Positions 1 through 64,000 of a DNA stretch of 64,000 nucleotides are shown here, piece by piece. Source of the stretch: Phycisphaerae bacterium (GTDB taxonomy: Bacteria > Planctomycetota > Phycisphaerae > UBA1845); contig DAOQSN010000013.1 of assembly GCA_035356615.1 (NCBI GenBank), positions 28,882 to 92,881 on the forward strand, given 5' to 3'. Made by a program: the position numbers and the translations under genes. A model generated the notes under the pieces. It was given only the letters and a program-made list of their open reading frames with translations. It searched no databases and had not been told where the DNA came from. Each line of letters opens with the position of its first letter. Position 1 is the stretch's first letter.

Positions 1-95
1 GGCACTGTAAGCAAACGCTTACAATATAACCCATGCTCCCCGCCCTGTCCAGTCGGGTCCGCCGTCCTGACAAGAATTGACACCCATCCCCCAAG

Positions 96-204
96 GGCAT
101 GGCGGCGCTGTGCTTGGCCAGGCCACACTACCCCGGCATGGCGGCGCTGCGTTTGGCCAGGCCACCCTGTCCCGACGTGGCGGCGCTGCGTTTGGCCATG
201 CCAC
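96..204. repeat. Tandem repeat, 3 copies of a 39-nt unit carrying the hairpin GGCATGGC-N13-GCCA(G/T)GCC (family R1)
   Basis: Copies were read directly at 96..126, 135..165 and 174..204. The array lies just downstream of the minus-strand helicase gene. Confidence 0.85.
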
Positions 205-248
205 GCCCCCGGCCTCTCGCATTCGCTATTCGGTATCCGTGCTTCGGC

Positions 249-1550
249 TCATAGCCGACGGCGGCGGGAGGGTCGGAACCGGCTGCCGAGGGTCTTGGGG
301 GGCAGCTTACGTTCCGTCGAGCCGCCCGCTTCGCTGAAAACCGGCGCTTGCAGGCGCGAGACTCGCTGGGGCGGTAGGGCTGGTGGCGGGCCTGCGTCGC
401 GCGGCGGGCCCGACGCGGTGAAACCCTCGATCTGCCGCGGGAGGATTTGCTTGTTGATCAGGCTCTCGATGGCCGTGAGCTGCTTGCCCTCCTCGCGCGT
501 GGTGAGCGTGACAGCTATCCCCTTGGCCCCCATGCGGGCGGTGCGCCCGATGCGGTGCACATAGCCTTCGGAGTCGGCGGGAATGTCATAGTTGATGATG
601 TGCGTGATGGCGCTGATGTCGATGCCGCGGGAGGCTAAGTCGGTGGCCACCAGCACGCGGATGCGGTGTTTGCGGAACCAGTCCATGACCTGGTCGCGCT
701 TGCGCTGGACCAGGTCGCCGTGAATCTCCCGGGCGCTGACGCCGGCGTCGTGCAGTTTCTTGGCGAGCTTGCGCGCCGCGTGACGCGTATTGCAGAAGAT
801 GATGCAGGTTGGGTAGTCCTCCTGCTTCAGGAAGAGCGAGAGCAGGCGAAACTTGTCCCACGGATCGACGGTGATGTAGTACTGCTCGACGCTGTCGACG
901 GTGAGTTCATCGCGCGAGACGTTCACCTCCATCGGGTCCGTGGCATAGCGGTTCGCCAGGTGCTTGATGTCATCCTCGATGGTGGCCGAGGTGAAGATCG
1001 TCTGGTGCCGCTGGGTGACGCGCTGGAGGATCCACTGGATGTCGTCTCGAAAGCCGATGTCCAGCATGCGGTCCACTTCGTCGAGGATGACGTGGCGGAC
1101 GCTGCTTACGTCGAGCGCGCGGCGGCTCATGAAGTCCATAACGCGCCCCGGCGTGCCCACCACGAAGTGCGGCTTGCGGCCTAGGTGGTGCAACTGGGTG
1201 GCCACCCGCTGCCCGCCGTAGATGGCCGCCACGTGCAGGCGCGTAAACTCCGCGAAGCGGGTCACCTCCCCCGCCACCTGGATGGCCAGCTCCCGGGTGG
1301 GCACCAGGCACAGGGCCTGCACCCCGCCGGCCGGGTCAAGCTGCTGCAGCACGGGCAGGGCGAACGCGGCCGTCTTGCCCGTCCCCGTCCGGGCCTGGCC
1401 CATGACGTCCCGCCCCGTCAGCGCCGGGGGGATCATGCCCTTCTGGATGTCGGTCGGCTCCTGGAACTGCATCTTGGCCAGCGCTTGCAGGAAGCGGGTC
1501 TCGACCCCGAGATCGGCGAAAGCGGCTGGAAGTTCAGGTGTCTTCTTCAT
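249..1550 (-). CDS. DEAD-box ATP-dependent RNA helicase
   Basis: ORF 249..1613 was trimmed to the ATG at 1550 (MKKTPELPAAF). It carries a Q motif FQEPTDIQ, Walker A GQARTGTGKTAAF, a DEVD variant of DEAD in ILDEVDRML, SAT and HRIGRTAR. Confidence 0.9.
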   Translation of the reverse strand: MKKTPELPAAFADLGVETRFLQALAKMQFQEPTDIQKGMIPPALTGRDVMGQARTGTGKTAAFALPVLQQLDPAGGVQALCLVPTRELAIQVAGEVTRFAEFTRLHVAAIYGGQRVATQLHHLGRKPHFVVGTPGRVMDFMSRRALDVSSVRHVILDEVDRMLDIGFRDDIQWILQRVTQRHQTIFTSATIEDDIKHLANRYATDPMEVNVSRDELTVDSVEQYYITVDPWDKFRLLSLFLKQEDYPTCIIFCNTRHAARKLAKKLHDAGVSAREIHGDLVQRKRDQVMDWFRKHRIRVLVATDLASRGIDISAITHIINYDIPADSEGYVHRIGRTARMGAKGIAVTLTTREEGKQLTAIESLINKQILPRQIEGFTASGPPRDAGPPPALPPQRVSRLQAPVFSEAGGSTERKLPPKTLGSRFRPSRRRRL

Positions 1551-1625
1551 TATTCTCTTTGCAACAGCATGCCGCGGCACGCGGAGCCGCACTATACGGG
1601 GTCCCGGGCCCACTGTAAATGGCGG

Positions 1626-1722
1626 GTGGCATGGTCAAGCCCAGCGCCGCCATGCCGTCAGGGGGTGGCGGGCGTGAACGGTGGGCCGCGGGTGGCATGG
1701 CCAAGCGCAGCGCCGCCATGCC
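1626..1722. repeat. Two copies of the R1 hairpin repeat in opposite orientation to 96..204
   Basis: gtggcatggtcaagcccagcgccgccatgcc lies at 1626..1656 and gtggcatggccaagcgcagcgccgccatgcc at 1692..1722. These are reverse complements of the unit at 135..165. Confidence 0.85.
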
Positions 1723-1837
1723 GTCAGCCGGGCGAGCAAGCCGCGGATGCGATGGTCCGCCGCCCGGCCGGCGGGCACCTGCGGCTTGGGCTGCTGCCGG
1801 GTTGCCCCGCGCGGGCGTCGCGGACGAGCGGCCCGCC

Positions 1838-2293
1838 TCACACGTCAGGCCGGCGGCGTTTGCGGTAGTAGCGGGCGGGCACGTCGTTGCGGTACCCCAG
1901 GCGTTCGAAGAGGGCGGCCGAGGCGTCGTTCTCCGGCTCGATGAGGGCGGCGAAAATCTCGATGCCGGCAGCCAGCAGGGCGGCCTCACAGGCGCGCACA
2001 AGCTGCTGGGCGATCCCCTGTCGGCGATACGCTGGCAGCACGGCCAACCGGTTGATCCATCCCTTGCGCTGGTCGTGAGAGCCGAGGACGACCCCCACGA
2101 CCCGCCGGCCGTGCTGGGCCACCAGGTAGAGGCCGTGGAAGTGCTCAAGCTGCCGGCCGAACGCCTCCTGGGACTCCCGCCCCTCCTGGCAGAAGGAGAG
2201 CCCGACCGCCTGCCAGACCGCGACAATCGCATCATAGTCTTCGGTCCGGGCCGGACGGATGCGTACTTCGTCACTCGTCTGGGCGTTGCTCAT
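1838..2293 (-). CDS. GNAT family N-acetyltransferase
   Basis: The ORF is 151 aa. It has the acetyl-CoA-site type motif RRQGIAQQLVRACEAAL and a C-terminal FERLGY, which is typical GNAT length and layout. Confidence 0.8.
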   Translation of the reverse strand: MSNAQTSDEVRIRPARTEDYDAIVAVWQAVGLSFCQEGRESQEAFGRQLEHFHGLYLVAQHGRRVVGVVLGSHDQRKGWINRLAVLPAYRRQGIAQQLVRACEAALLAAGIEIFAALIEPENDASAALFERLGYRNDVPARYYRKRRRPDV

Positions 2294-2318
2294 CCGTTGC
2301 TCCCGCCGCAGGTGCGCC

Positions 2319-3167
2319 CTACCCCTGGAGGAAACGCATGCCCATCATTTGCGAGAAGTTGAAGAGGGCGTGGGCCACGATGGCCGGTACCACCGACCGC
2401 CGCCAGATCGTCACCACGCTGAGTACCACCGACAGAGGCGCGATGAACAGCAGCGCTGCCGGGACCTGGTCCCCCAGATGGGCGGCCGCAAACAGCGCGG
2501 TCGAGACGACCACCGCGACCCACCAGCTTCCCGTCAGGCGGCGCAGTCGCGTCATCAGCATGCTTCGGAAGATCAGTTCCTCGCAAGTGCCGACCATGAT
2601 CATGAGGAGCAGCAGATGCGTCCACGGCATGTCCGGCGGCAGCAGGTCGCCGAGGCGTTCGGCATTGCTGCCCATCTGCTCCGCCAGCCCGGGCACGACC
2701 CACAGCAGTAAGAGCAGAGGCGGGTAGATCAGCAGGTAGGCGGCCACCAGCGCGGCCACACCCGCCAGCACGTTGAAGCCGAGGCCCCGGCTCTCCAACC
2801 CCAGCGACGCGGCCGGGTTCGGCCGCCTGCGCACCAGCAGCGCGAGCACCCCGACCGTGGCGACGAGCCGATACGCCGTGATCGGCAGCATCCACTTACC
2901 CAACCCCACCAAGTCCTCGTCGGACGATACCGCCAGCCCCACCATGAGCTCCATGGGAACGATGAGCCCCAGGAACAACAGCGCGAACAGGACAATCTCC
3001 CCCAGCGCCGCCCACCGTGGATACCCCACCAGCAGGATGGGATGGGCCACGCTGGGCGGCGTGCCGCCCACTGCCACCGGCGCCGCCACCGGACGCGCCC
3101 AGCCGACGGCCGGAAGCGTCTGCGCGGCCGAGGCGTGCACCTCATGCTGGTCCTGTTCGTCCGGCAC
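2319..3167 (-). CDS. CPBP (CAAX-type) intramembrane metalloprotease family protein
   Basis: The protein is polytopic and hydrophobic, with the three family motifs EELIFRSMLM, FAAAHL and HALFNF. Confidence 0.8.
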   Translation of the reverse strand: MPDEQDQHEVHASAAQTLPAVGWARPVAAPVAVGGTPPSVAHPILLVGYPRWAALGEIVLFALLFLGLIVPMELMVGLAVSSDEDLVGLGKWMLPITAYRLVATVGVLALLVRRRPNPAASLGLESRGLGFNVLAGVAALVAAYLLIYPPLLLLLWVVPGLAEQMGSNAERLGDLLPPDMPWTHLLLLMIMVGTCEELIFRSMLMTRLRRLTGSWWVAVVVSTALFAAAHLGDQVPAALLFIAPLSVVLSVVTIWRRSVVPAIVAHALFNFSQMMGMRFLQG

Positions 3168-3411
3168 CGGATTGGCTACCCCGTGGATGACTGGGGCTCC
3201 GCGTCAATGGCCCCGCATTGTAGGGTCGGTCGCCGCGGTTTCCACTGGGGTGCGAACGTGGGCCCGCGCCCGGCGGACGCGAGTGCTGTCCGTGCGCAGA
3301 TGCCCAGCCATCGCGCTCGCACCCGTTGGCCAGGCGGTCCACGGTGACCACACGGACGAGGTCGAGCAGGTGACGCAGCCCCCTTCCCCGCGGACGTGTG
3401 GCGCGGCCTGC

Positions 3412-4983
3412 TCAACGAGACGCGGGCGCGCCCGTTCCCCCGGCGGCGCCTCCACCGGCACGAGACGCACTATCCGCCTCCATCAATTGGCGGAGAACCG
3501 CACCGAGGTTGTAGCCCGCGGTGCTGGTCTCGATGACTCCGGCTTCGGTCCCGACGGCCCGCCATGACACACACAGTTGGTCGGCCACGTAGTCATAGGT
3601 CACGTCGGCCCGTTGGGCGGCCGGGTTGTACACCACGTCGACCTGCGACAGCAGAAACCCCTCGTGGAGCAGCTCCTCAAGCACGGCCGGCAGCGTCTGC
3701 GCGTCACGGGCGACCACGACGAAACGCACGTGCCGCCTTTCATACTTGTAAATGTCATAGGTCTTGATGTTCTTGACGATGTGTCCCAGCAGGTCCGTGG
3801 ACCCCTCACCGTAGACACGGTCGAACGGGCTGATGTGGGCCAGGTACGCGAAGCGTCGTGGATACGCGGCGATGAGGGCCGTGCACGTCGAGACGCCTCG
3901 GGTTTGCAGGGCCTCACCCGCCTGAGCCTTCACGAACTCGTCCATATCGACCTTCAGCAGGCGGGGTGCCGGGGCGGCGCATGGCCCCCCCGGTGGCGCG
4001 GGCTGCGCCGCCCGGGCCAGCAGGGGCGGGAGGTATTCCGCCTGATGCTCCCGGAAGTGATCCGTGAGCACCTCTGCCTCGTCAATCTTGGCAATAATGA
4101 GCCATTCACTGCTTAGAAAGCGAAACACGTCGAAGGAGCTGAGCGCCCGGCAGCCGCGGTAGTCGGTGATGATCCGGTTGCCCGCGCGTTCGGCGAACTT
4201 CGTGCGGATATTGTCCGGGTTCAGGTGCATCGAGAGGATGGTGGACTGGCCGATGAAGCGCGACTGGGTGAGCATGTACTGCTCTTTGTTGACCAGGAAC
4301 ACCTCCCCGGTCGCCCCCAGTTCGTCCGACCCGGCGAAGATGGAGTTGATCTTGTTAATCGCACATTGCAGGATCAGCCAGCCGAGGTGTTCCCCGTCCG
4401 CGAGCACGGGCTGCACGAAGAACGCCGCCGGCTCGTCCGAGGGGAAGAAGTACTGGAAATCGACAAACGCGCCCTGGGGCTGCTCACGCAAGAGCCGCGC
4501 CAGGTGGGTCTGGGCAAGCTCCCCGCTCAACAGGTTCCGTTGGTACTCCGCCTCCTTCCGAATCGTGTAGAACACGTCTCCCGCGCGTCCCACGAAGAGG
4601 ATGTCGTAGAACTGCCGGTAGTTTTCCAGGTAGTAGCTGTCAATTGTTGCCTTGTACTCGTCGATCGCCCGCACCGCGTCCGCCGGCGGAGGAGCCTCCT
4701 GCTGCAACCGGTAATACTCCTGCTTCAGGCGGAAGAAATCGCGCAGGACGGGATCAGCGCCGGCCCGCGTCGCCAGGGCGTGCATGCCGTTGCAGAAGTC
4801 GAGCAGCCGCTGCTTCCTGTCGTCCCGGACGTGCGTCAGCCGGGCATAGGCCGCGTCGTATACTTCCTGCAGGGACGCCGCGACACCCGCGTCCCCGCCG
4901 CTTGCGCCAACGCACCCCATCGCCGCCGCGATCAGCGCATAAAGAGCAGGACGGTGCCGGTACTGGCGACGTAGTTCGGCCAC
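3412..4983 (-). CDS. Signal-anchored Cache-domain sensor protein with a C-terminal CheD-like domain
   Basis: The N-terminus is basic and followed by LIAAAMGC (signal anchor or lipobox-like). The Cache-type core reads GATGEVFLVNKEQYMLTQSRF...DYRGCRALSSF...EWLIIAKIDEAEV. The C-terminal ~170 aa contain GVSTCTALI and YLAHISPFD, which resemble the CheD Cys/His motifs. Confidence 0.6.
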   Translation of the reverse strand: MAELRRQYRHRPALYALIAAAMGCVGASGGDAGVAASLQEVYDAAYARLTHVRDDRKQRLLDFCNGMHALATRAGADPVLRDFFRLKQEYYRLQQEAPPPADAVRAIDEYKATIDSYYLENYRQFYDILFVGRAGDVFYTIRKEAEYQRNLLSGELAQTHLARLLREQPQGAFVDFQYFFPSDEPAAFFVQPVLADGEHLGWLILQCAINKINSIFAGSDELGATGEVFLVNKEQYMLTQSRFIGQSTILSMHLNPDNIRTKFAERAGNRIITDYRGCRALSSFDVFRFLSSEWLIIAKIDEAEVLTDHFREHQAEYLPPLLARAAQPAPPGGPCAAPAPRLLKVDMDEFVKAQAGEALQTRGVSTCTALIAAYPRRFAYLAHISPFDRVYGEGSTDLLGHIVKNIKTYDIYKYERRHVRFVVVARDAQTLPAVLEELLHEGFLLSQVDVVYNPAAQRADVTYDYVADQLCVSWRAVGTEAGVIETSTAGYNLGAVLRQLMEADSASRAGGGAAGGTGAPASR

Positions 4984-5085
4984 GGTCGTCTTGTCCCCGC
5001 TGCGCCGCCCCCTCCCGCCCGGTCTTCACGAAGGCTCCCTGCCTTCCATCGGCAAACGGGTTCGTCCAGCCCAGCGTTTCGCCCG

Positions 5086-5970
<885 letters not shown>

Positions 5971-6208
5971 GACCTTCCTCGCACCTTGCCGCTGCGATCC
6001 GGCGTTCAGCGCCGGTGACGCCGGCTGGATCTCCTGCCTCCCCGCAACCTCGGGCACGGGGCAGAGTGGTCCCCCCGCGCCGGCACGCCCGCGCCCACCC
6101 GTAGCGGATAGGGGCAGAGCGTCGCCCGGACGAACCGCCGCTCGCAGTATGGCATGATGGGAACCGGATGTCCACGTCCAGCGACAAGGCCGGGCTTGCG
6201 GTGCCCGA

Positions 6209-6244
6209 CCCCTCTCCCCTCGGGAGAGGGGCAGGGGTGAGGGC
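6209..6244. repeat. Hairpin repeat family R2 (CCCCTCTCCCC-N-GGGAGAGGGG + CAGGGGTGAGGGC)
   Basis: The sequence was read directly. It is one of six related copies in the window (see the other R2 entries). Confidence 0.8.
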
Positions 6245-6378
6245 GGCGGACGCAACGACGCCCCCGGGTACGCAAACGCGCTTACCCGTCACCCGGAAGA
6301 ACTGAACACGCACCGCGGTACGCCGCTGTTCGGTCTCAAGCGCTGCGCCGGGCGCGCAGGGGGCCGACGCCCCGTGAA

Positions 6379-8289
6379 TCAAGCTGCGGGGGCGCCCGGT
6401 GCGTCCAGGGCCGCCTGCCCGGCGGCCAGCTCGGCAGCGTCGGCGGCCGCCTCCGCCCGCTCCTTCGCCCGACGGGCATCCTCCCGATACGCCCGGCACT
6501 CCTGGCGCGCGGCATCGGCGTCAGCACCGGCCGTGATCGCCTCCTGCTGCACACGCTCGACTTCCTGCTTCACACGCTCAACCTCCTGCTTCACGCGTTC
6601 AGCCTCCTGCAGCAGGATCGTGATGTGGGTGAACGTCTGCTCCGCCTGCGTCCGCAAGTCCGCCAGCGTTGCCAAGGCCTGCTGGCTGCGCGACCACTGA
6701 CCCGCCCATTCCCCGGTGCACGCCCGGGCGAGTTGCTCGATGAGGGTTTGAATGCGCGCCACCGCCTCCTCGGCCGAGCCCGCTTCCATGCCCGGCGCCC
6801 GGGCATCCCCGGCCGGCATGCCGGCAGCCTCGCCCATCGCCGCTCCGAGCATGTCGAGCGCCGGCGTGGTCTCGGGCCTCCGTCCGCCGGGAGCCGCCCC
6901 ATCCTCCGGCGCGTGTGACTCGCTCAGCGCAGAGGCGCCACCTTCGACGAGCCTCACGGTCTCGTCTCCGACAGCCGCCACGGGCAGACCATCGGCGGAG
7001 GAAGTCGGCCCGCCCGGTTCCCCGAGCCCTTGGCTGGATGCTTCCGCCACCGCGTTCGCCAATGCCGCCCCCGCGCTCGACAGGGCACGCAGCACGTCAG
7101 CCGACACCACTTCGCCGGGTGTCGCCTCCGCACCCCTGTCCGCGACGGCCTCCTCTACCATACCCGCGACCCCATCGACTGCCTCAGCCGCAGCCGGCTC
7201 CGCCGCCGCGGTCAACTCACTCGCCGCAGCCAACTCATCCTCGGTAACCGTCTCCATGCCTGCTGGGGCTTCGGCTGACGACATGGCCTCGAGGCCGGCA
7301 GCCGGCTCCATCTCCGCAAGGCACTCGTTGGCCGTTGATGATTCCGCAACCGCTGCTTCCCCAATAGCGTCAAACTCCGGGACCGACGCGGGCGGTCCTG
7401 CCGCCGCGGACGCCGCAGGTTCCACCGCGACCGGCGTGGCGGCTTCAACATCCGGTGCCGCAACGACCTCCACACTCGTTGCTACACTCGTCTCGACCGC
7501 TGGGCTCGCCCCCACGCCGGATTGGTCGGTCGGCGTGACCGCAGGCGTCACCTCCGCAACCTGCTGGGCAGGCGCAGCCGGCGGCCGCGGCGGTTCTACA
7601 CGCGTACCGGGTTCGGCCTTTTGCGGTGACGCGACGGCCGCCGCCGGCACCTTCGCTACCGGAGGTACCTGCCCCGGCTGCACGGGAGGCGGTGCGGGAG
7701 CTGCGGGGGCCGACGCGGTCACCGGCGTGCCTTGCCCGGCTGCCGATTTCGCCGACACAGCGCGGCTTGCGCCCGACGCCGGTGCGGCCACGCCGCTGGC
7801 GATGGCCTCCTGGACGATGTTCTCAGCCTCTTGCTGAATACGCGACATGACAATGTCCTTTCGCAGCTCGGGAGCAGATTCGTCGATGGCGGCCATGGCC
7901 GTGCGCACCGCCGGGTGCCCAGCGTCCTCCAGAATTCGCGCCAGCTCGTCCCGGTCCTCAGTGGTGTAAGCAGCGGCCTTTGCGGCCTGAGGTAGCGCCG
8001 GCCCCCCGCGGCCGATGTGGAGGCTGCCGGACGCACCGGCTCTTGAGGCGTCCACATCGGGCCCCGAGTCTGTCACCAAGGTCTCACACGCCACCCCCGC
8101 CACCGCCTGGGCAATGCGGTCCAGCAGTTCGAGCTCCGTCCGCAGGCGTAGCGCGCCCTCGTAATCCCCGACGGTTACTTCTTCCAGGCGGCCCGCCCGC
8201 GGCACCACGCATGTCCGCGGGAATCCCGCGCCGCTGGCATCCGGTGGTGATGCCACGCGCCTCACCTCGACCTGTTGGTCCTCGAGCAT
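6379..8289 (-). CDS. Ala/Pro-rich low-complexity protein with a C-terminal coiled coil (hypothetical)
   Basis: The ORF is 636 aa with a long A/P/V/E-rich centre. The C-terminal heptad-like tract QEAERVKQEVERVKQEVERVQQEA is encoded by a 3 x 21-nt tandem repeat at 6550..6612. I recognise no catalytic motif. Confidence 0.5.
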   Translation of the reverse strand: MLEDQQVEVRRVASPPDASGAGFPRTCVVPRAGRLEEVTVGDYEGALRLRTELELLDRIAQAVAGVACETLVTDSGPDVDASRAGASGSLHIGRGGPALPQAAKAAAYTTEDRDELARILEDAGHPAVRTAMAAIDESAPELRKDIVMSRIQQEAENIVQEAIASGVAAPASGASRAVSAKSAAGQGTPVTASAPAAPAPPPVQPGQVPPVAKVPAAAVASPQKAEPGTRVEPPRPPAAPAQQVAEVTPAVTPTDQSGVGASPAVETSVATSVEVVAAPDVEAATPVAVEPAASAAAGPPASVPEFDAIGEAAVAESSTANECLAEMEPAAGLEAMSSAEAPAGMETVTEDELAAASELTAAAEPAAAEAVDGVAGMVEEAVADRGAEATPGEVVSADVLRALSSAGAALANAVAEASSQGLGEPGGPTSSADGLPVAAVGDETVRLVEGGASALSESHAPEDGAAPGGRRPETTPALDMLGAAMGEAAGMPAGDARAPGMEAGSAEEAVARIQTLIEQLARACTGEWAGQWSRSQQALATLADLRTQAEQTFTHITILLQEAERVKQEVERVKQEVERVQQEAITAGADADAARQECRAYREDARRAKERAEAAADAAELAAGQAALDAPGAPAA

Positions 8290-8754
8290 TCGCGCTCTTC
8301 GCTCAGCGCGCCGCCGGCTTGCCCACCGTGACGCCCAGCGTCAACGGCTGCCCGCGCGGAATCCCCCAGGCCTGTGCACCGCACGGCCGCGTCGGTTTTA
8401 TCGGCTCCACGCGAGGCCCACGTCAGCTACGCGAAGGGCATGTTCACGGCCCGGTTCCCCCCGACGCCCCGTCCGCACGACGCATGGTCCGATATTCCCC
8501 CACGCGGCAGCAGGGCTCGCCGTCAGCATCCGGCGTCGGCGGTTGCTGCTCCGTCGTCACGCCCAGCGGAGCGGCTCGGGGTCTGCCCTGGGACTCGCGG
8601 GCCGCTCTGCCTTTGCGGCTTTCGAGAAGGCGGCCTCGCACGCCACGGTGGGGCTAGATAGGGACCTCTGTATCGAGCCGACGTGGCCTGGCTATAATCG
8701 TGCCCCGATCAGGGCAGGCTCGCAGCCGGACCTCGACTTGGCACGGATGCATGC

Positions 8755-11700
8755 ATGGGCGCGGCCACGCAACAACTCACCGACTACCTCGAACGTCTCC
8801 ACGAGTTGCGCCGGCATGGGGCGTCAGAGGACTCCATCCGTGACGGGTTCCTGAGCTTCCTGCGCGCCGCGTTTCCGCGGGTGGAGGAGGCCGAGCCGAT
8901 CGTGCTCGAGAAGCACATCCCGGGCCTGCGCGTGCGCGGCGGGTTCGCGGACGCCCTGTACGGCGACTTGATCCTGGAGTTCAAGCGGCGACTCGACGAG
9001 GTCGGCCGAGCGGACGGTCAGGCTGAACTTACCCGCTACATCACCAACCAGAGACACCCCGAACGATACCTTGGCGTCCTGACCGACGGGGAGACGCTCG
9101 AAGTCTATGGCCTCCGCGAGGGATCGCTGGGGAAGATCGACCAACTACGCCTGACCGCGTCCGACGCCGAGCGGGCGAGCCTCTGGCTCGACTGCTACCT
9201 GTTTCACGAGAAGAACCTGGTCCCCACCGCCAACGACGTTGCCCTGCGCTTCGGCGAGCGCAGCCCGAGCTTCTGGCGCACCCTGCGCGTGCTGGAGTCC
9301 CTCTGGCGACAGGCCGGCGCCGCGGCGCCCACGCAGACCAAGCTCGCCGAGTGGCAAAGCCTGCTCTCGATTGTCTACGGCTCCCGAGTCGGCGACGAGG
9401 ACCTCTTTCTGCGGCACACGTACCTCGCCTTGTTCGCTCGGGTGCTGGCATTCGTGGCGCTCGGACGCCGCGCCCCCGACGGCGACGCGCTGGCCGGGGT
9501 GGTGACCGGAGAGGTGTTCGAGCGGATGGGGCTGGAGAACTTCGTCGGGGATGATTTCTTCACCTGGGTCGACGCGCCCGAGTGTCGCCCGCGGACGTAC
9601 GGCATGCTGGCGGCCCTGGGTACGCGCCTGACGGTCGCCTACGACCTCAGCGCCATCAAGGAGGACCTGCTCAAGGAACTCTACCAGGAACTCGTTGATC
9701 CGGAGACCCGGCACGACCTCGGTGAGTTCTATACACCGGACTGGCTGGCGGAACTGACGCTGCGCGAGGCAGGCTTCCCCGGCCCCGGCGGTGCGTCGGA
9801 CGGCGTGCCCTCGCTGCTGGACCCCGCCTGCGGGTCCGGTACGTTCCTTTTCACGGCCATTCGCCTGCTGCGCGAGTCCGGACGCGACGGCGCCGCCCTG
9901 GCGGACTTCTGCGCCCACCACCTCGCCGGGCTCGATGTCCACCCCCTGGCCGTCATCATCGCCAAGACGAACCTGGTGCTGGCGCTGGGCGACGACCTCT
10001 CGCGGTTCCAGCAGGTGTTCACACTGCCGATCTTCATGGCCAACACGTTGGGTCTTGAGTTGCCTCGCATGCAAGCCGCCCCGGAGGGGCGACCCATTCG
10101 CGTCCCCATCGACCTGGACGCCCTGGTGAAGCGTTCCGGCAAGTCGCGGCCCCGGATCGCGCCTGAGTTCCATATCCCACCCGCACCACCCGAACGGGCC
10201 GAAGTGCTCCACCAACTTGTCGACCACATTGTGGGCCTGGGAGACCCGGGCGTGGAGGAGAAGGACGCGCTCGCGGGGCTCGATGAACGATTGAACGAAC
10301 TTACGGTCCCTCCGGCACACCGCCACTTCTGGCGCGACAATCTGCGTCTGATGCGCTGGCTTCTCGAACCGCCGGCTACGGACAGCGTTTGGCGGTTCAT
10401 CCTGAAGAACGCCTACCAGCCCGAACTGCTGGCCCGCCGGAAGTTCGCCTTTGTGGTCGGGAATCCACCCTGGCTCTCCTACCGTTACATCGAGCGCCGC
10501 GACTACCAGCAACGAGTGCGGGAACTGGTGTTCTTCTATGAGCTGTTGGGGAAACGCCAGGCCCACCTCTTCACGCACATGGAGCTGGCCACCGTGTTCT
10601 TCGCCCTCGGTGCCGAGCGCTTCCTGGCCGAGCGCGGCACGCTCGCGTTCGTCATGCCGCGGAGCATCATAACCGGCGCGAAGCAACACGTCGCCTTCGC
10701 CGATCGCTACCTGCGATGCGCACGGCTCATCGTTGACTGCGAACGCGTGGCCCCGCTGTTCCACGTTCCGGCATGCGCGGTAATCTGGGAGCGAACACGG
10801 ACCGCGCGTGGCAAGGACGCCGGGCGGGGGGCCCCGACCGTTCGGCTCCAGGGTGAGTTCCCCGTTCGCAACGCCTCGCTTGCCCAGGCAATGAAACACC
10901 TGGAACGCTCGGAAGGCGTCCACCATCCACCGGGCAGTACAGCGCCGAGCCCTTACTGGGAGCAAGTCACCCAAGGGGCGAGCATCGTTCCCCGCTGCCT
11001 CTGGTTCGTTTGCCCGCCCGCGACGGCGCGGCTTGTTGACAAGCGGCGTCCCTACCTGCAGACCGACTCGACGATTGAGCGCCAAGCCAAGCCGGCGTGG
11101 AAGGGCAAGCACGTCGAGGGCCCCGTCGAGGCGGACTTCCTCTACGCTACGTTGCTGTCGGACCACATGGTACCCTTCGGCTGGCGCCGTCTGTCCGTGG
11201 TAGTCCTGCCACTTGGAGAGAACGCCGATGGCGAGCGCCGGTTGCTCGATTCAGATGCAGCGGTCCGACTCGGGAAGCTGGGGCTCGCCGACTGGCTGCG
11301 CGCCGCGGCCGGACTCTGGGCGAAGCACGGGAAACACAGTCAGCGCATTCGGTCGGTTTCCGACAGGCTCGACTTCGGACGCTGCTTGACCCGGCAGCGC
11401 CCGTCCGGCGTTCTCAAGCTGCTGTACAACACCAGCGGGACACATCTGTGCGCCTGCCTCGTGGACGCCCGGTCGGAGTATCCGAAGACGATCTCTGGCT
11501 TGCCGGTTGGTGGGTTTGTTGCGCAGCATACAACCTACTGGTATGAGAGTGTGAAACCCAACGAAGCGCACTTCCTTTGCGCGGTGCTCAATGCCGCCAC
11601 GGTGGACAGGGTCATCAAGCCCTTGCAGGCCAAAGGCGCGTTTGGGGCGCAACACGGGGGCGGTGAGCGACACATCTGCCGACTGCCGTTCGAGGTTCTG

Positions 11701-11928
11701 CCAATTCCGGAGTTCTCGGGGAGCGACGGTCGGCACCGCGAATTGGCGAAGCTCAGCCGGCGCTGCCACGACCTGGTAGGCAGGTTCCTCGCGGAGCCGG
11801 ACGAGAAGACCATGAGTATGCCGATTGGGCGCCTGCGCACCCAGATTCGTCGGGAAGTGATCGCCGACGAACTCGCTCGAATCGACGCCCTGGTGGTGGA
11901 GTTGTTGGCCGAGCCCCCGGCCTCCTGA
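8755..11928 (+). CDS. MmeI-like type IIG/IIL single-chain restriction-modification enzyme (N6-adenine methyltransferase with an N-terminal PD-ExK-like motif)
   Basis: The N-terminal GFADALYGDLILEFK (D-x8-E-x-K) parallels MmeI GFVDLFWPGILLIEMK. The methyltransferase motifs are FYTPDWLAE, motif I LDPACGSGTFLF and motif IV VVGNPPWLSY. About 450 aa of C-terminal TRD-like region follow. Confidence 0.75.
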   Translation: MGAATQQLTDYLERLHELRRHGASEDSIRDGFLSFLRAAFPRVEEAEPIVLEKHIPGLRVRGGFADALYGDLILEFKRRLDEVGRADGQAELTRYITNQRHPERYLGVLTDGETLEVYGLREGSLGKIDQLRLTASDAERASLWLDCYLFHEKNLVPTANDVALRFGERSPSFWRTLRVLESLWRQAGAAAPTQTKLAEWQSLLSIVYGSRVGDEDLFLRHTYLALFARVLAFVALGRRAPDGDALAGVVTGEVFERMGLENFVGDDFFTWVDAPECRPRTYGMLAALGTRLTVAYDLSAIKEDLLKELYQELVDPETRHDLGEFYTPDWLAELTLREAGFPGPGGASDGVPSLLDPACGSGTFLFTAIRLLRESGRDGAALADFCAHHLAGLDVHPLAVIIAKTNLVLALGDDLSRFQQVFTLPIFMANTLGLELPRMQAAPEGRPIRVPIDLDALVKRSGKSRPRIAPEFHIPPAPPERAEVLHQLVDHIVGLGDPGVEEKDALAGLDERLNELTVPPAHRHFWRDNLRLMRWLLEPPATDSVWRFILKNAYQPELLARRKFAFVVGNPPWLSYRYIERRDYQQRVRELVFFYELLGKRQAHLFTHMELATVFFALGAERFLAERGTLAFVMPRSIITGAKQHVAFADRYLRCARLIVDCERVAPLFHVPACAVIWERTRTARGKDAGRGAPTVRLQGEFPVRNASLAQAMKHLERSEGVHHPPGSTAPSPYWEQVTQGASIVPRCLWFVCPPATARLVDKRRPYLQTDSTIERQAKPAWKGKHVEGPVEADFLYATLLSDHMVPFGWRRLSVVVLPLGENADGERRLLDSDAAVRLGKLGLADWLRAAAGLWAKHGKHSQRIRSVSDRLDFGRCLTRQRPSGVLKLLYNTSGTHLCACLVDARSEYPKTISGLPVGGFVAQHTTYWYESVKPNEAHFLCAVLNAATVDRVIKPLQAKGAFGAQHGGGERHICRLPFEVLPIPEFSGSDGRHRELAKLSRRCHDLVGRFLAEPDEKTMSMPIGRLRTQIRREVIADELARIDALVVELLAEPPAS

Positions 11929-11969
11929 CGGTCCCTCGCCTTGCGCCGAACAGTGGCGCCCGCGAGCCG

Positions 11970-12005
11970 CCCCTCGCCTCGCGGGAGACGGGCAGGGGTG
12001 AGGGC
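11970..12005. repeat. R2 hairpin repeat copy
   Basis: The sequence cccctcgcctcgcgggagacgggcaggggtgagggc lies directly after the methyltransferase stop codon. Confidence 0.75.
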
Positions 12006-12062
12006 AAAGGTGCTCCGCTGAGGCACCACTCCCCGCCCGTCGCGCAGGAGGCGCTGAGCACG

Positions 12063-12122
12063 CACGGGCGGGACGCCCGGGCCACGAGAGAAGGTTGCCA
12101 CGGGCGGGACGCCCGGGCCACG
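12063..12122. repeat. Two direct copies of the 24-nt unit cacgggcgggacgcccgggccacg (family R5), period 36 nt
   Basis: Copies are at 12063..12086 and 12099..12122. Each is an internal palindrome, and a related copy lies at 59831..59859. Confidence 0.8.
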
Positions 12123-12156
12123 GGGCGGAGCGGCTGGTGAATCCGGAGAGCGACGC

Positions 12157-13170
12157 GTGGGCGCTGAGGTCGGCACGTTCCTGAGCGTAAAGGGGGTCCG
12201 GTTCGGGTATCCGGCGGGGCCGGAGTTCCTGGGACCCATCGACCTGCGCTTGGGGCGGGGTGAATGCTGGGCGATCGTCGGGCCCAACGGCGCGGGCAAG
12301 AGCACGCTGCTGCGTCTGCTGGCCGGGCTGCTGCGGCCGCGGCGGGGTACGATCGAGCTGGAAGGCGCGGCATTGGCGGCCCTGTCCGCGCGGGAGCGTG
12401 CCCGGCGGGTGGCGCTGATCCCGCAGCAGGTACGCAGCGACATCGAGGACACGGCCCGCGGACTGGTGCTGCTGGGGCGGTTTCCGCATCGCTCGTTCGG
12501 GCTCTTCGAGACGGCACACGACCTGGCCGTCGCGGAACGCGCGTTGGCGCTGACGGAGACGCTGGACTTCGCCGAGCGTCCTTTGTGCACGCTCTCGGGC
12601 GGTGAGGCGCAGCGCGTGCACGTGGCGGCCGCCCTGGCGCAGGAGCCGCGGCTGCTGCTGGCCGATGAGCCCACGGCGTCGCTCGACGTGCAGCATCAAC
12701 TCACAATCTTCCGGATTCTGCGGGGGCAGGCGGTGCGGGAAGGCGTTACGGTGGTGGTGGTGACGCATGATGTCAATCTGGCGGCGCAGTTTTGCACGCA
12801 CGTGCTGGTGCTTGATAACGGACGGATTGTCGCCTGTGGCCCGCCGGCGGAGGTGGTTCGCGCGCAGGTGCTGAGTCCCATCTACAACACGCCGCTGGTG
12901 GAGGCGTGTGCGCCGGAGGCACCGGCCGTGTGCTGGGTGGTGCCGCATGTCCTCGCAGGTGAGCAGGTTGGTGACCAGTCTCCCCGGTGCGGCCCCCTCA
13001 CCCCGCCCCCTCCCCCGATGGGGGAGAGGGGTCTTGAAACGGCGCCTGAGAGCGTGAGGCGCCCCTCGGTTCATCAGTCCCCCAGGTCTAAAGACCTGGG
13101 CCACCCGCGGGACGACTTGGGCCACCCACGGGACGACCTGGGCCACCCCAAGGGAGGTGGCCGGGGATGA
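12157..13170 (+). CDS. ABC transporter ATP-binding protein, iron-chelate/cobalamin (FecE/BtuD-like) type, with a repeat-derived C-terminal tail
   Basis: It carries Walker A GPNGAGKSTLLRLLAG, signature LSGGEAQRV, Walker B LLLADEPTASLD and H-loop VVVVTHD. The last ~70 aa read through an R2 element and a 3 x 21-nt repeat. Confidence 0.85.
   Translation: MGAEVGTFLSVKGVRFGYPAGPEFLGPIDLRLGRGECWAIVGPNGAGKSTLLRLLAGLLRPRRGTIELEGAALAALSARERARRVALIPQQVRSDIEDTARGLVLLGRFPHRSFGLFETAHDLAVAERALALTETLDFAERPLCTLSGGEAQRVHVAAALAQEPRLLLADEPTASLDVQHQLTIFRILRGQAVREGVTVVVVTHDVNLAAQFCTHVLVLDNGRIVACGPPAEVVRAQVLSPIYNTPLVEACAPEAPAVCWVVPHVLAGEQVGDQSPRCGPLTPPPPPMGERGLETAPESVRRPSVHQSPRSKDLGHPRDDLGHPRDDLGHPKGGGRG
12992..13032. 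repeat. R2 hairpin repeat copy (inverted orientation) inside the ATPase ORF tail
   Basis: The sequence gccccctcaccccgccccctcccccgatgggggagaggggt translates as PLTPPPPPMGERG. Confidence 0.75.
13094..13156. repeat. 3 x 21-nt tandem repeat (gacctgggccacccgcgggac)
   Basis: Units are at 13094..13114, 13115..13135 and 13136..13156, translated as DLGHPRD x3 at the end of the ATPase ORF. Confidence 0.85.
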
Positions 13171-14327
13171 AAGTGATGTCGGCCGGGGGATATGCGTGGC
13201 GAGTGGGACTTTGCGGAGTGTGCCTGGCCGGTCTGCTGGTGCTCAGTCCGGGGATCGGCGTGACCAGCGCGTCGTTCGGCTGGGTCGATGCGTGGCGGGC
13301 GCGGCTTGGGTTGCCGATCGCCACGGAGGAACTTGCGGATCGGCCGCTGGTGGACGTGGACGGCGATGGGCAAGTCTCGGCCGCGGAGCTGACCGACTAT
13401 GCCGACGTGGCCCGCTACATCGGCTTCGAGCTGCGTTTCGCGCGGAGCCTGCTTGCGCTGCAAGTGGGGATCACGCTGGCGTTGTGCGGGGCGACGTTTC
13501 AGACGCTGTTCCGCAATCCGCTGGCGACGCCGTACACACTGGGGATCGCCAGCGGCGGAGCGTTAGGGGCGCTCATCGCCATCAAGGCCGGCTGGGAGTT
13601 GTCAGTGTGGGGTGTCTCGAGCACGGCCCTGTGCGCCTTCGTCGGCGGGCTCGGGGTCGTGGGGGCGGTGCTGTGGCTGGCGCGCGGCGCGCGCGGGCTG
13701 ACCTCCAACGAGATGCTGCTGGCGGGCGTGACGATGGGGTTGTTCTGCTCGGCCATGATGATGGTGGTGACCGTTCTGGCCGACGAACGACAGGTCTTCG
13801 AGGTCATCCGCTGGATGATGGGTTCGCTCGACGCGATCTCCACGACACGCAGCGCAATGCTCTGGCCGTTCATTCTGCCAGCGTGGGTCGTGCTGATCGT
13901 CAGCGCTCGGGCGCTCGATCAGTACCGCCTGGGGGATGAGTTGGCGACCACGCGCGGGGTCAACGTGCGCCGGTTGCAGATTGGGTGCGTGCTGGTGGCG
14001 ACGTTGGCGGTAGCGGCGGTGGCGGCCGTGTGCGGGCCGATCGGATTTGTGGGGCTGGTCGTGCCGCACATCGCGGCGTTGCTGTTCGGGTCGGACCGGC
14101 GGGTGGTGCTGCCGGCGTCGGCGCTGCTGGGGGGGGCGTTCCTGATCGTGTGCGATTGGGGTGCGCAGTTGGCGATGACGGCGGCCGGGGCGGTCACCGG
14201 GCGGGAGTTGGGCGGAACCGTGCTTCCGGTGGGGGTGGTGACGGCCGCGGTGGGCGTGCCGGTGTTCCTGGTGCTGCTGCGGGCACGGCGGGGTCGCGGC
14301 GGGCAGAGCCCGCCCTACGGACGGTGA
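13167..14327 (+). CDS. FecCD/BtuC-family ABC transporter permease with an EF-hand-like loop insertion
   Basis: The family core reads FELRFARSLLALQVGITLALCGATFQTLFRNPLATPYTLGIASGG and is followed by many TM segments. Its ATG overlaps the upstream stop (ATGA). The inserted DVDGDGQVSAAE is a canonical DxDxDG...E loop. Confidence 0.85.
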   Translation: MKVMSAGGYAWRVGLCGVCLAGLLVLSPGIGVTSASFGWVDAWRARLGLPIATEELADRPLVDVDGDGQVSAAELTDYADVARYIGFELRFARSLLALQVGITLALCGATFQTLFRNPLATPYTLGIASGGALGALIAIKAGWELSVWGVSSTALCAFVGGLGVVGAVLWLARGARGLTSNEMLLAGVTMGLFCSAMMMVVTVLADERQVFEVIRWMMGSLDAISTTRSAMLWPFILPAWVVLIVSARALDQYRLGDELATTRGVNVRRLQIGCVLVATLAVAAVAAVCGPIGFVGLVVPHIAALLFGSDRRVVLPASALLGGAFLIVCDWGAQLAMTAAGAVTGRELGGTVLPVGVVTAAVGVPVFLVLLRARRGRGGQSPPYGR

Positions 14328-14432
14328 TGCGTAGGGCGTGGTTGTTGGACCGGCGGCCCGCTTACGCGTTCAGCGCTTCCCGGTGTTGCGGAGACGCATG
14401 CCTGGGCATCGGGGAGCGTCTTCACCACCGCA

Positions 14433-14470
14433 GCCCTCACACCTACCCCTCTTACGGGGGGAGAGGGGTT
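14433..14470. repeat. R2 hairpin repeat copy
   Basis: The sequence is gccctcacacctacccctcttacggggggagaggggtt. Confidence 0.75.
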
Positions 14471-14668
14471 CAGGCCCCGTGCGGGTTGGCTTGACCCGTA
14501 GGTGGCGTCCCCGTCCAATAGGGTGCCGCCGGGTTTGGTGAACCTCAGAAGCGGATCGCGCGCCCGCCGGAGGCGGCTCGCTTGCCCCCTGGACGCGGGT
14601 CGCTCACGCGCCGGGAACGGGTCGTCTGTCTGTACGAGGCGGGTCGGTTGGCTGCCGGAGTCGGTTGC

Positions 14669-14929
14669 ATGGCCGAATGCGCTGGCGAATCCGGGTTTCC
14701 CCTGACGCCCGAGCACAGGCTGCTGTTGCAGATTCGTGATACGCTTTACGAGGGAAACTGGGAAGACTTCGTGCACGACCTGCGGGCCCGGCTGAACGAC
14801 GAACCGCACGTATTCGAGATCGTGCCACCCTCGCCCGCCATGAAGGCGACGATTGCGGGTCACTTGGCCTTGATCGAGGAGATGGCGGCCTGGGAGCGTG
14901 ACCACGACGTAGTACTGAAGCCTGGGTGA
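14669..14929 (+). CDS. Small hypothetical protein (86 aa)
   Basis: ORF 14582..14929 was trimmed to the ATG at 14669 (MAECAGESGFPLTPEHRLLLQIRDTLYEGNWEDF...). The composition is non-repetitive, and I recognise no family. Confidence 0.4.
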   Translation: MAECAGESGFPLTPEHRLLLQIRDTLYEGNWEDFVHDLRARLNDEPHVFEIVPPSPAMKATIAGHLALIEEMAAWERDHDVVLKPG

Positions 14930-15158
14930 GGTTGGCCGGAGGGGCGGGGTCGATTACACTGACGCCCGTGACGGGAGCCGCCTGGGGAACAAGCCAGGAG
15001 GAGCGGGGGGGCTGGGAAACGGTGCGTCGGGGGTATTCCCCGTCGGCCACGGGGGGGGCGACGCGACTTCGGGTCAGTAAGCTGCGGCCGGGGCGGTGCA
15101 AGACGCGGTAGGCCCTGCCGGGCGGCGGGGCGGTGGGTTCCTCGCGGAGAATGCGGGC

Positions 15159-16433
15159 ATGAAGTGGGCAGTTGGGCTAGTGGGGGCCGGCGTGGCGGCG
15201 GTGGTGCTGGTCGGGTTGGGCGGTTGCGGGCGACCACACCCCGGCGCCGGCGTGACGCACAGGGAGCAGATTGAGTCGGCGGCGTATCGCACGCAGTGGG
15301 CGACGCGGGCACCCGTGCGCCGCGGCGATGCCGTGAAGAGCTGCTACCTGGTGGATGACAACCTCTACGTGCTTACGCACGGCGGGGATGTGTTTGCCCT
15401 GCACGCGGAGCACGGCCTGCTGCGCTGGGGTGCCAGCCTGACGGAACGAGACTACACGGTCTACCCGCCGACACACCTGCAGACGCCGGATGGCCACGGG
15501 CCGGTGCTGTTCGTGACGACCACTCGGCTGTGGGTGCTGGACCGATACTCCGGCGACGTGCTGCTGTCGGTGCCCACGCCGTTTCCGCCCAGTGGCAGCG
15601 GGGTCGGCGACGAGCGTCGGCTGTACCTGGGCAGCACGGACGGGCACGTGTACTCACTGGCCTGGAAGCACGCCCTGGGTACGGAACCCAAGGAGCGATG
15701 GCGGGTGATGGTGGGTAGTCCCGTGGCCGGCGGACTGGTGTGGCAGGCCCCGGACGATCTGTATTTTGCCACGCAGACGGGGGCGGTGGTGCGTTGCGGG
15801 GCACGCCAGAAGTCGTTCGGCTGGGTGCAGCGCGTGGGAGGCAACGTGGTGGCGGACGTCTTCGTGGATGACACGGGCGTCTACGCGGCCAGCCTCGACC
15901 GTTCGCTGTATCGGCTCGAAGAGGCAAGCGGGGCGGTCCTGTGGCGGTGTCGGTTTGCGGACCCGTTGCGCAGCAGCCCGGTGACCGTGCACGAGACGTG
16001 CTACCAGTTCAACGAACGCGACGGACTGAGCGCCGTGGACATCAACACGGGGCTGGTTCGGTGGCAACGAGGTGACGGCTTGAGCGTGGTCGGCGCAGCT
16101 CCGGGCGAGGTCGTGGTACGCACGTCGGGCGGGGCGATTGAGGTGCTCGACGCGGCCACCGGGGCGACGCAGCGCGGGTTTGACGCGTCGGACGCGCGGG
16201 TGGCGGCGTGCAACCTGCGCGACTCGGCCGTCTATCTGGCCGCGGGTGACGGACGGGTGGAGTGTCTGCGTCCCGAGGGGGTGCCGTACCTGCGGCAGCA
16301 GGAAGTGGCGGCCTCGCGGGCCCAGCTTAACCGGGCCCCGCGCGGGACGGACGAGCTGATCGCTCCGCCGCCCGCGCTGCCGCCGGCACACGATGCCGAT
16401 CCGTTGCGCAGTTCCGTGGATCGCCGGCCGTAG
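15159..16433 (+). CDS. PQQ-like beta-propeller repeat lipoprotein (BamB-like fold)
   Basis: The ATG at 15159 gives MKWAVGLVGAGVAAVVLVGLGGCG, a signal peptide plus lipobox. The repeated blades end in ...G.VFAL....G.LLW / LYRLEEASGAVLWR / LSAVDINTGLVRWQ. Confidence 0.7.
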   Translation: MKWAVGLVGAGVAAVVLVGLGGCGRPHPGAGVTHREQIESAAYRTQWATRAPVRRGDAVKSCYLVDDNLYVLTHGGDVFALHAEHGLLRWGASLTERDYTVYPPTHLQTPDGHGPVLFVTTTRLWVLDRYSGDVLLSVPTPFPPSGSGVGDERRLYLGSTDGHVYSLAWKHALGTEPKERWRVMVGSPVAGGLVWQAPDDLYFATQTGAVVRCGARQKSFGWVQRVGGNVVADVFVDDTGVYAASLDRSLYRLEEASGAVLWRCRFADPLRSSPVTVHETCYQFNERDGLSAVDINTGLVRWQRGDGLSVVGAAPGEVVVRTSGGAIEVLDAATGATQRGFDASDARVAACNLRDSAVYLAAGDGRVECLRPEGVPYLRQQEVAASRAQLNRAPRGTDELIAPPPALPPAHDADPLRSSVDRRP

Positions 16434-16471
16434 AGCGGCTCGGTTGCTAATCAGGAGAGGCCCCCAGGCTC

Positions 16472-18187
16472 ATGACTCATCCCCAAGTACGGCGGGCGTT
16501 GCTGAGCACCTATGACAAATCGGGCATCGTGGAGTTCGCCCGAACCCTGAGCGTGGACTTCGGCGTGGAGCTGATCGCCACGGGCGGTACCGCGCGCCTG
16601 CTGAAGCAGCACCGGTTGCCGGTGACGCTGGTGGAGCAGATCACGGGTTTCCCGGAGATGCTGGACGGGCGGGTCAAGACGCTGCATCCGAAGATCCACG
16701 CGGGCATCCTGGCCGACCGTGACAACCCGGAGCACCTGCGGCAGCTTGAGGCCGCGGACGTCGTGCCGATCGACCTGGTGGTCGTCGATCTTTATCCGTT
16801 CGAGGAAGCAGTCGCGCAGCCGGGCTGCTCGCCGGCGACGGCCATTGAGATGATCGACATCGGGGGTCCGTGCATGCTGCGGGCGGCCGCCAAGAACCAC
16901 CGGCACGTGCTGGTGGCATCCGACGCGCACGGGCGGGAGCTGTGCCTGGCGTACCTGCGCGGCGAAGTACCGGGCGACGAGCTGACGTTGCGGCAGGAGC
17001 TGGCCGCGTTGGCGTTCAACCGCACGGAGGAATACGACGCGGCCGTCTGCACCTACCTGACCGAAGCGGCCCTGGGGCGACAGCCGGCGGCGCCGGGCGA
17101 GAGTGAAGAAGCGCCGTTTCTTACCGAGAAGGGGCAGGGGCTCATCCAGGTGCTGGAGGAGTCGCAGCCGCTGCGTTACGGCGAGAACCCGCATCAGCAG
17201 GCGGCCTACCTGGCGCTGTGCGGAGCCGAACTGGTGGGCGTGGCCCCCGCGTCTCAGGTCGCGGGCGACGAGGTGTCCTTCAACAACCTCGCCGACGCGG
17301 ACGCCGCCCTGCGGCTGGCTACGGAGCTTGCCTGCGCGGGCCGTGGCCTGCTCGGTGAGGAGGAAGGCCCGCCGCCGTCTGTCTGCGTGTTCATCAAGCA
17401 CGGCAACGCCTGCGGCGCGGGCGTGGCGGACGACCCGGTCGAGGCGTATCGCCGGGCGTATCTGGGTGATCCCAATGCGGCCATGGGCGGCGTATTGGCG
17501 TGCAACTTCGCCGTCGACGCCCAGTTCGCCGCGGCAGTGATGGATTCCTACGATCGCTGGGGCAAGGCGGCCGGCGCGGGCGGGTTCTTCGTGGAGGTGT
17601 GGGTAGCCCCGGCCTTCGACGACCATGCTCTTGGTCACGTCCGCGATGCGAAGAAATGGGGCCGCAAGGCCCGCCTGCTGGCGGTCGGCGACCTCGACAC
17701 GGAGTCCGAGTCGGCCGAGCTCGATTGCCGCCAGCTTACCGGCGGCATGCTCGTGCAGACGCCCGACCTGGTCGGACTCAACGAAGATGAGTGGAAGCTG
17801 GTGACGGATCGCCCGCCCACCGCGCGGGAGCTGGCGGACCTGCGGCTGGCGTGGCTGATCTGCAAACACACGCGCAGCAACGCGATCACTCTGTGTAGAG
17901 ATGGCATGCTCATCGGCAACGGCGCGGGGCAGATGTCGCGGGTGATGAGCTGTCGGATCGCCACCTGGCTGGCGCAGGAGAATGGGCATGCGGAGCGGCT
18001 GGGCGGGGCGGCCGCGGCCTCCGACGCCTTCTTCCCCTTCCGGGACGGTCCCGACCTGCTGCTGGCGGCCGGCGTTACCGCCTTCATCCAGCCCGGCGGC
18101 TCCAAGCGCGACGCCGACACGGTAGCCTCCTGCAAAGAGCGCGGGGCGGCGATGATCTTCACCGGCACGCGGCACTTCCGGCATTGA
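16472..18187 (+). CDS. purH: Bifunctional AICAR transformylase / IMP cyclohydrolase
   Basis: RALLSTYDKSGIVEFAR, ATGGTARLL, KTLHPKIHAGIL, VVVDLYPFEE and C-terminal SDAFFPFRDG...IQPGGSKRD all match PurH. Confidence 0.93.
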   Translation: MTHPQVRRALLSTYDKSGIVEFARTLSVDFGVELIATGGTARLLKQHRLPVTLVEQITGFPEMLDGRVKTLHPKIHAGILADRDNPEHLRQLEAADVVPIDLVVVDLYPFEEAVAQPGCSPATAIEMIDIGGPCMLRAAAKNHRHVLVASDAHGRELCLAYLRGEVPGDELTLRQELAALAFNRTEEYDAAVCTYLTEAALGRQPAAPGESEEAPFLTEKGQGLIQVLEESQPLRYGENPHQQAAYLALCGAELVGVAPASQVAGDEVSFNNLADADAALRLATELACAGRGLLGEEEGPPPSVCVFIKHGNACGAGVADDPVEAYRRAYLGDPNAAMGGVLACNFAVDAQFAAAVMDSYDRWGKAAGAGGFFVEVWVAPAFDDHALGHVRDAKKWGRKARLLAVGDLDTESESAELDCRQLTGGMLVQTPDLVGLNEDEWKLVTDRPPTARELADLRLAWLICKHTRSNAITLCRDGMLIGNGAGQMSRVMSCRIATWLAQENGHAERLGGAAAASDAFFPFRDGPDLLLAAGVTAFIQPGGSKRDADTVASCKERGAAMIFTGTRHFRH

Positions 18188-18293
18188 GGCGGCGCACCAT
18201 GAATCCCCGTGAATCGCGCCCGGTCGCGCGGGATGCGGTCCGTGCTTGTCGTCGTGGTAGACGGCGGAACACGGAGCGGCTATAGAAGCCGGG

Positions 18294-20462
18294 ATGCCGA
18301 CGTTGGAGGCACAATTGCGGGAGCAGCTTCTCGCGGACCTGACGGAGCCGCAGCGGGAGGCCGTCACGTGTACCGACGGGCCGCTGCTGGTACTGGCCGG
18401 GGCGGGCAGCGGCAAGACGCGGGTGATTACGCGGCGGGCGGCTTACCTCGCCGGCACGGTCGCGACGCCGGCGCAGGTGCTGGCCATCACGTTCACGAAC
18501 AAGGCCGCCCGCGAGATGCGCGAGCGCATCGACGCCCTGAGGTTGGCCGGCGGACTGCCGGTGGCGACGTTTCACGCCTGGTGCGCCCGCACCCTGCGTA
18601 TCCACCACGAACGGGCCGGCGTGCCGCGTGAGTTCACGATCCTGGACACCGACGATCGACGCAAGGTCATCAAGGACGCGACCCTCGCGGCCGAGTTGTC
18701 CCCGACGAACTTCCCGCCGGCGCGGGTCGAGAACCTCATCTCGCAGGCCAAGAACGCCCTGCGGCTGCCGGACCGCTATGAACAGCAGGCGGTCGATTGG
18801 GAGCAGCGAGCGGTGGCCCGCATTTACGCGGCGTATGAGAAGCTGCTGAGGCGGATGGCGTGCCTGGATTTCGACGACCTGCTCCTGCGCCTGGCCCTGC
18901 TGCTGGCCGAGGACGCCGAGTTGCGCGACCGGCTGGAGGAGCAGCACCGCTACCTGCTCATCGACGAGTACCAGGACACGAACGCGGCCCAGTACCAGAT
19001 CGCCCGGCTGCTCACCCAGCAGCGGCGCAACCTGTGCGCGACGGGGGATCCGGACCAGTCCATCTACGGCTGGCGTGGGGCGGACATACGCAACATCCTG
19101 TCCTTTGAGCATGACTACCCGGAGGCCCGCGTGGTGCGGCTGGAGCAGAACTACCGCTCGACGCAGCGCATCCTGGCGGTGGCGGACGCCCTGATTTCAG
19201 GCAACGTGCGTCGCAAGCAGAAACGGCTGTGGACGGAGAACCCGGCCGGGGCGGCAGTGCGCGTCGTCGAGTGTGAGACGTATGCGGACGAGGCCGAACT
19301 GGTGGCGCGGGAGATCGGGCAGGCAAAGACGGCCGGCACCCGCCTCGACGACGTGGCGGTGCTCTATCGCGTCAACGCCTTGAGCCGCGCGCTCGAGGAA
19401 GCGCTGCTGCGCGCGGGGATTCCTTACCAGATCGCGCGCGGGGTGGAGTTTTACAACCGCAAGGAGATCAAGGACGTCCTGGCGTACCTGCGGGCGCTGG
19501 TCAACCCGGCCGATGAGGTGTCGCTGTTGCGGGCGATCAACGTGCCGCCGCGGGGCATCGGCGAGACGACCCTGGAGCGGCTCGTTGGGCACGCGCGGGC
19601 TGCCGGTCGGACGGTGCTGGAGGTGATCCAGGCGGACGATCTGCAAGCCGTAGGGCGGGTGGCGGCGCGGGTGCGCGAGTTCGGCGTGCTGTGGGCGCAG
19701 TTACGGCCGCTGCTGGAGGGCCCGCCGTTTGCCGCCCTCGGCGCGGTGCTGCGGGAAAGCGGGCTGCGGGCGTACTATGGCGAGGAGAACGACCCGGACG
19801 AGGGGCGGCGCCGCAACCTGGATGAGCTGCTCAATGCCGCCCGCGAGTACGAGTTGCAGCAGCCGGAGGCCACCGTGCTCGACTGGCTCGAACACACGGC
19901 CCTCATCGGCGACGTGGATGCCGTGCGCGAGGGGACCGGGACGGTGACGCTCATGACGTTGCACGCGGCCAAGGGACTGGAGTTCCCGGTTGTCTTCATC
20001 ATCGGGCTCGAGGACGGGCTGTTGCCGTTCCGTCGCGAGAACGATCAGCCCGCTGACGACGAGGAGGAGCGGCGGCTGTGCTTCGTGGGGATGACACGGG
20101 CGCGCGAGGTGCTGACGCTGACGCGGGCGCGCCGACGCATGCTGCGGGGGAAGACGGAGTACACGACGCGCAGCGAATTCCTGGAGGAGGTACGCCGGGC
20201 AGGCGTGGAGTGGATCAGCACGGAGACGACCTCGCCAAGCCGGAGCCGGCACCCGGACGCGGGCGCGTTGCCCGAGGACGCGGAGGAGTGGGCTGTCGGC
20301 ACGCTGGTGCGCCACCCGCGTTACGGGCTGGGGCGTATCGAGGAGATCGCGCGCGGCGCCCGGCGGACGCACGTGCGGGTGCTCTTCGAGAGCGGGCATG
20401 AGCAGGCGTGGGTGCTGGAGTTTGCCGACCTGACGCGGGTGGACTTCCACGAAGTGGACTGA
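18294..20462 (+). CDS. UvrD/PcrA/Rep-family ATP-dependent DNA helicase
   Basis: It has Walker A AGAGSGKTRVITRR, ITFTNKAAREM, LLIDEYQDTN, QNYRS and TLHAAKGLEFPVVFI. A C-terminal Tudor-like segment reads VRHPRYGLGRIEEI. Confidence 0.9.
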   Translation: MPTLEAQLREQLLADLTEPQREAVTCTDGPLLVLAGAGSGKTRVITRRAAYLAGTVATPAQVLAITFTNKAAREMRERIDALRLAGGLPVATFHAWCARTLRIHHERAGVPREFTILDTDDRRKVIKDATLAAELSPTNFPPARVENLISQAKNALRLPDRYEQQAVDWEQRAVARIYAAYEKLLRRMACLDFDDLLLRLALLLAEDAELRDRLEEQHRYLLIDEYQDTNAAQYQIARLLTQQRRNLCATGDPDQSIYGWRGADIRNILSFEHDYPEARVVRLEQNYRSTQRILAVADALISGNVRRKQKRLWTENPAGAAVRVVECETYADEAELVAREIGQAKTAGTRLDDVAVLYRVNALSRALEEALLRAGIPYQIARGVEFYNRKEIKDVLAYLRALVNPADEVSLLRAINVPPRGIGETTLERLVGHARAAGRTVLEVIQADDLQAVGRVAARVREFGVLWAQLRPLLEGPPFAALGAVLRESGLRAYYGEENDPDEGRRRNLDELLNAAREYELQQPEATVLDWLEHTALIGDVDAVREGTGTVTLMTLHAAKGLEFPVVFIIGLEDGLLPFRRENDQPADDEEERRLCFVGMTRAREVLTLTRARRRMLRGKTEYTTRSEFLEEVRRAGVEWISTETTSPSRSRHPDAGALPEDAEEWAVGTLVRHPRYGLGRIEEIARGARRTHVRVLFESGHEQAWVLEFADLTRVDFHEVD

Positions 20463-20472
20463 GGAATCCGTC

Positions 20473-21531
20473 ATGGAACATGCCGTCATCATGGCCGGGG
20501 GGGGCGGGACGCGGCTGTGGCCGCTGAGTCGTGCGCAGCGCCCCAAGCAACTGCTGCGTCTGTTCGACAAGGTCAGTCTGTTGCGGCTCTCTTATGAACG
20601 GGCGGCCGCCCTGCTGCCTGCCGAGCGCATCTATGTAATCACGCTGGCCGGGTACCTGCCGCTGGTGGCTGAGGAGTTGCCCGAGCTGCCGGGCGAGAAC
20701 CTGCTCGACGAGCCCGTGCCGCGCGACACGGCCAATGCCGTCGCGTTGTCCGCGGCCATCCTGGCGCGCCGCGATCCGGACGCGGTCCTGGCGGTGTTGA
20801 CGGCCGACCAGCTTATCAGCCCGCTCGCTGAGTTCCGCCGGGCGGTCGAGACGGGATTGCGGCTCGCGCGCGAATACCCCGATGCGCTGGTGACGTTCGG
20901 CATCCGGCCGCAACGGGCCGAGACGCAGTTCGGCTACGTGCGGCGCGGGAAGGCCCTGGCACCGGGTGTGTATGAGGTTGAGAAGTTCACCGAGAAACCG
21001 ACGGCCGAAACGGCTGAGCAGTATATTCGCAGCGGCAACTATTACTGGAACAGCGGCATGTTCGCCTGGCGGGCGGAAACGATCCTGGCTCAACTGCGGG
21101 AGCGTCTGCCGGCCGCACATGAGGCGGGCGTGCGTCTCGCGGCGACCTGGGGCACGCCGCAGGGACAGCGCGCGTTGGCGGAAACGTACCCCGCGTTGCC
21201 GAAGATCAGTATCGACTTTGCCGTGCTGGAGCAGGCGCCGCGGGTGCTGGTGGTGGAGATGGACTGTCAGTGGCAGGACGTGGGCTCCTGGGCGGCGCTG
21301 GCCCGAGCGTTGCCGGCCGACGCCGATGGCAATGTGAACGCTGCTGGGCAGGTCGTCCAGCTTCGCTCGCGCGGCAACCTGGTCGTCTCCGAGCAGGCGC
21401 ACCTGATTGCCACGCTGGGCGTGCAGGACCTGGTGATCGTGCATGCCGCCGATGCCACGCTCATTTGCCACAAGGATCAGGCGGCGAACCTGAAGGAGCT
21501 GTTGGGATTGATCGGCGAAGGGCGCACGTGA
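20473..21531 (+). CDS. Mannose-1-phosphate guanylyltransferase-like nucleotidyltransferase
   Basis: The N-terminal IMAGGGGTRLWPLSR...PKQLL, then FGYV and a FTEKP segment, are typical of the ManC/CpsB N-terminal domain. There is no C-terminal cupin/isomerase domain. Confidence 0.82.
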   Translation: MEHAVIMAGGGGTRLWPLSRAQRPKQLLRLFDKVSLLRLSYERAAALLPAERIYVITLAGYLPLVAEELPELPGENLLDEPVPRDTANAVALSAAILARRDPDAVLAVLTADQLISPLAEFRRAVETGLRLAREYPDALVTFGIRPQRAETQFGYVRRGKALAPGVYEVEKFTEKPTAETAEQYIRSGNYYWNSGMFAWRAETILAQLRERLPAAHEAGVRLAATWGTPQGQRALAETYPALPKISIDFAVLEQAPRVLVVEMDCQWQDVGSWAALARALPADADGNVNAAGQVVQLRSRGNLVVSEQAHLIATLGVQDLVIVHAADATLICHKDQAANLKELLGLIGEGRT

Positions 21532-21632
21532 ATAGCGAATGGCGAATAGCGAATAGCAAATGAAGGGGGCGACAGGCTGTGTAGGGTGGGCATCGCCCAC
21601 CACGACAGCCGTGCGGGGTGGGCATCGCCCAC
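21531..21632. repeat. Composite intergenic mosaic element (aatagcgaatggcgaatagcgaatagc + gtagggYggg...cccRcc palindromes), copy 1
   Basis: It starts at the manC-like stop codon. Nearly the same arrangement recurs at 34983..35092. Confidence 0.8.
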
Positions 21633-21663
21633 CGGACCGTCCACCGGCGGATTGTTACTTTCG

Positions 21664-22086
21664 ATGTCTCGGTTTCTGGGTATTGACTACGGTACGAAGC
21701 GCATCGGTCTGGCGATCGGCGACACGGTCGGGCGCCTGGCCACGCCGCTGGCTACGCTGGAGGCACCGGAGCCTCCGGACCGCCAGGTCGAGGCGGTGCT
21801 CACCTGCGCGCGGGAGTACGAGGTGGATGCCTTTGTGGTCGGCTTGCCGCTGAACATGGACGACACGGAGGGTCCCCAGGCGCAGAGCGTCCGGCGCTTC
21901 GGCACCGCCCTGGAGGCGGCCGGCGGTTTGCCTGTCCATTATTGTGATGAGCGTCTTTCCAGCCTCACCGCCGATGAACTGATGCAGGGCACGGAGTTGA
22001 CGCGTAAGCAGAAGAAACGCCGGCGCGATCGCCTGGCGGCGCAAGTCATGCTCCAGGCTTTCCTCGACGCCGCCCCGTCGGCGTAG
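21664..22086 (+). CDS. ruvX: Holliday-junction resolvase-like nuclease YqgF/RuvX
   Basis: It was trimmed to the ATG at 21664 (MSRFLGIDYGTKRIGLAIGD...). VVGLPLNMDDTEGPQA, DERLSS and the ~140 aa length fit the family. Confidence 0.85.
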   Translation: MSRFLGIDYGTKRIGLAIGDTVGRLATPLATLEAPEPPDRQVEAVLTCAREYEVDAFVVGLPLNMDDTEGPQAQSVRRFGTALEAAGGLPVHYCDERLSSLTADELMQGTELTRKQKKRRRDRLAAQVMLQAFLDAAPSA

Positions 22087-22132
22087 CATCCGCCCCCTGC
22101 GGCCAACGCCACGCTGCTTCGGCGGTTGCTCG

Positions 22133-23044
22133 TCAGGTGCTTCGTGCGGCAGGGACCGGGGCTTTCTTGGGCGGGACGAGGAACTGCGCCTGGCACTTGC
22201 GACAGACGTGTCCCCGCCCCCGGGCATTGTCGGGAACGACGTTGGTCTCGCCACACTTCGGGCACATGATGCCGACACAGTCCTTGGGCAACGCCACGGC
22301 GGGGCATTTCGGCGGGGGGGCGGGCGTCTTGGCGCGAGCGGCCGGCAGGATGTCGTCCTGCGGCTTGCGCGCCGGACGGCGGGCGGGCGCCAGCGCGGGC
22401 TTGCGACGGGGCGGGGCGGTGGCCGCGGGCCGCGCCGGCAGCGGCATGCCGCGCGCTGCCTCATAACAGTGCGTGAAGAGCAATTCATACTCCAGAGACT
22501 GGAGTTGCCGGATGATCTGCTCGGTGGCCTGCGACAGCTTCCCGGCGCGGGCCTGCTCGTACAGGTCAATGAACATGTACGGCTCCCACTCCCCGGCCTG
22601 CACCAGAATGCCTTTGAAGCGGGCCAGCAGCGGATCCACCCCTAGCCCGATCAGTTCGCCGGACTGCTGGTGCAGCACCGACAGGATCACGTGGGCGCCG
22701 AGTTGGGTGTAGAGGGTCTTGCTGTTGTCCGGCTGGCCCGCGTGGCGAGCAGCCAGCGCGTCAAGGTAGATTCGCTCCTGCGGCGGTGCGGTCCGGCCCC
22801 AGGTGGCGCAGTCGGCGAGGTGCCCATTCCAGAGATACAGCAGCGCCCGCACGGCCGCCGCCATCGGCTGACTCGCCACGGACGCACAGCCGAGCAGCTT
22901 GGTGTCATCTCCGAGTCCGTTGAGCATTTCCTTGGCGAGGCGGACCGGCTTGGCGGACCACTGCAAAGGTGGCAGTTCGGCCCCCCGCAACAACAGCAAG
23001 GACGCCACCTCCGGCGCAAGCTGGGAAGGATCAAGCCTGAGCAT
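22133..23044 (-). CDS. Hypothetical protein with a C-terminal zinc-ribbon
   Basis: It was trimmed to MLRLDPSQ at 23044. The C-terminus MCPKCGETNVVPDNARGRGHVCRKCQAQFLVP is a CxxC...CxxC ribbon preceded by a Pro/Ala/Arg linker. Confidence 0.55.
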   Translation of the reverse strand: MLRLDPSQLAPEVASLLLLRGAELPPLQWSAKPVRLAKEMLNGLGDDTKLLGCASVASQPMAAAVRALLYLWNGHLADCATWGRTAPPQERIYLDALAARHAGQPDNSKTLYTQLGAHVILSVLHQQSGELIGLGVDPLLARFKGILVQAGEWEPYMFIDLYEQARAGKLSQATEQIIRQLQSLEYELLFTHCYEAARGMPLPARPAATAPPRRKPALAPARRPARKPQDDILPAARAKTPAPPPKCPAVALPKDCVGIMCPKCGETNVVPDNARGRGHVCRKCQAQFLVPPKKAPVPAARST

Positions 23045-23297
23045 GATAAGACCGCACCTTGTGAGACAATGGACCCCTGACGCGTGCTCCCGGCAGCCCG
23101 TTGGAGAAGCAGCGTCGGCCCCCCGGGCCGACGTAGAAGGTGTCAGGTACACCGGTCCGCGCGGCACCGACTGCGGACGCGAGACCCTCAACAGGCTGCC
23201 CGTGTTGTATCGGTGTCAACGTGGGTCGGCTTGGGTGGGTACGTTCGCGCCGCGTGCGAACCGTTGGGAAACCGGCGAAGTATCGGACTGTCACCCG

Positions 23298-25502
23298 TCA
23301 GCCGGCCGGGACGCTCGCGTCCACCGGTGCAGCCACCCGGATGATACAGGTCTCGCGCGTCGGCAATGCCCGCAGGGTCACGAGCGTCGTGGCGGACCCC
23401 GCCCGGTAGACCCACTGCGGGGGGCTCAGCACCCGTTCATTAACCCGCACCTCGCGAGGGGGCGCGGTGCCGACCAGTTCCAACACCGTATCGCGGCGGA
23501 AGGGCACGACGGCCGGTTCGCCTGCCAATGGCCCGACGTGGATTTCGTGCGCGCCGCCGTCCAGCGGGGCGTACTCCAGGTGGGTCCAGGCGTAGCGCCC
23601 GCCCTGATAGGCATTGGTCTCGCCGTCATCGTGGTAACAACGGGCGCTCCCGGCCGGCCCGGCGTGCACGCGTACGTGTAGGGCCCGCTCGGTCTGGCGG
23701 CTGTACAGGCAACCCGGCGGCGCCATCGGCACCGGCACGCCCGCGCGGACGAACACGGCCATCATGTCCAGCGGCAGGCTCAGCGTGAGCTCCACCGGCC
23801 CCACGTGCACGGCGCCGGTCAGCAGGTGGCACCAAGTCCCCGGCGGCAGCCAGACCGTAACGTCGGCCACGCGCTGCGGGCCGGTGCCAGGTTGGGTCAC
23901 CGGCGCCACGAGCAGGTCATCGCCGAACAGGAACTGCCCCTCGGCCCGGTAGGCGCGTTCCTCGTCGGGATACGCCAGGTACACTGGTCGTACCAGCGGC
24001 AGGCCCGTGTCGTACGTCCGGCGGGCCATCGTGTAGATATACGGCAACAGGCGATAACGCAGGGCATACGCGCGTCGGGCGACCTCGTCAAACGGCGGTC
24101 CGTCCAGCCAGGGCCGGCGGTCGTTGTGGGCCGAGCGCGTGCTGTGCACCCTCAGCGCGGCCGTGAACGCCCCGAATTGCAGCCAGCGCACGAACAGCTC
24201 GGGATCCGTCCGCTCGTCCGCGTAGTGTCCGCCCAGATCGTGCGACCAGTAGGTCGCCCCGACGTTGCCGCCGGCTGCCGTGAACCGCACCTGGAAACGC
24301 AACACCTCCCAGCTCGCGTGCGTGTCGCCGGAGAAGTGCAACGGGTAGCGATGGTTGCCCCAACCGGCCCAGCGGCTCAGGAGCAGCCCGCGCCGGTTCG
24401 TTCCGGGTCGCCCGGCGTCGGTGGCGTGCAGGTGATTCAGCCACAGGAGCGGATCGAGCCCGGGCACCGCGCAGCGACGCTCCTGTTGCCAGTCGATCCA
24501 CCAGAAGTCCACGCCCTGCCGCTCCAGCGGATGATGCAGGAGCCGGAAGTACTCACGCATGTAGTTGCGGTCGGTAACATCGAAGGGGATGGGTTGTCGC
24601 TCGCTGGGGTTGCGTCCCAACGCCTCCGCGAAGGCCGGGTACGCCCGTTCGTGCGGATGGACGCCGTCGGCCGGATGGAGGTTCAGCGTGACCCGCAGAC
24701 CTCGCGCGTGCAGGGCCTTCAGCAGCGCCGTCGGGTCGGGAATCAGCTTCGCGTTCCAGGTGTAGCCCGTCCACCCTTCCAGGTGCCAGTCCATGTCAAG
24801 CACCATGACGTCCAGCGGAAAGGCGTGGGCGCGGTACTGATCGGCGATCTTGACGAAGTCGCGTGCCGGGTACGGCCAGTAGCGGGAATACCAGCTTCCG
24901 AATGCAAACCGCGGCGGCAGAGGCACGGGGCCCGCCACGGCCAGCAGGTCGCGCAGGGCGGTCTCGTAGTCGCGCCCGTAGCCGAAGAAGTACCAGTCCA
25001 CGGCGGCCGGGTCGGCCGCGCGGGCCGCGATCCAGCCGTTGGTCAGCACCGGAGCGTGCGAGTCGTCCAGCACGAACCATCCCGCGCGGGAGAGCACGCC
25101 GTCACCAAGCGGGGCCGGGCCGCTGCACTCATCAAGCGTGCGCAAGGTGCCGCCGAGGCTCCCGGTGTTGCGCATCCCGGGTACCCAGCGAACCTCGCCG
25201 GCTGGTGTGGGCACGACAATCGAGAGGTTGTCCTGGCCGAGCCCCTCGGGCCCCGGCGCGTAGCGTACGCACAGGCGGTCCGTCTGGATCGTCAGAACCT
25301 CGCCGTCCCGTTGGACGGTCATGGCCGGAACCGGCAGGCGCCGTCGCACGGCGAACAGGGTGGGACGCCCCTCGAACCGCTCCGTAGGGTCGTACTCCAG
25401 GCGTACCAGGGAAGGCGTCAGCACGGTGAAGCGGGCCCGCCCGGCCTGGACCATCGCAGCGGGATGGGCACGCCCGGAGGCCGTTCTGCTTGGCTTCTTC
25501 AT
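23298..25502 (-). CDS. Glycoside hydrolase family 31 (alpha-glucosidase/alpha-xylosidase-like)
   Basis: DVMVLDMDWH...WTGYTWN...FPDP, GVDFWWIDWQQE and YWSHDLGGH match the GH31 (beta/alpha)8 core, nucleophile and acid/base regions. The start was set at MKKPSR (25502). Confidence 0.82.
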   Translation of the reverse strand: MKKPSRTASGRAHPAAMVQAGRARFTVLTPSLVRLEYDPTERFEGRPTLFAVRRRLPVPAMTVQRDGEVLTIQTDRLCVRYAPGPEGLGQDNLSIVVPTPAGEVRWVPGMRNTGSLGGTLRTLDECSGPAPLGDGVLSRAGWFVLDDSHAPVLTNGWIAARAADPAAVDWYFFGYGRDYETALRDLLAVAGPVPLPPRFAFGSWYSRYWPYPARDFVKIADQYRAHAFPLDVMVLDMDWHLEGWTGYTWNAKLIPDPTALLKALHARGLRVTLNLHPADGVHPHERAYPAFAEALGRNPSERQPIPFDVTDRNYMREYFRLLHHPLERQGVDFWWIDWQQERRCAVPGLDPLLWLNHLHATDAGRPGTNRRGLLLSRWAGWGNHRYPLHFSGDTHASWEVLRFQVRFTAAGGNVGATYWSHDLGGHYADERTDPELFVRWLQFGAFTAALRVHSTRSAHNDRRPWLDGPPFDEVARRAYALRYRLLPYIYTMARRTYDTGLPLVRPVYLAYPDEERAYRAEGQFLFGDDLLVAPVTQPGTGPQRVADVTVWLPPGTWCHLLTGAVHVGPVELTLSLPLDMMAVFVRAGVPVPMAPPGCLYSRQTERALHVRVHAGPAGSARCYHDDGETNAYQGGRYAWTHLEYAPLDGGAHEIHVGPLAGEPAVVPFRRDTVLELVGTAPPREVRVNERVLSPPQWVYRAGSATTLVTLRALPTRETCIIRVAAPVDASVPAG

Positions 25503-25936
25503 GACGGTCGCCTGCTTTCTCCCGGATCCCCCCAAGTGTCAACCGGGCCCGCGCCCTGCACCCCGGTGCCGCTTGTCGTATCGTAGCGTGTTCGACCAGG
25601 GGGTGATACAGCATCCCGGCATGACGCAGTGGCCGGCGCAGACGTGAGCAGGGGAACCGTGTCGGCGGCGGCGTCCAGCCGCAGGGCCCGGGCCTGGCCC
25701 CCCGCGAACCGCGCGCCGCCCGGCCCTCGTGGGCTCACGCAGTCCCCGGATGGGAAGCACCCCCTTCCCCCGGTGCCGGCTCCACGGTATCCTGGTGTCT
25801 ATCAACTCTGGTTCAGGATGGCAACACCCACTCGGCGGTGGGGACGCCATCCAGGTGCGACCGCAGTTGCCTGCGGTGCGAAGGCGTGGGGGGCTGACGC
25901 GAACGTGCTCACATCATATTTGGGAGGAATGGAAAC

Positions 25937-26494
25937 ATGAACCGTACATGGCTGCTCCTGGGGATGCTCGGGGTGGTGCTGTTCACCACCATCCGGGCGG
26001 AAGCTACGTGCTGAGGGTGACACAGGTACAGCGGGCAGTCTGCCTGCGATACCGATTGGGTGACGGCCGAACAGTGTCAACAAGCCTGCCAGGCCGGCGG
26101 GTGGGACTGGTGCGAGTGGGACCCGGACCCGTTCGCGGTCTGCAATCCCGACAACACCTGCCCTAACCCCACGATCTTCTTCTATTGTGGTACCGGATGT
26201 TGTGAGTGAAGGGACAGCGTCATTGGCGCCCAGGATGGGTGCATGAACAATGCGACGTACGACGCCTGCGTGGCTGCCTGCCAGGCCGGGCGGTACTCCT
26301 GGTGCCGCTGGACGCCGAGCCAGCAGTGCCAACCCGGGTACGTTTGTGACGGACCAAACGCCCAGCTCATTCATGGGTGCGCGGATCCGCCGGTGCCTGC
26401 GGTTGCCGCATGGGGTGTGCTGCTGCTGGCAAGCGGGCTCGCCGCGGGTGGAAGTGCCACGATATGGCACCGACACAGGCGACGGCACACGTGA
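25937..26494 (+). CDS. Cys-rich secreted/anchored small protein, continuous only through three in-frame TGA codons (26012, 26018, 26207): selenoprotein, recoding or pseudogene candidate
   Basis: GGAGG lies 9 nt upstream of the ATG, and the signal peptide is MNRTWLLLGMLGVVLFTTIRAEA. Two paralogous Cys modules share ACQAG..WC.W. The C-terminus is PVPAVAAWGVLLLASGLAAGG...HRHRRRH, a hydrophobic stretch plus basic anchor. A hairpin follows the final stop. Confidence 0.45.
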
Positions 26495-26500
26495 ACGCAG

Positions 26501-26522
26501 GCGCTGCCCGGTCGGGCAGCGC
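26501..26522 (+). terminator. Perfect 9-bp GC hairpin (gcgctgccc-ggtc-gggcagcgc) 7 nt after the stop of the Cys-rich ORF
   Basis: The hairpin was read directly. No U-tract follows, so the assignment as an intrinsic terminator is tentative. Confidence 0.4.
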
Positions 26523-26700
26523 GAGTACGCGGTGACTGGTGCACGCGCGCGTAACGCGCGGATGATCCACACGCGACCCCTACGCAACCCCGGCCCCCGG
26601 AGATCACTCCGTGGGCCGGCTTCGTTCCGGCTCAACTGACGTACCTGGCCGCGGTCCGCGCGACGGCTACTGCGCAACCCCGCAGGGCGGCGCTCACGCC

Positions 26701-26898
26701 TCAGAACAACTTGTCCAGCTCCTGATCAAGCCAGTCGTCAAACGTGATCTCGCGGTGCTCATCATAGTTTACCACCGCGTTGACGCCGGCAACGAGACGC
26801 TGGAAATCGGTGGGGCTGCACGTCGTCTCCGCCAATGTGGCCAGCAGCGCTCCCGCCAGAACCTTCGCCAGTCTCCGCCCGGTTTGGGTATGGGTCAT
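26701..26898 (-). CDS. Small hypothetical protein (65 aa)
   Basis: ORF 26701..27018 was trimmed to MTHTQTGRRLAKVLAGALLATLAETTC..., a signal-peptide-like N-terminus. I recognise no family. Confidence 0.3.
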   Translation of the reverse strand: MTHTQTGRRLAKVLAGALLATLAETTCSPTDFQRLVAGVNAVVNYDEHREITFDDWLDQELDKLF

Positions 26899-27472
26899 GC
26901 TCGTTACCTCCCACTCGCGCCTGCGCCCGACCTCCGTGACAGAGTGTGCGGCGGCCAAGCGGCACCTGGGCATCCTGCCCGATTCCGGCTGGACCACTAC
27001 TGATCCTAGTCGTTCCAATTATCCCATGTTATCGGACAACATTTACCCATATGACTATCGAAAATTGCGTTATAATATCGCCTCGCACTTGCATTGGATG
27101 GGGGCGAGCGGCAAGTACGGTCGCGTTGCGGTACCGGCGTGCGACTTGGTCGGCCGAGGAGCGCCGGCCGGGGCACGCGACGTGAGTTATTGACTTTGGG
27201 GCGATGAGGGCGTACCCTTCCCCCTTCCGAGCGCGACCGGGGGACGGGCGCGCCGGTGGAGAGTCTCACGACCCTGAGGGGCGGATTCTTGCCCGCGCCG
27301 TTGCAGCGCGGGCGAACGCTGGGCATTCTCGCAAGGCGGCAGGGTGCCCAGGCCTCGGTCGTGAGTGGCCGCCGCAACTCCTTCCTGATGCCTGGACGGG
27401 CCCCTCGGCTATCCCGGGTGCTTCAAGGGAACGTTGCCGCGGTCGAGGCGTGCGGGTATGCGCCCGGTGGAT

Positions 27473-27543
27473 TGCCCGGTGGTGTAATGGTAACACACCA
27501 GGTTTTGGTCCTGGCGTTCCAGGTTCGAATCCTGGCCGGGCAG
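27473..27543 (+). tRNA. tRNA-Gln (anticodon UUG)
   Basis: The cloverleaf was folded by hand. Acceptor tgcccgg/ccgggca has U1-A72, the D arm is gtgt-aatggta-acac, and the anticodon arm is ccagg-ttTTGgt-cctgg. The T arm is ccagg-ttcgaat-cctgg and the discriminator is G. CCA is not encoded. Confidence 0.9.
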
Positions 27544-27619
27544 GTTCGTCGGGGGCAGGAACACTCCGCGTGAGCACGTGGTTGAGCCGGCAGGCGGCGA
27601 CGAACGGAGTCAGGGCGAT

Positions 27620-28600
27620 ATGACGAGGCATGGCGAGCAGGCGGTGAACTCACCGGTCGGCGGGCTCCAGGTGTTCGGGGGCTCCGCGAGTTCGGCGCTG
27701 ACCGACAAGGTGTGTCAGTACCTCAACCTGCCGCGGGGCAAGGCGAGCAGCAGTCACTTCCCGGACGGCGAGACGCTGATCAAGCTGGAAGACGACGTGC
27801 GCGGGCGCGACTGCTTCGTGATTCAGTCAACGTGTCCGCCGGTCAACGACAACCTGATGGAGTTGCTGATTTTCATCGACTCCCTGCGGCGAGCGAGCGC
27901 GCAGCGGATCACGGCCGTCATCCCGTACTACGGTTATGCCCGGCAGGACCGCAAGGCGGAGGGGCGCACGCCGATTACCGCCAAGCTGGTGGCCAACATG
28001 ATCGCGCAGGCGGGGGCGGACCGGGTGCTGGCGATGAACCTGCACGCGGACCAGATTCAGGGGTTCTTCGATCTGCCGGTGGACCACCTGACGGCCGCCC
28101 CGGTGCTCGCCAGGCACTGCCTGTCGCGGAAGATCCCGGACGCGGTGTTCGTGTCGCCGGACGTGGGGAATCTCAAGCTGGGCAACGACTTCGCGGCCCG
28201 GCTGGGGGCGGAACTGGCGGTCATCTACAAGCGGCGGTTGTCGGGTGACAAGACGACCGCGGTGAAACTGGTGGGTGACGTGGCGGGCAAGACGGCGGTG
28301 ATGTTCGACGACATGATCACGACGGCGGGCACGGTGGCGGAGGCGGCCCACCTGGTGCGGGCGCACGGTGCGCGGGCGATCTACGTCGGGGCGACGCACG
28401 GGTTGTTCGCCGGCCCGGCCTTGCAGCGCTTGCGCGAGGCGGAGCTGGCGGAGATCGTGGTCACCGATACGGTGCCGCTGCGCCCGGACGTGGCAGCGGG
28501 TTTGAAGAACCTGACGGTGTTGTCAGTGGCCGAGTTGATCGGAGAGGCGATCCGGCGGATTCACGAGCACCGATCCGTAAGTGCGTTGTTTGACAGATAG
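27620..28600 (+). CDS. prs: Ribose-phosphate pyrophosphokinase (PRPP synthetase)
   Basis: DCFVIQSTCPPVNDNLMELLIFIDSLRRASAQRITAVIPYYGYARQDRK is the family core, and DDMITTAGT is the PRPP-binding loop. The start was trimmed to the ATG at 27620. Confidence 0.92.
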   Translation: MTRHGEQAVNSPVGGLQVFGGSASSALTDKVCQYLNLPRGKASSSHFPDGETLIKLEDDVRGRDCFVIQSTCPPVNDNLMELLIFIDSLRRASAQRITAVIPYYGYARQDRKAEGRTPITAKLVANMIAQAGADRVLAMNLHADQIQGFFDLPVDHLTAAPVLARHCLSRKIPDAVFVSPDVGNLKLGNDFAARLGAELAVIYKRRLSGDKTTAVKLVGDVAGKTAVMFDDMITTAGTVAEAAHLVRAHGARAIYVGATHGLFAGPALQRLREAELAEIVVTDTVPLRPDVAAGLKNLTVLSVAELIGEAIRRIHEHRSVSALFDR

Positions 28601-28625
28601 GACGGACACACGTAAGGAACCGACG

Positions 28626-29297
28626 ATGGAAATGCTGACACTGAAGGCCGAGCCGCGCACGCCGGGAGGCACCCGGACGGCCCGCGCACTGCGCGAGAAG
28701 GGCTCCTTGCCGGCCATCATCTACGGACACCATGAACCGCCGGAGCCGGTGACGCTCCACGAACACGAGGTGGAGGTGGCCATCGGCCACGGGGCGCGCA
28801 CCCTGCAGGTTGAGTTGAACGGGGAGGTCAAGCAGTACCTGATCAAGGAAGTGCAGTACGATCATCTGGGCCTCGCGCCGATCCACATCGATCTGGCCCG
28901 CGTGGACATGCACGAGCGGGTGCGGGTCAAGGTGGCGATCGAGCTACGCGGGGTGCCCAAGGGGGTGGCCGAGGGCGGCATTCTGGAGCAGTTGCTGGGC
29001 GAGGTCGAGGTCGAGTGCCGCGTGACCGACATTCCCGAGACCCTGCGTCCGGTGGTGACGGACATGGAGTTGGGACACGTGTTGTGCGTAAAGGACGTCC
29101 AGCTTCCGCCGGGCGTGGTCGCAGTGACGCCGCCGGAAGATCGCGTCGCCGTGGTCAAGGCGCTGGTCGAGGCACCGGAGGCAGCCGCGCCGGCGGTGGA
29201 AGGCGAAGCGGCCGCTGCCGAGCCGGAACGGATCGGCCGGGTGCGACCGGAGGAGCCCGCGGAGGACGAGGGGCAGAAGGCCAAGAAGAAGGAGTAG
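28626..29297 (+). CDS. rplY: 50S ribosomal protein L25 / general stress protein Ctc
   Basis: The gene opens MEMLTLKAEPRTPGGTRTARALREKGSLPAIIYGH. A beta-barrel domain is followed by a Ctc-type C-terminal domain and an acidic/basic tail. Confidence 0.88.
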   Translation: MEMLTLKAEPRTPGGTRTARALREKGSLPAIIYGHHEPPEPVTLHEHEVEVAIGHGARTLQVELNGEVKQYLIKEVQYDHLGLAPIHIDLARVDMHERVRVKVAIELRGVPKGVAEGGILEQLLGEVEVECRVTDIPETLRPVVTDMELGHVLCVKDVQLPPGVVAVTPPEDRVAVVKALVEAPEAAAPAVEGEAAAAEPERIGRVRPEEPAEDEGQKAKKKE

Positions 29298-29335
29298 CGG
29301 AACGAGCGGCGACGCGGTCGACCGGTTGAGCAGGC

Positions 29336-29905
29336 GTGAAGCTGATCGTGGGTCTGGGCAATCCTGGTCCGCAGTATGCGGAGACGCGGCACAACGTGGG
29401 TTTCCGCGTGGTGGACGTGCTGGCCCGGCAGGGCGGCATCAGCCTGGCGAGCGAGAAGTTTCACGGCTGGTTCGGGCAGGGGAGGCTCGCGGGTCAGCCG
29501 GTGGTGCTGCTGAAGCCGACGACGTTTATGAACCGCAGCGGACGGGCGGTGCTGGCCGCGGGGCAGTTTTACAAGTTGTCGTTTGAGGACCTGCTGGTCG
29601 TGGCCGACGACCTGGCGTTGCCGGTGGGGCGACTTCGCCTGCGAGCGCTGGGGTCCGCCGGCGGTCACAATGGCCTGCAGGACATCATCGACATGCTGGG
29701 CAGTGAGCAGTGGTGTCGTCTGCGGGTGGGAATCGGGACGGCCGTGGGCGACGCGACCGGCTACGTGCTGGGGCGGTTTGCGGAGGACGAGCAGCCGCTC
29801 ATCGAGGCCGCCTGGGAGCGGGCGGCGGAGGCGGTGTGTTGCTGGATCGAGCACGGGCCACAGGCGGCGATGAACCGCTTCAACGCGGGCGATGACCGCA
29901 AGTAA
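29336..29905 (+). CDS. pth: Peptidyl-tRNA hydrolase
   Basis: The GTG start gives MKLIVGLGNPGPQYAETRHNVGF. The motifs GGHNGLQDI and RLRVGIG are also present. Confidence 0.92.
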   Translation: MKLIVGLGNPGPQYAETRHNVGFRVVDVLARQGGISLASEKFHGWFGQGRLAGQPVVLLKPTTFMNRSGRAVLAAGQFYKLSFEDLLVVADDLALPVGRLRLRALGSAGGHNGLQDIIDMLGSEQWCRLRVGIGTAVGDATGYVLGRFAEDEQPLIEAAWERAAEAVCCWIEHGPQAAMNRFNAGDDRK

Positions 29906-29944
29906 CCGGACGGGCGAGGGACCCTGAGCAGGAGTGAACCGACG

Positions 29945-30526
29945 TTGAACCAATACGAAGCGATGTTTCTGTTTGATCCGACCTTCGGCGCGTCGTTTGA
30001 GGCGTGTGAAGGGGAGATCCGGCGGTTGATGGAGCGCGTCGGCGCGGAGATCGTGTTCTGCCGTCGGTGGGATGAGCGCCGGCTGGCGTACAAGATCAAG
30101 GGTCGCAAGCGCGGCGTGTACGTGCTGGTGTACTTCAAGGCGGGCCCCACCCGGATTGGCCAGCTCCATCGCGACGTGGAGATCTCGGAGAACGTGCTGC
30201 GGGCGCTGGTGTTGCGCGCGGATGCGGTGACGCCGGAGATGATGGAACGGGCGGCCGCCCTGCGTTCCGAGGCACGCGAGGGGGCGCCGGGCGGCGGCGA
30301 GGAGTCCGAGGGCGAGCGGTCGGGCGGTTTCCGGCGCGGGCGCCGGGAGGGCGGCGGTGACCGTGGCTCGGGCGGCGGGCGCGGGGACGGTCCGGGCCGG
30401 GAGCGCGGGGACGGCCCGGGCCGGGAACGCGGGGATGGCGCGGGTCGGGAACGCGGGGAAGCACCGCCGGTGGCTTCCCGGGAGGCCCCCGAGGCCGTTC
30501 CGGGTGCTGCCGACGAACAAGCGTAA
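29945..30526 (+). CDS. rpsF: 30S ribosomal protein S6 with a long Arg/Gly-rich repeat tail
   Basis: The TTG start gives MNQYEAMFLFDP...WDERRLAYKIKGRKRGVYVLVYF. The tail GDGPGRERGDGPGRERGDGAGRERGE is encoded by a 24-nt tandem repeat at 30380..30459. Confidence 0.85.
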   Translation: MNQYEAMFLFDPTFGASFEACEGEIRRLMERVGAEIVFCRRWDERRLAYKIKGRKRGVYVLVYFKAGPTRIGQLHRDVEISENVLRALVLRADAVTPEMMERAAALRSEAREGAPGGGEESEGERSGGFRRGRREGGGDRGSGGGRGDGPGRERGDGPGRERGDGAGRERGEAPPVASREAPEAVPGAADEQA

Positions 30527-30565
30527 CGCCTGCCCCTCGCGGACGGGCGTTTGGGAGAGGGCGTC

Positions 30566-31042
30566 ATGGCGAGTTACAACCGCATTGTGCTGATGGGGAA
30601 CCTCACGCGTGATCCACAGCTCAGCTACACGCCGGCGAACGTGCCGGTCTGCAAGTTCGGAATCGCCACGAACCGGAAGTGGCGTGACCGTGACGGGGCG
30701 GACCGCGAAGACGTGTGCTTCATCGACTGCACCCTGTTCGGCAAGGGCGGCGAGGTCTTCAACCAGTACATGAGCAAGGGGCGGTCGGTGCTGATCGAAG
30801 GTCGCCTCCAGCTTGACCAGTGGACGACGCCGGAAGGCGAGAAGAAGAGCAAGCACCAGGTGCTGGTGGAGAACTTCACCTTCCTCGGCGACGGGCGGGG
30901 CAGCGGTGGCGGCGGTGGTGGTGGTCGGAGCGAGACCCGGGCGGGGACGGGTGCGGCGGCCGGCAGTCGCCGGGAAGCCCCGGTTCCGGATTACGATGAC
31001 GGCGGCGCGCCGCCACCGAATGACAACGACATTCCGTTTTGA
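30566..31042 (+). CDS. ssb: Single-stranded DNA-binding protein
   Basis: MASYNRIVLMGNLTRDPQLSYTPANVPVCKFGIATNRKW is the OB fold. It is followed by a Gly-rich linker and the acidic tip NDNDIPF. Confidence 0.9.
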   Translation: MASYNRIVLMGNLTRDPQLSYTPANVPVCKFGIATNRKWRDRDGADREDVCFIDCTLFGKGGEVFNQYMSKGRSVLIEGRLQLDQWTTPEGEKKSKHQVLVENFTFLGDGRGSGGGGGGGRSETRAGTGAAAGSRREAPVPDYDDGGAPPPNDNDIPF

Positions 31043-31096
31043 GCGAGCGGCGGCTCGGGTAGAAATGAGACTGATTCAACGGCAGGGACCTGCATT

Positions 31097-31663
31097 ATGA
31101 AAGTGCTGCTGCGACGGACGGTGCCGAACCTGGGGATCGTGGGCGACGTGGTCGAGGTTTCGGCGGGTTATGCGCGGAATTACCTCTTGCCGGAGCGACT
31201 GGCCATCGAACCGACGGAGGCGAACATCAGGCAACTGGCCGAGGCCCGGCGGGTGGCCGAGCTGGAACGGGCGGCGGAGCGGGCCCGCATGGAGGGCGTG
31301 GCGCAGCGGCTGGCGGAACTGGAAGTGACGATCCCGGTCAAGGCCAACGCGGAGGGCGTGCTGTACGGGTCGGTCGGGCCGCGCGAGATCGCGGCCGCGC
31401 TCAATGCCGAGGGGCACGACGTAACGGCCGAGCAGGTCGTGCTGAAGACGCCGATTCGCCACCTCGACAACGTGAAGGTGGAGGTGAAGCTGCTTCCCGA
31501 GGTGGTGGCGACGGTGAAGGTCTGGGTAGTGCGCGAGCGTGGGGAGGAGGCGGGCGCGACGGAGGAGCCGCCGGCCGAGGGGCAGCCCGCGGCCAAGTCG
31601 GAGCACCCCGAGAAGGTCGAGCCGCACGGCGGCAAGGCACGCAAGCGACACGAGGAGGAGTAG
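31097..31663 (+). CDS. rplI: 50S ribosomal protein L9
   Basis: The gene opens MKVLLRRTVPNLGIVGDVVEVSAGYARNYLLP and has an extended charged C-terminus. Confidence 0.88.
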   Translation: MKVLLRRTVPNLGIVGDVVEVSAGYARNYLLPERLAIEPTEANIRQLAEARRVAELERAAERARMEGVAQRLAELEVTIPVKANAEGVLYGSVGPREIAAALNAEGHDVTAEQVVLKTPIRHLDNVKVEVKLLPEVVATVKVWVVRERGEEAGATEEPPAEGQPAAKSEHPEKVEPHGGKARKRHEEE

Positions 31664-31783
31664 CGCGGCAGCGCCGCCCGCGTCCGACGCCGCGAGGGTG
31701 ACAGGCCCACGCGGCCGGCGCCTGCCGGCTGGCGCAAACCGCACCGTATACGATGCTGCCGTTAGACCGCTCGACGCGGGAGG

Positions 31784-31814
31784 GGCATGGCGGCGCTGCG
31801 CTTGGCCATGCCAC
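31784..31814. repeat. R1 hairpin repeat, single copy
   Basis: The sequence ggcatggcggcgctgcgcttggccatgccac lies between rplI and dnaB. Confidence 0.8.
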
Positions 31815-31892
31815 CCTGCTCCTGTCCCCCGGGGTCGCCGGTCCCGTCGCCGTCGTGGGACAGAAGCGCGGTGGGCAAGGAGGCGTAAGCAG

Positions 31893-33314
31893 ATGACCAC
31901 GGCCGGGACGATGCGACCGGGACCGACACCGCCGGTGGCCGGGGAGCGCAAGCCGCCGCAGGACCTCGACGCGGAGCGTGCCCTGCTCGGCTCGATGCTG
32001 ATGAGCCGGGACGCCATCGGCGACGTGGTCACCATCATTTCGCGCAGCGAGAGCGCGTGGTTCTACCTGCCGGCCCACCAACGCATCTTCGAGATCCTTC
32101 TCGACCTTTATGAAGACCCGAGCAAGCCGATCGACCTGATCGTGATGCGCGAGGAGCTGCGGCGGCGCGAGTTGCTGGAGGAAATCGGCGGGGTTGACTA
32201 CCTGGTGCAACTCGCGGAGAGCTTCGCGGACTGGGCGAACGCCGAGCACTACGCACGGCTCGTCCGCGGCAAGGGCATGCTGCGGGACCTGATTCGCTGC
32301 GTGGGGGAAATCAACGACCTGGCCTATGCCGGTCTGGCCGAACCCGGCGAGATTCTCGAGGAATCGGAGCAGCGGTTCTTCGCCGTCGCGGAACGGCGCG
32401 TGTCCGGGCAGGCGGTGCCGATTCGGGAGCCGCTACGGCGGCTGGCCCAGCAGATCGAACGCCATGACCAGGGAATCATCACCGGGCTGGGGACGGGGTT
32501 CGTCAATCTGGATCAACTTACGACGGGTTTTCAGCGCGGCGACCTGGTGATCGTCGCGGGTCGGCCGTCGATGGGCAAGACGGCGCTGGGGCTGACCATC
32601 GCGCATCACGCGGCCGTGCGCGACCGGACGCCCGTGGTGTTCTTCTCGCTGGAGATGAGCGTGGACCAGCTCGCGCAGCGGCTGCTGTGCGCGGAGGCGC
32701 ATTTCGACATGCAGCGTCTGCGCCGGCGGATGCTGTCGGAGGAGGACGTGCGTGATCTGCTGGGCGCGTGCGATGAGCTGGACAAGGCGCCGCTGTACGT
32801 GGACGACACGCCGGGGATGACGCCGCTGGAGTTGCGTGCCAAGGCGCGCCGGCTCAAGCAGCGCCATGACATCCAGGCGGTGTTCGTGGATTACCTGCAA
32901 CTCATGCATCTGCCGGGAGCGGAGAGCCGGCAGGTCGAGATCGCCACGATCAGCCGTCATCTCAAGAGCCTGGCGCGGGAGTTGAAGGTCCCGGTGATCG
33001 CGATGGCCCAGCTCAACCGCAAGCCGGCCGACCGCAAGGACAACCGCCCGATGATGAGCGACCTGCGTGAGTCGGGCGCCATTGAGCAGGACGCCGACGT
33101 GATCCTGCTGCTGCACCGCGAGGAGTACTACGAGTACGACCCGCAGAAGCGCGAGGAGGTGAAGGGGCAGGCGGAGCTCATCATCGCCAAGCAGCGCAAC
33201 GGGCCGACGGACGTCGTGCCGCTGCACTTCCATAAGTCATTTGCGATCTTCACGCCGGCCGCGGTGGAAGCCGAGCCGCCGCCGGGTACCTACCGCGACG
33301 ACGCGCCGTTCTGA
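31893..33314 (+). CDS. dnaB: Replicative DNA helicase
   Basis: The ATG at 31893 is preceded by AAGGAGG. AERALLGSMLM, Walker A AGRPSMGKTALGL, FSLEMS, DYLQLM and LRESGAIEQDADVILLLHR are present. Confidence 0.92.
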   Translation: MTTAGTMRPGPTPPVAGERKPPQDLDAERALLGSMLMSRDAIGDVVTIISRSESAWFYLPAHQRIFEILLDLYEDPSKPIDLIVMREELRRRELLEEIGGVDYLVQLAESFADWANAEHYARLVRGKGMLRDLIRCVGEINDLAYAGLAEPGEILEESEQRFFAVAERRVSGQAVPIREPLRRLAQQIERHDQGIITGLGTGFVNLDQLTTGFQRGDLVIVAGRPSMGKTALGLTIAHHAAVRDRTPVVFFSLEMSVDQLAQRLLCAEAHFDMQRLRRRMLSEEDVRDLLGACDELDKAPLYVDDTPGMTPLELRAKARRLKQRHDIQAVFVDYLQLMHLPGAESRQVEIATISRHLKSLARELKVPVIAMAQLNRKPADRKDNRPMMSDLRESGAIEQDADVILLLHREEYYEYDPQKREEVKGQAELIIAKQRNGPTDVVPLHFHKSFAIFTPAAVEAEPPPGTYRDDAPF

Positions 33315-33541
33315 GAGTGCCTTTGGCACGCGGCCTCCTGTTGTCGAACTCGCGATTGCGCGGCCGAAGCCGCACGGGCCGGCGGGCGGGGACGCGTCGG
33401 TGTCGACCAGGGGGAGCCGCGCGGGCTCGACGCGTTCCGTGCGGTGGGGGCCATACCTGTCTGTGACTGCGGATGGGTTGGGCGTTCTTCGCGTGACGGG
33501 CGAGCATTCTGAGGCATCCGGTGGGCCTCATCACCACGCCC

Positions 33542-33579
33542 GCCCTCACCCCTACCCCTCTCCCGAGGGGAGAGGGGTT
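33542..33579. repeat. R2 hairpin repeat copy
   Basis: The sequence is gccctcacccctacccctctcccgaggggagaggggtt. Confidence 0.75.
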
Positions 33580-33871
33580 CACTGGCCACACGCTTGGTCT
33601 TGGCGGGCGCGGGTGAGGGGACGGCACCCAGGCACGGTGGCGTGGCCCACGCGCGGTGGCGCGACCCATGTGCGGCGGGCGGGTGCGGGGCGAATCTTGT
33701 AGAGGCCGGCTCCCCTTTGTCCGATAACAAATCCCAGACGGGGACGCGCGGGACGATTCCCCGCGGGCGGGCAAGGCCGAACGATGCCCGCGTTGATCAT
33801 CGCCCGCTCCCTAACGGTCGCGGTTCGGATCGGCGGCGCGGGATGGCGCCCGGTGCTACAGGGGACAGCGC

Positions 33872-34981
33872 ATGGTGAACGTAGGTCTGGTGGGTGCGGG
33901 TCCGTGGGGCAGGAACCTGGCACGGAATATCGCGGAGGGGGAGCAGACGGTGCTGGCGGCCGGGTGCGACACGGACGCTGCCGCCCGGCGGGCGCTGGCG
34001 AAGTCGTATCCCGCCGCGCGGGTGTACGAGACGTTCGAGCAGCTCCTGGCACACCGCGACCTTCAGGCGGTGGTGATCGCCACGCCGTCACGGCTTCACT
34101 GCGAGCAAACCCGGCAGGCCCTGGCGGCCGGCATGCACGTGCTCGTCGAGAAGCCGATGTGCATGACGGGCGTCGAGGCCGAGGCCCTGATCCGGCAGGC
34201 GGAGCAGGCCGGGCGGGTGCTGATGGTGGGGCACACGTTTCTGTACAGCAACTTGGTGCACGACGTGCGGCGGCGCGTTGTCTCGGGCGAACTGGGTGAG
34301 GTGCTGTGCATCTACGGACAGCGGCTTAACCTCGGGCGGGTGCGCAGCGACGTGGACGCGCTGTGGAACTTCGCGCCGCACGACATCTCGATCGCGTGCT
34401 ATCTGCTGGATGGCTGGCCGCGGAGCGTGAACGCGCGCGGCGCGTCGTTCGTGCAGTCGGCGCAGGGCGTGGCGGACGTGGCGTTCTTCCAGATGGATTT
34501 TGACGGGGGAGCGTTCGTCGGTGGGCACGTGTCGTGGCTGGATCCGCAGAAGGTGCGACGCATGGTCGTGGTGGGCAGCAGCAAGATGCTGGTCTACGAT
34601 GACATCGATACGGCGCACCACATCCAGATTTACGACAAGTCGGTGCAGTGCGACTTTCAGGGCTGCGCGACGGACTTCTCCGACTTCCGGACGCGGGTGC
34701 GGGCGGGCGATCTTGTGGTGCCGAACGTGCGGCTGATCGAGCCGCTCGGCGTGGAGATCACGCACTTTGCGGAGTGCATCCGGACCGGGGCGAGGCCGGT
34801 GAGCGACGGCGTGAACGGGCTGCGCGTGGTGAGCGTGCTGGAGGCGATGTCACGCTCCATGCGGCAGCGCGGGGCGCAGGTGGAGGTGGATTACGGAGCA
34901 TGGGGCCCGCGGGAAGCCGCCGCCGGCGCGCGAGAGGTCGCGGCGGCCGAGCCGGAGATGGTGGGGGCGGCCACGCAGTGA
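33872..34981 (+). CDS. Gfo/Idh/MocA-family NAD(P)-dependent sugar oxidoreductase
   Basis: The Rossmann start is MVNVGLVGAGPWGRNLARN, with the typical EKPM motif in VLVEKPMC. The C-terminal alpha/beta dimerisation domain is present. Confidence 0.85.
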   Translation: MVNVGLVGAGPWGRNLARNIAEGEQTVLAAGCDTDAAARRALAKSYPAARVYETFEQLLAHRDLQAVVIATPSRLHCEQTRQALAAGMHVLVEKPMCMTGVEAEALIRQAEQAGRVLMVGHTFLYSNLVHDVRRRVVSGELGEVLCIYGQRLNLGRVRSDVDALWNFAPHDISIACYLLDGWPRSVNARGASFVQSAQGVADVAFFQMDFDGGAFVGGHVSWLDPQKVRRMVVVGSSKMLVYDDIDTAHHIQIYDKSVQCDFQGCATDFSDFRTRVRAGDLVVPNVRLIEPLGVEITHFAECIRTGARPVSDGVNGLRVVSVLEAMSRSMRQRGAQVEVDYGAWGPREAAAGAREVAAAEPEMVGAATQ

Positions 34982-34982
34982 A

Positions 34983-35092
34983 GAGCGAATGGCGAATAGC
35001 GAATAGCGAATGAAGGCGTGGCGGGTTTCACCCGCTGCGATGTAGGGCGGGTTCTACCCGCCGAAGTGTAGGGCGGGTTTTACCCGCCGCGG
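34983..35092. repeat. Composite intergenic mosaic element, copy 2 (gagcgaatggcgaatagcgaatagcgaatgaagg + 3 tandem 25-nt gtagggcgggtt(c/t)tacccgcc units)
   Basis: It starts at the oxidoreductase stop. The units at 35018.., 35042..35065 and 35067..35090 were read directly. Confidence 0.8.
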
Positions 35093-35189
35093 AGGTGGAC
35101 CGGGTTTCGGGCCCAGTGGACCGCCCGGCGGGCGGAGCCCGCCCTACGATGGCGGGGCGGCATGGGGCGGACGTTACGGGTGACAGGGA

Positions 35190-36035
35190 ATGACCACGGC
35201 CGTGAATCGACGGATTGCATTCTTCGGCGGTAAGCCGTTGTCGGCGCGTTGCCTGCGCCATCTCTACGAGTTCCACCGGCGGGGAGAGATCGAGATTGTG
35301 GCCGTGCTGACGCGGGGGAAAGGGGAGCGCGGCTGGTGGTCGGGCCCCGGCGTGCCGGAGATGTACGAGACGGCCGAGGAGCTGGGGCTGCGGTTGCTGA
35401 CGCACGCGGATGAGCTGTTGGAAATGCCGGTGGACCTGGGTCTGTCGGTCCTGCATTACTGTATTCTGCCGGCGCGGATCGTGGGCCATCCGCGGCATGG
35501 GTTTCTCAACCTGCACTGCGCGCCGTTGCCGCACTACCGCGGCTGCAACGTCGGCTCGCACGCGATTCTCAACGGTGAGGCGCGTTTCGGCGCGACACTG
35601 CACTACATGGACGAGAAGCCGGACCACGGACCGGTGATCGCCGTGGAGTGGTTTGACATCCCGCCGCAGGCGACCGCGCGCGAGTTGATGACGTTGACCG
35701 AGGAGGCCGCGTACCGGCTCTTCGTGGCGCGAGTGCCAGCCCTGCTGGCCAATGACCTGTGCGGCGAGCCGCAGGAGCGGATCATCGCGCGCGAGCGGAT
35801 CGTGTCCTACTATTACCCGCGCACGTCGCTGGCACGGCCGGGGATGAAGGAAGTGGATTTGCACTGGCCGGCGGAGAAGATTCTGCGGCACGTGCGGGCC
35901 CTGGATTTCCCACCGTTTGAGCCGGCGTATGCACTGCTGGACGGACGGAAAGTGTATTTGAGTATGAGCTACCGCGGGGCGGAGCCGATCGTGTCGACCG
36001 CGCCCGTGGTGGCCGTGAGCGCAACCCATGCGTAA
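35190..36035 (+). CDS. Formyltransferase-family protein (Fmt/ArnA-N-like sugar N-formyltransferase candidate)
   Basis: HGFLNLHCAPLPHYRGCN corresponds to the N-x-H...LP.yRG catalytic motif of the formyl_trans_N family, and a following D lies in HYMDEKPDHGPVI. There is no tRNA-binding C-terminal domain. Confidence 0.75.
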   Translation: MTTAVNRRIAFFGGKPLSARCLRHLYEFHRRGEIEIVAVLTRGKGERGWWSGPGVPEMYETAEELGLRLLTHADELLEMPVDLGLSVLHYCILPARIVGHPRHGFLNLHCAPLPHYRGCNVGSHAILNGEARFGATLHYMDEKPDHGPVIAVEWFDIPPQATARELMTLTEEAAYRLFVARVPALLANDLCGEPQERIIARERIVSYYYPRTSLARPGMKEVDLHWPAEKILRHVRALDFPPFEPAYALLDGRKVYLSMSYRGAEPIVSTAPVVAVSATHA

Positions 36036-37176
36036 GAGCGGCGAGTCGGTACCTTTGTCGGACCTGAAGGCGCAGTACCGGGCCTTGCAGGCGGAGTTGG
36101 ATGAGGCGGTGCGCGAAGTAGTCGAGTCCTGCCGGTTCATCGGCGGGCCGGCAGTCGAGGGCTTCGCCCGCGAGTATGCCGCGTATTGCGGCGTGCAGCA
36201 TGCCATTCCCTGCGCCAACGGCACGGAGGCAGTGCGGCTGGCCCTCGTCGGCGTGCTGGGGCCGGGGGACGGCTCGGGCGAGGTCATCACCGTCTCGCAC
36301 ACGTTCGCGGCGACGGCGGAGGCGATCGTAGCGGCCGGGTACCGACCCGTGCTCGTCGATGTCGACCCGCATACGTTTCTGATGGACCTGCGGGCGGTCG
36401 AGGCCGCGCGCACCAGCAACACGGTGGCCGTCGTCCCCGTGCACCTGTACGGGCACATGGTGGACGTGGAGCAGCTTCGGGACTGGGCGGACCGCTACCG
36501 GATTGCCGTGATCGAGGACGCGGCGCAAGCCCACGGGGCGCGGATGAACGGCATGGGGCCGGGCCAACGCAGCCACGCGGCCGCGTTCAGCTTCTTCCCC
36601 GGCAAGAACCTCGGTGCCTGGGGCGACGCCGGCGCGGTGGTTACCGACGACGGTCCCACGGCCCGGCGGATCAGCCAGCTTGTGGACCACGGGCGGGGCG
36701 ACAAGTACAGCCACGCGCGCATCGGCTGCAACGCCCGCATGGATGCGCTCCAGGCGGCCGTGCTGCGCGTGAAGCTGCCGCACCTGGACCGCTGGAATAG
36801 CGCCCGCCGGCAGGTGGCACGCTGGTACGAGGAGTTACTGGGCGAGGTCGGCGGTTGCGTGACGCCCGCCCTGATGCCCGGGGCGCAGCACGTGTACCAC
36901 CAGTATGTCATTCAAGTGGAGCACCGCGACGAGGTGCAACAGGCGCTCAACGCGCAGGGCATCGCCACGGGCATCCACTACCCCATCCCCGTGCATGAGC
37001 AGCCGGCGTTTGCGTACCTGGGCATCCGACCCGACGATCTGCCGATCACGCACGGCCTGTGCCGGCACATTCTCTCGCTGCCCGTCTTCCCTGAACTGAC
37101 GCAGGCGCAGGTGGAACGGGTGTCCACGGCGTTGAGCGAAGCCCTCGGAGTAACAACCGGGGCGGGCGCCCGGTGA
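36028..37176 (+). CDS. DegT/DnrJ/EryC1/StrS-family PLP-dependent sugar aminotransferase
   Basis: FIGGPAVEGFAREYAAY, IEDAAQAHGA and FSFFPGKNLGAWGDAGAVVTDD (PLP lysine) are present. The gene overlaps the formyltransferase by 8 nt. Confidence 0.88.
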   Translation: MRKSGESVPLSDLKAQYRALQAELDEAVREVVESCRFIGGPAVEGFAREYAAYCGVQHAIPCANGTEAVRLALVGVLGPGDGSGEVITVSHTFAATAEAIVAAGYRPVLVDVDPHTFLMDLRAVEAARTSNTVAVVPVHLYGHMVDVEQLRDWADRYRIAVIEDAAQAHGARMNGMGPGQRSHAAAFSFFPGKNLGAWGDAGAVVTDDGPTARRISQLVDHGRGDKYSHARIGCNARMDALQAAVLRVKLPHLDRWNSARRQVARWYEELLGEVGGCVTPALMPGAQHVYHQYVIQVEHRDEVQQALNAQGIATGIHYPIPVHEQPAFAYLGIRPDDLPITHGLCRHILSLPVFPELTQAQVERVSTALSEALGVTTGAGAR

Positions 37177-37260
37177 GGGCGCGTGGTTCCCTGACGGCGT
37201 GCCCGTCGCGCCGCAAGCGCCGGTGATTCGAGTGTCCGCGAGACCGCTGTGTTCTTGTCC

Positions 37261-37486
37261 GCAGATTACACAGATTTCACAGATTACATGGATTTCGCTA
37301 CAGTATCCCATCCGCGTGGTTCTGCTCAGCAGCCTGTTGGATGAGTAGGGCGGGCCTCAGCGCCCGAGGCAGCGGGCTTTAAGTATATTGATTTTCAGAG
37401 CATCAACTGCGGGCTGCCCGTTCTTCGGCAGGCTGCCAGCCCTCGCACGGTGCGTCCACAATCTGTGTAATCTGCGTAATCTGTGG
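37261..37486. repeat. Two inverted arrays of the 9-nt unit CAGATTACA (4 units at 37262..37297, 3 units reverse-complemented at 37456..37486) flanking a ~160-bp core with an AT-rich patch
   Basis: A 17-nt perfect inverted repeat cgcagattacacagatt lies at 37260..37276 and 37460..37476. The core contains tttaagtatattgattttcagagc and a gtagggcggg motif. Confidence 0.8.
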
Positions 37487-37583
37487 AGAAGAATGCAAAC
37501 TGCATGAACCCGCAAAGCAGCAAGCGGCCGCCTTCCGCTCAGGCCAGGCTGTCGGCACGGAATGGGGAAGGTGGTTTGGCAGG

Positions 37584-40388
37584 TCACGCCCGGCCGGGGG
37601 TGGGCGGATGACCGCGGTGGGAGACGGGGACCGGACGGCGGACTTCTTCGTCCTCCTCTTCCGCGGCATCCTCGTCTTCCTCGTCGTCGTCATCCTCATC
37701 CTCGTCTTCTTCGTCCTCCTCGTCCTCTTCGCCTTCTTCGTAGTCGCCCTCAGGATCCTCGGCAACCCCAGCCTCGGCGGCGGCGGCGACATCTTCAACT
37801 TCGGCGTCTTCAGCCTCGTCGTCCTGGTCGGCCGCGTAGCCAGATTGCAGGTCGGCCGCCAGTTGCTTCTGAAGAGCATCCCAGTCGGCCAGCGTCATGA
37901 GCACCTCGCGGGCCTGCGAGCCCTTGTAATCCCCGACGAGCCCGGCGTCGGCCATCTGGTCGATCAACCGTGACGCCCGCGAATACCCGACCATCAATCG
38001 CCGCTGCAACAGGGACACACTGCCCCGCTTGGTCTCCAGCACGATGCGCACGGCTTGGTCGAACAGCGGATCGCGCGTGCCGGGATCGCCCTCGGCATTG
38101 TCGGGGCGCAGGCGCACCAGCTCGGGGTGGAACTCCGGCCCCCCGCGCTCGGCGAGGTAATCGAGCACCGCCTGGATCTCGTGGTCCTCCAGATAGGTGC
38201 CCTGCGCGCGGACCAGCTTGTGCACCCCCGGGGGCAGGAACAGCATGTCGCCCTGACCCATGAGCACCTCGCCGCCGTTCTGATCGAGCACGATCCGCGA
38301 GTCGATGCGCGACGAGACCCGGAACGCGATCCGACAGGGCAGGTTGGACTTGATGAGCCCGGTGACCACGCGGGCCTCGGGCCGCTGCGTCGCCACGATG
38401 ATGTGGATGCCCACCGCCCGCGACTTCTGCGCCAGACGCGAAAGGTGGTGCTCCACCTCCTTGGCGGCCGTCATCATCAGGTCCGCCAGCTCGTCGATGA
38501 TGACGACGATGTACGGCAACGCGGTGGGGATGAGCGCGCGTTCCTGGTCGTTGCTCGGCTGAAAACGCTCGTAAATGGCCTCGGCACCGAGCGCGTTGAA
38601 GTCGGCCACGTTGCGGACGCGGGCCTCGGCCAGCAACTCGTACCGCTCCTCCATCTTCGTCACTGCCCATTCCAGGATCTTCTCCGCGCGGGCCATGTCG
38701 GTGACGATCGGGCACATCAGGTGCGGCATGCCCTTGAACTGGCAGAGCTCCACCATCTTCGGGTCGACCAGGATCATCTTCACCCGGTCGGGCCGCTGCG
38801 TCATCAGGACGCTGGCGATGACGGAGTTGAGGCAGACGCTCTTGCCGGAGCCGGTCGTGCCGGCGATCAGCAGGTGCGGCATCTTGGTCAGGTCGGCGAC
38901 CAGCGCCTGACCCGCGGCATCCTTGCCCAGAAAGAGCGGCAGCGACATGCGGGCCGCCTTCGGGCCCGACATGAACATCAGTTCCTTCAGCCGGACGATC
39001 TCCTTGCGACTGTTGGGCACTTCGATGCCGACGGTGTTCTTGCCGGGGATCGGCGCGACGACACGAATGGCATGGGCTTTCAGCGCCCGGGCAATATCGT
39101 TGGACAGCGACGCGATCTGCGACACCTTCACGCCCGCGCCCAGCTTCAGCTCGAACATCGTGATGACTGGACCGGTGTCGATCTCGACCACCCGGGCGTC
39201 GAGGCGGAACTCCTCGAGCGTGCGTTCGAGGATGCGGGCCTGCTCGCGGACGAACGCTTCCTGCTCGGCCGTGAAACCGTGCTCCGGCTCATCGAGCAGC
39301 GACAACGGCGGCAGCGGCCAATCACCCAACTCACGCGGGTACGGCTCGGGCGGCCGGTCCGCCCCCGGCACGGTGAGCAACGCCTCGGCGGGCGCCGCCC
39401 CGGACCCCGTCTGCTGGTCGTCTTCCGCGTCGCTAGCACTCTCCGCGCGGCCGTCGTCGCCCGCGTCCGCGACGCGATCGTGTGCCGCGGCCGACGCCGC
39501 CCGCCCGGAGCCTCCGCTGTGGCCGGCACGCTTCGCCCCGGCGTGCCGCACCCGCGGTGCCTGTTCCGTGCGCACGGGCGGGGCCCCGGTCTCGCCCCCG
39601 CTGCGCGGCGTGTCCTCCTGGTCCTCGGCCGTTGCTTCGTCCCGATCGTCCGTCCTATCCTCGGCGGGCGGCGGAGGCGGCTCCACGCGGTCCGGCTTGC
39701 GGGTGGGCCGGGAGGGGTTGATCCGCGGCTCGAGCACGGCCGTCTCCGCTACCACTGCGGGGACGGCCACCGGCGCCGGCTTCAGGGCCGCCGCCCGCTC
39801 CGCCATCCGCTCCCGGGCGGCCGCCAAAGCCTGCCCCGACGCCTCGCCGGCCCGTCGCATCAAACGCGGCAGCCGCAGTATCCACCCGTGCGTCGCGAAG
39901 ACCAGCCCCACGAACAGGACCGCGCCGAGCACGATCACGGTTCCCAACTGTGAAACGTGGCGGGCAAGAAGCTGCCCCAGAACATGCCCAAGTACCCCCC
40001 CGGCTCCCACCGGCAGGGAATCGGCATTCGGGGCGGCCACCAGATGCACGGCAGCGGCCGTGCCCGGAACGACCAACGCCAGCCCGATGAGCCGCTCCCA
40101 GAGATGTCCCACCTGTCCGCGCACCAGACGCGTCACGAGGGCCAGCGTGGCGAAAAGGAGTAGCGGGTAGGCTCCGTCCCCCAAAGCGTAGCGAAGGCAA
40201 TACGCAGCCAGCGCCCCGACCGTACCACAGGCATTGCGCGGCGGATCGTTGAGCGGGAACTGGTGCGGGCTAGGCCAGTCGCCTATGTCGAAGGTCAGCA
40301 ACGCCGGCCAGAGCAGTGCACATGCACCAACGGTCAGTACCGGCCACAGAACCCGGCCGTGGGACGTCGTCTGGGTCGATGCGCTCAT
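37584..40388 (-). CDS. ftsK: DNA translocase FtsK/SpoIIIE with a poly-acidic C-terminal extension
   Basis: N-terminal TM segments are followed by Walker A IAGTTGSGKSVCLN and Walker B IVVIIDELADLMM. The gamma winged-helix reads SVSLLQRRLMVGYSRASRLIDQM. About 110 aa of D/E-rich tail follow (EEGEEDEEDEEDEDEDDDDEEDED). Confidence 0.92.
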   Translation of the reverse strand: MSASTQTTSHGRVLWPVLTVGACALLWPALLTFDIGDWPSPHQFPLNDPPRNACGTVGALAAYCLRYALGDGAYPLLLFATLALVTRLVRGQVGHLWERLIGLALVVPGTAAAVHLVAAPNADSLPVGAGGVLGHVLGQLLARHVSQLGTVIVLGAVLFVGLVFATHGWILRLPRLMRRAGEASGQALAAARERMAERAAALKPAPVAVPAVVAETAVLEPRINPSRPTRKPDRVEPPPPPAEDRTDDRDEATAEDQEDTPRSGGETGAPPVRTEQAPRVRHAGAKRAGHSGGSGRAASAAAHDRVADAGDDGRAESASDAEDDQQTGSGAAPAEALLTVPGADRPPEPYPRELGDWPLPPLSLLDEPEHGFTAEQEAFVREQARILERTLEEFRLDARVVEIDTGPVITMFELKLGAGVKVSQIASLSNDIARALKAHAIRVVAPIPGKNTVGIEVPNSRKEIVRLKELMFMSGPKAARMSLPLFLGKDAAGQALVADLTKMPHLLIAGTTGSGKSVCLNSVIASVLMTQRPDRVKMILVDPKMVELCQFKGMPHLMCPIVTDMARAEKILEWAVTKMEERYELLAEARVRNVADFNALGAEAIYERFQPSNDQERALIPTALPYIVVIIDELADLMMTAAKEVEHHLSRLAQKSRAVGIHIIVATQRPEARVVTGLIKSNLPCRIAFRVSSRIDSRIVLDQNGGEVLMGQGDMLFLPPGVHKLVRAQGTYLEDHEIQAVLDYLAERGGPEFHPELVRLRPDNAEGDPGTRDPLFDQAVRIVLETKRGSVSLLQRRLMVGYSRASRLIDQMADAGLVGDYKGSQAREVLMTLADWDALQKQLAADLQSGYAADQDDEAEDAEVEDVAAAAEAGVAEDPEGDYEEGEEDEEDEEDEDEDDDDEEDEDAAEEEDEEVRRPVPVSHRGHPPTPGRA

Positions 40389-41181
40389 CCATTACCACTC
40401 AGCTTCGCGGAGGTCGGGCAGCCGTCTCGTGCCCAACTTAGCGGGGTACCCTCGGGGCCTCCAGTGAGGTGCCACCCTCCGTCCTCGCCGATTCCCAGTA
40501 CTGACAGGGGCACTTCGCTTGCGTGCTTCCCGGCGTAGTGGTCAAACCGGCCGGCGCCCTTGCCTCCTGCCTGGCGCTACTGAGAACGCGCTTGTCCTGT
40601 TATCGGCCCCGGCGCAGTTCGGTCTGTAGGCAAAGGCCGCGCGACCCCGCGCATGGTCACGCCCTCCGTCGAGAAGAAACCACATTATCGGTCAGTTTGT
40701 TCTTTGACCCGCCGTTGGCAGCGGTCCTAGTATCAGTACCGGAACCCAGTTCCGGTGTCGGTGCTTCCGGGCCCGCGTGACCGCTGGCTCGGCGGGCTGG
40801 GTCGAAAGAGGCATCCCACGCGTGCCTCGGGGGGTAGGCAAACGCGTGGGGACCACTGTCCTTAGCCCTCCCTGGGACCGATTGAACAACCCCCGACGGT
40901 CAATCATACGCGTGGCTGCCCCACGGGGCGGCCGGATGTGGTGCGCCCTGGCGCACCACGCTTCTTTACGCGCACGCGGGTGGACCGACTGCGGCCGGTG
41001 CAACGCAAGGAGAGCGCGGAGCAACTCCGCGCGCACGACAACCGCCGGACGCGCCGTAGGGTTCCCGCCGGCCCGTGGCCGCCGCGTCGCAGACTGTTCC
41101 GTCAGAAGCACCGGAGCTGCCAAGTCGTGTCAGCAACCGGATGTCACACCCCACCGTGTGCCCACTGAGGGAATCAGGGTC

Positions 41182-41403
41182 CTACTTCATCCGAGCTGCT
41201 TCGCGTTGCAGCTCCTCTTTAGCCTGGTTCCAGTCGCCCAGCGCGTCGCCGCCGCGCCCGCGCGCTGCGCGACCCAGGTAGATCTTGTAGGCGCGCTCCC
41301 GAATCTGGTCTTCGGTCACCTGGACCGAACGCAGGGCGGTGGTGGTGCCCCGGCTGATGGTGCTGGTGGTGGTTACCTTCTCTCGAATCGCCGTACGTGC
41401 CAT
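41182..41403 (-). CDS. DUF2934-family small protein
   Basis: The 73-aa ORF contains IRERAYKIYLGRAARGRGGDALGDWNQAKEEL, the ERAY.IW..RG...G....DW..AE.EL signature. Confidence 0.7.
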   Translation of the reverse strand: MARTAIREKVTTTSTISRGTTTALRSVQVTEDQIRERAYKIYLGRAARGRGGDALGDWNQAKEELQREAARMK

Positions 41404-41608
41404 CGGTCATCCTCCATGCAAGAGGGATTGGACTCAGTCCTTTCTAGTATCTTACGACGCTGCCTGCCGGCGTCAACCGATTCGCTTTCGAGGCACGGGA
41501 GCTGTCTGGTGCAGAACTCCACGGCCGAACCGAGAGCCTCGAAAAGCGGGGGTCGGGCGACGCCTACACCGCCCGCGGGTGGGCTGACGTTGCGTTACGC
41601 TGAGCCGG

Positions 41609-44600
41609 TCATGGACCGGTGAACGCCTGCTGAAAGGCCGCCACGTCGGCCAGGTCCACGTCGTCATCGCCGTCGAAGTCCAGCGTGCCGCAATCAGGAA
41701 ACACGCCCCCCCGCGGGCCGGTCAGGCAGTCGGCAAGGGCGGTCAGGTCGTCGTAGTCCACGCGTCCATCGCCGTCCGCGTCGCCGTTGGCGCGCCGCAG
41801 CGCCCGCACCACTCGGAAGCCTATCTGAGCGAGCGTCGAGCGCGGATCGGCGAAGTTGCGCCGGTTGGTCGCCAGGCTCTCCGAACCGGTGGGTGGATGC
41901 ACGGTGCTGTAGCTGCCGCCGCGGACGGTACGAACGGCGAAGCTGCCCGGCGTGTAACGTCCCTGTAACCACTGATAGACGTTGCCGGACATGTCGAAGA
42001 GCTGGAACGTATTGGCATTGGCGTTCGTGGTGAACGAACCGCCGTGGTTCGAGCCGTCGTAGTAGCCCACCGGCGTGGTGCTGTTGTCGAACGGGTCGCC
42101 GCTGTTCTTGTAGTTGGCATCCGCGCCGGTCAGCGTGTCGCGTCCGCAGCCGTACACGGTGTTGCGCGCGAGGACGCTGTTCCAGGCGGCGGCCTTATAC
42201 CATTCGTTGTAGCCGTCGGCGAAGTCGACGCTGACGTCCGGGTTGTTGTAGCCTTCGTCCATCGGCAGGCGGTACCCGCGGTAGTTCTCCACCAGGGCAA
42301 GGCGTTCGTCATCGTTCAGGTCACGCGTGGACCACAGCGTGCCCGTTGCGGTGACCGGGCGCCAGCCCGCCAGGTCCGCGTCGCTGGCTTCGTTGTAGCA
42401 ACGCTGCTCCGGGCTCATCCCCTGGTCCAGCGTGAGCCAGTTGCAGTACTTCAGGGCCCCGTACCAGCTTGCGCCCGTAACGGGGTGGGCTTCGTAGCCG
42501 GTCTGCACCGAGTACATTTGCGTGCCGTCGTCGTAACTGATCCGCCCCCCCGCGGCCGGCGCAAACATCTTCACCGTGCGCGTGCCGGGCGAGGCTCCGG
42601 TTTCGCGCGCGGCGGTCGTGTTCACATACACGTCGCCCGTCGTCGTGTGGAAGAACATGTACGCACCGCGCGGGGCCGCAGACGTGGTTAGCGCGTCGTT
42701 CAGAAACGCCGCGAACTCGGCGTTGGTGGTGTGATACGCGGACATCTCGAAGTTGTACGCCGGCCCGCCCGGTTGGAGCACGTCCGCCGCGACGTGCGCC
42801 GACGACACGGCGAAGTGTGGATTCACCAGCGTCAGGCTCACGAGCCGCGTGCAGCTTACCGCGTTGGTGAGGTCGGTAAACACGACTTCGGCCTGGTTCT
42901 CGCCTTCCTGCAAGGGGGGGATGGTGGCGTTGCCCACGTCAATGGCGACGACGATGTGCGTCGTGCCGGCAGACGGGAGACTATCGACCACCGGCCCGGT
43001 CCCGCCGTTCAGCAGCACCCAACTGTTTGGTTCCGACGATTCGGCCCGCCACTGGATCGCGCCCGTGTCGTAATTCACGAGCGTGTAGATCGCCGTGGGA
43101 TCCAGGATCGGCCCCCCGGGCACGCCGTAGGCGGTCAAGCCGGTTCGCGGTCCAACCGAAAGCGTCTCCACAATGTGCAGGCGAACCGTCCGCGTCTGCA
43201 CGTGACCCGTGTAGGTGTCCGTGAACTGCACGGTGCCAACATACGTACCGTGGTACAACTGCAGTGCCAGCTCGTTCACCGAGACCGTCATGGTCGCAGG
43301 CGCGCCGCCGGGCAGCACCGTCACGGTGGCGGAACCGACATCCAGCCAATCCACGTCGGCCGCCACGTGAACGTCGATGCCCCTGTCCGTGCGGGCATTT
43401 GTAAGTGTATAGACTTGGAAGGGCAGCGGATCCAGCTCCGGCCCGACCTCCCAGGGGTCCTCGGTCGGCGTGATGAAGATCGGGTCCTGGACCACCACCG
43501 TGACCGTCTCCTCGAGCGTGGCCGAGAGGTTGTCGTTGCCGGGGTCAGTGAAGCGAAAGACCAGCACGGCGTCGTATTCTCCCACCGCCAGAGAGGCGGC
43601 GTCCTCATCCACGCTTACGTCGAAAGACAGGCCGGCGCCCGGCGTGAGCGTCCCGCTGAGCGGGTACTGCCCCGTGATGGACACCCACGGTTGGGCACAG
43701 CTTACCTGATATTGCAGGTTGAAACTTACGAGGCTGCTCAACGCAAACGTGCACGGGTTCGGGTTGATAAACGGGCCGCCGTAGAAACCGGTGAAGACGG
43801 CCGCGTCGTCCGGCGGCGTGACCGCGATGGGCCAGGCGACGTTCACGGTGGCGTTGCGGGTGCGGACTTCATTGGTCCGCGTGTTGCGCCAGGTGGCGAC
43901 GGCCACGTGGGTACCGGGGCCGAGGGCGTTGGCCTCACTGTTGAGCGTGAGGGTCACGGCGCCCTGTTGCCCGGCGTCCAGCGTGCCGCTCGCCTGCCCA
44001 GGCGTCGGCCCGGTGACGGTCAGCCAGGTCTTGTCCGCAGTCAGAGCCCACGGCATCGCGGCAGCCGAGCGGTTGGTGACCTCATAAAGCTGCGTCGTCC
44101 CCGCGGCCTGGCCGGAGCGGTACATACCGGCGTAACTGATACCGCCGCCCGGAGTCAGCAGGAACGGCTCGCGCAGATGCAGTAGGACAAAGCGTTTCTG
44201 CGTGGCACCGCTGAGAGAGTCGGTTACCGTGATCGCCGCCACCCGGCCGGGGTTGCGGACCACCCGAAACCCGACTTGGGCGTCGGCGAGGTCGGGCGCC
44301 AGCGGCTGGCGGGTGGCGTTGGTCAAGTACGCCGACTCCGGCGCGTCATCCCACCCACCGCCGCGCGCCGCCTGTTGCAGGTACGCATTTCCCTGCACCC
44401 ATTCGGCTGCGTTACCACATAGGTCGAACAAAGCGAACCCGTTGCCGGACGCGGTCGTCGGCGTTTCGCCGTCGCCGAGCACGTTTGCGCCATCGAAGAA
44501 ACCACGTGGTGTGGTTCCGCCGACTGTACAATCGTCCTCGTCCTCGAACGGGTCACCGCTGCACCGGAAGTTCGCGTCAGCGGCCGTCAGGGTACCGCGT

Positions 44601-47600
44601 CCGAAGCCGTAGGTGTGCTCGCCACCGGTCGCGTCGTCCCAGGCGGCCGCCTTGTACCACTCGTTGTAGCCACTTGCGCCCGCCTCGGCATCCAGCGGCA
44701 GGCGATAGCCTATGGTCTCGGCTACTATGTTTGCCGGGTCGAATGCCCCGGCAATCCAGTCGGCATCGCTTACGGTAACGGGGTGCCAGCTACTCAAGGC
44801 CGTGCTCGGGGCTTCCGTGTAGACGCGCAGCTCGGGCGGCAGGCCCGCGTTCAGGGTCAGCCAGTTACAATATTTGAGGGCTCCGTACCAGGTTACACCG
44901 GTAACGGGGTGATCCGTGTACCCGTCGTCAACCACGTAAGCGCCGCCGACAAACTGTATATGGCCCGCGCCGGCATCGTAGAGCAGCGGTCCTGCCCCGT
45001 CCGTACCCGCGGCGGGTTCCTGCGTGTCGTGTATATGCACATTGCCGGAGTCAGTGTCGAAATACATGTACTCGCTGCGTGGCCCCGGGTCAACCCCCAC
45101 GGCATCCTGATACGCGTTGTTGAGGAAGGCGGCGAAGTCGCTGTTGCGCACCTCGAATTGCGCCACCCAGTAGTCGTAGGCGGGCCCGCCGGGCTGAGCG
45201 GCATCTGCCGGCACCCAGGCACCGCTGCCCGGCGGTGCGGGTGACACACCGAGCGTATCCACCGCTTCTGACACCCGCAAACGTGCCTCCGCGGTGGCAC
45301 CGGGCGGAACGCGCGGACCGGCCGAGGTGTCCAGGGCCAGCCAGGCGGCGTCAACCGTCACGGACAACGTGTCCAGCGTGTAATCGCCCGCGTTCTCGAT
45401 GGCGAGAACGAACTCGGCAAGATCGTAGGGGCCGCCGACGTACGCCTCCAGACGCTGGGGGGGTACGGGAGTGAGATCGAACTGTGTAAGTGTGTCGGGG
45501 AGGGCCTGCGCCACTCGAAAGCCGAGGAACCGGTAGGCCGCGCTTGCTGCCTGCGAGTTGCGCCCGTCCGCGCGCAGGAGCGGCGCTTGAATCGCGTTGG
45601 TGTAGTTGCCGCCGCGCGTGGCGCGTTCCGAAGCGGTGCCGCCCACGTCCTGCATCCATTCGGATACGTTGCCCGTCATGTCATAGAGGCCGTAGCCGTT
45701 GGCCGTGTCGTTGGTGATGATCGGCCCGGCGATCTCGTGCACCCCATCATAGAACCCCACCGGTGTGGTGTCGGCGAAGGGATCAAGACTCAAGTAGAAG
45801 TTCGCATCGGCGACGGTAATCACGTTGCGCCCGAAACCGTAGTCGGCGTACAGGACGGTCTCCGGCAGCCAGGCCGCCGCCTTGTACCATTCGTTGTAGG
45901 TGCTGACCGCCGCGGCTCCGTCGTCCACGGGCAGGCGGAAGCCGCGCCATTGCCGCAGCTCCGCCGGCGTGCCGAGGGGGCACCACTGATCGGCCGGGTA
46001 GCCTTCGTGATACACCCGCTGGCCGGACATACCGTGAATGAGCGTCAGCCAGTTGCAGAACTTCAAGGCGCCGTACCACGAGACGCCGCCGACAGGGTGG
46101 TTCTCGAAGCCGCTCTGCGGGACGTAGCGACCGCCGGTGAAGCTGATGTAACCGTTGGCGGCCGCATCGAAGAGGACCGTGCCCGTTCCACTGGTTCCCT
46201 GGGTACCGGTCTGCGACGTGTGCAGGTAGACGTTGCCGCTGTCCACGTCGAAATACAGCCACGCGCCGCGTTCGTTGTTGACGTTGGCGAGCGCGTCATT
46301 GAGGAACAGGCAGTATTCGTGGTTGGTGACCTCGAAGCGGCCGATGCGGAAATTGTACGCAGGGGGGGCCGCGGCGTCGCCGGTGACCAGCGCCAGGTCG
46401 AGGACCACGCCGGCCGCGGTGATGACGAGCGTCACGCGGCGGGTGCTCTCGAACGCCGGTTCGAAGGTGGTGTCCGTGAAGATCAGGTCGCCGACGTACA
46501 CGCCCGCCGGCAACTGCGCCGCCACGTCGTTCGGTTCGATGGTCACCAGGGTGCTGCCGTTGGGCTCCAGGATCAGCCCTTCGGTCGGGTTGACGTCGAG
46601 CCAGTCGGCGCCGGACTCCGGGACAAACTCGGCTGACCACCAGCGCTCGCCGAGGGCATTGCCCGCCAGCGTGCAGGACGACGAAGGCGGGGTGAACTCC
46701 CCCCCGAGCGGGCGCGTGAAGCTGATATCGCCGGCCGGCGTTACCCAGTCGTTCACGGTCAGTCCGATGGTACGCTCCACGGTGAAGCCGCTGCCTGGAT
46801 CGTGCTGGAACCGCAGCGTGCTGTCATAGCTGCCGATGTCGAGGATCTCGGCCGCGTAGGTGAGCGTCGCGGCGACCTGCGTGCTGCCCAGCGCGGGGAG
46901 CGTACCCTGATAAGTGTTCAGGGCAAACCAGCTCGACGTCGGTTGTACCTCAACGCGCCAGGGAAGCGTCTCGCTCGCAAGGTTGCTGATCTGCCACTGG
47001 TGTTGCGCCGGCGCGAAGGGTCCCCCGGCCGGGCCGCTGAACAGTTGCGTGCCTGATGGTGCCACCGAGAACCACGGCAACACTTGCAGACTGACCGCGC
47101 GGACCCAGACGCTCCCCGTGCAGCCGTCTGCGAACGTCACCTCCGCAGTGAAGGTGCCGAGGTCCAGGCCGGCGGCCGCACCGGCGTCGATCGCAATGGT
47201 GACCGGCGCGGTGCCCTGCGCCGGGACTTCCCCGCCGACCGGCGGCTGGGTACCGTTCAGCGTCAGCCAATCCAGCCCCGAGGGCGTCGCCGTCGTTTCC
47301 TCCCAGGTGGCCGACCAGAGCACCGGCAGGTCCGAACCGTTCGTGAGTGTATACAGCTTGCTCCCCGGATTCGGCGTCCCACGATAGCGCATCGACGCCG
47401 CCAGGCCGCCGGAGGGCTCGACGTTCAGGGGCTCCGTAACCGTCAGGCGCAGGAGACGCTCGATGACCGTTCCCGGCGGCGGACCATACACAATACCCAC
47501 GGTGCCGATGTTCTCGCCCAGCGTCAGTTCATCGGTCGCGCACGCCGGCGCGACACGCACCGTGAACGCGTAGCTCTCCCCGGGGACCAGCGTGACGTTG

Positions 47601-48856
47601 ACTGGCAGACCGCCCTCGACCTCCAGCCACTCCGCGTCCAGCGTCACGCTGAACGTCGCGTCCTGGTCCGTCACGTTCGTTACGGTGTACTCGCGCGCGC
47701 CGGCGGCATCACTGTAGGGTCCGCCCCACGGTCCTGATACGACGTAGTCAGCCTGCGGCGTCACGAGTACGTCATCGTGCACCGCCTGCACGACGCGGAA
47801 CCCCGTGACGTTGCTGGTCGAATTCGCCGCCCGGTCGGCCCCGAGTGCCGTACGTAGCGAGGACGTCGTGCTGTTCCATGATCCGCCGCGATTGCGCCGG
47901 TCGGTGGCGGCCACGCCTTGATCCTGCATCCATTCCCATATGTTCCCGGAGGCATCATACAGACCGTAATAGTTCTGCTCCGCGTTGGTTTGATAGGTTC
48001 CGCCGTGGTCGCTACCATCGTAATACGCGACGGGCGTGGTGCCGTTGTCGAACGGGTCGCCGCTGTAGCGGAAGTTCGCGTCCGGCCCCGTAATCACATC
48101 CCGCCCGAAGCCGTACAGATGGTTGCAGCCGGCGGGCAGACAGCTCTCGTCCCAGGCGGCGGCCTTGTACCACTCATTGTAAACGGCCGCCGCGTCCGTG
48201 CGGGCGTCCATGGGCAGGCGATAGCCGAGATAGCCCAGCAACGCCTCGCGTTCCGCGCTGTTCAGGTCCCGCACCGCCCAGTTGGCAGCGCTGATCGTGA
48301 CCGGGCGCCAGCCCGACAAGTTCGTGTTCGCAGCCTCGCCATAGACGCGTTCAGCAGCGGTAAGCCCCGTTGCTAGCGTCAGCCAGTTGCAGTACTTGAG
48401 CGCCCCATACCATGACACGCCGATGACCGGATGCTGCTCGCAGCCGGACGCGATCAGGTAGACCCCCTGCCCGACGTTGTAGCTGAGGCAGCCGCCGACG
48501 GCCGCGCTGAACATCAACGTCCCCGACCCCGACGTACCCTTCTGGCCGGTGCTGCTGGTGTTGATGTACACGTCACCGCTGTCGGTATCGAAGTACAGGT
48601 ACGCGCCGCGCTCGTTGTTGAGGTTGTTGAGCGCGTCATTGAGGAACGCGGCGAACTGGGCGTTGGTCACCTCGTGCCTGCCGACGCGGAAGTCGTGCAC
48701 CGGCCCACCGGGTTGCCCATCAAGTCCGGGGACGTAGGTGAACTGCGGGACCGGCGGGTCCGCTTGCGTCGAAGCCACGACCCAAAGTACTGCCGCGATC
48801 GCGACGTCCACGGCGGGCTTGCGCCGCGTCGGTAGGCCACGCCAACGTGCAGCCAC
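41609..48856 (-). CDS. Giant (2415 aa) surface protein: 4 FGE-sulfatase-fold (SUMF1/EgtB/PvdO-like) domains separated by Ig-like spacers, with a C-terminal dockerin-like pair
   Basis: The signal anchor is AVDVAIAAVLWVVAST. FGE-fold units lie at about aa 50-358, 830-1117, 1222-1535 and 2028-2352. Each runs from F.(V/I)G..EVTN..F..FLND through HPV.GVSWYGALK(Y/F)CNWLT and YNEWYKAAAW to GFRV. The C-terminus is DADGDGRVDYDDL...DFDGDDDVDLADV. Confidence 0.85.
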   Translation of the reverse strand: MAARWRGLPTRRKPAVDVAIAAVLWVVASTQADPPVPQFTYVPGLDGQPGGPVHDFRVGRHEVTNAQFAAFLNDALNNLNNERGAYLYFDTDSGDVYINTSSTGQKGTSGSGTLMFSAAVGGCLSYNVGQGVYLIASGCEQHPVIGVSWYGALKYCNWLTLATGLTAAERVYGEAANTNLSGWRPVTISAANWAVRDLNSAEREALLGYLGYRLPMDARTDAAAVYNEWYKAAAWDESCLPAGCNHLYGFGRDVITGPDANFRYSGDPFDNGTTPVAYYDGSDHGGTYQTNAEQNYYGLYDASGNIWEWMQDQGVAATDRRNRGGSWNSTTSSLRTALGADRAANSTSNVTGFRVVQAVHDDVLVTPQADYVVSGPWGGPYSDAAGAREYTVTNVTDQDATFSVTLDAEWLEVEGGLPVNVTLVPGESYAFTVRVAPACATDELTLGENIGTVGIVYGPPPGTVIERLLRLTVTEPLNVEPSGGLAASMRYRGTPNPGSKLYTLTNGSDLPVLWSATWEETTATPSGLDWLTLNGTQPPVGGEVPAQGTAPVTIAIDAGAAAGLDLGTFTAEVTFADGCTGSVWVRAVSLQVLPWFSVAPSGTQLFSGPAGGPFAPAQHQWQISNLASETLPWRVEVQPTSSWFALNTYQGTLPALGSTQVAATLTYAAEILDIGSYDSTLRFQHDPGSGFTVERTIGLTVNDWVTPAGDISFTRPLGGEFTPPSSSCTLAGNALGERWWSAEFVPESGADWLDVNPTEGLILEPNGSTLVTIEPNDVAAQLPAGVYVGDLIFTDTTFEPAFESTRRVTLVITAAGVVLDLALVTGDAAAPPAYNFRIGRFEVTNHEYCLFLNDALANVNNERGAWLYFDVDSGNVYLHTSQTGTQGTSGTGTVLFDAAANGYISFTGGRYVPQSGFENHPVGGVSWYGALKFCNWLTLIHGMSGQRVYHEGYPADQWCPLGTPAELRQWRGFRLPVDDGAAAVSTYNEWYKAAAWLPETVLYADYGFGRNVITVADANFYLSLDPFADTTPVGFYDGVHEIAGPIITNDTANGYGLYDMTGNVSEWMQDVGGTASERATRGGNYTNAIQAPLLRADGRNSQAASAAYRFLGFRVAQALPDTLTQFDLTPVPPQRLEAYVGGPYDLAEFVLAIENAGDYTLDTLSVTVDAAWLALDTSAGPRVPPGATAEARLRVSEAVDTLGVSPAPPGSGAWVPADAAQPGGPAYDYWVAQFEVRNSDFAAFLNNAYQDAVGVDPGPRSEYMYFDTDSGNVHIHDTQEPAAGTDGAGPLLYDAGAGHIQFVGGAYVVDDGYTDHPVTGVTWYGALKYCNWLTLNAGLPPELRVYTEAPSTALSSWHPVTVSDADWIAGAFDPANIVAETIGYRLPLDAEAGASGYNEWYKAAAWDDATGGEHTYGFGRGTLTAADANFRCSGDPFEDEDDCTVGGTTPRGFFDGANVLGDGETPTTASGNGFALFDLCGNAAEWVQGNAYLQQAARGGGWDDAPESAYLTNATRQPLAPDLADAQVGFRVVRNPGRVAAITVTDSLSGATQKRFVLLHLREPFLLTPGGGISYAGMYRSGQAAGTTQLYEVTNRSAAAMPWALTADKTWLTVTGPTPGQASGTLDAGQQGAVTLTLNSEANALGPGTHVAVATWRNTRTNEVRTRNATVNVAWPIAVTPPDDAAVFTGFYGGPFINPNPCTFALSSLVSFNLQYQVSCAQPWVSITGQYPLSGTLTPGAGLSFDVSVDEDAASLAVGEYDAVLVFRFTDPGNDNLSATLEETVTVVVQDPIFITPTEDPWEVGPELDPLPFQVYTLTNARTDRGIDVHVAADVDWLDVGSATVTVLPGGAPATMTVSVNELALQLYHGTYVGTVQFTDTYTGHVQTRTVRLHIVETLSVGPRTGLTAYGVPGGPILDPTAIYTLVNYDTGAIQWRAESSEPNSWVLLNGGTGPVVDSLPSAGTTHIVVAIDVGNATIPPLQEGENQAEVVFTDLTNAVSCTRLVSLTLVNPHFAVSSAHVAADVLQPGGPAYNFEMSAYHTTNAEFAAFLNDALTTSAAPRGAYMFFHTTTGDVYVNTTAARETGASPGTRTVKMFAPAAGGRISYDDGTQMYSVQTGYEAHPVTGASWYGALKYCNWLTLDQGMSPEQRCYNEASDADLAGWRPVTATGTLWSTRDLNDDERLALVENYRGYRLPMDEGYNNPDVSVDFADGYNEWYKAAAWNSVLARNTVYGCGRDTLTGADANYKNSGDPFDNSTTPVGYYDGSNHGGSFTTNANANTFQLFDMSGNVYQWLQGRYTPGSFAVRTVRGGSYSTVHPPTGSESLATNRRNFADPRSTLAQIGFRVVRALRRANGDADGDGRVDYDDLTALADCLTGPRGGVFPDCGTLDFDGDDDVDLADVAAFQQAFTGP

Positions 48857-49180
48857 AGGTCAGCCTCCTTGCTGGGGCGGCCGTCGCCACGCGTTCCCGC
48901 CTCCTTGCCGGACTACCGCGCGGACCTCCCGCACCTGCCGTCCTCCGCTCCGGGCGCAGAGCGACGGACCCCGGTGCTCGGAGCGCGACGGGGCACGATC
49001 CGGTCGAGCGAAACGGCTGCGGCCGCTTGCTACTGGATATCGGTATCAGGCTAGCTTGCACGCCACCCGAGCGGCGCCGCTTGAGCTTCCTATGTATGCA
49101 TTTGGGCGAAGCGCAAGGGAAAAATGGGTAAAATGGGCAATGCCGCCGGCAGTTAGTGATCGCGGCGCCGGCCGTTCACG

Positions 49181-50152
49181 TCACTCGGAAAGCAAGGCCC
49201 CGGTCGTGGCGTCGTACTCCACCTCGCGCGGCGTGGACCCCACCAGGACCGTGACGGTGATCGTGAGCGTCTCGCCGGTTGCCCGGTAGCTAGCGGCGAC
49301 GCCGACTCCGCCGACGTGGCGTTCCGCCCTGGCGATGGCATCGGCCAGGGTCAACGCGGCGCGGGGCAGCAGGGTGTGGAGCGGCGCATCCGGCGTGGAA
49401 GCGGCCGGCTGAGCGGCCGCCTCGGGCGCGTCGCCAGTCGGCGAATCACCAGTATCCGGCGTGATGACAAGGTCATCGAACCAGGTGACCGCGTCCGCCT
49501 TGGTCCAGACTCCCACGCCACCGGCCGTCGGGAACGTGGAGTCACGCGCGTCCAGGAGCTTCTGCCCGTTCAGGAAGCAGCGGATACGCTGGCCGTGCTG
49601 TTCGATGGCAATGGTGTGCCACTGCCCGACCGGTGAGTCCACCTTGGTTCCGTCGAGCATCTTCCGCGCGCCGTCCTTGACGCAGTAGACGCGGAAGTTG
49701 CCCTCGAGCGGATTGACGCGGCAGATGTAGTAGTTGTTGGCATTCTGGGCGCGCCACATGGGGCCGCCGCCCTGGTCTTCCTTGCCGGCGACGGACTTGC
49801 ATTTCACCTCGATGCGGCCGTTGTCGAACGTCAGCTTGTCGGTCCAGCAGAGGTTGAACGTCGCGCTGGCCCCCTCTCGCGGGTCGCTGAGGGCGAGCAC
49901 GTTCGGCGGCGAGGGAGCGTCCTGCGCGGCCGTCACCTCCCACTTGGCGACGGGACCGGCCTGGTTGGTGCCCTCCAAGCGCCACGGGGTGGAGACGAGG
50001 CCGGGTGAGTCGCTGTCGAAGGACACGGTGGTCTGGCGTTTGGCGGGGCTTGCTTCGGCCGGCGGTTCAGCGGCCTGGGCGGCGGCAGCGGTGACGCACG
50101 CCCACGCCAGCAGCATCCAGACCCACGTTGTTGTACGAAGTGTCCGTTTCAT
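49181..50152 (-). CDS. Secreted DUF1080 (3-keto-disaccharide hydrolase / laminin-G-like) domain protein with a PepSY-like C-terminus
   Basis: It was trimmed to MKRTLRTTTWVWMLLAWACVTAAAAQA, a signal peptide. The DUF1080 motifs are F.DGRIEVKCK, YYICRV, WHTIAIEQHGQRIRCFLNG, GVGVWT and WFDDL. The tail is LTLADAIARAERHVGG...EVEYDATTGALL. Confidence 0.72.
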   Translation of the reverse strand: MKRTLRTTTWVWMLLAWACVTAAAAQAAEPPAEASPAKRQTTVSFDSDSPGLVSTPWRLEGTNQAGPVAKWEVTAAQDAPSPPNVLALSDPREGASATFNLCWTDKLTFDNGRIEVKCKSVAGKEDQGGGPMWRAQNANNYYICRVNPLEGNFRVYCVKDGARKMLDGTKVDSPVGQWHTIAIEQHGQRIRCFLNGQKLLDARDSTFPTAGGVGVWTKADAVTWFDDLVITPDTGDSPTGDAPEAAAQPAASTPDAPLHTLLPRAALTLADAIARAERHVGGVGVAASYRATGETLTITVTVLVGSTPREVEYDATTGALLSE

Positions 50153-50512
50153 TCGCGGCACTCCTCGGTTGTTGTTGTTGATCGAGGAGGCTGGATGGTA
50201 CACTGGGGGGGCTGGGGTGTCCACGAGGCGGCCGGGCACCTGCGGGAGCGGCTGCAACCGCCGAGGCGCCGTGGCTCGGGCGTCCCGCCCAGCAGGTGCT
50301 TAGCGTGTTCGGCGCTATGGGTGCCGTGCTTTCCCGCGACCGCCGTCGCGGGTAAGCATGGCTTTGCAGTCGTGGCACATGCCCACCCCCGCCTGCGGCG
50401 GCTGAAGGCATGGCACCCAGGCTAAACAGGTATCTCGCCCGAGTGCCCCCGCGCAGGCGAGTTAGCAACGGCTACACCTCTGGTGTGCCGGGCAAGACGG
50501 ACTGGAGGCACG

Positions 50513-51157
50513 ATGGACAAGGAGTGGCCGATCTTCTGTCCGCAGTGTGGCGAGCGGCTGCGGGCCCGCCGAGGCGTGGCCGGCAGGCAGGTCGAGTGTC
50601 CCCGGTGCCGCCAGGACTTCGTGGTTCCCGACGGGCTCTTTGCCGCTCCGCCGAGTGCCCCTGCGACCACGGACCAACCGGGGAATCCTGGGGCCGGAGC
50701 CGGTCAGTCTTCCGCGCCTGGCACATCCGCCTCCGGGTCGCGGGGTTGGGGGTCTGGGTCGGCCGGGTCGTCACCGCAGGCGTCTTCGGCAGCGGTCCGG
50801 CCGCCCGCGTGGAACCCTGCTTCGGCGGGCGTGCCGGGGACACAGGCGGGCGGGGGCCCTGTGTCACCGGGCGGTGTGGCGTGCGGGTCGCCTGTCTGGG
50901 TGCCCGAACCGCCGCCGCCCGGGGTGTCTGCCGCACGCACGAGCGGGCATGCCATAGCGGCGTTGATCGTCGGATTGTGCGGGCTGTTCGTGTTCAAACC
51001 GTTCCTGGCGATCATCGCCATTGCGTTGGGGATCCGCGCGCGGCGTGACATCGCGCGGAATCCGCACCTGGGCGGCTGGGGCCTGGCGACCGCGGGCATC
51101 GTGGCGGGCGCCATCGAATTGGTCTTCGTCCTGGTTGCGCTGCTGGCCTGCGCGTAG
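50513..51157 (+). CDS. Zinc-ribbon plus DUF4190-type membrane protein
   Basis: The ATG at 50513 gives MDKEWPIFCPQCGERL...VECPRCRQDFVVP. A Gly/Ser/Pro linker follows. The C-terminus is AIAALIVGLCGLFVF.PFLAIIAIALGIRARRDI..NP...G..LATAGIVAG. Confidence 0.7.
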   Translation: MDKEWPIFCPQCGERLRARRGVAGRQVECPRCRQDFVVPDGLFAAPPSAPATTDQPGNPGAGAGQSSAPGTSASGSRGWGSGSAGSSPQASSAAVRPPAWNPASAGVPGTQAGGGPVSPGGVACGSPVWVPEPPPPGVSAARTSGHAIAALIVGLCGLFVFKPFLAIIAIALGIRARRDIARNPHLGGWGLATAGIVAGAIELVFVLVALLACA

Positions 51158-51279
51158 GTCACCCATCACTGGTCGGCTGCCCCACGGAGACTGCGTCGGC
51201 ACCTGACAAGGAACCACGGGAACCGGGACGCACACGATCTTTGAAACTAGCTGCGTACCCGTTCCTCCCCGGGGAATCG

Positions 51280-51498
51280 CTACTGCGCTGGCGCAGCACA
51301 CCCAGATGATCCGGGCGCCTTGGGCGGTACCGCTTGAGGCGGAGCGGGTGTACCCCCGAGGATTCGCTGCTTCCAATCCGGCCAAGTTCCGACCACCCTA
51401 CTGGCCTGCTCCAAATGCTCGACGAACGCATCGCGTTGTCCTTGGTGCGCCTTTGCTTGAACCGGCATTTGCTTCGCTTTCTGCTTGTCAACCTCCAT
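51280..51498 (-). CDS. Small ORF (72 aa from the ATG) overlapping the stop of the deaminase gene; candidate partner protein
   Basis: The ATG at 51498..51496 is preceded by GGAG with a 7-nt spacer and overlaps the deaminase TGA (51490..51488) by 11 nt. The sequence is MEVDKQKAKQMPVQAKAHQGQRDAFVEHLEQASRVVGTWPDWKQRILGG followed by a Pro-rich tail. Confidence 0.4.
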   Translation of the reverse strand: MEVDKQKAKQMPVQAKAHQGQRDAFVEHLEQASRVVGTWPDWKQRILGGTPAPPQAVPPKAPGSSGCAAPAQ

Positions 51499-53341
51499 TG
51501 CCAAGCTCCGTGACCGCGCTGCGGGCTTTGTTGAACATGTCTCCGGCGACGAACTCCAGGTCCAGGTACGACGCGGGCAACATCTGGAGCCGGAGCCCGC
51601 TTTGCCCAGCCTTCCACTCCATCACCCGCCCCGCTACGTTCTTCCGCTCCACAGGATACCCGGAACCGAGCCGGATTGAAAAGAGGTCGAAAAACCGCCG
51701 GGGACCAACGCCGACGAAGGGCTCGAAGCATACCATCCGGCGGTCATCAGGCGGGGACCCCAGGTCGGCAAAACCGACCTGGATCGAGTCCGAATGAAAC
51801 TCGGCAGCCTTCGACTTCTCGTACGGCTCGATGAACACAACACGGTGGATTCCAGCCCCCACAATGTGCTTGGCGCAGTTGTGGCACGGGAAGGTGGTGC
51901 AGTAGAGTGTGCCGCCTTGGGTAGGCGCTCGGATTCGACCGCAGGAAAGCAGAGCGTCCATTTCCGCGTGCACTACGCGCCCAAACTCGGTCAAGTCGCG
52001 GATACGGCTTGCGTCGAGGGCCTCACGGACCTTCTCGCGGTCAAGCCCAGTCTTCTCCGCGCGGTCTAGGATCTCATCGATGATCTTCTGCTGTTCGACC
52101 TTGTTGGAATCTTCGCCCCTCATGTAATCGCGCCCGTCCTCCTGGTCCTCGATCCGGTGCGTCTTGGGATTGCGCACGGGCCAATATCGTCCGCCGTTTG
52201 CACGAGGGCAGTCATTGGCACCGGTGGCGACGACCTGCTCGTCGACCGCCACGACGGCGCCGACTTGACGGGACAGGTCGGCGGAGCTGAGTGAAGCCGC
52301 GAAGGCGAGAAACATGGCGTACTCATCGAAAGTCGGGGTCACGTACGGGTTCCCGAAGAGGAGTTCGAGAATCCGCCACACGCTGTCTTTCAGATGGTCG
52401 TCCTGCCCATCGATCCGCACGAAGAAGTCGGAGAGGTGAAACGTGTCGGCAACTCTCTGGCCGTGGGGTAGGTGCTCGTTCTCATCGCGGTCGATGAGCT
52501 CGTTCGCCTTGGCGTCGGATATCGATTTGTCTTTGGTCAGGTAGTCAAACCGCCGTTTTTCGTCAGCATGCACACCGATGAGGTAGAACCCCTGCGGATA
52601 GATCTCGCGCAGACGACCAACCTCGTCGGGGTGTTTGAGCGAACTGATGACGTACGCACACCTGGGTACATGTTGCGGGCACCCGTTCTCGTCCTTGCTC
52701 CTTTGGGAGTTGATGTACGCGGCAGCGCCAAGAGCCAGTATCGAGTTGTCACCTGATGTAGCGCGCGCCTCGTTCCCCGCATCCATGAGGCCACTGAGCC
52801 GATCGTATTCGGAGCTTCCGGAACGTGGGATGTTCTCGACGATCTTCGGGATCACGTCTTGCGTGATCCGGATCTGTCTGACCGAGTAGCCAGCCTTTCT
52901 TAGCCAGTCGTCGAGAATACCCCGCACCTTCTGCAGCTCTGTGCCGACCGCTCCAATCAGTGCAAACACCAACTCGGACTCGGAGAAGGCCCTCTGCAAC
53001 AGCCCAGACCGACCTGCCCCTGACTCTGCTGTTGCCATGGGCACGGGGACTGTGACTTCAGCACCGTGTCTCTCCGGGACAGTTTCCCTCTGCGGCGTCA
53101 AGCCGGGCGCAGCATCGACGGGCGTACCCGTGAGAGCGGCAATGACCTCGTCACGCAACTTCTCCGCACCAGGCGAGTTGCCTTGGAAGGTGAGCGATCC
53201 GGTCGACGGGTACCAGTTCAGGACTCCGCCTGCGGGCGTTCGGAGTTGCTTCTGGTTCGGGTTCAAATCGCGCCACACACCACTGATGTGCTGGAGCTTC
53301 TCCCTGAACTCCTCGTAGCTGCCGGTAAACCGTACGTTCAT
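51488..53341 (-). CDS. Anti-phage dCTP/deoxycytidylate deaminase (AvcD-like: kinase-like P-loop-derived domain + zinc deaminase) with an extra N-terminal module
   Basis: The C-terminal deaminase reads TPTFDEYAMFLAFAASLSSADLSRQVGAVV, HAEMDAL (zinc His plus catalytic Glu) and TTFPCHNCAKHI (PCxxC). The middle region ELVFALIGAVGTELQKV...YVISSLKHPDEV..LREIYPQGFYLIGV has the layout of the nucleotide-kinase-like domain of the defence deaminases. Residues 1-75 are additional. Confidence 0.82.
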   Translation of the reverse strand: MNVRFTGSYEEFREKLQHISGVWRDLNPNQKQLRTPAGGVLNWYPSTGSLTFQGNSPGAEKLRDEVIAALTGTPVDAAPGLTPQRETVPERHGAEVTVPVPMATAESGAGRSGLLQRAFSESELVFALIGAVGTELQKVRGILDDWLRKAGYSVRQIRITQDVIPKIVENIPRSGSSEYDRLSGLMDAGNEARATSGDNSILALGAAAYINSQRSKDENGCPQHVPRCAYVISSLKHPDEVGRLREIYPQGFYLIGVHADEKRRFDYLTKDKSISDAKANELIDRDENEHLPHGQRVADTFHLSDFFVRIDGQDDHLKDSVWRILELLFGNPYVTPTFDEYAMFLAFAASLSSADLSRQVGAVVAVDEQVVATGANDCPRANGGRYWPVRNPKTHRIEDQEDGRDYMRGEDSNKVEQQKIIDEILDRAEKTGLDREKVREALDASRIRDLTEFGRVVHAEMDALLSCGRIRAPTQGGTLYCTTFPCHNCAKHIVGAGIHRVVFIEPYEKSKAAEFHSDSIQVGFADLGSPPDDRRMVCFEPFVGVGPRRFFDLFSIRLGSGYPVERKNVAGRVMEWKAGQSGLRLQMLPASYLDLEFVAGDMFNKARSAVTELGNGG

Positions 53342-53399
53342 GTGTTGCCTCGGTTAGCTGGCTTTGCGTCTCAGCGCCGCTCGGCTGTGGGGACCCCAA

Positions 53400-53597
53400 C
53401 TACCCACCATCATACGACGTACTGCGCGGCAGGTCGAGTGGTTCCTCTGCTTCCTCCTGGTCGAGCACGTCCCAGCCCAGGGCCCTTAGTAACGGATTGA
53501 TCACCTTGCTGCGCGTGGGGGTCTCCTTGAGCTGCTCGCGGCGGAGCCTGGGAAGGCGGGCGCGCAGGTCCTCGATCTCTTTGATGAGCTGCTGCAT
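53400..53597 (-). pseudogene. Truncated HsdR_N-like ORF (65 aa); probable remnant of a restriction or other defence gene, or a small adaptor
   Basis: MQQLIKEIEDLRARLPRLRREQLKETPTRSKVINPLLRALGWDV matches the E.(Q/T)TR..(L/V)I.P.L..LGW opening of type I restriction-enzyme N-terminal domains, then stops after 20 acidic residues. GGAGG lies upstream. The ORF ends 58 nt before the deaminase start. Confidence 0.4.
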
Positions 53598-53916
53598 GGG
53601 ATGAGTACCTCCGGGAGTGCCACGACGACGCAAAGGAAACACCTCGACAGGGCTAACGCGTCGCGCGGGCTCATGTGGCGAATCGTAACCTGGGGGTCAG
53701 GTCGGTTCAAGGTCGAGCATCGAACCGGCCCGCTTGGGCGCGGGGATGGCAACCCAGGGGAACGTCTGCTGCTCGCTTTCCGCCTCGGCGGTCGGACGTA
53801 ACAGACACGCGCGGGAAATGACTGCCGGGTGACGACGTGCTCGGCATCCAGTTCGGCCCGTTCGAAGACTGCTCCGGCCGGGGAGCGCACCGGTGACGAT
53901 GGACGCGGGACGGCCT

Positions 53917-55212
53917 TCACACCGTCAAAACGACCTCCTGCGGCCAGGGTTGTTGGCCGGAGGTGCCCCAGAGGGCACCTACATAGTCGATGGAGAACAG
54001 GTCCTCCACCCAGTGCAGCCAGTAGGTGCCGCGATCCGAACAAACGATCTCGTCTCCGTCATCCGTGAGGAAGCCGGCCAGCGCTAACAGCTTGAAGTAC
54101 TTGCCGAATACCTCGTCGAATGATCTTCCGAAGCGCTCGTAGAAGCGCGACTTGCGGAATCTGGTCTCGTAGAGGCGCCAGTAGAGCCAGCCGGCCATTT
54201 GCATGTCCGGGGACAGATCGAGCGACAAGGCGATCGGCAAACGCCCCTGCTCAAGCGCCTCGCAATAGGCCCGCACGTTGAACGTATTGACGTAGAATAC
54301 GTCTCTTAGATACGAGCTGCCGCTGGCGCCCAGGCCGAGGTACAGCGGGACCGTCACCGAGCAGTACCGCGGCACGCCGCTGCGCGTAAACGCCCACACC
54401 GAGCTTCTGCGGAATCCGGCGTCGTAGAAGATGTGCTCCAGCGTTCGCAACATCCTCCGCTTGCGCAGGGCACCGAAGCGTCGGTAGCCGTTCTGGCGGG
54501 CAAGCTGGGGCCAACGGGTATAGGGGAACTCGAAGAGCGGATACGTGGTTACCTGGTCTGCGCCCAAAGCAACCATGCGGTGGCCCAGTTCCTCGATCTC
54601 GGCGAGCGTCTGGCCCGGCAAGGCGAAGATGGCGTCCACGTTGACACAGTCGAAGCCCGCGTGCACCGCTCGATTGACGGCGGCCATAGCCTGGTCAACA
54701 GTGTACGGTCGGCAGAGAGTCCTCAGGTGCCGGTCCTGGAGGGCCTCCACGCCAATGCTCAGGTGCTTGACCCCCAGGGAGAGAAGCAAGCCGAGGTTGT
54801 CGTGGCTCAGGTCGTTGACGTGGCTCTCCAGGTGGACGTCGCATTGCATGGGGAAGGAGGCGTAGACGTGTTCCAGGATCCGGTCGAGCCCGGCATGGAG
54901 CAGCGTCGTCGGCGTACCTCCGCCGATGTAGAAGGAGGTGACGGGCTTGTGACCGACGAGATCGGCGTAGATGTCGATCTCGCGCAGGGCAGCCTGGGTA
55001 TAACGCTGCGCCAGATCGGCATCGAAGAGCTCTTTGTTGTAGGGGCAGTAGGGACAGATCTGGCGACAGAACGGGACGTGCAGGTAGAGGCCCAGTTCAG
55101 GGAGGGCGTCGAGCCTGCTCTCCAGCGCGGGGACTTCGCGGCGCAGAACCAGCCGGCGCGCCCCGGTCAGCCGTCTCCCTACTGCGCGTTTTATGGACCG
55201 CTGCAACCACAT
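53917..55212 (-). CDS. Radical SAM protein, HemN/HemW (oxygen-independent coproporphyrinogen oxidase-like) family
   Basis: LYLHVPFCRQICPYCPY carries the CxxxCxxC cluster motif. SFYIGGGTPT is present, as is a HemN_C-like C-terminal domain. The start is either 55212 (MWLQ) or 55278. Confidence 0.82.
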   Translation of the reverse strand: MWLQRSIKRAVGRRLTGARRLVLRREVPALESRLDALPELGLYLHVPFCRQICPYCPYNKELFDADLAQRYTQAALREIDIYADLVGHKPVTSFYIGGGTPTTLLHAGLDRILEHVYASFPMQCDVHLESHVNDLSHDNLGLLLSLGVKHLSIGVEALQDRHLRTLCRPYTVDQAMAAVNRAVHAGFDCVNVDAIFALPGQTLAEIEELGHRMVALGADQVTTYPLFEFPYTRWPQLARQNGYRRFGALRKRRMLRTLEHIFYDAGFRRSSVWAFTRSGVPRYCSVTVPLYLGLGASGSSYLRDVFYVNTFNVRAYCEALEQGRLPIALSLDLSPDMQMAGWLYWRLYETRFRKSRFYERFGRSFDEVFGKYFKLLALAGFLTDDGDEIVCSDRGTYWLHWVEDLFSIDYVGALWGTSGQQPWPQEVVLTV

Positions 55213-55800
55213 GATCGCCCCCGACCGGTGTGCCAGCGTGTCACGGCGCCCGCAGGGCGCCCGCTTCCCGGTGGGCATGTTATCGAGGCGTCTTCGGCGT
55301 CGTCAAGTGACTGCCTGCCACTGCACTTCAGTGACGCTGGATCCGACAGGGTTTCCGGTTCCGCGGGCCCGAGCTGCAATCCGGGCGGGGCTGGGCTGCC
55401 CTGACGGGGGCACGAGCCCGCACGGCCAGTCCGGCGTGCATCAGATCTCCTGCCGATACCGGGACGTGGCGTGTTGCACAACCAAAGGCAAGCAGCGGTT
55501 CCCATCCGATCTGCACACGACCTGCCTGGCGGTCCGATCTTCGAGCCCGCGCCGACGTCCCACCAGTCGCATTAGCGGACGCGCCCGCGGCAGCGGATGG
55601 GGTGGAAGAACTGCTCAACGCACATGGTTGTCGTCCCGATTCACCGTGTAGAACGGACTGCGGGGACGGGGCCCACTTGCCCTGGTGCCAATTCGTGGCG
55701 ATGCGGGGACAGGGACTACCCCGAGTGTCTTCCGGGCAGGTCTTGCGGGAGAGGATGCTGATACGCTGCGCTCGTTTCTCAGACCGACGGAGATCGCACG

Positions 55801-56070
55801 ATGGACGACGATGCGCTCGACCTTTGCGGGAAGATCTGCCCGTATCCCGTGGTGGCGATCGTCCGGGAAGTGGCGCGGCTGCGACCGGGCCAGAAGCTCC
55901 GGTGCATGGTGGACGATCCGCTCGCCCTGAAGTCGGTGCCCGAGGAACTGGAAGAGTTTCCCGATGTATCCCTCACGATCAGCAGCCGTGGCAGCGTGTG
56001 GGAAGTGATCGTGAAGAGACAGTTGAAAGGCAACCAGGACCATGAACATGAACGAGACCACGGGCCATAA
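55801..56070 (+). CDS. TusA/SirA-family sulfurtransferase
   Basis: LDLCGKICPYPVVAIVREV contains the CP.P active-site motif. The ORF is 89 aa. Confidence 0.8.
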   Translation: MDDDALDLCGKICPYPVVAIVREVARLRPGQKLRCMVDDPLALKSVPEELEEFPDVSLTISSRGSVWEVIVKRQLKGNQDHEHERDHGP

Positions 56071-56653
56071 CGCGCCGACTCCCGGCACCCGCGGTGTCAC
56101 GGAGCGGGCAGGGGGCGCCACTCGTCCCGATGTTGAGGAACGCCTCCGGCAGATTCCCACCGGGCAACCCGGGCGGGGAGAGACCGGCCGTCTGACCGAG
56201 CCCGCCTCTCCTGAGCCCCGCCGCACGACGCGGCGCAAGCTGAGCAACCCCCTGTTCCTCGTGGGCTGCTTCGCCGTCCTCAACGTCATCATGTACCTGA
56301 CCATCCAGAAGTTCTGGATCGGCGGCAGCAGCTTCCTGCCGTTGATCGGGATCCTGGGAGACAACCACGGCTTCCTCTTCGCTTTCCTGGTGAACGTCGG
56401 TGTCGTGGCGGGGGCCCTGGTGGGTGCACTCAGCAGTGGTGAGTTCCGCCTGCGGCTTCCCCGGAAAAGGGATTTGGCCAAAGCGATCGTGGGCGGGTTC
56501 CTGATCGGAATGGGTATCACGGTGGCGCCGGGCACGTGCACCACCGCCTTTGTCACCGGCATACCGATGCTCTCGGTGTCCTCGTTTCTGTCGGTGGCGG
56601 GCATCTTCATCGGCGCTCATCTGATATACGGCCACACCCTGGGGAGGCAATAG
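56042..56653 (+). CDS. YeeE/YedE-family sulfur-compound transport membrane protein (first half-size unit)
   Basis: The polytopic C-terminal 130 aa contain IVGGFLIGMGITVAPGTCTTAF. The first ~70 aa are disordered, so the true start may lie downstream. Confidence 0.6.
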   Translation: MNMNETTGHNAPTPGTRGVTERAGGATRPDVEERLRQIPTGQPGRGETGRLTEPASPEPRRTTRRKLSNPLFLVGCFAVLNVIMYLTIQKFWIGGSSFLPLIGILGDNHGFLFAFLVNVGVVAGALVGALSSGEFRLRLPRKRDLAKAIVGGFLIGMGITVAPGTCTTAFVTGIPMLSVSSFLSVAGIFIGAHLIYGHTLGRQ

Positions 56654-56655
56654 AC

Positions 56656-57200
56656 ATGTCATTTCCACTGCTGGCAACGCTGGGCGTGTTGTTCGGGATC
56701 GGCTTCGGCTACTTCGTGCAGCGGGCGGGGCTCTGCTTCGCCCACGGCCTGGGGGAGATCTACTTAGGCAGAGGCAAGCGTATTACCCGGATGTTCCTGG
56801 TGGTGTTTACGATCACCAGCGTGGGCTTCCTCCTGAGCGGGTATGTTTCTGACGCGCTGGGGCTGAAGGCCGTCGGCCAACTGCGCGGCTTTGGGTTCTA
56901 CAACGTGCTGTCCGGCATTCTGTTTGGGGCGGGGATTGCCCTGTGCGGCGGCTGCATTCTGGGTACCCTGCGCCAGCTCGGCGAGGGGAACCTCATGTAC
57001 CTGGTCGTGCTGGTTGCCTTGATTCCGGGAATGGCCCTGGTCGTGTACGGCCTCGATCCGCTCCTGGAGAAGGGTTACCACGTGGAGAAGCTCCTGCTTC
57101 CCGGACTGTTGGGCGTCGCGGCGCCGTACGTGACGGCCACGCTGGCAGCCGGTGCCGTGATCTGGTTCCTGGCCATCCGCAAGCGGACTCCTCGGACACG

Positions 57201-57204
<4 letters not shown>
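56656..57204 (+). CDS. YeeE/YedE-family sulfur-compound transport membrane protein (second unit)
   Basis: The ATG at 56656 follows directly after the upstream [19 protein letters not shown] and [13 protein letters not shown] are the conserved Cys-containing helices. Confidence 0.75.
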
Positions 57205-59807
<2,603 letters not shown>

Positions 59808-59830
59808 GCCCTCCGAGCCCGAGCGCGCAC

Positions 59831-59859
59831 GTGGCACGGGCGTCGCGCCCGTGGCAGCC
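59831..59859. repeat. R5-related palindromic repeat
   Basis: gtggcacgggcgtcgcgcccgtggcagcc is related to the units at 12063..12122. Confidence 0.6.
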
Positions 59860-59968
59860 CCATCGCAGCACGAGCGCTCCGCCCGCGGGCTCGCCGGCCA
59901 CGCCTGTGTTCAGCATGGGTGCCACGCCCTCACGGCCCGCGGGCGGGGGGTAGGCATGCGGCAGGCGA

Positions 59969-59998
59969 CCCCTCCCTCGCAGGGGCAGGGGTGAGGGT
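59969..59998. repeat. R2 hairpin repeat copy (degenerate)
   Basis: The sequence is cccctccctcgcaggggcaggggtgagggt. Confidence 0.65.
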
Positions 59999-60354
59999 GA
60001 CGGAGGCAAAGACGCCTGCGGCCAGCCTGTCTGCCTCCCCCGCGAAACACGCCGAACACCTGCCCGGCGAGACGCCGGTGCCCTGAATCCTCGCGGGCCG
60101 CGAAAGCTACTGGGCGTTTGCGGCAGACACTCCGCAGACGCCGGGAGCAGCGGGTTGCGTTCGCCTCGGAATGTCCCAACAATGCCTGCCGGAGTGGACG
60201 GCCGACGGGCGGGGCTGGTACCGGCGCCTTCATGGCCTCCTGCAAAACCGCCACCCGCGCCCGCAGCCGCCGTGTCGACCGAACCCCAACAGTCGAAGGC
60301 CGCGAGCGGAGAGCTGGCGGCTGAAAGCTGATAGCTTATCGCTGAGAGCTTCCC

Positions 60355-61734
60355 ATGCTGACTCTTACTGCCCCACCACACGTCTACCGTGAACGCCGAG
60401 CCCGGCTGGCCGCGGCGCTCTCACGCCCGCTGGTCATCCTGGCCGGCTACGCCCCGGCCCGGAATTACGCCACGAACCCGCATCCGTTCCGCGCGGGCAG
60501 TACGTACCTGTATTTCGGCGGCCCACCGGTCGAAGCGGCGGCGTGGGTGATCGAGCCGGGCAGTGACGGCGATCTGGGTTGCACGCTGCTGCGCCCGCCG
60601 GCGGGACCGGACGATGCGCTGTGGTTCGGCGAGCTGCCTCAGGACGCCGAGCTGGCGGCTGCGGCCGGGGTGCAGGCGGCCGCGCTCTCGGATATCGCCG
60701 GACTGGAACAACTACTGGGCGATCGGCTGGCCGCCGTCGTCTGTCCGCCGCATCCGACCTGCACGGCCCTGGTGCGGGAGCTGGACCTCGAACCGGCCGG
60801 CGAAGCGGAACTGCTGCCGATCATCGACTTGCGCCTCCTCAAGGATGAGCATGAGCTGGCGGCCCTGCGTCGGGCGGCCGGCGTCAGCGTGGAGGCCCAC
60901 CGGGCCATGCTGGCGGCAACGGCCGTCGGCCGCAACGAGGCGGACGTCGAAGCGGCGTTCCATGCCGTGGCCGTAGCGCACGGCTGTACGCCGTCGTTCA
61001 CGCCGATCGTGACGGTACGCGGCGAGGTCCTGCACGGCCACAACCGCTGCCTGACGCTACAAGACGGCGCCCTGCTGCTGGCCGATGCCGGCGTCGAGGA
61101 GCCCGGCGGCTATGCCGGCGACATCACGCGGACGTACCCCGTCAACGGGCGGTTCACGCCGCTGCAGCGTTCTCTCTATGAGGCGGTGCTCGGCGCCCAG
61201 CGCGCCGGCTGCGCGGCGTGTGTGCCGGGGAAGCGCTTCCGCGAAATCCACGAACTGGCCGCCCGCGTTCTGTGCGCGGGACTCGTGAACGCAGGGCTCC
61301 TGCGCGGCGACGCGGCGCAGCTTGCCGAGCGCGGCGCGCATACGCTCTTCTTCCCGCACGGCCTGGGACACCTGCTCGGTCTGGACGCGCACGACATGGA
61401 GGATTTCGGCGACCTGGCCGGTTATGCCCCGGGCCGCACGCGACCGACGCGCTTCGGTGACAAGTATCTGCGCCTGGACCGAGACCTGGAACCGGGAATG
61501 GTCGTCACTATTGAGCCGGGCTTCTACATGGTGCCGGCCATCTGGCGCCGACAGGACCTGGTCGATCCCTACGCCGACGCGCTGAATCGTTCCATGGTGG
61601 ACGGCCTGCTGCGCGACGGCTTCGGCGGCATCCGCATCGAGGATGACATCCACGTCACCCCCACGGGCCCGGAGAACCTCACGGCCGAGCTGCCTACCGA
61701 TGCCGAGACGCTGGCCGCCCTCGTCAGCCCCTGA
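60355..61734 (+). CDS. pepP: Xaa-Pro aminopeptidase (M24B family)
   Basis: The metal ligand and catalytic motifs are DAGVEEPGGYAGDITRT, HGLGHLLGLDAHD, VVTIEPG and GGIRIEDDIHV. A creatinase-like N-terminal domain is present. Confidence 0.88.
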   Translation: MLTLTAPPHVYRERRARLAAALSRPLVILAGYAPARNYATNPHPFRAGSTYLYFGGPPVEAAAWVIEPGSDGDLGCTLLRPPAGPDDALWFGELPQDAELAAAAGVQAAALSDIAGLEQLLGDRLAAVVCPPHPTCTALVRELDLEPAGEAELLPIIDLRLLKDEHELAALRRAAGVSVEAHRAMLAATAVGRNEADVEAAFHAVAVAHGCTPSFTPIVTVRGEVLHGHNRCLTLQDGALLLADAGVEEPGGYAGDITRTYPVNGRFTPLQRSLYEAVLGAQRAGCAACVPGKRFREIHELAARVLCAGLVNAGLLRGDAAQLAERGAHTLFFPHGLGHLLGLDAHDMEDFGDLAGYAPGRTRPTRFGDKYLRLDRDLEPGMVVTIEPGFYMVPAIWRRQDLVDPYADALNRSMVDGLLRDGFGGIRIEDDIHVTPTGPENLTAELPTDAETLAALVSP

Positions 61735-61886
61735 GCCCGACGGTGCCTCGGCTATGTACACTCAAACACCGCGGCCCGCACCGGCCCCGGCGCTCTCGCC
61801 GAAGCCGGTGCGGGCCCGGAACTGTTCCTTGTGTATAGCTTCGCCGCACCGGGGCGCCGGCGGAACAGCCCCCGGGGCGGGACCCT

Positions 61887-64000
61887 CTAATTCCCGCTCG
61901 TGGTGAAGTCCTTAATCGCCGCCCAGAACGTCAGGTCCGTGTCCGTGACCGTCACGGACTTCGAGGGGCCCGAGTGCAGCACCGCGCCCGGCGCGTAGAA
62001 GTCCAGCAGCAGCATGGCCGGCACCTGCTCGTACTCGTTGCCGTCCAGGTTCAACTGGCCCGGCGTTCCCGTCGGCTGCCCGTGGGCCACCGTAGCCACC
62101 GTCTGGAACGCCCAGGCGTTGTACTCCCAAGCGGTGCCCTTGTCATAGTTCATGATGAGGACGTCACCCTTCAGGTGGTTCCAGCGGATCTCCTCCATCG
62201 TCACCGGATCCACCGCCCAAGCGATGATGTAACCGCGCATCCGCCGACCGCCCGGGTTCTCCGGATCGGTGTCCGGGCACGGCGGCTCCAGGACCGGGAA
62301 CGGCGACACGCCCTTCGGCCAGCCCGTGGAGACTCCCCAGTACGCCGGCTCGTTGCCCGTCAGCGTGATCGCGTTGTCCACCCAGATGCACAGGTCACCG
62401 TTGACGAAGTACATCTGCACCATGACCGAACCGGGGTAGTCATTCGTGAGGTCCACGAAGGTCTCCTGCACCAGCCGACCGGCGGCGTTCCACTTCACTT
62501 CCACCTTCGGGAACACCAGGAAGCTGCCCTTGCTGGTGACCTGCCCGCGGGTCAGCACGGTCCGCTCGCCTCCGCCGAGCGCATTCGCCCTGCCCCCTGA
62601 GCGCGGCCGTGGCCATTCGCCGGGCACCGCTCCGCCCTCTCCTTCGGGCTCTTCATCGCCGCCCGGCCCCAGCACCCAAACGTCGCGCAGCACGTCCTGC
62701 ATCGGGTAGGCAGAAATCGCCCCCACGCCACCTCCCGACACTCCCGCCGGCGGCAGCGACGGCGGCGGAGGCTCCCCGCCGCCACCGAAAGCCCAGATAA
62801 CCTGCCCGGCCTCGCTGCCCAGCCCCACCATGTTCGTGCCGGCCGTCTCCACCTCACCGCCTTCGAACGTCAGCAGCTTCATCGCCACGCCCAGCAGCGG
62901 GGCATCCACGCTGGGGTGATCAGGGTCGTCGTCGCACACCTGGCTGGCCACGCCGTCGATTCGAGCCTGGCCCTTGGTCGTTTGCAGATACTGCCACAGG
63001 AAGTGGTTGGGCACGTCGTACTCCGTCACCCACTGCTGCTCCCACGACCACATGCAGTGCTCCGTCCCCGAGAACTTCACTTCGTTCTGGTTCCAGATGT
63101 CGAACTTGACCTTCACCCGCGGCGGACAGGGAGGCGGGGTGCAAGGTTCCGGTGCGATCGTCACCCGAGCGCTGCAGTCATGCTCCACCGGCAGTACGTC
63201 GTCGGGCGGGCAGATGTCCACTGCCACCTCCGGCATGCCCTGTACGGTCGCGGTGTTGTCGTAGCACCTGTCCTCGCTGCCCGGCGGCATCAGCGGGCAA
63301 CCTACTCCGTCGAGCTTCGCAAATGCATCCCAGGCAGCCTGATCCGCCACCTCAATCGTGCAGAACAACTCCACCTCGGGCGAACCTACAGCCAACGGCC
63401 CCAGGTCCGCCGAGCACCCGGTGATGGGGTCGAGGTCACAGGTCACGAACGTGACCCCCGGCGCACTGGCAGTCACGTCCTGCACGAAATCGAGATCGCA
63501 GAGAACCACGTTCGTCAGGACCGTCTCCCCCTCGTTCTTGGCCGTGAACCTGTACTTCAGCCGCACGGGGTACACGATGTCACCGGTCGTGATCACCAGG
63601 TCCTGCTGGAACGGATAGGCCGCCTCGCAGGCGTCGGCAAACGGTTCAAAGTCTGGGCATACCGTCTTGGTGCATGTTATCGCCGGCACCTTGACGTTGA
63701 TGGTGGCCGTGTCGCTGTCCTCGTCGCACGGACCCGCCGGACCGCAAATATCGGAGAACCCACCCACCGTCATCTCGTTCACGCACGGATCCGGCGTCTC
63801 GTCCACGATCACGCAGAAGATGATCGTCAGTGTCTCACCCGGCGCAATCCCATCTGCCTTGCACGGGGTAAGGTCCTTCAGCCCGTTGATATCCGAGAAC
63901 TGATCGCAGTTGCCTGCGGGGTTCGTGCAGATACAGTTCGTCACGTCCGTGCCGTCGATATCCGCCGTCACCGAACTCACCGCGTACCACGGCAAGCAGC
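61887..64000 (-). CDS. Large Cys-rich secreted/surface protein, 5' end outside the window (hypothetical)
   Basis: The ORF is open to the window edge. The N-terminal part has repeated Cys-containing Ig/DUF11-like segments (CTKTVCPDFEPFADACE..., FVTCDLDPITGCSADLG). The C-terminal ~300 aa is a distinct beta-rich domain (GSFLVFPKVEVKWN...LRGYIIAWAVD...AWEYNAWAF) that I cannot assign. Confidence 0.6.
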   Translation of the reverse strand, partial: CLPWYAVSSVTADIDGTDVTNCICTNPAGNCDQFSDINGLKDLTPCKADGIAPGETLTIIFCVIVDETPDPCVNEMTVGGFSDICGPAGPCDEDSDTATINVKVPAITCTKTVCPDFEPFADACEAAYPFQQDLVITTGDIVYPVRLKYRFTAKNEGETVLTNVVLCDLDFVQDVTASAPGVTFVTCDLDPITGCSADLGPLAVGSPEVELFCTIEVADQAAWDAFAKLDGVGCPLMPPGSEDRCYDNTATVQGMPEVAVDICPPDDVLPVEHDCSARVTIAPEPCTPPPCPPRVKVKFDIWNQNEVKFSGTEHCMWSWEQQWVTEYDVPNHFLWQYLQTTKGQARIDGVASQVCDDDPDHPSVDAPLLGVAMKLLTFEGGEVETAGTNMVGLGSEAGQVIWAFGGGGEPPPPSLPPAGVSGGGVGAISAYPMQDVLRDVWVLGPGGDEEPEGEGGAVPGEWPRPRSGGRANALGGGERTVLTRGQVTSKGSFLVFPKVEVKWNAAGRLVQETFVDLTNDYPGSVMVQMYFVNGDLCIWVDNAITLTGNEPAYWGVSTGWPKGVSPFPVLEPPCPDTDPENPGGRRMRGYIIAWAVDPVTMEEIRWNHLKGDVLIMNYDKGTAWEYNAWAFQTVATVAHGQPTGTPGQLNLDGNEYEQVPAMLLLDFYAPGAVLHSGPSKSVTVTDTDLTFWAAIKDFTTSGN

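What the first reader, a model, noticed from the sequence alone, without database searches (positions are those of the whole stretch)
53117..53341. Unassigned ~75-aa N-terminal module on the defence deaminase
Residues 1-75 (MNVRFTGSYEEFREKLQHISGVWRDLNPNQKQLRTPAGGVLNWYPSTGSLTFQGNSPGAEKLRDEVIAAL) precede a ~35-aa Pro/Ala linker and then the kinase-like domain. The two-domain architecture usually described for this family does not include such a module. A compact extra domain at the N-terminus of a defence effector is a candidate sensor or regulatory module. I cannot place the motif LNWYPSTG(S/T)LxFQG in a named family from memory.
Basis: inference. Interest (0 to 1): 0.6.

Follow-up and report, generated by a model that had tools for sequence, protein, structure and literature searches.

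The report
TBP-like sensor domain on defence deaminase
The first 72 residues of this anti-phage dCTP deaminase are a real, unannotated, detachable domain whose predicted fold and key residues resemble the RNA/DNA-hybrid-binding domain of RNase H3, and the same domain is also fused to TIR immune effectors, so it may be how these enzymes sense infection.

Summary
Window 53117-53341 (- strand) encodes residues 1-75 of a 617-aa anti-phage dCTP deaminase. The start codon is the first in the ORF, has a GAGG 6 nt upstream, and matches the N-terminus of homologues.

Residues 1-72 form an independent domain (AF2 pLDDT about 90-96). A disordered, fast-evolving linker of about 45 aa joins it to the P-loop-kinase and deaminase body. 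No Pfam, NCBIfam or PHROG model covers it, but it is the N-terminal part of PADLOC's candidate system PDC-S35.

- **Distribution:** about half of close family members carry it (40 of 77 in a body-only survey), with at least 11 gains or losses.
- **Other fusions:** the same module occurs on Cap12/PycTIR-type TIR domains, a multi-TM protein and DUF1653, and in tandem copies.
- **Fold:** β-α-β4-α, TBP-like. [quoted passage not shown] Profile-profile probability is 72-86%.
- **Residues:** the RNase H3 substrate-contact residues (Tyr, Ser, Gln-Gly) are conserved in the module.

Most likely it is a tethered nucleic-acid-binding sensor or regulator. That function is inferred, not shown. Verdict: a new variant of a known system, moderately interesting and directly testable.

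The parts
53126..53341 (-). N-terminal module, residues 1-72. Predicted topology is β1(4)-α1(9-15)-β2(22-27)-β3(30-34)-β4(39-44)-β5(49-54)-α2(58-71), a TBP-like fold.
   Evidence: AF2 pLDDT is 89.4 alone and about 89-96 in the full-length model. The Foldseek top PDB hit is 4py5_A, the RNase H3-hybrid complex. hhalign to RNase HIII N-domains gives 72-86% probability. The family has 827 clusters.
52988..53125 (-). Disordered Pro/Ala-rich linker, residues 73-118.
   Evidence: Residues 78-111 have pLDDT <50. Linker length is 32-61 aa (median 44) and unconserved among homologues. Amino-acid-changing codon differences dominate, 6 synonymous versus 25.
52346..52987 (-). P-loop kinase-like domain, residues ~119-332, with the GAVGT motif at 130-134.
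   Evidence: NCBIfam NF041025 matches residues 123-556 at 460 bits against a cut-off of 400. Foldseek hits to dephospho-CoA kinase and adenylate-kinase-related proteins.
51488..52345 (-). Zn-dependent dCMP/dCTP deaminase domain plus C-terminal helix, residues ~333-617, and the stop codon.
   Evidence: Pfam PF00383 matches residues 338-504 at E 1.5e-15. HAE at 458-460 and PCHNC at 485-489 are invariant. Foldseek hits to dCMP deaminases.
53348..53351 (-). Shine-Dalgarno-like GAGG, 6 nt upstream of ATG 53341.
   Evidence: Read directly from the sequence.
51280..51504 (-). Conserved small ORF (74 aa) that overlaps the 3' end of the deaminase gene. Its core motif is F..HLE.A...V..WP.WKQ..LG. It is probably a second gene of the system and is independent of the module.
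   Evidence: The same motif lies directly downstream of homologues with and without the module and in 53 of 80 metagenomic loci. It has a weak PHROG hit, phrog_38465 at E 4.7e-6, and no Pfam hit.

Best explanation
Residues 1-72 are a self-contained, single-copy TBP-like domain. It is most similar to, and probably a remote homologue of, the N-terminal hybrid-binding domain of RNase H3 (Pfam DUF3378). A flexible linker of about 45 residues tethers it to the P-loop-kinase/deaminase effector.

It is a portable accessory module: the same domain is joined to other abortive-infection-type effectors. I propose that its open β-sheet face binds a duplex nucleic acid. An RNA/DNA hybrid or a similar A-form duplex made during phage replication or transcription is the leading candidate. 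I further propose that this binding localises, clusters or de-represses the effector, so that dCTP deamination (or NAD+ cleavage in the TIR fusions) is switched on by infection.

Shown here: the domain is real, its predicted fold, its conserved residues, its modular distribution, and the disordered linker.

Inferred: nucleic-acid binding, the identity of the ligand, and the sensor or regulatory role.
For: Fold:
- The AF2 model has the β-α-β4-α topology of a TBP domain at pLDDT 89.
- The best of 350,542 PDB chains is the Thermovibrio RNase H3-RNA/DNA hybrid complex 4py5_A (E 2.7e-3, probability 1.0, TMq 0.62, rmsd 2.6 Å over 65 columns). The next hit is about 20-fold weaker in E-value.
- The viral structure library returns weak hits (E 0.02-0.05) that include RnlA/LsoA N-domain proteins, which have the same fold class (PMC8266594).

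Sequence:
- hhalign of 225 modules against 116 RNase HIII N-domains (all PF11858-annotated) gives 82.5% probability and a score of 28.9. The maximum over 100 column-shuffled controls is 16.3.
- Variants of the comparison give 86% and 72%.

Functional residues:
- In RNase H3, Tyr43 (Bst Tyr46) stacks on deoxyribose, Ser45 (Bst Ser48) binds DNA phosphate, and Gly52 (Bst Gln54) contacts the RNA 2'-OH. Mutating them reduces activity and substrate affinity (PMC4132731).
- In register, the module has an aromatic residue at position 44 in 91% of 225 sequences, S/T at 46-47, Gln53 in 96%, Gly54 in 100% and Arg34 in 84%.

Modularity:
- The module is fused to the PF10137 TIR domain as full-length PDC-S35 (E 1e-105), to a multi-TM protein and to DUF1653, and it occurs in tandem copies.
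- It is present in 40 of 77 body-matched relatives, with at least 11 gains or losses on a tree of 100 bodies.
- No body position discriminates proteins with the module from those without it, and the linker is disordered. Both fit a tethered independent domain.
- In the ~250-aa TIR fusions the module is the only non-effector domain, so it is the only candidate sensor there.

Precedent: the TBP-like domain 1 of the anti-phage toxin RnlA is required for RNA substrate binding. Prokaryotic Schlafen defence nucleases are also fused to TBP-like domains.
Against: - No direct evidence of nucleic-acid binding exists.
- TBP-fold domains need not bind nucleic acid; the AlkA-type glycosylase domain does not (PMC3597702).
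- The module is only weakly basic, with a median net charge of +1, although RNase HIII N-domains are even less basic (median -2).
- Tam residues Glu27 and His28 are not conserved in the module.
- Module-less relatives, including the characterised E. coli and Vibrio enzymes, evidently defend without it. It therefore cannot be the family's only activation route.
- In this window the gene is not in a defence island.
Confidence: 0.5

Rival explanations
1. The module is a protein-protein interaction domain. It would either recognise a phage protein directly or mediate oligomerisation or autoinhibition of the effector, with no nucleic-acid ligand.
For: Many single-protein defence systems sense phage proteins through small N- or C-terminal domains (general knowledge). 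Some TBP-fold domains do not touch nucleic acid. The net charge is near neutral. Tandem-copy proteins show that modules can sit side by side, as the two TBP repeats do. TIR and dCMP-deaminase effectors are typically controlled by oligomeric state (general knowledge).
Against: The residues conserved most strongly on the predicted open sheet face (aromatic 44, S/T 46-47, Gln53-Gly54, Arg34) are the ones RNase H3 uses on the hybrid. A phage-protein sensor would be expected to diversify, yet the face is near-invariant from Planctomycetota to Pseudomonas. No positions in the deaminase body co-vary with module presence, which argues against a docked autoinhibitory interface.
Confidence: 0.25
2. The module binds an inhibitory host RNA, in the manner of a type III toxin-antitoxin system such as DifV-DcdV in Vibrio. 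It would keep the deaminase off until host transcription collapses during infection.
For: V. cholerae DcdV is inhibited post-translationally by the sRNA DifV, which is encoded 5' of the gene. A TBP/RNase H3-like domain is a plausible RNA-duplex binder. A 575-nt gap lies upstream of the gene in this window.
Against: DcdV responds to DifV without this module. No Rfam family matched the upstream region and no candidate RNA was identified there. Module-less and module-bearing relatives share the same genomic neighbours. The TIR fusions would need their own RNA partner. The isolated RNase H3 N-domain did not bind dsRNA.
Confidence: 0.1
3. The module is a receptor for a small-molecule or nucleotide signal, like the sensor domains of other Cap12/PycTIR-type effectors.
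For: The TIR domain it is fused to (PF10137) belongs to effectors that are normally activated by cyclic nucleotides (family description; PADLOC PycTIR hits). The TBP fold belongs to the broader ligand-binding helix-grip group.
Against: PDC-S35 and this deaminase are single-gene systems with no cyclase (the PADLOC 'S' series). A 72-residue domain with one sheet and two helices has no evident pocket. The conserved residues lie on the flat sheet face.
Confidence: 0.07
4. The N-terminal extension is an annotation artefact or a functionless relic, and translation really starts near Met102.
For: About half of close relatives lack the module and start just before the kinase domain.
Against: The module shows a purifying-selection signature. 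It folds with high confidence. It forms 827 homologous clusters. A Shine-Dalgarno motif sits at the upstream ATG. The N-termini of 79 homologues are conserved.
Confidence: 0.02

Closest known systems
RNase H3 (RNase HIII) N-terminal substrate-binding domain, Pfam DUF3378/PF11858, a single-copy TBP-like domain (PDB 4py5, 2d0a, 3vn5)
   Same: Both are about 70 aa and sit at the extreme N-terminus. Both have a β-α-β-sheet-α topology with the helices covering one sheet face. Both share the motif aromatic-x-S/T-G-x-hydrophobic-x-F-Q-G, which carries the hybrid-contact residues. Both are joined to their catalytic domain by a flexible linker. It is the best structural and profile match.
   Different: The module does not reach any Pfam threshold for PF11858. 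It has two family-specific invariant Trp residues (W23, W43) and Asn42. It has four strands after helix 1, where Ta RNase H3 is described with a three-stranded sheet. It is attached to defence effectors rather than to an RNase H2-like nuclease, and its linker is much longer (32-61 aa versus 3 in Ta RNase H3).
PADLOC candidate defence system PDC-S35 (models PDLC05003-05007)
   Same: The module matches model positions 3-77 of PDLC05003 (E 6e-9). All 148 family representatives hit that model. It is the same domain.
   Different: PDC-S35 proteins are ~250 aa and carry a Cap12/PycTIR-type TIR domain after the module. The window protein carries a P-loop kinase plus deaminase instead. PDC-S35 is only a candidate system, and no paper on it was found.
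Canonical two-domain anti-phage dCTP deaminase / DcdV (E. coli AW1.7 enzyme; V. cholerae VC0175)
   Same: The body (residues 119-617) is a full member: NCBIfam NF041025 scores 460 bits and PADLOC dCTPase gives E 1.6e-161.
   Different: The studied proteins start directly with the P-loop domain (G29/C30 in AW1.7; 532-aa two-domain DcdV) and lack the module and linker.
RnlA/LsoA anti-phage HEPN toxins with N-terminal TBP-like domains (TBP1, TBP2)
   Same: They are defence effectors preceded by RNase H3-N-like TBP domains. TBP1 is required for nucleic-acid substrate binding. Weak structural hits to RnlA/LsoA-N proteins were found.
   Different: There is no sequence relationship. Their TBP domains are tandem and packed against the HEPN domain rather than tethered. 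They bind the RNase's own substrate and are not known as infection sensors.
Prokaryotic Schlafen defence nucleases fused to TBP-like domains
   Same: A TBP-like domain is listed among presumed sensor modules fused to a defence effector (1.5% of pSlfn proteins).
   Different: Whether it is the same sequence family was not tested. The effector is different.

Membership tests
Anti-phage dCTP deaminase (NCBIfam NF041025 / PADLOC dCTPase) | Full-length match above the curated cut-off to the family model | tested here: met
   460.2 bits against a cut-off of 400, covering residues 123-556. PADLOC dCTPase E 1.6e-161.
Anti-phage dCTP deaminase (NCBIfam NF041025 / PADLOC dCTPase) | N-terminal P-loop kinase-like domain plus C-terminal Zn deaminase with HAE...PCxxC | tested here: met
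   GAVGT at 130-134. HAE at 458-460 and PCHNC at 485-489 are invariant in 77 sequences. PF00383 hit. Structural hits to dCMP deaminases and P-loop kinases.
Anti-phage dCTP deaminase (NCBIfam NF041025 / PADLOC dCTPase) | Defence-island context | tested here: inconclusive
   In this window the neighbours are housekeeping genes, apart from a possible HsdR_N fragment upstream. Homologues lie next to MmeI-like and XamI/Eco57I restriction-modification genes and helicases.
Anti-phage dCTP deaminase (NCBIfam NF041025 / PADLOC dCTPase) | dCTP depletion on infection and phage protection | not testable with these tools
   Requires experiments.
RNase H3 N-domain (Pfam PF11858, DUF3378) | Significant match to the Pfam model | tested here: not met
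   No PF11858 hit for the query at E<=10 or for any of 148 family members at E<=1.
RNase H3 N-domain (Pfam PF11858, DUF3378) | Single-copy TBP-like fold (sheet with two helices on one face) | tested here: met
   AF2 topology at pLDDT 89. The top PDB match is 4py5_A with TMq 0.62.
RNase H3 N-domain (Pfam PF11858, DUF3378) | Profile-profile similarity indicating common descent | tested here: inconclusive
   hhalign gives 72-86% probability and E 5e-6 to 3e-5. The score of 28.9 compares with at most 16.3 in 100 shuffles. This is suggestive but below the usual 95% comfort level, and global mode gives 25%.
RNase H3 N-domain (Pfam PF11858, DUF3378) | Conserved hybrid-contact residues (Tyr, Ser, Gln/Gly of Y-x-S-G-K-V-x-F-Q-G) | tested here: met
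   Aromatic at position 44 in 91%, S/T at 46-47, Q53 in 96%, G54 in 100%. Mapped through onto the residues described in PMC4132731.
RNase H3 N-domain (Pfam PF11858, DUF3378) | Fusion to an RNase H2-type catalytic domain | tested here: not met
   The downstream domains are a P-loop kinase and a deaminase.
RNase H3 N-domain (Pfam PF11858, DUF3378) | Specific RNA/DNA hybrid binding | not testable with these tools
   Needs EMSA or a structure.
PADLOC PDC-S35 | N-terminal module (model positions ~1-80) | tested here: met
   E 5.9e-9 over model positions 3-77.
PADLOC PDC-S35 | C-terminal Cap12/PycTIR-type TIR domain | tested here: not met
   The window protein has no TIR domain. Genuine PDC-S35 proteins match positions 1-245 of 245 and PF10137.
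TATA-binding protein (two-repeat TBP) | Two tandem TBP repeats, and a Pfam TBP match | tested here: not met
   The window protein has a single copy and no Pfam TBP hit. Tandem-copy relatives exist elsewhere.

The most novel reading that the evidence does not exclude
The module defines an undescribed family of bacterial TBP-like nucleic-acid pattern-recognition domains and is a sister of the RNase H3 hybrid-binding domain. On this reading it detects RNA/DNA hybrids or related duplex intermediates of phage replication or transcription. It then switches on interchangeable abortive-infection effectors: a dCTP deaminase, a TIR NADase, or membrane proteins. That would supply the missing infection-sensing step for about half of this dCTP-deaminase subfamily and for the uncharacterised PDC-S35 system.
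Probability: 0.3. Interest if true: 0.8.

Novelty: new variant of a known kind. Interest (0 to 1): 0.6.

Why it matters
How nucleotide-depleting defence enzymes sense infection is still unresolved. The published work infers an indirect trigger, such as transcription shut-off or loss of an inhibitory RNA.

This module is a discrete, portable domain shared between a dCTP deaminase and TIR effectors. Its binding face looks like that of a known RNA/DNA-hybrid reader. That gives a concrete, testable candidate for the sensor, using point mutants, deletion and domain swaps.

It also assigns a fold and a hypothesis to the orphan PADLOC candidate PDC-S35. It adds a bacterial defence branch to the TBP-domain superfamily, including tandem-copy bacterial proteins. 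Module-bearing homologues occur in culturable Pseudomonas and Burkholderia species, so experiments are feasible.

Tried and rejected
- A word-indexed homologue search with the 76-aa module alone found nothing. The full-length protein and a profile had to be used instead.
- Sequence searches of the PDB with the module or its profile gave only noise, such as TEV-site 'ENLYFQG' tags and de novo helices.
- Pfam, NCBIfam and PHROGs gave no significant hit for the module.
- An apparent second copy of the module in the C-terminal tail ('GxVLxWKPE..LRLQMLP') was rejected. Domain E-values were 0.17-14, and the tail is present in module-less proteins too.
- P0167, a 2357-aa repeat protein with nine partial matches to the helix-1 region only, was treated as a false positive.
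- No module was found in viral contigs. Only one plasmid hit appeared, a PDC-S35-type gene beside an IS5 transposase, a VapC toxin and an integrase.
- The search for body positions that co-vary with module presence found only four conservative swaps, so a docking surface cannot be proposed.
- Rfam found nothing credible in or upstream of the gene.
- The 66% module frequency in the first homologue list was set aside as biased, because the query contained the module. It was replaced by a body-only survey giving 40 of 77.
Full report
**1. The observation**

The - strand ORF at 51488..53341 encodes 617 aa, and its first residues are exactly those quoted. Residues 1-75 correspond to 53117..53341.

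The body is an anti-phage dCTP deaminase. NCBIfam NF041025 matches residues 123-556 (460 bits against a cut-off of 400). PADLOC dCTPase matches residues 119-606. Pfam PF00383 matches residues 338-504. An identical protein is on record as 'anti-phage dCTP deaminase [Phycisphaerae bacterium]'. Nothing in Pfam or NCBIfam covers residues 1-118.

**2. The start codon**

ATG 53341 is the first start codon of the open frame, and GAGG lies 6 nt upstream. Of the 120 best full-length homologues, 79 have the same module at their extreme N-terminus, typically M-x-x-RFTG. Those without it are about 505 aa and start just before the P-loop.

Codon comparison with three homologous genes shows protein-level constraint on codons 1-72. 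Synonymous-only versus amino-acid-changing differences are 28/21, 25/23 and 23/32. In the linker, codons 73-118, the counts are 6/25, 11/26 and 8/21. The 'internal Met102' alternative is therefore rejected.

**3. How common the module is**

The first homologue list is biased, because the query contained the module. I therefore searched metagenome contigs with a profile built only from module-less proteins and inspected the reading frame upstream of each match.

- 40 loci carry the module.
- 37 are bounded by a stop codon without it.
- 3 are undetermined.

On a neighbour-joining tree of 100 deaminase bodies, parsimony needs at least 11 gains or losses. No body position cleanly separates module-bearing from module-less proteins. 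The module is thus a frequent, optional accessory. It is unannotated, because precomputed Pfam for all 120 homologues lists only deaminase families. The characterised enzymes lack it: E. coli AW1.7 has its P-loop at G29/C30 and V. cholerae DcdV is a 532-aa two-domain protein.

**4. The module is portable**

A profile of 58 modules (A1) found 827 cluster representatives at E<=1e-3 among 1.84 billion proteins. Besides deaminase fragments, the best 150 include:

- fusions to the Cap12/Pycsar TIR domain PF10137 (12 members)
- fusions to DUF1653
- a 428-aa multi-TM protein
- several unassigned C-terminal regions
- proteins with two or three tandem modules

All 148 scanned representatives hit the PADLOC model PDC-S35. 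Module+TIR proteins of about 250 aa from Burkholderia lata, Jannaschia seohaensis and a Paludisphaera plasmid match that model end to end at E about 1e-105.

In species-representative genomes, 18 loci were recovered:

- 9 full-length deaminases (Phycisphaerales, Pirellulaceae, four Pseudomonas, a Syntrophobacteraceae MAG, an unclassified MAG, Chlorobiaceae)
- 7 TIR fusions
- 1 truncated deaminase gene (a second Syntrophobacteraceae MAG)
- 1 stand-alone module

None was found in viral contigs or PHROGs.

**5. What the module is**

AlphaFold2 on A1 gives mean pLDDT 89.4 with the order β(4)-α(9-15)-β(22-27)-β(30-34)-β(39-44)-β(49-54)-α(58-71). This is the S1-H1-S2-S5-H2 layout of a TBP domain, as described in PMC3597702.

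In the full-length model (77-sequence alignment, pLDDT 84.4) the module stays at about 89-96, while residues 78-111 fall below 50. That is a disordered tether. The linker is 32-61 aa and unconserved among homologues.

Foldseek against the PDB ranks the Thermovibrio ammonificans RNase H3-RNA/DNA hybrid complex first: 4py5_A, E 2.7e-3, probability 1.0, TMq 0.62, rmsd 2.6 Å over 65 columns, 22% identity. The next hit has E 0.058. The tool does not print the aligned range in 4py5. That the match lies in the N-domain is inferred from the 65-column length and from the sequence register. Against viral models, the weak top hits include RnlA/LsoA N-domain proteins.

I built an RNase HIII N-domain alignment from 114 PF11858-annotated proteins plus the Bst and Tam sequences.

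- hhalign against 225 modules gives 82.5% probability, E 1e-5 and a score of 28.9.
- The maximum over 100 column-shuffled controls is 16.3, and the reversed control scores 12.0.
- Smaller variants give 86% and 72%. Global mode gives only 25%.
- No direct Pfam PF11858 hit exists.

I read this as a TBP-like fold with good confidence, and remote homology to the RNase H3 N-domain as probable but not proven.

**6. The functional surface**

In the Ta RNase H3 complex, the exposed sheet face of the N-domain lies across the minor groove.

- Tyr43 and His28 stack on deoxyriboses.
- Ser45 and Ser47 bind a DNA phosphate.
- The Gly52 amide and Glu27 contact RNA 2'-OH groups.
- Arg32 touches the RNA backbone.

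In Bst RNase H3, substitutions of the equivalents of Tyr43 and Ser45, and of Gln54 (which sits where Ta Gly52 does), reduce activity and substrate affinity. The reduction is 40-fold for Gln54 (PMC4132731).

Through the alignments, these residues map onto the module as follows:

| RNase H3 residue | Module position | Conservation in 225 modules |
|---|---|---|
| Ta Tyr43 / Bst Tyr46 | 44 | Y/W/F 91% |
| Ta Ser45 / Bst Ser48 | 46-47 | S/T 84% at position 46, 91% at 47 |
| Bst Gln54 | Gln53 | 96% |
| Ta Gly52 / Bst Gly55 | Gly54 | 100% |
| Ta Arg32 | Arg34 | 84% |

By β-strand alternation, V40/N42/Y44 and S49/T51/Q53 point to the open face, while L41/W43 and L50/F52 point to the helix-covered core (inference). 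The module's net charge (median +1) is no lower than that of genuine RNase HIII N-domains (median -2).

**7. The mechanism proposed**

The module is a tethered reader of a duplex nucleic acid. RNA/DNA hybrid is the leading candidate, because the hybrid-discriminating residues are retained. Ligand binding would localise or cluster the effector, or relieve inhibition.

The strongest architectural argument is that the module is the only non-effector part of the ~250-aa PDC-S35 TIR proteins, and that it is exchanged among unrelated effectors. Precedents for TBP-like domains in defence proteins are RnlA TBP1, which is needed for RNA binding, and TBP-like fusions to prokaryotic Schlafen nucleases.

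Everything beyond fold, conservation and distribution is inference. Module-less relatives evidently function without it, so it adds or changes an input rather than being essential to catalysis.

**8. Rivals**

- A protein-binding or oligomerisation role remains quite possible (0.25).
- A receptor for an inhibitory RNA like Vibrio DifV is a variant of nucleic-acid binding (0.1). DcdV responds to DifV without the module, and no RNA element was detected here.
- A small-molecule signal receptor is unlikely for a pocket-less 72-aa domain in single-gene systems (0.07).
- An artefactual N-terminus is excluded.

**9. Context**

In this window the gene sits among housekeeping genes: a HemN-like radical SAM gene, TusA, sulfur-transport genes, DUF4190 and FtsK. 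An 80-aa ORF upstream weakly resembles the N-terminus of HsdR, which may be a decayed defence neighbour.

Homologues with and without the module lie beside MmeI-like or XamI/Eco57I restriction-modification genes and large helicases. No solved structure of the family exists. I found no paper describing the module or PDC-S35 in the library available.

**10. Verdict**

It is a new, unannotated TBP-like domain family and a new architectural variant of a known defence enzyme, with a specific and testable sensing hypothesis. Interest is 0.6.

Noticed in passing
window 51280-51504 (- strand); also L001-L008, L020-L026 and 53 of 80 loci in L027-L106: A small ORF (about 35-75 aa) directly follows, and often overlaps, the 3' end of the deaminase gene. 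It carries a conserved core motif, F..HL(E).A...V..WP.WK(Q/R)..LG. It is present whether or not the deaminase has the N-module. It has no Pfam hit and a weak match to phrog_38465 (E 4.7e-6). It looks like an unreported second gene of this dCTP-deaminase subfamily, possibly a regulator or antitoxin-like partner.
   Followed up: partly
window 53400-53642 (- strand): An 80-aa ORF lies between the HemN-like gene and the deaminase. It weakly matches the first 35 positions of the type I restriction HsdR_N model (E 0.003, below threshold). It may be a remnant of a decayed defence gene in an otherwise housekeeping neighbourhood.
   Followed up: partly
L020, L024, L025 (and L022/L023): Homologous deaminase genes, with and without the module, repeatedly sit between an MmeI-like type IIL restriction-modification gene (~1330 aa) and a ~1130-aa Helicase_C protein. 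In L022/L023 they sit beside XamI/Eco57I-type restriction-modification genes. This suggests a recurrent defence-island cassette.
   Followed up: no
proteins P0148, P0154, P0174, P0183: These short bacterial proteins consist of two or three tandem copies of the module. They are two-repeat TBP-like proteins in bacteria, reminiscent of the two-repeat TBP architecture.
   Followed up: no
L035/L036, L045, L093, L039: Some module-less deaminase relatives have other long in-frame upstream stretches (78-133 codons) that do not match the module. These could be alternative N-terminal extensions or simply open non-coding frame.
   Followed up: no
window 41609-48856 (- strand): A 2415-aa ORF carries four FGE-sulfatase (formylglycine-generating-enzyme-like) repeats and a BACON_2 domain. 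This is a giant surface-type protein that is unrelated to the finding.
   Followed up: no
window 56042-57204 (+ strand): The Sulf_transp (YeeE/YedE-like) family is split across two overlapping ORFs, matching model positions 187-308 and 1-156. They lie next to a TusA gene at 55801-56070.
   Followed up: no
L019 (Paludisphaera borealis plasmid PALBO1, 2897-3718): A PDC-S35-type module+TIR gene, annotated only as 'nucleotide-binding protein', lies beside an IS5 transposase, a VapC toxin and an integrase. This is consistent with mobile-element carriage.
   Followed up: partly
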